DNA of 33,611 nt from a virus (Duplodnaviria > Caudoviricetes): the IMG/VR virus record IMGVR_UViG_3300031228_000020, positions 1 through 33,611 of that record; one strand, 5' to 3'. A program made the position numbers and the translations under genes. Within the stretch, counting starts at the first letter, position 1, and each line of letters starts with the position of its first letter. Under the pieces are notes generated by a model that had not been told where the DNA came from, ran no database searches, and saw only the letters and a program-made list of their open reading frames with translations. Below, piece after piece: positions 1 through 33,611 of this stretch.

Positions 1-3
1 GGT

Positions 4-294
4 GTGCTGATGGTCGTCGCGTTCGGTCTCGGGTTGACCGGTGACCAGCAGACGTACATCGTCGCGACCGTGGTCGCCGCGACGGGTCTGCTCACCGCGC
101 TGCTGACACGACCGTTCGCGGTGGCAGCTCTGACGGACTTCGCTCGCGCCGGGCTGGCGTTGTTCGCGTCGTTCGGTGTCGGGTTGACCGCTGATCAGAT
201 CGCGCTGGTGGTGACGTTCCTCGGTGTGTTGACGACCGGGATCGTCCGAGGTCAGGTGTCGCCGGACTACTCACCGCCCCGCAGAGACGGCTAG
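4..294 (+). CDS. Holin-like multi-pass membrane protein (probably 5'-truncated by the window edge)
   Basis: Hydrophobic throughout with an internal repeat (FGLGLTGDQ / FGVGLTADQ) and a C-terminal 'IVRGQVSP' tail typical of actinophage holin-like proteins. Confidence 0.6.
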   Translation: MLMVVAFGLGLTGDQQTYIVATVVAATGLLTALLTRPFAVAALTDFARAGLALFASFGVGLTADQIALVVTFLGVLTTGIVRGQVSPDYSPPRRDG

Positions 295-303
295 GTCGTG
301 TTC

Positions 304-340
304 GCGCGGCTTGCTCGCTGGTTTCACGAGCAAGTCGCGC
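304..340 (+). terminator. Stem-loop after holin-like gene
   Basis: GCGCGGCTTGCTCG (304-317) pairs with CGAGCAAGTCGCGC (327-340), 14 bp with one G-U, 10 nt after the stop; no U tract. Confidence 0.5.
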
Positions 341-426
341 TGTCACCGGATCTGCGGCACCTAGACGACGGCGCTACCCGCTGGCGGTACGGCGACGACC
401 CGGACTCTGACCCACACCCCGACGGC

Positions 427-456
427 TAGACAGTACGACGCACGGTGATCTAGTGC
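427..456 (+). promoter_or_regulatory. Phage promoter copy 1: TAGACA-N18-TAGTGC
   Basis: Same boxes and 18-nt spacer as copies at 22778, 25335, 27938 and 31993; followed by AGGAG and ATG 493. Confidence 0.75.
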
Positions 457-492
457 GAGCGGTATCCGACCCGCCGAACTAGGAGCCGCACC

Positions 493-801
493 ATGCCCGA
501 TTCGATCTCGACTGTGCCGACCAGCGTCTACGTGTCATCTGGCCCCGCACAGAACGCCGCGCTGATCCTCGCCAGTTCGCCGGCGCTCGCTGATCACGTC
601 GTCGTCACGAATGACGGCGGCTCCGGTGTGTTCATCGAGCACAAGGCCGACGATGCGCAACGGCTGTGGGTGCTGCTGCTCTCCGTGTCCGGTCACGCTG
701 CTCTGCAGTTCTCGCTGTATGACGTCGTGGCTCATCTGGACAACCACAACGCGCAGTCGGTGCAGCACGCTGTCGCCGCGCTCTGCCGCCGAGACATCTG
801 A
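493..801 (+). CDS. Hypothetical protein
   Basis: AGGAG RBS, GC3-biased codons, TGATG coupling to the next gene. Confidence 0.7.
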   Translation: MPDSISTVPTSVYVSSGPAQNAALILASSPALADHVVVTNDGGSGVFIEHKADDAQRLWVLLLSVSGHAALQFSLYDVVAHLDNHNAQSVQHAVAALCRRDI

Positions 802-1313
802 TGAGGGCCGCTCTCCGGTGCCTCTCGCGCCGTTTCAGCCGCCCGGCGGCACCGGAGTCCGCCGTCGTCGTGGTCGAGCCGCAGACAGCGGATCTCGCTA
901 CACAGCTCGCACGGTTCGGTGCGGCGTGGACCAACACGATGAACACACTCGGCGCGGCGCTGACGCCGGCGCTCAGCGATGCCGCTGAGGCGCTCGCACG
1001 GTTCGTGCGCGCGTTCTCGCCGTACTACGCCGCGAACCAGCCGGTGCACGTCGCCGGTCTAGAGGCCCGGTACTTCGTCCGCGCCGGACTCGACCCGTCG
1101 TACGCCGACCCGCGTGCACTCGACCAACTGGTGCAGCAGATCATGACCGGCGCCGGCGACCTGCTGTTCGTGTCCGACGAGAACCGCGCTCTGATCGCGT
1201 CCGCTGCGCTCCGCGGCTGGGTCGGCTCTCACGCCGGTGACACGACGGTGCGTGTGCTCGCGTGGCACCGGCAGATCGGCAGCACCGCGATCAGCGTCGG
1301 ACGTGCGTCATGA
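801..1313 (+). CDS. Hypothetical protein
   Basis: Start/stop overlaps with both neighbours. Confidence 0.65.
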   Translation: MRAALRCLSRRFSRPAAPESAVVVVEPQTADLATQLARFGAAWTNTMNTLGAALTPALSDAAEALARFVRAFSPYYAANQPVHVAGLEARYFVRAGLDPSYADPRALDQLVQQIMTGAGDLLFVSDENRALIASAALRGWVGSHAGDTTVRVLAWHRQIGSTAISVGRAS

Positions 1314-1516
1314 ACGACGCTGCCGCGATGTGGGGACTGGCTGAGAACCTCGCGCTACCGGTGAGCGACCGGCTCGCGTGTGCGTTGAAAGCTCTCGACC
1401 ACTTCGGTAACGCCGTCGACCGGATCGAGACGTGGTGTGAGCAGCAGGACGCTCTGAGCAAGGGGGAGAGCATGACGACGGCCTCGATCCGCGCGCTGAT
1501 CGACGGCACGCCGTGA
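1310..1516 (+). CDS. Hypothetical protein (MNDAAAMW...)
   Basis: ATGA overlap at 1310-1313 gives a better start than the ORF track's 1262. Confidence 0.6.
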   Translation: MNDAAAMWGLAENLALPVSDRLACALKALDHFGNAVDRIETWCEQQDALSKGESMTTASIRALIDGTP

Positions 1517-1593
1517 GCTTCCCGACGCTGCTTCTGCTGACCGTGTGGCTACCGCTCGGTGTGTTCATCCTGTGGCGCTGCATCCGGAGCTAG
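1513..1593 (+). CDS. 26-aa single-TM peptide MSFPTLLLLTVWLPLGVFILWRCIRS
   Basis: GTGA overlap with the upstream stop; hydrophobic core with basic tail; below the ORF track cut-off. Confidence 0.45.
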   Translation: MSFPTLLLLTVWLPLGVFILWRCIRS

Positions 1594-1623
1594 CATCACC
1601 TGCAGCTAGTAGGACCGCTGAGC

Positions 1624-1662
1624 AAATGACCCCGACATGCCACCCTGGTGTCGGGGTCGTTT
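1624..1662 (+). terminator. Intrinsic terminator upstream of the capsid operon
   Basis: GACCCCGACA (1628-1637) / TGTCGGGGTC (1649-1658) stem followed by GTTT. Confidence 0.7.
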
Positions 1663-1730
1663 CACGTCCGGTTGCTAGCAGGTCGCTCGCGGAATACACC
1701 CCAATCTCCCGCGTGTCGCGTCACCGGTGC

Positions 1731-1760
1731 TTGACCCGGCCCGTGTCAGCGGGTCAGTCT
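1731..1760 (+). promoter_or_regulatory. Candidate capsid-operon promoter TTGACC-N18-CAGTCT overlapped by an inverted repeat
   Basis: Near-consensus -35; TGACCCG (1732-1738) / CGGGTCA (1750-1756) dyad overlaps both boxes. Confidence 0.45.
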
Positions 1761-1875
1761 CAGCGGCAGGAAGCCTCCCGGTGCTGGCATAGCCGACTGG
1801 TTGAGGACATCCGCTAGGCCGACCGGCGCTCGCCGGGCCGCGGACAACATCGACCGCCACGAAAGGGCACCCACG

Positions 1876-3555
1876 ATGAGTGACTACACGTTCCCGGAGA
1901 ACCTGTCGGAGCTGACCGATGAGCAGCTCGCTCAGGCCGCTGCAGACGCGACCGCTGAGGCGCAGCGCATCATCGGTCTCGGCAGCGAGGCGACCGATGC
2001 GGACCTCGACCTGCTCGACCGTCTCGCGGCGCTGGTCGACACCGAGATCCCGGCAGTGACCACCGAGCGCGAGACCGCAGCCGCTGAGCGGCAGCAGCGC
2101 CTCGACGCCGCAGCGCAGCGCATCGAGAACGCCGGCGGCGACGGTGACGGCGACGACGGCGACGCCGGTGACGAGCCGCCGGCTGAGACCCCGCCCGCGG
2201 GTGACGAGCCGGCCGACGACGCTCCGGAGTCGATCGCCGCAGCCGCCGCACGCCGGTCGCGTGTCCCGTCGCGGACACCGGCGAACCCGCAGCCCTCTGA
2301 CGACGGCCCGTCCGGGTTCCTCTCGATCGTCGCCGCAGCGAACATCGGCGGCGGCACGAACATCGCGATGGGACAGTCGCTCGCCGACACGATGGAGCTG
2401 GCTACCGCGTTCAAGGCGAAGGGCCGCGCGTTCGACGGTCTCGGCAGCAGCCGCGGGATCCGCGAGCAGCTCCCCGTCGCGACCCTGCAGCGGCACTACG
2501 AGCGCACCACGGACGCGCTCTACTTCGGCAACGAGGACTACAAGACCGAGCAGAGCCTGCTCGTCGCGGCGGCGTCCGAGCGGCGGCTGCCGAACGGCTC
2601 CCTCGTCGCGGCCGGCGGCTGGTGCGCACCGTCGGAGAACCGCTACGACCTGTGCCAGCAGGAGACCCTCGACGGGATCCTCGATCTCCCCGAGGTCGGC
2701 GTGCCGCGCGGTGGCATCAACTACACGCCCGGTCCGTCGTTCGCGGACATCTACGCCGACGCTGGATTCTTCCAGACCGAGGCGCAGGCGATCGCCGGTG
2801 AGACCAAGCCGTGTGTCGAGATCGACTGCCCGGACTTCTCTGAGATCCGGCTCGACGCCGTGGGGATCTGTGTCAAGGCGCCGCTGCTCACCCGGACGGC
2901 GTACCCGGAGGCTGTGCAGCGGTGGATCGAGGGCACCGTCGTCGCGAACCAGCACAAGGTGTCGGCTCGGCTGATCACCGCGATGCGGACCGCGCTCGGC
3001 ACCGCGCTCGCTCCGACGCTGACCGGCACCCCGGTCACGTGGTCGACCCTCTCGTACGTCGAGTGGATCATCGAGATGCAGCGGCAGGCGCACCGGCTCA
3101 GCGAGACCGAGTCGCTGGAGGTCGTGTTCCCCCGCTGGTTCCGCGCGGTGCTCCGCGCGGACCTCGCGAACCGCAACGGGATGGTCGCCTCCGAGCGCGT
3201 CACGAACGCGATGATCACGGAGCACTTCGCCGACCGCGGCGCGATGGTGCAGTTCGTGCTCAACTATCTGGAGGTCGCCGACCCGACGGCATCGGTCGCG
3301 TACCCCGCGACGGTCGAGGGCATGATCTACCCGGCCGGCACGTTCGTGAAGGGCACGCAGGACGTGATCAGCCTCGACGCGATCTACGACACCGCGGATC
3401 TGCCGACCAACGTGTTCACGGCCGCGTTCGTGGAGGACGGTGTGCTGCTCGCGAAGATGTGCCACGGCGGCGCCCGGGTCACGATCCCGGTCCACGTCAC
3501 CGGCCAGCTCGGCGCGCTCGACATCAACGAGACGCTGGGCACCGCGCAGGTCTGA
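1876..3555 (+). CDS. Major capsid (hexamer-type) protein with N-terminal acidic, scaffold-like extension
   Basis: GAAAGGG RBS before ATG 1876; motifs LVAAGGWCAPSENRYDLC, DGILDLPEVGVPRGGI, ETKPCVEIDCP and YPAGTFV match the large actinophage capsid family (cluster B/Rosebush type); helical acidic N-terminus plus D/G/P linker. Confidence 0.88.
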   Translation: MSDYTFPENLSELTDEQLAQAAADATAEAQRIIGLGSEATDADLDLLDRLAALVDTEIPAVTTERETAAAERQQRLDAAAQRIENAGGDGDGDDGDAGDEPPAETPPAGDEPADDAPESIAAAAARRSRVPSRTPANPQPSDDGPSGFLSIVAAANIGGGTNIAMGQSLADTMELATAFKAKGRAFDGLGSSRGIREQLPVATLQRHYERTTDALYFGNEDYKTEQSLLVAAASERRLPNGSLVAAGGWCAPSENRYDLCQQETLDGILDLPEVGVPRGGINYTPGPSFADIYADAGFFQTEAQAIAGETKPCVEIDCPDFSEIRLDAVGICVKAPLLTRTAYPEAVQRWIEGTVVANQHKVSARLITAMRTALGTALAPTLTGTPVTWSTLSYVEWIIEMQRQAHRLSETESLEVVFPRWFRAVLRADLANRNGMVASERVTNAMITEHFADRGAMVQFVLNYLEVADPTASVAYPATVEGMIYPAGTFVKGTQDVISLDAIYDTADLPTNVFTAAFVEDGVLLAKMCHGGARVTIPVHVTGQLGALDINETLGTAQV

Positions 3556-3559
3556 TGAT

Positions 3560-3595
3560 CTTCCCGGCCCGGGCGGTGAGCTTCGGGCCGGGAAG
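3560..3595 (+). terminator. Strong hairpin between the two capsid genes
   Basis: CTTCCCGGCCCG (3560-3571) / CGGGCCGGGAAG (3584-3595), perfect 12 bp. Confidence 0.7.
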
Positions 3596-3633
3596 CACGT
3601 CAGTCTGATGCCGGTCTAGGAAGGGAGCACAGC

Positions 3634-4755
3634 ATGGTCGCGAAGCCGGAGGTCGTCGCCAGTCCACCGGTGACGCCGCTGCCGCACGGTCTCTACTCCG
3701 TAGCGCTCGTCACTGACAGCGCGGATCCGCATGAGGGCCTCGCAGGGTTCACGTACGAGCCGGTGTCGTGTGGCTCGGTCGAGCTGACCGTTGCCGCGTG
3801 CGTCGCTCCGCCGTCGCCGGGCACCGTCGAGATCAGCGTTGACGCCGCCGGTCTCGCGACCGTGACCGCTGACGGTGTGCCGGCCGGCGACTACGTGATC
3901 GACTGGGGTGACGGCTCGGAGCCGGAGACCGTTGACGCTGCTGCGTTGAACGGCACCACGCATCAGTACGCAGCACCCGGCGACTACGACGTGACGATCA
4001 CCGGCCCCGCGTCGGCTCCGATCGGCACATGGTTGGCATCCGGCACGGTCACGGTCGCAGATGCTGCCGCGTCTGGACCGTTCGACCTCACGGTCGCGAC
4101 GAGCAAGATCGCCGACGAGGGCATCGAGTGGGTCGAGTCCGGTGCCCCGACACCGCACTACGCGCTCGTGCGCTGTGCTCCGTTCGGTGGCGTCGATCTC
4201 CGTGCTCGTGTGCAGGCGGCGATCGACCTCAACGAGCAGCGCGCGATCGAGGCTGGGTTCATCGCTGATGTCGCTCAGACCGCGGTCGACATCACCCCGG
4301 CTGGTGGCGCAGTGTCGCCGGACAAGGGCGCCGCTCTGCTGCAGCAGTACGCCGGCAGCAACTACGGCGGTGTGCCCGTGTTGCACGCTGACCGTGCGGT
4401 GTCGCATCTGCTCGACAACGTCGACCGGGTGAGCAACCACCTTGAGACCACGATCGGTGCGTGGCTCGCGGCCGGAGCTGGCTACGCCGGCGCGGTCGGT
4501 CCGCTCGCTGATCCGGAGGACCCTGACAGCGGTGTCGCAGCTGGTGCGAACGAGGCGTGGATGTTCGTCACCGGTCAGATCGTCGTACGCCGCGGTACGG
4601 TCGACCTGTTGGAGTCGCCGATCGAGGTCCGGTCAGCGACCGCTGTCGCGAACACGCTGACCGCTCTCGCGGAGCGCACGACCGCGGTGTCGCACGAGTG
4701 CTTCGCTGCCGCGATCCTCGTGACCGTCACAGACGCGCCGGCGGTGGGCGACTGA
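3634..4755 (+). CDS. Capsid pentamer-type protein with inserted PKD/Ig-like domain
   Basis: Directly follows the hexamer gene; N-terminal PPVTPLPHGLYSVA and C-terminal NTLTALAERT...HEC motifs; internal YVIDWGDGS...THQYAAPGDYDVTIT is the PKD signature. Confidence 0.75.
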   Translation: MVAKPEVVASPPVTPLPHGLYSVALVTDSADPHEGLAGFTYEPVSCGSVELTVAACVAPPSPGTVEISVDAAGLATVTADGVPAGDYVIDWGDGSEPETVDAAALNGTTHQYAAPGDYDVTITGPASAPIGTWLASGTVTVADAAASGPFDLTVATSKIADEGIEWVESGAPTPHYALVRCAPFGGVDLRARVQAAIDLNEQRAIEAGFIADVAQTAVDITPAGGAVSPDKGAALLQQYAGSNYGGVPVLHADRAVSHLLDNVDRVSNHLETTIGAWLAAGAGYAGAVGPLADPEDPDSGVAAGANEAWMFVTGQIVVRRGTVDLLESPIEVRSATAVANTLTALAERTTAVSHECFAAAILVTVTDAPAVGD

Positions 4756-4985
4756 TGGGCGGCGGATGGGGCACGCCGAGCTGGATGGGCGGCGACGCGA
4801 ACGTCGGCGAGGTTCTCGTCAACGGCAAGGACTCCGTGACCGCACGGCGGCTGCTCGATGCTGCCAACCGGGCCGGAGTGGACCAGCAGGAAGTGCGGAC
4901 CGTGACCGGCGGGTTCATCGTGCCGGTGGCCGTGTGGGACGCGATGCAGGAGACGCTGGCCGCTGAGACCAGCGGCGAGTTCTAG
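4755..4985 (+). CDS. Small virion-module hypothetical protein
   Basis: TGATG coupling; ARRLLDAA...VRTVTGGFIVP segment; lies between capsid and tail genes. Confidence 0.65.
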   Translation: MGGGWGTPSWMGGDANVGEVLVNGKDSVTARRLLDAANRAGVDQQEVRTVTGGFIVPVAVWDAMQETLAAETSGEF

Positions 4986-5003
4986 GGCGATAGGAGACCC
5001 CCG

Positions 5004-5915
5004 ATGAGCAGCAGGAAGTTCCCCGTCGTCAAGGGCCGCGTGATCCGCGGCACACGTGTCGACTCGTGCGGCCGACCGGTCTACGGCGACGCTTCGCAGG
5101 TCGCGTCCGACGGCTACATCAGCATTGCTGTCACCGCGAACTACGATGACGGCGACGAGATCGAGCAGAAGAACGCGTGGGGCCGGCGGTGCGTGAAGCG
5201 CGACGCCGAGCCGGAGCTGCTGAACGAGTCGCTCGACGTGACGTTCTGCGCGGTCGACCCGGAGTTTTACACGCTGCTCACCGGGATGCCCGTCATCTAC
5301 GACGCCGCGACCGGTGACGCGATCGGCTACGACGTGGACGTGTCGGTGCGGCCGTCTGACGTGCGTGTCGCGTTGGAGAACTGGTCCAGCGCCGAGAGCG
5401 CGGTCCAGTGCGACCCGGACGATGAGGGGCTGCCGTGGGCGTACTTCCTGTGGCCGTTCCTGTCCGGCGGCAAGATCGGCGACTACACGATCGAGAACGG
5501 CGCCGTCACGTTCTCCGCGACAGGGCTGCTCACCAAGTCCGGCAGCCTGTGGGACCTCGGTCCGTACCTCGTGACCCGCGACGAGCTGGGCGACCCGGAC
5601 TTCCTGCAGGAGCCGATCACGGCGACCACGCACCGTCGCACGTTCTACACGACCGTGCAGCCGCCGGCTGAGACCGACGGTCTCGTGCCGCTGGATGACC
5701 CGGACGTCGGTGAGGCGACCGGTGCTGACGCCGGATCGCCGGGTGCGTTCACTCCGACGAACGCTGTCCGGCCGTACGACCTCGTGGAGCTGCAGGCGTC
5801 TGCGGTTGTCGCTGACCCGGTGACGCTGTGGACGACCGGACAGTACGTGGTTCTCGGCAACGGGCTGCACGCGCACTGGGACGGCGACACGTGGGAGGAC
5901 GGCAAGGCGCCGTGA
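5004..5915 (+). CDS. Major tail protein with C-terminal accessory domain
   Basis: AGGAG RBS; KGRVIRGTRVDSCGRP and EIEQKNAWGRRCV tube motifs; C-terminal AGSPG...WTTGQYVVLG..AHWDG appendage. Confidence 0.85.
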   Translation: MSSRKFPVVKGRVIRGTRVDSCGRPVYGDASQVASDGYISIAVTANYDDGDEIEQKNAWGRRCVKRDAEPELLNESLDVTFCAVDPEFYTLLTGMPVIYDAATGDAIGYDVDVSVRPSDVRVALENWSSAESAVQCDPDDEGLPWAYFLWPFLSGGKIGDYTIENGAVTFSATGLLTKSGSLWDLGPYLVTRDELGDPDFLQEPITATTHRRTFYTTVQPPAETDGLVPLDDPDVGEATGADAGSPGAFTPTNAVRPYDLVELQASAVVADPVTLWTTGQYVVLGNGLHAHWDGDTWEDGKAP

Positions 5916-6041
5916 CGGCTTTGAACGGGCGGGTGAGGGTCTACCTCCGCTGAGTGGCTGATCGGCGCTCACGTTCGCTGTGAGCCTCACCCGGCGTGGT
6001 CAGCGGACCGATACTGTGAGAGCTGATGGGAGGTCCGAGAC

Positions 6042-6851
6042 GTGGGTAACCCCGAGTGCTGGCCGGTGGACGTCTCATGCGTCCCTCACTGGAACGACGA
6101 GACTGATGACGACCCGCCGGTTCCGGTCTACTCAGAGGAACAGAAAGCGCGTGCTGAGTCGCTCGCGATCGACTCGCTCCGCACGCTGACCGGCTACCGG
6201 ATCGGCGGCTGCCCGACGGTGCTGCGGCCGTGCAAGGCCGGCTGTGGCGTGGACACGTGGCGCACGTACCCGGTGGGCTACCCCGGCGGCGTCGGCTGGA
6301 TGCCGGTGCTCGTGTCCGGCACGTGGCTCAACGTCGCGTGCGGTTGTGCCGGCGACGGCTGCTCGTGCAGCTCGGTCAGCGAGATCCGGCTACCGCAACC
6401 GAGCGGGAACATCAGCGAGATCAAGATCGACGGCGCCGTGTTGCCGAGCACGGCGTACCGTGTCGACCCCGGCGGCCGGCTGATCCGCACCGACGGCGGT
6501 CGCTGGCCGATCTGTCAGAACATCGCAGCTGCCGACACCGAGGACGGCACATGGTCGATCACCGTCCGACCCGGGCTGGAACCGGACGCTGATGCGCAGT
6601 TCATGGCCGGCATCATGGCCGGCGAGTTCCTCCGTGCGTGCACCGATGACGACGCGTGCCGGTTGCCGGTCGGCGTCACTCAGATCGCCCGTCTCGGTGT
6701 CACGATGACGCTCGGCACCGGTGCGTTCCCGGACGACCGGACCGGTATCCGTGAGGTCGACGTGTGGCTCGACCGGTGGAACCCGAACCGGCTCCGCAGT
6801 CGCGCGACCGTGATGAGTCCCGACGTACACCGCCCCCGCCCGCAGGGCTGA
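6042..6851 (+). CDS. Head-to-tail adaptor
   Basis: GGGAGG RBS; LRTLTGYRIGGCPTVLRPC, CRLP..VTQIARLGVT and TGIREVDVWL motifs; synteny. Confidence 0.75.
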   Translation: MGNPECWPVDVSCVPHWNDETDDDPPVPVYSEEQKARAESLAIDSLRTLTGYRIGGCPTVLRPCKAGCGVDTWRTYPVGYPGGVGWMPVLVSGTWLNVACGCAGDGCSCSSVSEIRLPQPSGNISEIKIDGAVLPSTAYRVDPGGRLIRTDGGRWPICQNIAAADTEDGTWSITVRPGLEPDADAQFMAGIMAGEFLRACTDDDACRLPVGVTQIARLGVTMTLGTGAFPDDRTGIREVDVWLDRWNPNRLRSRATVMSPDVHRPRPQG

Positions 6852-6866
6852 TAGGAGACCACAGCG

Positions 6867-9800
6867 ATGCCTGTTCAGAGGATCCAGATGCGGCGCGGTA
6901 CCGCAGTCGAGTGGGCTGCCGCTGATCCGACGCTCGAATCCGGTGAGATCGGCTACGACCAGACGCTGCTGAATTTCAAGATCGGCACCGGTCTCCTCCC
7001 TTGGTCGCAGCTGCCGTGGGCGAGTGACGCTGACGACCTCGTTACTCAGAAACGTGCGATCACACTGCGGACGCTGCCGGAGTGGATCAACTGCGAACGT
7101 GGCTACAACTCCGCGTCGTTCACCCAAGACAACGTGTGCACCGTCGATGACTACCGGTATGTCGTCTACTGGGCTGCTGACAAGACCCCTCACATCGCTC
7201 AGCTGGACCTCAACACCGGCGACTGGGCGACCTTCGATCTCGGCACGATCGCCGGCAACCCTCTTGCGTCTCCGGTAGCTGGCACCGACGGACACCACAA
7301 CCTGACCGTGGGAGTCGACGCCTCCGGCCGGATCCACGTCTCCGGCAACCACCACAACGCTGCGCTGCACTACACCCGGTCCAGCAACCCGCATGACATC
7401 ACGGCTTGGGTCACTCCGGGCATGGTCGGCACCGAAGAAACCTCAGTCACCTACCCGACGTTCGTAACGCTCCCCGACGGGACACTGCTGTTCGCCTACC
7501 GCGAGGGTCTCTCTGGCGACGGCGACATGATGCTCAACCGTTACAGCACCGCCACACAGACGTGGGATCGCCTCGGTGTCGTAGCTGACGGCACCGCGTC
7601 TAGCGAATCCCCTTACTGGAACCGTCTCGCAGTTGACGCAGACGGCCGGATCCATCTGTTCCTATGCTGGCGCGGCACCGGCTCCGCTGACACCAACAAT
7701 GACTTCTCTTACGCCGTGCTCTCCGGGCTGTCCTCCGGTGCCATGCTCGCTCACACGTCGGACGGCTCGGTTCAGACTCTCCCCATCACGCACGCCAACG
7801 CTGAGATCATCATCGACACCGCCGCCTCCGGGTCAGGGCTGATCAATCAGCTCGGCGCTGACGTCGACACCCAGGGTCGTCCGCACGCCGCTGCGTGGCT
7901 GAAAGACGCCGGCGGGATCATTCAGATTCAGCACGTGTGGCACGACGGCAGCGCGTGGCAGGTCGACGCTCTCACACAGTTCAACCGGACGATTAATCTC
8001 GCCACCGAATCAGGGCCGGACCTCCTCGCCCGCGCTCACGTCGCCTGCACCCCGGCTGGTGAGACGCTGTTCATCTACCGGGCGAAGTACGACGGGCTGC
8101 GTGGCTCAATCCGCTGCATCGACGCGACCCTCGGTCCCGCCCGGTCGGAATACTCGCTAGCTGATCTCAACCTCGGCAACTGGGAGCCGTCTCTGGACTC
8201 TCGTGCACTCCGGGAGCGCGGCGAACTGGTGATGCTGCTCTCTGCGAACGTCGGCACCTACAACGCGGCCGGCACCGGTCTCGGGATCAACGCCCTCAAC
8301 ACGCAATGGGGCGGCGTCCTCATCGTGGACCTGAACCAGACCCGGCTGCTCGCCGCCGGCACAGCTGCTGTTCCTCGGATCCGGACCACCGGCGTAGAAA
8401 CCGGGCTGGACGCGTCGGCGACGATCACCAGCACCACCCTCGCGGGCTTCGGTGTCGGACCTATCCCGATCCTCCCGTCCCCGGGTGACGTGATGTTCAC
8501 CCGCACCTATGCCCGGTTCCGGGGCGGCGCGGCGTCGACTACGAACATTCAGACGGTAGAGAACCGGGAGCAATCGGACGGGACTCTCACTGACCGGACG
8601 CTGGGTCTGATGACCGCGACCGGCGTCGATCAGGAGCAGCGCGAGACGCCGTGGATGCCGCTAACCATGATGACCGCGGAGTCCGACCGGGGATGGGTCT
8701 CGATCCGCGCCAACAACGCCTCCGGTGACGGCAACGTCAGCGTCGTGCAGTACGAGGTCGGTGTCTTGGAATGCGACTACGGATCCACCGTCACCGAACT
8801 TGACGCCTCTGGCGCCAGTGTCGCCGGTGGCGGGCTGTCTCTCGCTCTCATCGACGGAGCGACGGCCACGAACCTCACCAGCTCGGCCTCTCAGACCTAC
8901 GCCGCGATCACGGCGGGGTTTATGCGCGGCCAGATCATCACTCATCCCCGCTGGGGGGCGGTCGGCGACGGGGCCGGGAATGACGCGCCCGCGATCAACG
9001 CCGCTCTCTCATGGCTGGGCACCAACGGCGGCGGCGTCTGCCTGATCCCCGAGCTGTCGTTCCGGTGCACCGGAACGCTCAGTGTGCCCAGCAACGTCGA
9101 ACTGCGAGGCTACGGCGAGAAGTCCGTGCTGGAGTTCACCTGGGATCTGTCCTCAGGCGGACAGCACATCGTCAACAGCGACCAGACCAACGGCAACGAG
9201 AACATCACCCTGCGCAACCTCATGATCAAGGGCAACGGCGATGGTGAGCCCTGGGGAGACAATGCGACGTTCGGCGCCCCCGCCGTAGGCGTGTTCTTCC
9301 GCCGCTGCAACAACGTGGTCATCGAGGACGTCACCTTCTACCGGACCACTGGCCCCTCCGTGTTCATCCAGGGCTGTGCCGGTCTGCGCGTGCGCGGCAA
9401 CCGGGTCCGCGAGTCGGGTCGAGGCGGGCTCATCGCCTCCGGGTTCGCCACGGATTGGCCCCTGAGCGATGTGGTGATCTCCGACAACATCATCGACCTC
9501 GTGGGCGATGACGGGATCGCGGTCTCCTCCTGCCCCAACACTGCAGCAGGCGTGCCCGGTCGGGCGACCCGCATCGCGATCACCGGCAACACGATCAACG
9601 GCGGCCACCAGACAGCAACCGGCGACGACCCTTCTGATGCCGGGCGTGGCATCCTCGCCCGTGACGTCGACGGCCTGACTATCACCGGCAACACGATCGA
9701 GCGCACCCACTCCCGCAACATCTCGGTCTCGTATGTCGACACCACCCTCGGATCTCGAAACGTCGTTATCAGCGGCAACACGCTCGGCTACGCGGGTGGG

Positions 9801-10889
9801 CCGTCCTCAACCCAGGAGAACTCCGGCATCTATGTGGTGAATACCGAGCACATCAACATCAGCGGCAACGTCATCCACAACGCCCGAAGCAACGGCGTCC
9901 ACCTGACCGAGGTCGACCACTTCGCCATCAGCGGCAACGTGATCCACGGCGTCGGCGACACCAGTTCATTCAACGGTGTCACCCTCGCGCCGATCGCGGG
10001 CGGCGGGGGTGGGATGTCTTGCCAGAACGGAACCGTCTCCGACAACGTGATCCACAATGTCGGCGGGCCTGGCGTCAGGGTTGATGACGCCGACAACGTG
10101 AATGTGGCTGGGAACAACATCTATGACGTGGGCATTCTCGCGGCCGGCGCTCTGAGCAGCAGCGCGGGCGTCCTCGTCGACACGGTCGGCTCGGTGTCGG
10201 TCTCCAACAACCGGGTCACCGACACCCGCGACCCCGGCTCCAAGACCACGACCTACGGGGTTCGGAACCTCCTCGCCGCAGCCTCGCTGACGGTGACCGA
10301 CAACCAGTTGATCGGCTGCGCAACAGGCTCGATCTCGCTGGTGACCACCCCGACCATCTACATCAGGCGAGGGAACCTCGAGTCCACGACCGCGAGCGGG
10401 AACTCCGACCGCGAAACGGCGGGCGGGATCACGAGCTACCGGCAGCAGTTCGCCGCCGTCAAGACCGCCGACACCACGGTCAACAACACTGCGGTCCTCG
10501 CCGCCGACCCGCACCTGAGCGTGCCTGTTGCAGCCAACGCCGTCTATGAGGTGACCGCGTTCCTGCAGTACGCGACCAGCCAGACCGCCGACATTCAGGC
10601 TGGTTGGACCGGCCCAGCAGGCGCCACGATGTCGTGGACCGCCAACGCTTTGTCGCTCGGAGCCACCAGCAGCACGTTCCAGATTCTCAGGGCGTGGGCG
10701 ACCCTCTCCTCGGCCGCCAACTTCGGTGGCATCGCCACCGGGTCTGCCGTCATCGCGCAACCCATCGGGCGGCTGACCACGGCAGGAACCGCTGGCACGC
10801 TCGATCTCCGGTGGGCACAGGGCACCGCCGAGGCCAGCGACACGGTGCTCTACGCCGGGTCGTGGCTCAAAGTGTCCCGGATAGCTTGA
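6867..10889 (+). CDS. Tailspike/depolymerase: Mtd_N/hyaluronidase-type N-terminal anchor + BNR_4-like beta-propeller + right-handed beta-helix + C-terminal beta-sandwich
   Basis: N-terminal IQMRRGTAVEWAAADPTLESGEIG..FKIG; DGHHNLTVGVDASGRIHVSGNHHN and TYPTF...LLFAYREGLSGDG; GAVGDGAGNDAPAINAAL followed by many I(S/T)GN(T/V)I repeats. Confidence 0.85.
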   Translation: MPVQRIQMRRGTAVEWAAADPTLESGEIGYDQTLLNFKIGTGLLPWSQLPWASDADDLVTQKRAITLRTLPEWINCERGYNSASFTQDNVCTVDDYRYVVYWAADKTPHIAQLDLNTGDWATFDLGTIAGNPLASPVAGTDGHHNLTVGVDASGRIHVSGNHHNAALHYTRSSNPHDITAWVTPGMVGTEETSVTYPTFVTLPDGTLLFAYREGLSGDGDMMLNRYSTATQTWDRLGVVADGTASSESPYWNRLAVDADGRIHLFLCWRGTGSADTNNDFSYAVLSGLSSGAMLAHTSDGSVQTLPITHANAEIIIDTAASGSGLINQLGADVDTQGRPHAAAWLKDAGGIIQIQHVWHDGSAWQVDALTQFNRTINLATESGPDLLARAHVACTPAGETLFIYRAKYDGLRGSIRCIDATLGPARSEYSLADLNLGNWEPSLDSRALRERGELVMLLSANVGTYNAAGTGLGINALNTQWGGVLIVDLNQTRLLAAGTAAVPRIRTTGVETGLDASATITSTTLAGFGVGPIPILPSPGDVMFTRTYARFRGGAASTTNIQTVENREQSDGTLTDRTLGLMTATGVDQEQRETPWMPLTMMTAESDRGWVSIRANNASGDGNVSVVQYEVGVLECDYGSTVTELDASGASVAGGGLSLALIDGATATNLTSSASQTYAAITAGFMRGQIITHPRWGAVGDGAGNDAPAINAALSWLGTNGGGVCLIPELSFRCTGTLSVPSNVELRGYGEKSVLEFTWDLSSGGQHIVNSDQTNGNENITLRNLMIKGNGDGEPWGDNATFGAPAVGVFFRRCNNVVIEDVTFYRTTGPSVFIQGCAGLRVRGNRVRESGRGGLIASGFATDWPLSDVVISDNIIDLVGDDGIAVSSCPNTAAGVPGRATRIAITGNTINGGHQTATGDDPSDAGRGILARDVDGLTITGNTIERTHSRNISVSYVDTTLGSRNVVISGNTLGYAGGPSSTQENSGIYVVNTEHINISGNVIHNARSNGVHLTEVDHFAISGNVIHGVGDTSSFNGVTLAPIAGGGGGMSCQNGTVSDNVIHNVGGPGVRVDDADNVNVAGNNIYDVGILAAGALSSSAGVLVDTVGSVSVSNNRVTDTRDPGSKTTTYGVRNLLAAASLTVTDNQLIGCATGSISLVTTPTIYIRRGNLESTTASGNSDRETAGGITSYRQQFAAVKTADTTVNNTAVLAADPHLSVPVAANAVYEVTAFLQYATSQTADIQAGWTGPAGATMSWTANALSLGATSSTFQILRAWATLSSAANFGGIATGSAVIAQPIGRLTTAGTAGTLDLRWAQGTAEASDTVLYAGSWLKVSRIA

Positions 10890-10985
10890 GTGCGCCGCAG
10901 GATCCACGGTGCCAAGAATGACTTTCACCAAAACCAAGAAGGCGATGCCGACGACACCCCACGACCCACCCCACCGGGAGGCACT

Positions 10986-11081
10986 GTGACCACCCCCCTC
11001 GACGGCCCTCACGGCGACGGCGTCGACCCGATGCCCGTGCAGGTCTCCGGGCTCAACGTCCGTTTCATCGGTGAACCGTGA
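10986..11081 (+). CDS. Possible 31-aa hypothetical protein
   Basis: GGGAGG RBS before GTG 10986; GTGA overlap with the next gene. Confidence 0.35.
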   Translation: MTTPLDGPHGDGVDPMPVQVSGLNVRFIGEP

Positions 11082-11578
11082 TGGACACCCTGCTGCTGCC
11101 GGTGATGGACGCGCTCCGCGTGTGCATCTGCACCGAGCTGGACGACAACGACGCGAGCACGTGTTTCTGCGGTCTCTACCCCGGCCCGCAGGTCGCCGCC
11201 GACTTCTGTGCCTGCGACGGCCGCGGCGGCTGTGGCATGGCGTGGGTGCGCGTCGTGCGGATCTTCCCGGCGGTGAACTTCCCGCAGCAGGACAACAGCA
11301 TCAACAACTGCGCGACCCGGCTCGCAGCTCAGCTTGAGATCGGCGCCTACCGGTGTCTACCGCTGCCGTCGACCTCCGGCACAGTCGACGCTGTGAAGCT
11401 CACTCAGGCTGTCGCGCAGCAGACCAGCGACGCGCTCGCTCTGCAGCGCGGCATCGTGTGCTGCGTGCAGCAGTTCCGGCACCGTGACTTCCTGCTCGGC
11501 ACGTACAACCCGGCTGGTGCCGGTGACTGCGGCGGCGGCACGTGGTCGCTCACGGTGGAGCTGCGACGTGACTCATGA
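11078..11578 (+). CDS. Tail terminator / tail completion protein
   Basis: Cys-rich, GMAWVRVVRIFP, LEIGAYRC and GDCGGGTW motifs; position in the neck region. Confidence 0.65.
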   Translation: MMDTLLLPVMDALRVCICTELDDNDASTCFCGLYPGPQVAADFCACDGRGGCGMAWVRVVRIFPAVNFPQQDNSINNCATRLAAQLEIGAYRCLPLPSTSGTVDAVKLTQAVAQQTSDALALQRGIVCCVQQFRHRDFLLGTYNPAGAGDCGGGTWSLTVELRRDS

Positions 11579-11889
11579 CCGTCTCGTTCACGTTCGACCC
11601 GGACCGTGGTGGTCAGGACCGGCTGCTGCACGACGAGAGCGGCCCGTACGGTCAGTGGCTCGCCCGGGTCGGCAACCGTGTCGTGAACGGTGCCAAGACC
11701 CGCGCGAACGTCGACACCGGTCTCATGCGGTCACGGATCGAGTTCCGCATCGAACGCGACGACGACGGTCTCGTCGGCATCGTCGCAGCACGCACGAACT
11801 ACAGCTACTTCGTGCACAACGGCACCCGCTGGTATGCGGGAAACCCGTTCTTGACTGATGCTCTCCGCGACGTGTTGGGAAGCCTGTGA
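11575..11889 (+). CDS. HK97 gp10-like neck protein
   Basis: AKTRANVDTGLMRSRI...YSYFVHNGTR...NPFLTDAL matches the PVDTG.LR.SI / Y..VH.GT / PFL pattern. Confidence 0.8.
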   Translation: MTVSFTFDPDRGGQDRLLHDESGPYGQWLARVGNRVVNGAKTRANVDTGLMRSRIEFRIERDDDGLVGIVAARTNYSYFVHNGTRWYAGNPFLTDALRDVLGSL

Positions 11890-11951
11890 GCGTGATCCGT
11901 GGCACGCTTAGCGCGACCTGACCCGCTACCGACCGAGGAGTGCTAGCAACG

Positions 11952-12461
11952 ATGACTGCCGAACCGATCAACCCGCTCGACGCACCGCAGCGCATTCAAG
12001 CACCGGCGCCGACCCGCGACACGAGCAACGACACCTTGACGTTCTGCTGGGACTACTGGACCACCGGCGACGACGGCCAGCCGGAAGTGGTGTACGACGA
12101 TCATCTGCTGACCGCACACCGGCCGAAGCAGGCTGTGCTGCTCGCCGCGATCACCGCGCTCGCGGATCTGGACGACGGCGACGATGAGACGTTCGACCCC
12201 GCGATCGCGCACGCTCTGCAGAACTTCGTCAGCACGGTGCTCGATGAGCCGAGCGCCGGCTACGTGCAGGAGCGGCTGGAGGACCCCGCAGACGGCCGCG
12301 ACATCGACCCCGATCTGCAGGCGCTCGTGACGTCGCTCGTCGGCCGGTGGTACGGCGGCCGCAGCCCAAAAGCGCCGGGCGGATCGCAGCGACCGCGCTC
12401 AACAACTGGAAAGCGTTCGACGGCACGCTCGCGCTCAACGCAGTCGACCCGGAAGCGCTGA
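11952..12461 (+). CDS. Tail assembly chaperone (gpG-like)
   Basis: GAGGAG RBS; immediately upstream of the tape measure gene; contains a slippery site. Confidence 0.75.
   Translation: MTAEPINPLDAPQRIQAPAPTRDTSNDTLTFCWDYWTTGDDGQPEVVYDDHLLTAHRPKQAVLLAAITALADLDDGDDETFDPAIAHALQNFVSTVLDEPSAGYVQERLEDPADGRDIDPDLQALVTSLVGRWYGGRSPKAPGGSQRPRSTTGKRSTARSRSTQSTRKR
12365..12371 (+). other. -1 ribosomal frameshift slippery site C CCA AAA
   Basis: X XXY YYZ heptamer in the correct phase of the chaperone ORF; the -1 frame stays open to 12700. Confidence 0.8.
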
Positions 12462-12700
12462 CACCGGACCGGCTGCTGAACGCGTTCGTTGAGTGGCTCC
12501 GGCAGCGGCTAGCTGGCACCGAGAAAGGACAAGAACAGTGGGAGACGTGGATCGGCTGGGTGACCGGCATCGACGTGCCGTCCGCACGTCAGCCGGGCAC
12601 CCCGCCGCCACCGATTCGGACGAACGACCCTGCTGCCGAAGCCGCTGCAGCCGCCGCGTTCATCGCGTCCGACCGACGGGGGGTGACCGTCCGTGAGTGA
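12365..12700 (+). CDS. Frameshift extension of the tail assembly chaperone (gpGT-like C-terminus)
   Basis: -1 frame reads PKSAGRIAATALNNWKAFDG...LTPDRLLNAFVEWL; no RBS of its own; abuts the tape measure start. Confidence 0.75.
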   Translation, partial: PKSAGRIAATALNNWKAFDGTLALNAVDPEALTPDRLLNAFVEWLRQRLAGTEKGQEQWETWIGWVTGIDVPSARQPGTPPPPIRTNDPAAEAAAAAAFIASDRRGVTVRE

Positions 12701-14921
12701 GGTCGTGGGCGAAGGCGTCATCCGCATCCGGACCGACGAGGCCGGAGTCGACTACGCCGGCGCCGGGAAGAAAGCCGGCGGGTCGTACAGCTCCGGGTTC
12801 AAGTCGAGTCTGAAAGGTCTCGCCGTAGCCGTCGGTGGCGCGCTCGCGATCGGCAAAGGCATCGACCTGCTGAAAGGCTCCGTCGCTGAGGCCCGCGAGG
12901 CGCAGAAGGTCGCCGCCAAGACTGAGCAGATCATCAAGGCCACCGGCTCCGCCGCCGGGATCACCGCCGACGGTGTCGGCAAAATGGCGGGCCGGCTGTC
13001 GAACTTCACCGGCATCGATGACGAGGCGATCCAGTCCGGGGCGAATCTGCTGCTGACCTTCAAGAACGTCAAGAACTATGTCGACGGCGAGTTCGTCGGC
13101 GCCTTCGACCGGGCCACCGCGGCGTCACTCGACCTGTCTGCGGCCGGCTTCGGCTCGATCGAGGGGTCAGCCAAGACCATGGGCAAGGCGCTGAACGACC
13201 CGGTGAAGGGGATCAGCGCCCTGTCCCGGGCTGGTGTCACGTTCACCGATCAGCAGAAACGGATGATCGAGCGGATGGTCGAGGTCGGTGACGTCGCCGG
13301 CGCCCAGAACATCATCCTCAGCGAGGTCGAGTCTCAGGTCGGCGGCGTCGCAGCAGCGTCAGCGACCGCCGGCGAGAAAGCATCCGTCGCGTGGGGCAAC
13401 ATCAAAGAGTCGATCGGCACGCTGCTGCTGCCGGCTCTCGACCAGCTCGCGGACATCTTCACGACCAGCATCGCGCCGGCCATCCAGGACATCATCGCGG
13501 GCACGTCTCCGCTGTCGCCGCTGTTCGCTGGCATCGGCCGGTCCGTCGGCGTGATCTCCGCTGCGGTGAACGATTTGATCACTGGCACGTCGCCGCTGTC
13601 TCCACTGATCAACTCGATCGCTCAGTCGATCGGCGGACTGTTCGCCGGCGGCGGTCAGGCGTCGTCATTCTTCGACTCTCTCCGTGAGGCCGCCGAGACC
13701 GCGCTGCCGATCATCCAGCAGGTCATCGTGACCCAAGTGATCCCCGCTGTGCAGGAGCTGATCAAGTCGCTGCGGGACAACTTCGGCCCGGTGATCGTCC
13801 AGCTCGTCGGTGTGGTGCAGACGCGGCTGCTGCCGGTGCTGCAGCAGCTCGGCCAGTTCGTCGTGACGACTCTCGTGCCGATCTGGCGCTCCCTGTGGTC
13901 GTTCCTCTCAACAGCGGTGATCCCGCTGATCGGCACCCTCGCGAGCTTCGTGGTGACGAAGCTGATCCCGCCGTTCCTGAACCTCGTGTCCATCGTGATC
14001 AGCAAGCTGCAGCCCGTGTTTCAGCAGCTCGCTGAGACGCTGCAGACAAAGATCATCCCGACCGCGCAGCGGGTCGTCGCGCAGATCAAGACACAGCTGA
14101 TCCCGGCGATCACGCCGCTGATCCAGAAGGTGATCGCGGTCGGCTCGTGGTTCGTGAAACTGCAGGTGACCATTCTCAGCAAGGTGCTGCCGCCGCTGAT
14201 CAAGCTCGCCGGGTTCATCATCAGCAAGGTCATCCCGGCTGTGGTCACCATCATCACGAAGGTCGCACTATTCGTGACCGGGCTGATCAACTTCGTCGGC
14301 GCTGTCGGCAGGGCAGTCGGCGCTGCGATCAAGTTCGCGGCGACCCTGCAGACACAGGTCCAGAAGGGCATCAGCACCGTCGTGTCGGCGGTGACCGCGC
14401 TGCCGGGCAAGATCATCGCGCTCGGCGGGAAGATGCTCACCGCGGGGAAGTCGCTGATGGGCAAACTGTTCGACGGCATCCGCTCCGCGGCATCCGGCGC
14501 CGGGTCGCTGGTCAGCTCGATCGCCTCCTCGATCGCCGACGCGGCGAAGGGTCTGATCAACGACATGATCCGGACCGTCAACAACGCGATCCCCGACTAC
14601 ATCGACGTGCCCGGTCCGAAGAACATCGACCTGCCGAACGACCCGATCCCGTACCTCGCTCGCGGTACCCGGAACTTCCCCGGCGGTCTCGCGGTCGTCG
14701 GCGAGGAAGGACCCGAACTGGTCAACCTCCCCGCCGGGTCACGCGTCACACCGGCACGGCAGACCGAACGGGAGCTAGCAGCCGGACAGCTCGACCTCGC
14801 TGCGCTGACGACGGCGATCGTCGCGGCGCTCGCTCAGATGCGGCCGTTCACCGTCGTGACCGACGCGAGTGACCCCGCGGCGGTCGCGATGCAGGTCATC
14901 AACCGCATGGCGACAGCGTGA
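12693..14921 (+). CDS. Tape measure protein
   Basis: 742 aa, Ala/Gly/Ile-rich helical repeats; GKALNDPVKGISALSRAGVTFT and C-terminal LARG...VVGEEGPELV motifs. Confidence 0.92.
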   Translation: MSEVVGEGVIRIRTDEAGVDYAGAGKKAGGSYSSGFKSSLKGLAVAVGGALAIGKGIDLLKGSVAEAREAQKVAAKTEQIIKATGSAAGITADGVGKMAGRLSNFTGIDDEAIQSGANLLLTFKNVKNYVDGEFVGAFDRATAASLDLSAAGFGSIEGSAKTMGKALNDPVKGISALSRAGVTFTDQQKRMIERMVEVGDVAGAQNIILSEVESQVGGVAAASATAGEKASVAWGNIKESIGTLLLPALDQLADIFTTSIAPAIQDIIAGTSPLSPLFAGIGRSVGVISAAVNDLITGTSPLSPLINSIAQSIGGLFAGGGQASSFFDSLREAAETALPIIQQVIVTQVIPAVQELIKSLRDNFGPVIVQLVGVVQTRLLPVLQQLGQFVVTTLVPIWRSLWSFLSTAVIPLIGTLASFVVTKLIPPFLNLVSIVISKLQPVFQQLAETLQTKIIPTAQRVVAQIKTQLIPAITPLIQKVIAVGSWFVKLQVTILSKVLPPLIKLAGFIISKVIPAVVTIITKVALFVTGLINFVGAVGRAVGAAIKFAATLQTQVQKGISTVVSAVTALPGKIIALGGKMLTAGKSLMGKLFDGIRSAASGAGSLVSSIASSIADAAKGLINDMIRTVNNAIPDYIDVPGPKNIDLPNDPIPYLARGTRNFPGGLAVVGEEGPELVNLPAGSRVTPARQTERELAAGQLDLAALTTAIVAALAQMRPFTVVTDASDPAAVAMQVINRMATA

Positions 14922-14931
14922 GGGGGCGACC

Positions 14932-16860
14932 GTGTACGACGGCTATGTGAAGTTCGGTTCCTTGGAAGTTATTAACACTGAGCGATTGCAGGCGTACGTC
15001 GATCACGGCATCGTGCCGCCCGGTGTCGACGTGACCGCGTGCAGCGACTGCGACGGTCTCGCTGAGGCTCTCACCCCTGGCGTCGGGCCGTACCGCACAC
15101 CGCTGCTCGACCTCGCGCCGTGGGTCGACATCAACGACCCCGACACGTTCGACTTCACCGGGCTGCTGCCGTTGATCATCACCGGTCTCGACGGCAGCAC
15201 ATCGTCGGTCGTGATGACCGAGACTCTCGACGGTCGTGCCGTACCCGGCCGGCGTACGTTCGCTGCCCGTCAGGTCGGCGTCACCGGGCTGCTGACCGGC
15301 CGGACGACTGAGGGTGTGCAGGCCGGTCTGCGGTGGCTCACCGCGCTGCTGCACCGCACATGCATCACCGACGGCGACTGTGCCTCTGCAGCGCCGGTGG
15401 AGATGTTCTCGGTGTGCCCGACCCCGATCTACCCGGTTCCGGATCTCGACGCGACCGAGCAGGTTGAGCACACGATCCCCGGCTGGACCGACCCGGACGG
15501 CGGCTGGACCGCCGTCGATGGCGAGTACATCGAGTATTACGGCGATTCGACGGCGGGGATGTTCAACCCGATCGGGACCGAGACCATTGACGGCGGCGAC
15601 CCCGACTCGACTGTTGACCCGGCTCTTGACGGCGGCGCACCCGACGGCGTGTTCGACTCCCCGGAGGTCTACGACGGCGGCGACCCGGGGCCGTTTGAGG
15701 GTGACGGCGGCTACGTGTGGCGTGACGCAGCTCTCGGTCCGGTCTGCGGGCCGGTGACGCTGCAGTTCTGCCTCACGACCGACCCGCTGGTGGTCTCAGC
15801 ACCGGTGAACGTGACGCTGATGCTGCTCGATCCGCTGACCGGTGAGGTACTCGACTACGGGCCGCAGGTCGTCGTCGGTATCGAGGAGGAGTGTCAGCCG
15901 TGGGTACACCCTGACGGGATCGACCTTGAGAACTGGGCTGTCGGCTTCGCTGCAGACGGCCCGCTCGTCAACGCCGGTGTGCTCGTGCAGCACTTTCCGT
16001 TGCTGTCTCCGGAGGCGTGCATCGGTCCGTACCGGCGGATCATGCCGGCCGCGACGGTGACGAGCAGCCCGACGATCACTGAACGGCTGCTGGTCGCGGA
16101 CTGTGCTGAGTGGCTGAAAGTCGAATGGGTTTGGACGATCGGCTCGGCGTTCAAGTTCTCCACTCCGGAGCGGCTCGTCACCGACAACCGGGCAGAGTTC
16201 GGGCCGCCGCCGTTCGTGGCCACCGGTGTCAGCACGGCCCGTTACGGCTGGATCGAACCGGGCACCGTGTCGACGCCGTGGAACTGCGCGCCGCCGGTCG
16301 ACACGGTCACGTGCGCGTCTGACCCGTGTCTCCCCGGCTGGGTGGCGCCGCCGGCGCCGCCGGTCGTTCCTGATCCGACGTTCGCGACGATCAGCGGCGG
16401 CGCGTTCATCATGGGCACATCGGTGTGTATCGACTCGTCGGTGACCGCGGCCGGCGACAACGTGCTGACGATCACTCTCACTGCTGACGATCAGCCGAAG
16501 GTCGGCGTACGTGTCCGGATCTACGACGACGTGCAAGGCGACTGCACCGAGACCGATAAGTGTGAGTGGGTCGCTGAGTATCTGATCGACTACATCCCTG
16601 CTGACGGCGTCGTGACCATCGACGGTGTGAACGGCACGATCACGACGGTGTGCCCCGGGTTCACCGAGCCGCAGCCGACACCGGTCCGCGGTGACTACGG
16701 CGGCCCGATCAAGCAGCCCGTGATCTGCGGCGACCGGCGGATCCTCGTGCAGACACAGTGGCTGCGCCGCTACCCGCGTGAGTGCGAAGGGTTCTACGAG
16801 GACAACCTCCACCAGGGCGATCTGCTCACGAGCGTCGACGTGTCCGCGAGGGAAGGCTGA
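14932..16860 (+). CDS. Minor tail protein (distal tail-like) with DGG-repeat insert
   Basis: First gene after the tape measure; YDGYVKFGSLEVINTER and YRTPLLDLAPWVD motifs; GTG 14932 after AGGGGG. Confidence 0.75.
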   Translation: MYDGYVKFGSLEVINTERLQAYVDHGIVPPGVDVTACSDCDGLAEALTPGVGPYRTPLLDLAPWVDINDPDTFDFTGLLPLIITGLDGSTSSVVMTETLDGRAVPGRRTFAARQVGVTGLLTGRTTEGVQAGLRWLTALLHRTCITDGDCASAAPVEMFSVCPTPIYPVPDLDATEQVEHTIPGWTDPDGGWTAVDGEYIEYYGDSTAGMFNPIGTETIDGGDPDSTVDPALDGGAPDGVFDSPEVYDGGDPGPFEGDGGYVWRDAALGPVCGPVTLQFCLTTDPLVVSAPVNVTLMLLDPLTGEVLDYGPQVVVGIEEECQPWVHPDGIDLENWAVGFAADGPLVNAGVLVQHFPLLSPEACIGPYRRIMPAATVTSSPTITERLLVADCAEWLKVEWVWTIGSAFKFSTPERLVTDNRAEFGPPPFVATGVSTARYGWIEPGTVSTPWNCAPPVDTVTCASDPCLPGWVAPPAPPVVPDPTFATISGGAFIMGTSVCIDSSVTAAGDNVLTITLTADDQPKVGVRVRIYDDVQGDCTETDKCEWVAEYLIDYIPADGVVTIDGVNGTITTVCPGFTEPQPTPVRGDYGGPIKQPVICGDRRILVQTQWLRRYPRECEGFYEDNLHQGDLLTSVDVSAREG

Positions 16861-17924
16861 TGGTCGGCCCGGCGCTCGGCTGTGGGATCAACTCCGCTGC
16901 GATCTATGACCGCAACGGCGAGCAGGAGCTGCTGCCGCTGCCGAACGCGTCAGTCGTCAGCTGGGGCCGGAGACTCAACGACATCAGCGCCGGCGCTGTG
17001 ACGATCAAGGCCGACGACTGCACCCCGGAGCTGGACAACATCCACGCATCAGCTCACTCGCTAGTCGTGCACCGCCGCACCGGACCGGACGCCGGGAAAC
17101 GAGTGTGGGAGGGCACGATCCGCCGGAAGCGGGACCTCCGGAACGCGCTCGTGATCGAGGCGAAAGACGTGCTCGGGCTGACCGAGAAGCGGATGATCCG
17201 CACGTCACGGAAACTGCAGGACGTCGTCGTCAACGACGAACTGCTGTGGTCGGTACAGCGTGCGTTCGCGCTCGATGATCCGAACGTGTTGACGTTCGTG
17301 CAGTCTCTCGGCCCGGCCGGTGATCTAGTCGACCGTGACGTCGCCGCGTGGGGCGCGAAGCACTCCGAGGACATCAGCAACCTCGCCGGCATCGGTGGCC
17401 GCTACACGGTGATCGGCCGGTCGATCGTGCTGTTCGCCGACAGCCACACGTTGGGACGCACACCGGTGCTGTCGCCGGAGAACCATCTGCTCGCCGACGT
17501 CGAGATCATCGAGGACGGCGACCTGCTGCTCACCGCGGTCACGAGCCGTGACGACAACAACCGCCGCGGCTCGGTCGGCGGCGTTGACCCGTTCTACGGT
17601 CTCGTTGAGGACGTCGTCTCACCCGGCCCCGGCAAGCACAGTCAGGCGGCGCTGATCCGCTACGCACAGCGTGTGCTCGACCAGTCGTATCCGGCGCCGG
17701 TGCAGCTCGACATCCCCGACGGCGCGACGCTCCGGCAGGACGCGCCGTTTCCGATCGAGCTGCTCGTGCCCGGCATCATGGTGCCGGTCGAGACGACGAC
17801 CGCGACCGGCCGCACGCTGCAGATGACCGCGGTGCTCGCGTCGCTCGACGTGACACAGACCGGCAACGCTGACGAAGTGGTCACGATCACGCTCGTGCCG
17901 ATCTCTCAGGCGGTGCTCGCGTGA
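16860..17924 (+). CDS. Minor tail protein (tail tip/hub, Gp37-like)
   Basis: TGATG coupling; VSWGRRLNDIS.., RVWEGTI and LVPG motifs; synteny. Confidence 0.75.
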   Translation: MVGPALGCGINSAAIYDRNGEQELLPLPNASVVSWGRRLNDISAGAVTIKADDCTPELDNIHASAHSLVVHRRTGPDAGKRVWEGTIRRKRDLRNALVIEAKDVLGLTEKRMIRTSRKLQDVVVNDELLWSVQRAFALDDPNVLTFVQSLGPAGDLVDRDVAAWGAKHSEDISNLAGIGGRYTVIGRSIVLFADSHTLGRTPVLSPENHLLADVEIIEDGDLLLTAVTSRDDNNRRGSVGGVDPFYGLVEDVVSPGPGKHSQAALIRYAQRVLDQSYPAPVQLDIPDGATLRQDAPFPIELLVPGIMVPVETTTATGRTLQMTAVLASLDVTQTGNADEVVTITLVPISQAVLA

Positions 17925-18256
17925 CGGGCCGGATGCCGCGCGCAGCGGACCGGCTCACCAGCATCCGCGGTTTCGCGACGTGGAAACGCGCCGTCGAGCG
18001 GCTGCTGTCGCAGTACGACGCGCGGATCGCTGGGCTGTCACGAGCTGACGCCGGCATGGCCGTCGTGTGGCCGACCGGTCTCGTACCCGCCGGGTGGGTC
18101 GCGGCCGACGGTTCGCTGCTGTTCCGTGACGATCATCCGGATCTGTTCGACGCGATCGGCACCACGTTCAACACCGGCGGCGAGACCGCTGCAGAGTTCC
18201 GGCTGCCCAACTGGTCACCCGGAGTGACCGGCGGTGTGTACGCCCTCCGAGGGTGA
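17921..18256 (+). CDS. Short tail-collar-domain protein
   Basis: VPAGWVAADGSLLFRDDHPDLFDAIGTTFN....EFRLPN matches the phage tail collar domain. Confidence 0.7.
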   Translation: MTGRMPRAADRLTSIRGFATWKRAVERLLSQYDARIAGLSRADAGMAVVWPTGLVPAGWVAADGSLLFRDDHPDLFDAIGTTFNTGGETAAEFRLPNWSPGVTGGVYALRG

Positions 18257-18298
18257 GCACGGGATACGCTCCGACCGACAAGCACGAGAGGACCACCG

Positions 18299-18988
18299 AT
18301 GGCTAGGTGCAACTGCAACGGACAGGTGTGTGGCTGCCGGATCATCGCCGGCGAGGGTGTCACGATCACCGGCAGCGGCGGCGCTACTGACCCGTTGACG
18401 ATCAGCGCTGAGGGCGGCGACAGCGGCGTATCAGGCTGGTTCCCCGGCGACCTCAAGGCTGTCGCGACCGCGAGCGTTCCCGGGGGGTGGCTGCTCGCGA
18501 ACGGACAGGCGGTCTCTCGTACGTCGTTCGCGGCGTTGTTCGCTGCGATCGGCACGACGTACGGCGCCGGGAACGGTGCGACCACGTTCAACGTCCCCGA
18601 TATGCGTGACCGTGTGCCGGTCGGTGTGTCCGGCACCAAGACACTCGGGTCCGGTGGCGGCGCGGAGTCGGTGACGCTGATCACGACGAACCTGCCGCCG
18701 CACACTCACACGATCAACCACGATCACGCCCCGTTCGACACCAACAGCGGCGGGTCGCACAAGCATCAGCTTGATCTCAGCAACGAGGACGGCAGCAACA
18801 ACAACACCGTGCGCCGCGGTGGCTCGCACACGATCGACACGAACCTGCCGGTCGAGAGCGCTGGCGCACACGTGCACACGATCAACGTCCCGGCGTACAC
18901 CGGCAACTCCGGCGACGGCCCCGGGAACAGCTTCCCGGTCTCAGTGATGCAGCCCTACCGAGCCGTCAACTGGCTCGTCAAGACCTGA
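18299..18988 (+). CDS. Tail fibre with collar domain and His-x-His tip motifs
   Basis: PGGWLLANGQAVSRTSFAALFAAIGTTYGAGNGATTFNVPDMR; HTH, HDH, HKH, HVH motifs; ends MQPYRAVNWLVKT. Confidence 0.85.
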   Translation: MARCNCNGQVCGCRIIAGEGVTITGSGGATDPLTISAEGGDSGVSGWFPGDLKAVATASVPGGWLLANGQAVSRTSFAALFAAIGTTYGAGNGATTFNVPDMRDRVPVGVSGTKTLGSGGGAESVTLITTNLPPHTHTINHDHAPFDTNSGGSHKHQLDLSNEDGSNNNTVRRGGSHTIDTNLPVESAGAHVHTINVPAYTGNSGDGPGNSFPVSVMQPYRAVNWLVKT

Positions 18989-18999
18989 GCGGGCGTACC

Positions 19000-19248
19000 G
19001 TGGACGGTATCCCCCTGGATCTCGCGGATGGTGTCGGCGTCGTCGGCATCTGTGTTCTCGCGGTCGTGGCGTTCGCTCGGGGTTGGATCTGCTCCGGCCG
19101 GGAACTGAAAGCGGTGGAGAAGCAACGAGACGAGTGGCGAGCGATCGCGCTGCGTTCGTTGACCGTGACGGAACGGACAACCGACGCGAGTGAGGTCGCC
19201 GCTCATGCTCTCGCAGCTCTCCCCGCTGCGCTTGAGGAGTTGCCGTGA
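19000..19248 (+). CDS. Membrane protein (holin-cassette type)
   Basis: N-terminal TM helix followed by RGW..., RDEWR coiled segment. Confidence 0.6.
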   Translation: MDGIPLDLADGVGVVGICVLAVVAFARGWICSGRELKAVEKQRDEWRAIALRSLTVTERTTDASEVAAHALAALPAALEELP

Positions 19249-19433
19249 TCTTCGACTTCCTACTCCGTCGGTCTCGGGCTGTCCGTGACCCTGAGATCGC
19301 CGAGGCTGAGAGCCGTGTCGGCGATCTGGAAAACCGCGCCGACAACGTGATCCCGCGGCTGCTCGCTGAGGGTCAGCGGAATCACTTCGCTGAGCGTCTG
19401 CGGCTGACGTTCCCCCGAACGAACGGAGCATGA
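19245..19433 (+). CDS. Small hypothetical protein of the lysis cassette
   Basis: GAGGAG RBS, GTGA overlap, RNHFAERL motif often seen between actinophage membrane genes. Confidence 0.6.
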   Translation: MIFDFLLRRSRAVRDPEIAEAESRVGDLENRADNVIPRLLAEGQRNHFAERLRLTFPRTNGA

Positions 19434-19436
19434 CCT

Positions 19437-19778
19437 GTGTGGGACGTCAACGCTGTGCCGTGGACCACCGACGAGCTGATCACGTTCGGATGTCTAGTTG
19501 TGAGCACCGTGATGGTCACAACGTTCCCGGTGGTCTACGGCATCCGCGCGGAGTTGCGTGACCAGCTCGCGCGGATCGTTGTGCTCGCGACGTCGGCGAC
19601 GTCGCTCGCGTTCATCACCGCGGTCGTGTTTGTGCTGATGCATCACGCTGCTGTCGAGGTCAACGACGTGTGGCGGCATTGGATCGCCCGGCTGATCTAT
19701 CTCACCGTCGGGGTCGGAAAGCTCGCGATGCTGTGGGCAGTGTTCCGCACCCCGCCGCTACCCGCATCCGACACATAG
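19437..19778 (+). CDS. Three-TM membrane protein (putative holin)
   Basis: Three hydrophobic segments; GGAG RBS. Confidence 0.6.
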   Translation: MWDVNAVPWTTDELITFGCLVVSTVMVTTFPVVYGIRAELRDQLARIVVLATSATSLAFITAVVFVLMHHAAVEVNDVWRHWIARLIYLTVGVGKLAMLWAVFRTPPLPASDT

Positions 19779-19825
19779 CAGATCACCCCTGCTCCGGACA
19801 CCGGTGCGGCGTACGCTCCGATGCT

Positions 19826-20233
19826 ATGAACATCCCCAACGTGCGACCCGGCGCCCTCTCCGGAACGATGCAGCCGTTCGACGCCGAGCCCCTCGTGGAC
19901 GAGACCGTCGAGACCGCCACCCAACCGAGCGCCGGCGCGGGCGGCGCCGACGACACCGAGAGCTACGACCTCGACCTGTCCGGCGAACAGACCAGCGACG
20001 GCACTCCGCTGCCGCCGGCGCAGACCGTCGAGACGACCGGCATCGAGACGACCGCCACCGTCGGCGCAGAAGCGGCCGCTGAGAGCCCCGTAGACGACTC
20101 GGCGGCCGGAGACCCGCAGACAACCTCCGCGGCCGGCAGCGACGCCGACGGCCCGCCCAGCGGCGACGATTCGACCAGCGACACCGGTCAGAACAGCACC
20201 AGCTCGCCGGACGCTGGTTCTGGCAGCGACTGA
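19826..20233 (+). CDS. Acidic low-complexity protein, probably leaderless
   Basis: 135 aa rich in D/E/S/T/G/A with a single Arg and no Lys; TACGCT -10-like box at 19812-19817, 8 nt before the ATG. Confidence 0.55.
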   Translation: MNIPNVRPGALSGTMQPFDAEPLVDETVETATQPSAGAGGADDTESYDLDLSGEQTSDGTPLPPAQTVETTGIETTATVGAEAAAESPVDDSAAGDPQTTSAAGSDADGPPSGDDSTSDTGQNSTSSPDAGSGSD

Positions 20234-20454
20234 GCTACCCGCGCACGACTCTCGGGAGTTGCGCTCCGAGCACCGCGGCGTCGGACGGCATGAGCCTCCG
20301 GCGCCGCGGTCGTGTCCCCGGACAACTCCGCGAGGAACCGCCGCGACCGAGCACGGTGTGTGCCGGACGTCAGCAGATACCCCCGCCGGTCGGTGCACTC
20401 ACGGCCGACCCGGGCACGGCACGTCGGGCACGGCACCGACTGCGGCGTGATCAT
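20188..20454 (-). CDS. Small zinc-finger protein (CPTC...C...H)
   Basis: MITPQSVPCPTCRARVGRECTD...THRAR; ATGA overlap with the upstream minus-strand gene. Confidence 0.65.
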   Translation of the reverse strand: MITPQSVPCPTCRARVGRECTDRRGYLLTSGTHRARSRRFLAELSGDTTAAPEAHAVRRRGARSATPESRARVAQSLPEPASGELVLF

Positions 20455-20663
20455 CGGACCACCGCACCGACCAGCACCGGCGCACCGCGCCCGAGCGCAG
20501 CCACCCACCGTGCGTCGTGAGAACCGCCGTCGAGCGTCGTGATCGGTAGCCGCACGTCACGGCCGTGACGCCGGGACAACTTGTAGCAGGCATCCCCGGT
20601 GCCGGCGCCGCAGTGGGTGCACGTCACTGCGAGCAGAGCAGTACGCTCAGCAGTGGTTGCCAT
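20451..20663 (-). CDS. Small zinc-finger protein (CTHC...C...H)
   Basis: GGAGG RBS; LAVTCTHCGAGTGDAC...SHDAR; extended -10 TGCTAGCAT on the minus strand at 20705-20697. Confidence 0.7.
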   Translation of the reverse strand: MATTAERTALLAVTCTHCGAGTGDACYKLSRRHGRDVRLPITTLDGGSHDARWVAALGRGAPVLVGAVVR

Positions 20664-20730
20664 GACTAGCCTCCGGGGGTGAACCTCACACCACGAATGC
20701 TAGCAACTCCGCGGCGGTCCCTCCACAGGC

Positions 20731-21135
20731 TTATCCCCAGCTGTGCACTGGCGTGTCGGCCGGCTCCGCGGCATACACCCCGAACAGATCGACCGCGATC
20801 ACCGGCGGGTCAGTCGCGGCCGGCAGTTCGTCGGCGTACTCCGAGCACATCCCCGGCCGCTCGTAATAGTGCTCGACACCCTGCTGGTCGGTCCACGTCA
20901 CCCGCTCGGCGGGCCACTCGTGCGGCCACACCCCGAGCATCGAAAGCGTGATCAGCGGACAGTGGACCTCCGCGCCCAACTCCTCGTCAGCCTGCCCGTA
21001 GGCCGAGTCGTGGATGCAGCCCAGACCGTCCCGGCCGCCGCCGCACACGTTGTAGGTCCACGTCTCACCCTCCGAGCCGTTGCTGAACGGCCGGCGGTCA
21101 CGGTCACCCGGCTCGGGTGTCGGATTCTCGCGCAC
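20731..21135 (-). CDS. Hypothetical Cys-containing protein (start uncertain)
   Basis: PFSNGSEGETW..NVC...C..D..CPLI pattern; co-oriented with the replication genes. Confidence 0.6.
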   Translation of the reverse strand: MRENPTPEPGDRDRRPFSNGSEGETWTYNVCGGGRDGLGCIHDSAYGQADEELGAEVHCPLITLSMLGVWPHEWPAERVTWTDQQGVEHYYERPGMCSEYADELPAATDPPVIAVDLFGVYAAEPADTPVHSWG

Positions 21136-21141
21136 CGCCGG

Positions 21142-21801
21142 TCACCGGCGCCCGGTCCGGAACCGGTTCGGTTTCTTCGCGATCCCACGTTCCTCAGCCA
21201 TCAGCAGCGCGTCACGGCAGAACGGGCACCGCTTGATCCGCCGGTGCTGCCGGCCGCCGCCCCACGGATGCTCAGTCGCGATCTCGTCATCGAGCCAACC
21301 GTCGCGGCAGATCGTGTGATCACACGCACAGAGATCCGGATACTGACACAGCCGCTGCGGATCCTGACCGTTCACGAGCTTCGGCAGCACACCGACCGGG
21401 CGCGGAACCGTCGACTGATCATGACCGGCGTGCACCGCGGCCAGCACCGCCTTGAGGAACTTCGCGACGGACGGGTGCTCAGGTGTGCCCGGCAACGCCG
21501 GCTGAGCTGGTCCCTCAGCTGTCCGCGCAGCTGTCCGGGCTGCGGTCTGCTGCTCCCGCCACGCGGACACGATCACGCCGGGTGTGATCGAGTACCCCGG
21601 CTGATCGGCGTAGTAGCGATGCACGACGGTGAACGCGAACTGTGGGTCGACGTCGGCGAGGATCTTGTGCCACGTCTCGGCTTTCGCCCGGGCCTCGTCA
21701 GCGTCAGCCGGCCGGATCCGCGGGTCGAGAGCAAGGATCTGAGTGAGCAGACCGGTGACGTGCTGGTACGTCATCCGCTCCGCGGTGGTCGGGACGGTCA
21801 C
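21142..21801 (-). CDS. Putative helicase loader/inhibitor-like replication protein with C-terminal Zn motif
   Basis: GGAGG RBS; LL..I.ALDPR...AETWHKILADVD....A..V..YY....ITPG resembles G39P-like domains; CDHTICRDGW...RCPFC; directly after the initiator. Confidence 0.6.
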   Translation of the reverse strand: MTVPTTAERMTYQHVTGLLTQILALDPRIRPADADEARAKAETWHKILADVDPQFAFTVVHRYYADQPGYSITPGVIVSAWREQQTAARTAARTAEGPAQPALPGTPEHPSVAKFLKAVLAAVHAGHDQSTVPRPVGVLPKLVNGQDPQRLCQYPDLCACDHTICRDGWLDDEIATEHPWGGGRQHRRIKRCPFCRDALLMAEERGIAKKPNRFRTGRR

Positions 21802-22631
21802 GGGGTTCCTCCGAAGCTGGCGGGTTGGGTGCTGGTCGGTGCGGTGGCTCCGAAGATCCCACCGCCGTAACTGGCGTTCGGGTCGAGGTTAGCCCACGGG
21901 TCGCCGGCCATGCGCTGCTTCGGCATCGGCGGCGCTAGCTCCGTGAACCGCCGCTGACCGAGCCACGTCGCTGCGTGCGGAACGTACTGCCGCTCACGTG
22001 CCTGCAACACCGGCAGATGCTCGCGGAGCCCGTCAGCGATCACCGTCTGTGGCACCCCGGAGCGTCGTACGGCGCGGTACGCCTTGAACGCTGCCTGTTT
22101 GCCGTCTTTGCGTGGCCACAGCTCCCAGAACCCGGCGAACTCAGCATCAATCGGATCGCCTCTCTCCACGTCGGCATCGCCGACAAGCGCGAGCTGAGCG
22201 GGGGGTAAGGGGGGTAGTAGTTCTTCCTGTTCTTTAAGAGAGGTAGTGACGGCGGCTCCCGCCGTCACTGTGTCGGCGGGTGGCTCCGGCTCGTGACGGT
22301 GCGTGACGCCGTCACGGGAACCGGTGTCTGCTTCGTCCGCGAACGCCGGCCGGTACTGCAAGGTCGGGTCGAACGCTGACACCCGCTGACACTCGATCAT
22401 CCGCCGGTCACGCAGCAGCGTCAGTGCGGATTTCAGCCGGTGCTCGGTGAACCGCAGCTCTGCGCACATCGCTGCGCGGCTCGCCGCCCACCAACCGTCG
22501 CCGGCTCGGTACTCGATCCGGTTCATCAGCGCCGCCGCGTCCCATGAGCCGTCGAGCGCGTCGACAAGATCAAGATGCACCATCACGAAGTCGGTCCGGC
22601 CGGACCACTCTCGGCGGTATGCCCCGATCAC
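21798..22631 (-). CDS. Phage replication initiator (N-terminal winged HTH, C-terminal FW..WPRK domain); start uncertain (22631 or 22583)
   Basis: AAALMNRIEYR...WWAASRAAMCAELRFTEHRLKSALTLL; EFAGFWELWPRKDGKQAAFKAY...YVPHAATWLGQRRF. Confidence 0.75.
   Translation of the reverse strand: MIGAYRREWSGRTDFVMVHLDLVDALDGSWDAAALMNRIEYRAGDGWWAASRAAMCAELRFTEHRLKSALTLLRDRRMIECQRVSAFDPTLQYRPAFADEADTGSRDGVTHRHEPEPPADTVTAGAAVTTSLKEQEELLPPLPPAQLALVGDADVERGDPIDAEFAGFWELWPRKDGKQAAFKAYRAVRRSGVPQTVIADGLREHLPVLQARERQYVPHAATWLGQRRFTELAPPMPKQRMAGDPWANLDPNASYGGGIFGATAPTSTQPASFGGTP
22201..22316. repeat. Candidate replication origin: GTGACG iterons in dyads next to an AT-richer tract inside the initiator gene
   Basis: GTGACG at 22246, 22293, 22303 and CGTCAC at 22263, 22310; TAGTAGTTCTTCCTGTTCTTTAAGAGA just upstream. 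Confidence 0.5.
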
Positions 22632-22746
22632 AGCGGTGACAGCTTCGTGTCGGTGGATTCTGCTAGCATCTGCAGCACCTGCTTTCCTCAGGTCGTGCCC
22701 CCGCGGAGTTCGTCGGCTCCGGCGGGGGCGGTCTGTTGTGCGGGTG

Positions 22747-22776
22747 AGTCTAGACCTACACCGACGCGTCTGTGCA
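22747..22776 (-). promoter_or_regulatory. Leftward promoter TGCACA-N18-TAGACT
   Basis: Same 18-nt spacer as the rightward family; points into the replication genes. Confidence 0.5.
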
Positions 22777-22777
22777 C

Positions 22778-22807
22778 TAGACCGGAGCATTAATCTGACG
22801 CTAGAGT
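22778..22807 (+). promoter_or_regulatory. Phage promoter copy 2: TAGACC-N18-TAGAGT
   Basis: Matches the repeated promoter; upstream of ATG 22847. Confidence 0.65.
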
Positions 22808-22846
22808 GGCTGGGTCAGACCCGCCAACCGAAAGCGACCCCTGATC

Positions 22847-23143
22847 ATGGCTCTGCAAACCACCGGCCTGACGGCCGCGGTCCGAGAGTGGTTCGTCAAC
22901 AACCCCGGACCACACCGACCGACACACGCCGCGACCGCGCTCGGCGCTGAGACCGCCGCCGAGCGGATGAGCGTCAACAACCTCTGCGCACGGCTGACCC
23001 GCAAGGGCGAGCTGATCCGCGGTCACGACGACGACGCCGGCGGGGTGACGTATCAGGCTGGCGACGCAGCTCGTGAGCGTGTCGACGCCGACTCACGCTG
23101 CTCGTGCTGCGGCCAGAAGCTCCCCGCGGCGGCGACATCGTGA
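22847..23143 (+). CDS. Putative winged-helix DNA-binding protein with C-terminal CSCC motif
   Basis: VREWFVNNPGPHRPTHAATALG...VNNLCARLTRKGELIR...GVTY pattern; first gene of the early operon. Confidence 0.55.
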   Translation: MALQTTGLTAAVREWFVNNPGPHRPTHAATALGAETAAERMSVNNLCARLTRKGELIRGHDDDAGGVTYQAGDAARERVDADSRCSCCGQKLPAAATS

Positions 23144-24237
23144 CCGGCGCGGCCGCCTCAGATCAGGTCGAGAAACGTGAAGCAGACACCGCGGCGCACA
23201 TCAGCACGACGCAGATGCGGAAACTGCACGCGCTGCTCCGTGATCACGGAATCACGGGAGACAAGAACGTTCACGCGTACCTCAACCGCTGGCTAGAGGA
23301 ACACGACCGTGAGCCGATCGACTCACGCGCCGAACTGCACACCCGAGACGCCGCCGAGTTGATCGCCGAGCTGGAACAGGCCGAGGTCGCGACCGCTCCG
23401 ACCGCGGCAGCTCTCAACGCACTCCGCGCACCGTTCCCCGGTGAGGCTGTCGGGAAGCTCCCCCGGTCGACCTGCTCGGAGTGCAGCAAGAACCGCGGTC
23501 AGTGCGACCGGCACCGCAGCAAGGGCACCTGTCCGGTCTGCGGGAACTGGCACAACACCGCCGCGACGATCCACATTGACTTCGTGGGTCACGCCGACGT
23601 CACCGACCGACTGCTGCAGGTCGATCCATTTTGGTCGTGGCGGCCGTTCACCACCGACGAGCTGCAAGGTGTGCCGCCGTCGTTCCGTGACGGGCTGTGG
23701 ATCATGCTCACCGTCTGCGGTGTCTCCCGGCCCGGGTTCGGCGACGCCGCCGGAGGCAAGGGCGCGAAAGAGGCGATCGGCGACGCGCTCCGCAACGCAG
23801 CGATGCGGTTCGGTGTCGCACTCGACCTGTGGGCGAAGGGCGACCGCGAATGGTCCCACGCCGAGAAGTCAGGCGCCGAGACGATGCACCCCGACGAGCA
23901 CGCCCCCCGCGAGCGGCAGCACGACACCGCCTGGACCGGGCCGAGCACCGCGGAGCTGCTCGCGCAGATCGACGCCGACGCAGCCCGCGCCGGCGTGACG
24001 TACGAGCAGGCGACCCGCCGGTTCCTGTCCGACAACGACATCGACGGACTCGCCGCGCTCGACCGGCTGCCGCCGTGGACGATCGCGCCGCTCGCTGCCG
24101 CGGTGAAGAAACGCGCCGATGAGGTCGTCGCCGAGCAGCAACGCGCCGCGACCGCAGCGGCGGCGCTACCGGCCGAGCCGGACCCGTGGGGACCGGCGCC
24201 CGGTGCCGTGGCGACTGACAGCGGGCAGCCGTCATGA
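23140..24237 (+). CDS. Rad52/Sak-like single-strand annealing protein with Zn-finger insert
   Basis: LRAPFP....GKLP, IDFVGHADVTDRLLQVDPFWSW, LWIMLTVCGVSRPGFGDA and KEAIGDALRNAAMRFGVALDLW; GTGA coupling. Confidence 0.8.
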   Translation: MTGAAASDQVEKREADTAAHISTTQMRKLHALLRDHGITGDKNVHAYLNRWLEEHDREPIDSRAELHTRDAAELIAELEQAEVATAPTAAALNALRAPFPGEAVGKLPRSTCSECSKNRGQCDRHRSKGTCPVCGNWHNTAATIHIDFVGHADVTDRLLQVDPFWSWRPFTTDELQGVPPSFRDGLWIMLTVCGVSRPGFGDAAGGKGAKEAIGDALRNAAMRFGVALDLWAKGDREWSHAEKSGAETMHPDEHAPRERQHDTAWTGPSTAELLAQIDADAARAGVTYEQATRRFLSDNDIDGLAALDRLPPWTIAPLAAAVKKRADEVVAEQQRAATAAAALPAEPDPWGPAPGAVATDSGQPS

Positions 24238-24416
24238 AGCTCTCAGAGATCAGCGTCGGGCAGTGGGTCGTCTACCGGCCGCATCACCCCGGAGCGCAGC
24301 CGGAGGACGGCGAGGTCACGGAGATCCGCCGCGACCTCGTGATGGTCCGCTACCGCGGCGACCGCACAGCGAAGGCCACCTACCCCGGGGATCTCGAACC
24401 GGGAGCGCCGGCATGA
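24234..24416 (+). CDS. Small SH3/KOW-like hypothetical protein
   Basis: VGQWVVY...EDGEVTEI...VMVRY.GD..AKATYP.DL; ATGA overlaps. Confidence 0.6.
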   Translation: MKLSEISVGQWVVYRPHHPGAQPEDGEVTEIRRDLVMVRYRGDRTAKATYPGDLEPGAPA

Positions 24417-24526
24417 GGCGCCAGGAACTCACCGGGTGGGCCGTCTCACTGTGGTGGGCTCTGATGGGGTTCGTTCTCGGGTTCCAAGTCGCGCTCATCT
24501 GCGTCTCGATCTGGCCGCCGGCATGA
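24413..24526 (+). CDS. Small membrane peptide
   Basis: GGGAG RBS, ATGA overlaps at both ends, one long hydrophobic stretch. Confidence 0.55.
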   Translation: MRRQELTGWAVSLWWALMGFVLGFQVALICVSIWPPA

Positions 24527-24717
24527 GCCGCCGACCGAAGGCCGGATCCTCAGTGTGGGGTCTACGCCGTCACCAGTGGGGGAGCTACGTCCGCGCGCTT
24601 GGTGACTCCGTGCAGATCGTGTGGGAGGACCGGTCGGTACTCACAGTCAGCCGCGCTGATGCCCGCCTGCTGGCGAAGCGGATCAACCAGTGTCTAGACG
24701 ACACGAGACTCCCATGA
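24523..24717 (+). CDS. Hypothetical protein
   Basis: ATGA overlaps at both ends. Confidence 0.6.
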   Translation: MSRRPKAGSSVWGLRRHQWGSYVRALGDSVQIVWEDRSVLTVSRADARLLAKRINQCLDDTRLP

Positions 24718-25220
24718 CCGCCGATCAGGTAGCCGATCCGCTCGACGTCGGCGGTGTGATCGAGCTGCTCGCCGAGGACACCGGCCGTCTCGATGCGCTG
24801 CTCACCACCGCGCAGCTCGACCGCGAGGCCCCTGAGCACTGGCTGATCGTGCTCCGCGATCTGCGGCGCGTGATCGAACAACTCCGCACCCTCGACGCCG
24901 GGCTCGTGCGGCACATCTACCTCACCGCCGAGCACGGCAAACAGGTCATCGACGGCATTGGTGAAGTGTGGGTGGCACGCAGCAAGGACCGGAAGAAATG
25001 GGATGAGCGCGGCGTCGCTCAGGCGGTTCTCGATCACCGGATGAACGAGCGCGGCGGCGAGATCCCGAACGATCCGTGGGAGATCGCTGAGTGGCTGCTA
25101 GACGTGCTCGCTGTCAGCTACGTCCGTGTCACTCCGCTGCGCAGCATGGGGCTGGAACCGGACGCGTTCTGCGAGACCGTGACCGGCAAGCCGTCGGTGA
25201 CACTCCCGCCGGCCGACTGA
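24714..25220 (+). CDS. Hypothetical protein
   Basis: ATGA overlap; GC3-biased; ends the annealase operon. Confidence 0.7.
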   Translation: MTADQVADPLDVGGVIELLAEDTGRLDALLTTAQLDREAPEHWLIVLRDLRRVIEQLRTLDAGLVRHIYLTAEHGKQVIDGIGEVWVARSKDRKKWDERGVAQAVLDHRMNERGGEIPNDPWEIAEWLLDVLAVSYVRVTPLRSMGLEPDAFCETVTGKPSVTLPPAD

Positions 25221-25325
25221 TACCGTGAACGTGTCCGGTGAATGGACACGGGTGGTTCGCCTTGGCGGGTTGGACTCACCGGCCGCCCCGGCTCTCCCCT
25301 CGCGGATGAGCCGGGGCGGCACTCA
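25221..25325 (+). ncRNA. Candidate structured RNA carrying the antisense of the CAACCCGCCA box
   Basis: Hairpin CGTGTCC/GGACACG (25230-25250), TGGCGGGTTG (25263-25272), 13-bp terminal stem. Confidence 0.3.
25282..25320 (+). terminator. Terminator-like hairpin
   Basis: GCCGCCCCGGCTC (25282-25294) / GAGCCGGGGCGGC (25308-25320). Confidence 0.7.
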
Positions 25326-25334
25326 TCTAAACGC

Positions 25335-25364
25335 TAGACACGGCACACGGTTGTGATCTAGTGT
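25335..25364 (+). promoter_or_regulatory. Phage promoter copy 3: TAGACA-N18-TAGTGT
   Basis: Exact family match; AGGAG and ATG 25399 downstream. Confidence 0.8.
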
Positions 25365-25398
25365 GGTGCTCATCAACCCGCCACCGTCAGGAGACACC

Positions 25399-25722
25399 AT
25401 GCCGACGACCCCCGCCACAACTCTCGCCGCACCGATCGTGCTGCACAACTGCTACGTCATCTGTGACGGCAACTGTGCGTCAGAGTTCCGCACCGTCACC
25501 GACGGCTACGCCGCGTACGCACACGACACCACCGAGACCGCCGCATGGTCGCGGTCGGTCCGGCCGGGCGAGATCCGCGCCGCGTGCCCGTACGTCAACC
25601 CCGTGAACGGCGTGCAGTGCTTCGGCGAGATCGCCGTCGACCTGACCTCCGACTGGTGGACGGCCGCCACACCTGAACTGCTGGCGCTGTTCGCGAACGC
25701 GAAGCCGATCGAGTCCGACTGA
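25399..25722 (+). CDS. Hypothetical Cys-containing protein
   Basis: AGGAG RBS before ATG 25399; CDGNC and CPY..C pairs. Confidence 0.7.
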   Translation: MPTTPATTLAAPIVLHNCYVICDGNCASEFRTVTDGYAAYAHDTTETAAWSRSVRPGEIRAACPYVNPVNGVQCFGEIAVDLTSDWWTAATPELLALFANAKPIESD

Positions 25723-26087
25723 TGGGCGCGCAGATCATCCGTGAGGTTCTCGGCCCGATCAGCAACGCCTACCGTGTGACGTGTCCGGAGCATGGTCTCA
25801 ACCGGCTCGTGCTGACGCCGGAGCACGCTGACAACCTGCTGCGGATGCATGACCGGATCGACCACGCCGACGAGCCGCCGCCGGAGACGTTCGACATCAC
25901 CGCCGCCGCGACTGCTGTGCTCGGACTGCAGCGCGGTGCTGGCGGCGATGCGGCCGACGCCGCGCTGATGGTGTGGCAGGCGCTCACCGGCCGCGACACC
26001 ACCACCGACGAGGATGATGAGGCCGCGCTGCAGCTCGCTCGTGACTACGCCGACAGCCCGACCACCGCGCACACCGCGCCGTTCTGA
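25722..26087 (+). CDS. Hypothetical protein (CPEH...H...H metal-binding motif)
   Basis: TGATG coupling. Confidence 0.65.
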   Translation: MGAQIIREVLGPISNAYRVTCPEHGLNRLVLTPEHADNLLRMHDRIDHADEPPPETFDITAAATAVLGLQRGAGGDAADAALMVWQALTGRDTTTDEDDEAALQLARDYADSPTTAHTAPF

Positions 26088-26098
26088 AAGGCCGACCA

Positions 26099-26389
26099 AT
26101 GACCGACCTGCCCGATCTCGACAAGCTCACGTACACCGCCGAGAACTGCCCCGGGGGTCCGGGGATCATTCACGGACCCGACTGTCGACACTCTCAGCCG
26201 CTCGTCCGCTGGTCGACAGCTGATCCCGCTGTCGGATCGAGTGTGCGTCGCACGTACGCGATTGTTGACCGGCGGCTCACCGTCAGCGACGGCACCCGCG
26301 TCGTCTACTCAGCGCTCGTCGCGGACGACGTCGCCGGCCGTGCCGAAGCGGAGCGGTACGAACTGCAGGAGCAGGAGACCGACCGGTGA
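26099..26389 (+). CDS. Hypothetical protein
   Basis: GAAAGG RBS. Confidence 0.65.
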   Translation: MTDLPDLDKLTYTAENCPGGPGIIHGPDCRHSQPLVRWSTADPAVGSSVRRTYAIVDRRLTVSDGTRVVYSALVADDVAGRAEAERYELQEQETDR

Positions 26390-26766
26390 TCGACACGCAG
26401 ATCCTTGACACGCTGCAGCGGCCGCATCTGTCCGGGCACCGGTGTCCCGACGACCGCGGCGTGCTCGGCTGGTTCAACGCCGCGGCCGGCGACCGGCAGC
26501 AGTGCCCCGTGCTCGTCGGTGTCGCGCAACTCCGTGAACGCATCGCCGAGCTACACACCGAACTCGCTGCCGAACGCCGCCGGGTGCACGACGCTGCACA
26601 CGACCACGACGCGATGATGACCGTTGCGTCCGCTCTGCTCGCCGAGACACCGCTGACTGATCTCGACCCGGAGCAGCGCGCCGGTTGGCTGCAGATCGCT
26701 CAGCTCGGCACCGAAGCTCTCGCCGCCTATCTCGACCCCGGAGTGATCGCCGATGAGCGCGTGTGA
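26386..26766 (+). CDS. Hypothetical protein with coiled coil
   Basis: AGGAG RBS, GTGA overlap. Confidence 0.65.
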   Translation: MIDTQILDTLQRPHLSGHRCPDDRGVLGWFNAAAGDRQQCPVLVGVAQLRERIAELHTELAAERRRVHDAAHDHDAMMTVASALLAETPLTDLDPEQRAGWLQIAQLGTEALAAYLDPGVIADERV

Positions 26767-27049
26767 GATCCCGTGGCCTGATCTGTCCGGCAGCGACACA
26801 GACCGCCGGCTGACCGCTGACGAGCGCGCGTGGCTGCCAGCGCTCCGGCCGTGGGATGAGCCGGCGCTGCCGATCGCTGAGCGCGAGGGACCGCTAGACG
26901 TTTGTCAGCGAGCGTGTGTGTACGGCACATGCCGCGCGCCGCGTACGACGATGGGCTGCGGCGGTTGCTGTGAGTGTCTCGGCGGCTGTCAGGCTGAGTA
27001 CGAGCGTCAGCAGACCGCGCCGCACATCTGGACCGGTGACTCAGCATGA
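26753..27049 (+). CDS. Cys-rich hypothetical protein
   Basis: GGAG RBS; CQRACVYGTC...GCGGCCECLGGC. Confidence 0.6.
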   Translation: MSACEIPWPDLSGSDTDRRLTADERAWLPALRPWDEPALPIAEREGPLDVCQRACVYGTCRAPRTTMGCGGCCECLGGCQAEYERQQTAPHIWTGDSA

Positions 27050-27387
27050 CGCGCGACCGAGCTGAGGCGATCACGCCGACCGCTGCCGCGCTGATCACGG
27101 CGGTCGCTCACCGTGATGCCGCCGCGATCGAGACGCTGCTACACGACTGCGGTGACCTGTATGCGCTCGCTGTCGTGCTCGCCGGCAACGTCGGCCGGAT
27201 CACCGACCCGCGGCTACTGCCCCGGCAACCGGACCCGCGGACCCGCCGCCCGTGCGTCGGCTGCAGCACACCGACACGGTCAGCGGTCCGGGTCTGCGCG
27301 AAGTGCAGCGACGTGCACAGCAGCCCCCGGGCGCTCGACCCTGACCGGTGGGTCACCGTCGCTGGCGTAGCACGGTACGTAGCATGA
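27046..27387 (+). CDS. Hypothetical protein with CxxC...CxxC zinc ribbon
   Basis: ATGA overlaps; PCVGC...VCAKC. Confidence 0.6.
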   Translation: MTRDRAEAITPTAAALITAVAHRDAAAIETLLHDCGDLYALAVVLAGNVGRITDPRLLPRQPDPRTRRPCVGCSTPTRSAVRVCAKCSDVHSSPRALDPDRWVTVAGVARYVA

Positions 27388-27932
27388 CCGACGACGCGAC
27401 CGTCCGCGGGCTGATGGACTGCAGCGTCAAAGCTCTCCGGTTCGCACTCGCCGACGCCGGCGAGCTGACGGCCGGCAACAAACGGAAGCTGGCTGAACGT
27501 GCAGCTGCGGCCGGTCTCACGTACGGCGCCGTGCAACGGTTCTGGGCTTCACCGCGGACTGCGGTCCGTGCACGCCGTCCGGAGCCGCGTCGCCGTGCCG
27601 CGCCGCAGGAAAACGCCGACTGGTGGGAGTGGGCATCGGTCATGCTCATCAGCCGCTGCTGCGGTCTCTGCGAACGCTGCGATCAGCCGCTCACCCGTGA
27701 CGACTTCGAACGGCATCACCGGATGCGACGCCGAGACGGCGGCGACCGGCTCGCGAACCTCCTCGCACTGCACGTTGCGTGTCACGCGTACATCACCGAG
27801 CACCCGGAGGAAGCGAAAGCGAACGGCTGGATCGTCTCGGTTGCGTCGGACGACCCCGCTACGGTGCCGGTCAGAATCCGCGGCGCGCTCTGGCTGCTCG
27901 ATGATCACGGTCTCAAACACGTACTGCCCTAG
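27384..27932 (+). CDS. HNH endonuclease
   Basis: GLCERC...HHRMRRRDGG...NLLALHVACHAYITEHP..A..NGW; ATGA overlap. Confidence 0.8.
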   Translation: MTDDATVRGLMDCSVKALRFALADAGELTAGNKRKLAERAAAAGLTYGAVQRFWASPRTAVRARRPEPRRRAAPQENADWWEWASVMLISRCCGLCERCDQPLTRDDFERHHRMRRRDGGDRLANLLALHVACHAYITEHPEEAKANGWIVSVASDDPATVPVRIRGALWLLDDHGLKHVLP

Positions 27933-27937
27933 AACGC

Positions 27938-27967
27938 TAGACAAGTGTCGGAGGTCCGCGCTAGTGT
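27938..27967 (+). promoter_or_regulatory. Phage promoter copy 4: TAGACA-N18-TAGTGT
   Basis: Exact family match; AGGAG and ATG 28005 downstream. Confidence 0.8.
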
Positions 27968-28004
27968 CCAGAGCAGCACAACCCGCCAACCACAGGAGAA
28001 CCGA

Positions 28005-29189
28005 ATGAACACGACAACCCGGAACGCCGGACTGCCGGACCTGATGCAGATGCTGCAGTCGCAGCACGCACGGAAGCACGACATCGTCGTCAACGCGACC
28101 GCGATCCGCTCCGACAACGCGACGTTGACCGTGACCGGCGCCGAGCAGCAGATCGACCTCGACGGCGTCACCGCCGTTGACGGCCGCTACGTGCCGACCC
28201 GCGTCGCTGACGAGGGCATCGCCAGCAAGCTGAACATCCCGCTCGCCTACCTCCGGCGGCTCCGTGACGAGCGCCCGGATCTGTATGACGCGAACGTCAA
28301 CGCGTGGCTGCACGGCGCGAACGCCCGCGGCGAGTGGGTGCAGCACCCGTCCGGCGACTACGGCTTCACCGAGCACCGCCCGGCGGTCGACCCCGACTCA
28401 CGCAAGTTCCTGCTCCGCACGTTCAAGGGCGACGACGGTCAGCCCGGCATCGCCCGCGCGCTGCTGTCCGACCGGTACGGCGTGGTCGACAACCTCGACG
28501 TGCTCATGGCCGCACTCGACGGCGTACGTGACGCCGGTGTGGCCGTCGACATCACCGGCGGCGACCTCACCGACCGCCGCATGGTCGTCCGCGTCGCGTG
28601 CCCCGAAGTGCAGGCACTCGCACCGGCACTGCTCCGCGGCTACCGATCACCGTTCACCGGTCAGAGCGGAGACGACAACCCGACCGTGTTCGCTGGCTTC
28701 CAGCTCAGCAACTCCGAGACCGGCGGCGGCGCGTTCACGATCACCCCGCGGCTCATCGTGCAGGTCTGCAACAACGGCATGACGATCACGAAGGACGCGC
28801 TCCGCGAGATCCACCTAGGCGGCCGGATGGATGAGGGTGTCATCCGGTGGACCGAAGACACTCAGCGGAAGTCACTCGATCTCGTCAAGGCCCGGACACG
28901 TGACGCCGTGGCGACGTTCCTCGACACCGACTACCTGATCCGCGTGATCGAGCGCGCCGAGAGCAAGGCCAGCACCGAAGTGCCGACCGTCGAGGACGTC
29001 ACGAAGATCGGCCGCGCCGCCGGCTACACACAGGAGCAGGTCGACGGGATCCTCGGCTACTTCGTGAAGGGTGGTCAGATGACGCTCGGCGGTGTGATGA
29101 ACGCCGCGACCGCCTACGCGCAGACCGTCACCGACGGCGACGCCGCGCACGACATCGAGGCCCGAGCGACCGCGCTGCTCGGCGTCTGA
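28005..29189 (+). CDS. DUF932-family protein
   Basis: RALLSDRYGVVDN, AGFQLSNSETGGGAF..PRL...VCNNGM and IHLG motifs. Confidence 0.8.
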   Translation: MNTTTRNAGLPDLMQMLQSQHARKHDIVVNATAIRSDNATLTVTGAEQQIDLDGVTAVDGRYVPTRVADEGIASKLNIPLAYLRRLRDERPDLYDANVNAWLHGANARGEWVQHPSGDYGFTEHRPAVDPDSRKFLLRTFKGDDGQPGIARALLSDRYGVVDNLDVLMAALDGVRDAGVAVDITGGDLTDRRMVVRVACPEVQALAPALLRGYRSPFTGQSGDDNPTVFAGFQLSNSETGGGAFTITPRLIVQVCNNGMTITKDALREIHLGGRMDEGVIRWTEDTQRKSLDLVKARTRDAVATFLDTDYLIRVIERAESKASTEVPTVEDVTKIGRAAGYTQEQVDGILGYFVKGGQMTLGGVMNAATAYAQTVTDGDAAHDIEARATALLGV

Positions 29190-29205
29190 CCTCTCATCCC
29201 CTTAC

Positions 29206-29242
29206 CGGGTGCCGGCCGTGGCTCCGACACGGCCGGCACCCG
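29206..29242 (+). terminator. Terminator-like hairpin
   Basis: CGGGTGCCGGCCGTG (29206-29220) / CACGGCCGGCACCCG (29228-29242), perfect 15 bp. Confidence 0.7.
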
Positions 29243-29264
29243 CACTAACCGCAGGAGCTGCACC

Positions 29265-29837
29265 GTGCTGATCGTCGGTCTGGATCTCTCGCTCACCAGC
29301 AGCGGCGTCGTACGGCTCGGCGCCGGTGTGCCGACTGATCCCGGCGGCAATCCGCTGCACTCTCTGCACCGGGTGCAGTCGAAAGCCGTCGCCGGCCGCG
29401 ACACTGCCGCGAAGTCCCGGCGTCTCAGAACGATCGCCGGAGAGGTCACGGCTCTCTGTGCCGGCGCTGATCTCGCGCTCGTGGAGGGACCGTCGTACGG
29501 CTCTGAGGGCCGCGGTACGTGGGACCGCGCCGGGCTGTGGTGGCTCGTCGTCGCACGCCTCACCGGCGCCGGACTGAACGTGGTTGAGATCCCCCCGTCG
29601 AACCTCAAGCAGTACGTGCTCGGCAAGGGCGGCGGGAAAGACACCGGCAAGGATCAGATGCTCGCTGCGGTGATCCGCCGGTATCCGTGGGCTGCTGTCG
29701 ACGGCAACGACGTGGCTGACGCGCTCGGTCTCGCCGCGATGGGCGCACGGTTCGCACAGCATCCGGTGGACGAGCTGCCGGCGAAGAATCTCACCGCGCT
29801 GCGCGGTATCGCGTGGGCACCCAACGAGAGAGGATGA
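29265..29837 (+). CDS. ruvC: RuvC-like Holliday junction resolvase
   Basis: Acidic catalytic motifs VGLDLSLTSSG, VEGPSY and DVADA; PSNLKQYVLGKG...K. Confidence 0.88.
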   Translation: MLIVGLDLSLTSSGVVRLGAGVPTDPGGNPLHSLHRVQSKAVAGRDTAAKSRRLRTIAGEVTALCAGADLALVEGPSYGSEGRGTWDRAGLWWLVVARLTGAGLNVVEIPPSNLKQYVLGKGGGKDTGKDQMLAAVIRRYPWAAVDGNDVADALGLAAMGARFAQHPVDELPAKNLTALRGIAWAPNERG

Positions 29838-30367
29838 ACAGCATGACGGAGAAGCGTGACTGGAACAGCAAACTGCTCGCGAAGGGACTTGAGCAGTTCG
29901 TGTCGGAGGAACAGGCGCGCGGCATGGCCGTGCACCAGGGCAGTCGCTATCTGCTGCTGCTGGAGGTTCACTCCGGGAAAAAGGTCGTCAACGAGGACGG
30001 CTCTCAGGTCGTCTCGCTCGTGGCTGATCAGGTCGAGTTGGTGCCCGCTGATCACGAGAACCGCGTCCGCGAGTTCATGCGTGCGCTGTACCTCAACCGC
30101 CCCGACCAGTTCGGACAGGCTGCGTTCGACGGCGCGGCCGGCGATGAGCCGTCCGTCGAGCAGACCGCCGCGCAGATCGACGCCGCGATCAGCCGTGACG
30201 AGTCCGGTGACGTCGCCGGTGTGTGGGACGGCAACACCGACGGCCCGCTCCGCGCAGTCCCCGATGGCCCGGAGTTCACCGGCTGCGACTTCCCGGGCTG
30301 CGTGCTCGACGCCGAGCACGACGGTGATCACGACGTCGTGACGGACGATGAGCCTGCATCGGTCTGA
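29834..30367 (+). CDS. Hypothetical protein with C-terminal C..C...H..H motif
   Basis: ATGA overlap (alternative start 29843); CDFPGCVLDAEHDGDH. Confidence 0.7.
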   Translation: MNSMTEKRDWNSKLLAKGLEQFVSEEQARGMAVHQGSRYLLLLEVHSGKKVVNEDGSQVVSLVADQVELVPADHENRVREFMRALYLNRPDQFGQAAFDGAAGDEPSVEQTAAQIDAAISRDESGDVAGVWDGNTDGPLRAVPDGPEFTGCDFPGCVLDAEHDGDHDVVTDDEPASV

Positions 30368-30581
30368 TCCGCCGCCGACCGGTGAGGTTCCGATCGTGGA
30401 TCTCACCGGTCTCGTGGAGCGACTCGACTACCGGTCACGCGAGCTACGTGAGGCGACTGACCGCGTGGCCGCGCAAGGGCTGCCGCTGCACGGCGCGTGG
30501 CTGCATCTGGCATCGGAGGCTCGACGCGCCGGCGCGCTGCTCGATGACGTACGCCGACTGCTCGACGGGAGGCTGCTGTGA
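30348..30581 (+). CDS. Hypothetical protein
   Basis: Fills the gap in the operon; GTGA overlap downstream. Confidence 0.5.
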   Translation: MSLHRSDPPPTGEVPIVDLTGLVERLDYRSRELREATDRVAAQGLPLHGAWLHLASEARRAGALLDDVRRLLDGRLL

Positions 30582-30877
30582 CGACGCGCGGCTACCGGGA
30601 ACCGCGGCCGTGCAAGATCCGCGTACCTGACCCGGATCCGATCACCGGGGAGATCAAGGCACGCGAGTGCCGGCAGACGATCCCCGGCGGTCACCCGTGC
30701 TGCACCGAGCACTGGCGCACCGTCGGCGCCGGTCTCCGGACCCAGCTCAGCGAAGCGTGGAAACACTTCGATCTGACCGGCGCCGGATGGGCGCATTACG
30801 AAGACACCCGCACGCTCGTGATGGACGCCGCCGAGCGTGCCGCGTGGCGCGACTACGGAGGCCGACCCGATGACTGA
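30578..30877 (+). CDS. Hypothetical zinc-binding protein (C...C...CC..HW)
   Basis: GGGAGG RBS, GTGA overlap. Confidence 0.65.
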   Translation: MTTRGYREPRPCKIRVPDPDPITGEIKARECRQTIPGGHPCCTEHWRTVGAGLRTQLSEAWKHFDLTGAGWAHYEDTRTLVMDAAERAAWRDYGGRPDD

Positions 30878-31199
30878 ACAGACCGAACCGCTCACGATCC
30901 CTGCAGCCGCGAAACTGCAACCCGGCGAGCTGATCCGCTTCCTCGGCGACAACTCGTGGGAGCTGGCTGACAAGAGCAGCGACCACACACCGGACGACAA
31001 CGAGCTGATGAACAGCCGCGCGCTCGTGCTCACGGTCGACCTCGACGGCAACGCGACGCTGCTCATCCGTGACGACGCCGACACCGCCGCCGCGATCGAC
31101 TGGCTCGGGAAAGCCGTCGAGCATCTGCGCACGCTGAGCGCGACACCGGCCGAAGATGTGCCGCCGCTCGACGGTGCTAGCGGTACGCTCACACCATGA
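30870..31199 (+). CDS. Hypothetical protein
   Basis: GGAGG RBS before ATG 30870. Confidence 0.65.
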   Translation: MTEQTEPLTIPAAAKLQPGELIRFLGDNSWELADKSSDHTPDDNELMNSRALVLTVDLDGNATLLIRDDADTAAAIDWLGKAVEHLRTLSATPAEDVPPLDGASGTLTP

Positions 31200-31366
31200 C
31201 AGAGCAACCCGCCACACAAGACGAGACCGCGATCGTGCCGGACTCCGACGCCGACCCTGACAACGAACAGCCGGATCTCGACGCCGTGTACGACGACGAT
31301 CCGGACGACCTGCCACGCGACATCGACGGCGTGCAGGACGACATCGACAGCGAGCCGGAGCAGTGA
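31196..31366 (+). CDS. 56-aa highly acidic peptide
   Basis: Not in the ORF track; ATGA overlap upstream and GTGA overlap with the endolysin; 22 D/E and one R. Confidence 0.65.
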   Translation: MTEQPATQDETAIVPDSDADPDNEQPDLDAVYDDDPDDLPRDIDGVQDDIDSEPEQ

Positions 31367-31995
31367 GCCAGCGCAACACTCGCGAGACCGTGCAGTGGTA
31401 CCGCGAGCATGAGACCACCGCACAGCTCGGCTACAACCCCGACGGATGGTGCCTGCGGATCTGCCGCGAGGCACGCAACATCGGCGCCGTCTACCCGTCC
31501 GCTGTCACTGCTCAGAACGCGACCCCGGCCGCGCACCGGGTGCACGACGTCGCTGATATCCGCCGCGGGATGGTCGTCTACTACGACGACCCGAACGACA
31601 GCAACGCGTTCGGACACATCGCCACCGTCGTCGGCCGCGACCGCGACGCCGACCCCGGCTCACTGTCATCGCTGCTCGTCCGCAGCAACAGTGTGAAGAC
31701 CGGTCAGATCGTCGTCACCCGCGGCGACTACTTCCCCCGCTACTGGGGTGACGCGTACACGTTCGCCGCGACGTGGCTCAACGGCGTCGTGCTCGACCTT
31801 CCCGACCGTACGCCGCCGACGCCGCCGCCGGCGTACATCGGCCGCCGTGGCGCTGACCGGCTCCGTGCGATCGACGCGGAGCTGACGCAGATGATCGAGA
31901 ACCACCGCCGGTTCGGCAACGACCGGCTGGTGCGCGCGTTGAAACGTGACCGTGCAGCTGTCCGGCAGACGCTCCGCGAACACACCAAACGCTAG
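31363..31995 (+). CDS. Endolysin, CHAP/NlpC-P60-like cysteine peptidase
   Basis: GWCLRICR (catalytic Cys), YPSAVTA, RGMVVYY, FGHIA (catalytic His), YWG..Y...WLNGV; Pro linker and basic helical tail. Confidence 0.75.
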   Translation: MSQRNTRETVQWYREHETTAQLGYNPDGWCLRICREARNIGAVYPSAVTAQNATPAAHRVHDVADIRRGMVVYYDDPNDSNAFGHIATVVGRDRDADPGSLSSLLVRSNSVKTGQIVVTRGDYFPRYWGDAYTFAATWLNGVVLDLPDRTPPTPPPAYIGRRGADRLRAIDAELTQMIENHRRFGNDRLVRALKRDRAAVRQTLREHTKR

Positions 31996-32022
31996 ACAAG
32001 CGTCGGAGACATGATCTAGTGT
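31993..32022 (+). promoter_or_regulatory. Phage promoter copy 5: TAGACA-N18-TAGTGT
   Basis: Exact family match; the -35 overlaps the endolysin TAG stop; AGGAG and ATG 32061 downstream. Confidence 0.8.
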
Positions 32023-32060
32023 TTGTGGTGTCAGCCCGCCACAGACACAGGAGCAACCTC

Positions 32061-32573
32061 ATGCGTGATCCACTCACCCGGCACAGCGACTACTACCCCG
32101 GCCGCGACGTCGTGATCACGACGCTGTACGGCGACCGCACCGAGCCGACCGGACCGGTCACGATCACCGCGGTCGAACAGCGGTGGAACAATCTCGGCGG
32201 CCGGTGGTGCGACATCACCGTCCGCGACGCTACCGGCCGACTGCATGAGCTGGACACCCGGCACGCGTTCATCGTCAGCACCGAGTACCGCCGCGACGTG
32301 TGGTGCCCGGAGTGCCGCACCAGCAGCACCGTCACTGACGAGTTCTCTCACGGTTGGTACGAACGTGACGGTGAGCATCAGGCGACGGTCACGGTGCTCG
32401 CGTGTGGTCACCGTGTGCAGTCCGGTGACCGGGTGGTCGGCGGCGCTCCGGGGGCGCCGTACGCCGGCCCGGGGGTGGTTGTCGCGGCTTCGCAGAGTCC
32501 CCGTGACCGGTTAGCTGCTGCGCTCGCGCAGAGCCGTCAGAGTGCCGCAACCGATCCGTGGGCCGAACTGTGA
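32061..32573 (+). CDS. Hypothetical protein with CPEC...LACGH zinc ribbon
   Basis: AGGAG RBS before ATG 32061. Confidence 0.7.
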   Translation: MRDPLTRHSDYYPGRDVVITTLYGDRTEPTGPVTITAVEQRWNNLGGRWCDITVRDATGRLHELDTRHAFIVSTEYRRDVWCPECRTSSTVTDEFSHGWYERDGEHQATVTVLACGHRVQSGDRVVGGAPGAPYAGPGVVVAASQSPRDRLAAALAQSRQSAATDPWAEL

Positions 32574-32902
32574 CCGACACCCAGCCCACTCCTGCCGCCC
32601 AGCCTGAGGTGGAGTTGAGCGAGGAGGAATGGGCAACCCTCGACGGCGTCGTGGACGAGATCATCGACGCCGCCGAGAACGACGACATCGACACGCGCAC
32701 GGAGCGGAACAGCGACCTCGCTGCCGCCGTCGAGCGCATCCTCGCCACCCGTGAGGCCGCCGCGCACGAGGCCGGGCGTGCGGCAGGAGCAGCCGAGGCG
32801 TGGTACGAGGGAGCCCAAGCCGCGACCGACTGGATCAAGAGCGGCGCGTGGTTGGCCGCGATGCCGGCGAACCCCTACGCCGGGTCGGGTGATCCCCGAT
32901 GA
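32570..32902 (+). CDS. Hypothetical protein
   Basis: GTGA/ATGA overlaps; AWYEG...NPY ending common in small phage proteins. Confidence 0.65.
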   Translation: MTDTQPTPAAQPEVELSEEEWATLDGVVDEIIDAAENDDIDTRTERNSDLAAAVERILATREAAAHEAGRAAGAAEAWYEGAQAATDWIKSGAWLAAMPANPYAGSGDPR

Positions 32903-33216
32903 GCCGAAGCGGAACCGAGACGCGGCGACGGACGTTCCAGGTGGGCGTCCGACTATTGCCCGAGGAGTATCACCGACTTCGGGACCAAGCCGAACAGATG
33001 GGCAAGTCGATCGGCGACATGCTCCGCTCGCACGCTTTCGCCGATCGCGATGCCCTCGCCAGCCTCCTGTACGCGATGAACGGATTTGCGTGGTACGGAC
33101 GCGACCTCGGGCCGTGGGACAGCCCGGCAGTGGACGGGGAGCGCCACCGCTGGTTTGCGCAAGCCGATCACCTGCTCGCCCGCCTCGCCGACACCGAGCA
33201 GGAGACCACGCCGTGA
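32899..33216 (+). CDS. Ribbon-helix-helix protein, MobC/NikA-like N-terminus
   Basis: SGTETRRRTFQVGVRLLPEEYHRLRDQAEQMGKSIGDMLR. Confidence 0.65.
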   Translation: MSRSGTETRRRTFQVGVRLLPEEYHRLRDQAEQMGKSIGDMLRSHAFADRDALASLLYAMNGFAWYGRDLGPWDSPAVDGERHRWFAQADHLLARLADTEQETTP

Positions 33217-33611
33217 CCGCCGCCGACCGTCACGTCCCTGACGCCCACGCGGCCGAGCGGAAGACGATCGTGCGGGTGCTGGGCGAGCACTTCCCGGCGA
33301 TGCTTGACGGAGGATGCCGGTGCGGCTGGCGATGGGAGCATGTGCCGGTCGGAAGCAGGCTGGGGCCGCGCATTCTCGACGCGTACAACGCCCACGTCGT
33401 CACCGCCCTCCTCGCTGCTGGTGTCCGAGGCCCGGAAGCAGTGGCACGAATCGAGGGTGAGCGGTGTCCGCACCGTGGCGAGGAGCATGTGCGCCTATCG
33501 ACCGCTGAGAAGTACCGGCAGCGCGCCGAGCGGGCTGAGGCGAGGTTGGCGGCGGTGGAGCGACTGGCCGAGGAGTGGGACAGCACGGTCTACAAGTTGC
33601 CGCCCGGATAT
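33213..33611 (+). CDS. Hypothetical protein, 3'-truncated
   Basis: AGGAG RBS, GTGA overlap, frame open to the window end; CRCG...H motif and RAERAEARLAAVERLA coiled coil. Confidence 0.6.
   Translation, partial: MTAADRHVPDAHAAERKTIVRVLGEHFPAMLDGGCRCGWRWEHVPVGSRLGPRILDAYNAHVVTALLAAGVRGPEAVARIEGERCPHRGEEHVRLSTAEKYRQRAERAEARLAAVERLAEEWDSTVYKLPPGY

What the first reader, a model, noticed from the sequence alone, without database searches (positions are those of the whole stretch)
25221..25325. Candidate trans-acting sRNA complementary to the leaders of many phage transcripts
Seen: this ORF-free gap at the end of the first early operon holds the only exact copy of the box that is inverted relative to local transcription (CTTGGCGGGTTGG, 25261-25273). 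It is flanked by a 7-bp hairpin (25230-25250), an alternative pairing CCGGTGA/TCACCGG (25235-25241 / 25276-25282) and a 13-bp terminal stem. As RNA it pairs perfectly for 11 nt with the DUF932 leader (CAACCCGCCAA) and the helicase-loader leader (CCAACCCGCCA), 10 nt with 25374 and 31205, and 9 nt with 22819. Most targets abut an RBS. Inference: a one-to-many antisense regulator shutting off early genes or giving RNA-based immunity, analogous in logic to P1 C4 and P4 CI RNAs. I know of no such system described in actinophages. This is the best candidate for a new system in the window, but it rests on a short seed.
Basis: partly seen in the sequence, partly recalled or inferred. Interest (0 to 1): 0.82.

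Follow-up and report, generated by a model that had tools for sequence, protein, structure and literature searches.

The report
Phage small RNA mirrors early-gene tags
A group of high-GC phages puts the same 8-letter tag just before many of their early genes and keeps a mirror copy of it in the tip of a conserved hairpin behind a predicted promoter, so one small RNA would likely pair with all those messages and turn them down together, though no transcript has been seen.

Summary
The gap has a promoter-like -35/-10 (25197-25226), a hairpin with the tag's complement at its tip (UGGCGGGU, 25263-25270) and a terminal hairpin (25282-25320). All 8 related phage genomes or contigs with the tag ACCCGCCA carry exactly one such promoter-seed-terminal hairpin unit. 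Stems differ but still pair, and seeds fit their own genome's leaders better than others' (p 0.002-0.018). In one genome the unit is flipped against its neighbours and still reads anti-tag. Cultured Arthrobacter cluster AT phages have the same layout with a different tag. So do some Cluster K mycobacteriophages with their unexplained start-associated sequences (SAS): K1 and K5 yes, K6 degenerate, five others no; one Microbacterium test also failed. Best reading: a ~90-nt trans-acting antisense RNA that likely blocks translation of early genes (0.6). Immunity is unlikely (no integrase found). Against: no transcript seen, only 4 seed bases are open, and a wobble test was null. Not in Rfam; not a c4/CI member. 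Notes from this scan report the same layout, and the Cluster K link, on other DNA.

The parts
25197..25226 (+). Predicted promoter of the small RNA: -35 GTGACA, 18 nt, -10 TACCGT; start near 25233 (inferred)
   Evidence: Sequence. A TANNNT lies 23-77 nt before the seed in 8 of 8 primary units and in 0 of 85 tag complements outside the pyrimidine-plus-helix subset
25230..25250 (+). 5' hairpin or DNA dyad straddling the predicted start; role open
   Evidence: sequence not shared with relatives
25251..25280 (+). Seed hairpin; tip UGGC, core UGGCGGGU at 25263-25270 complementary to the leader tag
25282..25320 (+). Terminal G+C hairpin (13-bp perfect core), predicted 3' end; no U tract
   Evidence: a helix of 13 or more pairs follows the seed in all 8 primary units
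24714..25220 (+). Upstream gene of unknown function (168 aa; weak structural likeness to Gam/DUF7173, lead only); lies directly upstream in 6 of 8 genomes
25330..25364 (+). Early promoter-like repeat (TAGACA..TAGTGT), also at 27933, 31988 and, with -10 TAGTGC, at 426
25374..25383 (+). Target tag, 5 nt before AGGAG of start 25399
   Evidence: net pairing -11.5 kcal/mol
27979..27989 (+). Target tag before AGGAG of the DUF932-like gene (start 28005)
   Evidence: net -12.0
21818..21828 (-). Target tag before GGAGG of the leftward ORF starting at 21801, inside the 3' end of the replication-initiator gene
   Evidence: net -9.1
22819..22827 (+). Target tag in the leader of the operon that ends at the RNA (start 22847)
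   Evidence: net -7.7
31205..31214 (+). Target tag in codons 3-6 of a probably leaderless ORF (ATG 31198, -10 TACGCT just upstream; inferred)
   Evidence: net -10.1
32034..32041 (+). Additional target tag with one wobble (GCCCGCCA), start 32061
   Evidence: net -9.4
466..478 (+). Additional target tag with one wobble (ACCCGCCG), start 493
   Evidence: net -10.2

Best explanation
The gap holds a conserved hairpin unit whose tip is the exact complement of a tag before many early genes; it is predicted to be a ~90-nt RNA made from its own promoter, and it would likely pair in trans with those messages and block their translation. Steps: (1) shown: tag at gene starts, one promoter-seed-terminal hairpin unit per genome, covarying stems. 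(2) Inferred: transcription from ~25233 to ~25320. (3) Inferred: the open UGGC tetraloop first pairs with GCCA of the tag; the weak 3-bp upper stem then opens (about 5 kcal/mol) to give a 9-11-bp duplex, net -8 to -12 kcal/mol. (4) Inferred: the duplex sits 5 nt before the Shine-Dalgarno in this phage and covers it in Pam4, G004, L012 and L013, so ribosome loading falls. (5) Guessed: this shuts down early accessory, recombination and replication genes as infection proceeds.
For: In 8 genomes, 109 tag complements were screened. Ten have a -10 upstream; 8 of these are one per genome with a downstream helix of 13 or more pairs at -36 kcal/mol or better, and 0 of the 85 outside the pyrimidine-plus-helix subset have a -10. 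Seed stems of 11 inverted copies have median -15.6 kcal/mol against -8.0 for 61 leader complements (p 1e-5). Pair count on 11 sequences: 78.8% paired, covariation score reached by 1 of 500 shuffles, slid controls 37-58%. In the upper stem 12 of 22 variable cells are U-G, which would be mismatches on the other strand. Each seed fits its own genome's leaders best: p 0.018 (match length) and 0.0024 (duplex energy) over 5040 permutations of 7 genomes; the window's A before the core is shared by 4 of 5 window leaders. In G003 the whole unit, -10 included, is flipped against its neighbours and still reads anti-tag. Tag-to-start spacing is tighter (sd 3.4, n 61) than -10-to-tag spacing (sd 7.6, n 44), and 17 of 61 tags have no -10 within 50 nt. 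With other tags the seed is replaced in step: KellEzio 15 sense to 1 inverted, DanielleIgnace 16 to 2, L025 7 to 1, an inverted copy at a hairpin tip in each.
Against: No transcript, pairing or repression has been shown. Only 4 seed bases are predicted open; in Pam4 and G002 the lowest-energy fold buries the seed (opening cost about 10 kcal/mol). Wobble test null: 6 of 16 one-mismatch leader tags are wobble-compatible against 197 of 544 in the background, p 0.55. Seed/tag co-change also fits a DNA-binding protein whose specificity drifted. The 11-copy set was hand-picked and the criteria were set after seeing the elements. Genomes are related, so the p-values overstate independence. The leader definition limits the tag-to-start range. 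G004's primary unit fits its own leaders less well by match length than other genomes' seeds do (8.7 against up to 12.8). Several published SAS phages have no mirror hairpin.
Confidence: 0.6

Rival explanations
1. Same RNA-RNA pairing, other outcome: pairing near the 5' end stabilises the messages, directs their cleavage or decay, or raises translation.
For: 44 of 61 tags lie 9-35 nt behind a -10, so near 5' ends. In this phage the duplex lies beside, not on, the Shine-Dalgarno. Targets are mostly unstructured (opening cost 0.2-4.2 kcal/mol).
Against: In G004 (6 of 6 leaders), L012 (2 of 2), L013 (4 of 5) and Pam4 (4 of 10) the tag runs into GG of the Shine-Dalgarno, which the seed covers. Unstructured targets leave nothing to unmask.
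Confidence: 0.13
2. The tag is an asymmetric DNA site for a phage protein (operator or stoperator type); the inverted copy is one more site that happens to lie in a terminator region or regulates that promoter.
For: Most tags sit just behind promoters. The wobble test was null. Seed/tag co-change fits protein drift. G004 has a perfect tag-anti-tag inverted repeat around a -10.
Against: It does not explain covarying stems around the inverted copy, U-G pairs on one strand, the fixed promoter-seed-hairpin order on flipping, or tags without promoters and inside first codons.
Confidence: 0.1
3. Pairing acts in cis only: the hairpin at an operon's end pairs with the tag of its own transcript or of the next gene in read-through RNA.
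For: The window unit ends the operon whose leader has the 22819 tag and lies about 100 nt before the 25374 tag. L013's second hairpin is about 25 nt before a tag; secondary hairpins lack a -10 (0 of 4).
Against: Primary units have their own -10 (8 of 8). G003's unit is on the strand opposite its neighbours. One unit stands against 2-14 tagged leaders per genome.
Confidence: 0.07
4. The functional RNA is the opposite strand: a decoy that shows the tag itself to an RNA-binding protein (CsrB-like logic, recalled), or a leader of a leftward peptide.
For: The local seed hairpin folds about equally well on both strands. The minus strand reads tag plus AAGG/AGGA, like a leader.
Against: U-G pairs, the -10 and the downstream hairpin all point to the anti-tag strand. 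Three of 7 loci have no start codon behind the inverted tag and the other peptides are unrelated. There is one motif per unit, not many.
Confidence: 0.05
5. c4/CI-like immunity RNA that keeps a prophage or plasmid state and blocks superinfection.
For: Same logic as c4 (PMC12197685, passages). Adephagia, which has the layout, is temperate (PMC11373665). A replication-initiator gene is a target, as would suit a plasmid prophage.
Against: No integrase or serine recombinase domain in 5 records, among them the complete Pam4 genome. Cluster AT is described as lytic. In Adephagia the hairpin lies where late transcription starts.
Confidence: 0.05

Closest known systems
Start-associated sequences (SAS/ESAS) of Cluster K mycobacteriophages (PMC3203893, passages read; PMC11373665, passages and section 19; PMC12699233, passages)
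   Same: An asymmetric tag at many non-structural gene starts, behind promoter-like repeats, in one orientation, with a single reversed copy in K1 phages. Tested here: that reversed copy lies in a hairpin loop in Adephagia and LilPharaoh (K1) and Kratio (K5, other position and stem).
   Different: Other sequence; the SAS is the ribosome-binding site itself, whereas this tag mostly lies just upstream. The passages read propose no antisense hairpin and call the role unknown. The loop is degenerate in DarthP and Unicorn (K6) and absent in TM4, ZoeJ, Pixie, Keshu and Aminay.
c4 antisense RNA of phages P1/P7 (PMC12197685, passages read; primary paper not read)
   Same: Phage-encoded, trans-acting, loop-borne complementarity to sites around a ribosome-binding site of the phage's own mRNA.
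   Different: c4 controls one antirepressor operon for immunity. Here one seed faces 7 leaders in the window and up to 14 in relatives, in phages with no integrase found. No Rfam match.
CI RNA of satellite phage P4 (PMC3632133, passage read; mechanism details recalled)
   Same: Small phage RNA pairing with short target boxes in an early leader.
   Different: CI is processed from its own target transcript and causes premature termination (recalled). This unit has a predicted own promoter, one seed hairpin and dispersed targets.
Stoperators of mycobacteriophage L5 (mentioned in PMC3203893; details recalled)
   Same: Short asymmetric repeats oriented with transcription.
   Different: They are DNA sites of a repressor and are not tied to start codons; a mirror copy in a covarying hairpin is not part of that system as recalled.

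Membership tests
c4 / CI antisense RNA family | Match to the Rfam covariance models | tested here: not met
   0 hits at gathering score in the window; best E 0.31 at 17.5 bits against a cut-off of 88, an unrelated family
c4 / CI antisense RNA family | Two seed loops and paired target boxes in one icd-ant or kil leader (recalled) | tested here: not met
   One invariant seed; single dispersed tags
c4 / CI antisense RNA family | Loop-borne complementarity to sites at a ribosome-binding region | tested here: met
   (computational)
c4 / CI antisense RNA family | Role in immunity of a temperate element | tested here: inconclusive
   No integrase or serine recombinase in 5 records, 4 of them incomplete; the window lacks about 18 kb of a 51.9-kb contig
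c4 / CI antisense RNA family | RNase P processing from a precursor (recalled) | not testable with these tools
   No RNA data
Start-associated sequences (SAS) | Consensus GGGATAGGAGCCC overlapping the ribosome-binding site | tested here: not met
   The tag is ACCCGCCA and starts 17-32 nt before the start codon
Start-associated sequences (SAS) | Asymmetric, one orientation, at starts of non-structural genes behind a promoter-like repeat, with a rare reversed copy | tested here: met
Trans-acting base-pairing small RNAs | Independent unit (promoter, structured seed, terminator) | tested here: met
   By sequence only: 8 of 8 genomes
Trans-acting base-pairing small RNAs | Discrete transcript, and regulation rescued by compensatory mutation | not testable with these tools
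   Needs bench work
L5-type stoperator / operator | Repressor binds the site as double-stranded DNA | not testable with these tools
   Indirect evidence points to RNA

The most novel reading that the evidence does not exclude
A widespread, undescribed design for timing lytic phage growth: the phage tags a whole set of early messages with a private sequence and switches them off with one small antisense RNA. Tag and seed are swapped together between lineages (ACCCGCCA, GGCGAAAG, CCACCCAA, GATAGGAG), and this explains the SAS of at least part of Cluster K.
Probability: 0.4. Interest if true: 0.88.

Novelty: new variant of a known kind. Interest (0 to 1): 0.76.

Why it matters
The phage antisense RNAs in the passages I read act on one operon or on host genes. 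A single RNA facing a purpose-built tag on 7-14 of the phage's own early leaders would be an RNA-based master switch for gene timing without a protein repressor. The same layout occurs in cultured phages (KellEzio, DanielleIgnace, Pam4, Adephagia, Kratio), so it can be tested now. It also gives a concrete, testable answer to the question, open since 2011 and still called unknown in 2024-2025 papers, of what reads the SAS. An 8-nt tag with one small RNA would also be a compact, orthogonal control part for actinobacteria.

Tried and rejected
No RNA holder was listed by the sequencing-run search; this is no evidence either way. The 13-mer with 3 mismatches is at chance level. The sigma-70 consensus scan found no promoter and no terminator at the locus (it needs TATAAT-like matches and a T run). 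Loose DNA pattern scans gave chance hits: 7 stretches and 120 listed of about 2800, none with the system. The upstream protein found no usable viral contig and 2 new metagenome loci. None of 80 bacterial-genome loci with the DUF932-like gene has more than one tagged leader. The covariance model over 83 sources (1.35 Mb) recovered its 11 training copies and no new one below E 0.05; it scored the real G003 unit at only E 0.33, so it is insensitive. Of 115 loci scanned for any leader tag, 28 gave a candidate; besides the ACCCGCCA phages only L025/L026 showed a convincing mirror hairpin, and loci with strong tags (L022, L027, L035, L037) showed none within the 14-21 kb held. Prospective test on Microbacterium phage AnnaSerena (published SAS, PMC7302621): failed, both reversed near-matches lie in apparent coding sequence without a hairpin loop. 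The reversed SAS of ZoeJ and Aminay are starts of leftward genes. Wobble test null. A conserved leftward peptide was rejected. Paper searches that found no description of this system: (listings only; the library lacks most subscription papers). Supplements were not opened; the Adephagia RNA-seq figure and the SAS supplementary figures could bear on the Cluster K claim.

Full report
Setting. The window is a whole 33.6-kb, 68% G+C phage contig with capsid and tail genes, a leftward replication-initiator pair and rightward early genes. Two of its proteins are also recorded on a 51.9-kb contig, so about 18 kb are missing. The nearest annotated relative is Pam4, which is syntenic here. Pam4 was published as a Pseudanabaena phage with 73.6% G+C (PMC9382816, passages), but the next protein matches are Arthrobacter, Gordonia and Mycobacterium phages and actinobacterial genomes. 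An actinobacterial host is therefore inferred, not shown.

Observation. All coordinates and match lengths are right. The 13-mer with mismatches is at chance level; the signal is the 9-mer AACCCGCCA, 5 copies against 0.21 expected. Four promoter-like repeats (TAGACA, about 18 nt, TAGTGT or TAGTGC) each precede a tag or near-tag. The gap folds at z -4.7 and matches no Rfam family.

Anatomy. A -35/-10 pair (GTGACA, 18 nt, TACCGT) sits at 25197-25226. The predicted 94-nt RNA 25233-25326 folds into a short 5' hairpin, a seed hairpin (25251-25280) with UGGC at the tip, and a terminal hairpin (25282-25320), z -4.35. The rest of the core pairs weakly; opening it costs 5.2 kcal/mol. Net pairing with the seven window targets is -7.7 to -12.0 kcal/mol after opening both sides. 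So the seed is neither fully open nor locked.

Relatives. The tag system was found in 8 genomes or contigs: the window, Pam4, L012, L013 and G001-G004. These came from 35 viral and 80 bacterial loci anchored on the DUF932-like gene, 3 metagenome loci and Pam4; none of the bacterial loci has it. The eight hold 61 SD-led leaders with the exact core, 2-14 per genome. Screening all 109 occurrences of the core's complement, 10 have a TANNNT 15-90 nt upstream. Eight of the ten are one per genome and are followed by a helix of 13 or more pairs; 0 of the 85 outside the pyrimidine-plus-helix subset have a -10. These criteria were chosen after seeing the elements. Four secondary hairpins without a -10 also occur.

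Structure and strand. Eleven aligned seed hairpins share an invariant C.UGGCGGGU and differ elsewhere. For the stated structure 78.8% of cells pair, 5 of 9 pairs show two-sided changes, and 1 of 500 shuffles reaches the covariation score; the alignment is gapless and misregisters some stems. In the upper stem C and U alternate opposite fixed G (12 U-G, 10 C-G), which works only on the anti-tag strand. In G003 the unit lies on the minus strand, within the tail of an exonuclease-like ORF (label from its sequence, not from a search), with -10, seed and terminal hairpin all reversed; that strand folds at -71.2 against -57.5 kcal/mol. This argues for an independent RNA and against a passive 3' end.

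Seed and targets change together. The base before the core is A in the window seed and in 4 of 5 window leaders, but G in 10 of 11 G001 and 13 of 14 G002 leaders, matching their seeds. The base after it is G in 6 of 6 G004, 2 of 2 L012 and 4 of 5 L013 leaders, and A in 10 of 11 G001 leaders, matching a seed of the same genome. Own-genome fit beats relabelling with p 0.018 and 0.0024 (7 related genomes, G003 not included because its unit was found later). Further out the whole seed is replaced: GGCGAAAG in KellEzio (15 sense, 1 inverted) and DanielleIgnace (16, 2), and CCACCCAA in L025 (7, 1), with an inverted copy at a hairpin tip in each. Against this, one-mismatch tags are not enriched for wobble-compatible changes (6 of 16 against 197 of 544), and several phages with strong tags show no mirror copy in the DNA held.

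Link to a published puzzle. The reversed copy lies in a hairpin loop in Adephagia, LilPharaoh and Kratio. In Adephagia it is in the gene 92-93 gap, where late transcription appears to start, which fits late shut-off of early genes. The link is partial: of 10 Cluster K phages examined 3 have it, 2 (K6) have a degenerate pyrimidine loop and 5 have none; Microbacterium phage AnnaSerena has none.

Mechanism. Most likely the RNA starts pairing at its UGGC tip, opens the weak upper stem and forms a 9-11-bp duplex beside or over the Shine-Dalgarno, lowering translation of tagged early genes (0.6; every step after the sequence anatomy is inferred). Other outcomes of the same pairing (0.13), a DNA-binding protein site (0.1), cis-only pairing (0.07), an opposite-strand decoy (0.05) and immunity (0.05) are the rivals. 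Immunity is weak because neither PF00589 nor PF07508 was found in 5 records.

Comparison and novelty. It works like c4 of P1/P7 (PMC12197685, passages) but fails membership on Rfam, seed number and target layout. It shares its layout, not its sequence, with SAS. My paper searches (listings only) showed no description of this RNA or of a one-RNA, many-leader phage regulon; the library omits most subscription journals. This scan's notes report the same layout in other phages, several with the Cluster K link, but none by sequence or place for this stretch; they are unchecked and are not counted as support. Verdict: a real, conserved element and a new variant of trans-acting antisense RNA, interest 0.76, held back by the lack of any transcript.

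Noticed in passing
L310:284-295 (Adephagia JF704105 58682-58694); L311:314-326 (Kratio 813-825); L325:~190: The reversed SAS of Cluster K1 and K5 phages lies in the loop of a long hairpin; degenerate in K6, absent in the K2, K3 and K7 examples.
   Followed up: partly
L009:4830-4920 (KellEzio); L010:8275-8335 (DanielleIgnace): Arthrobacter cluster AT phages carry a leader tag GGCGAAAG (15 and 16 sense copies in the stretches held) and an inverted copy at a hairpin tip; the passages read of PMC5513430 do not mention it.
   Followed up: partly
L025:6620-6680 (same in L026): Third tag family, CCACCCAA, 7 sense copies and one mirror hairpin with an upstream TANNNT.
   Followed up: partly
G004:C1:17376-17426 (L302): Perfect 15-bp inverted repeat of tag plus Shine-Dalgarno around a -10; it would hide the ribosome site in read-through RNA only.
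   Followed up: no
L013:5296-5365: 15-bp hairpin with the anti-tag loop about 25 nt before a tagged start; possible cis switch or pseudoknot.
   Followed up: no
window 1674, 11942, 20699, 22662, 31176; Pam4 (L293) 5198, 13059, 14962, 18734, 30788, 33070: Palindrome TGCTAGC(A) recurs, in Pam4 before the portal, capsid and other late genes; possible late promoter or operator.
   Followed up: no
window 25230-25250; L001:14302-14332; L014:8382-8402; L009:4795-4822: Inverted repeats overlap or flank the small RNA's predicted -10 in several genomes; they may be DNA dyads for a regulator, not RNA hairpins.
   Followed up: no
L293 (ON014756.1): Pam4 is recorded as a cyanophage but has 73.6% G+C and proteins closest to actinobacterial phages; its host may deserve a recheck.
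   Followed up: no
L022, L027, L035, L037: Strong leader tags (TATCAGGAA, CCAAGGAAG, TGGAAGGAG; 5-10 copies) with no mirror hairpin in the DNA held.
   Followed up: no
window 31186-31368: Small acidic 56-codon ORF with a -10 six bases before its ATG, probably leaderless, with the tag in codons 3-6; tags in first codons also occur in G001, G002, G003 and G004.
   Followed up: partly
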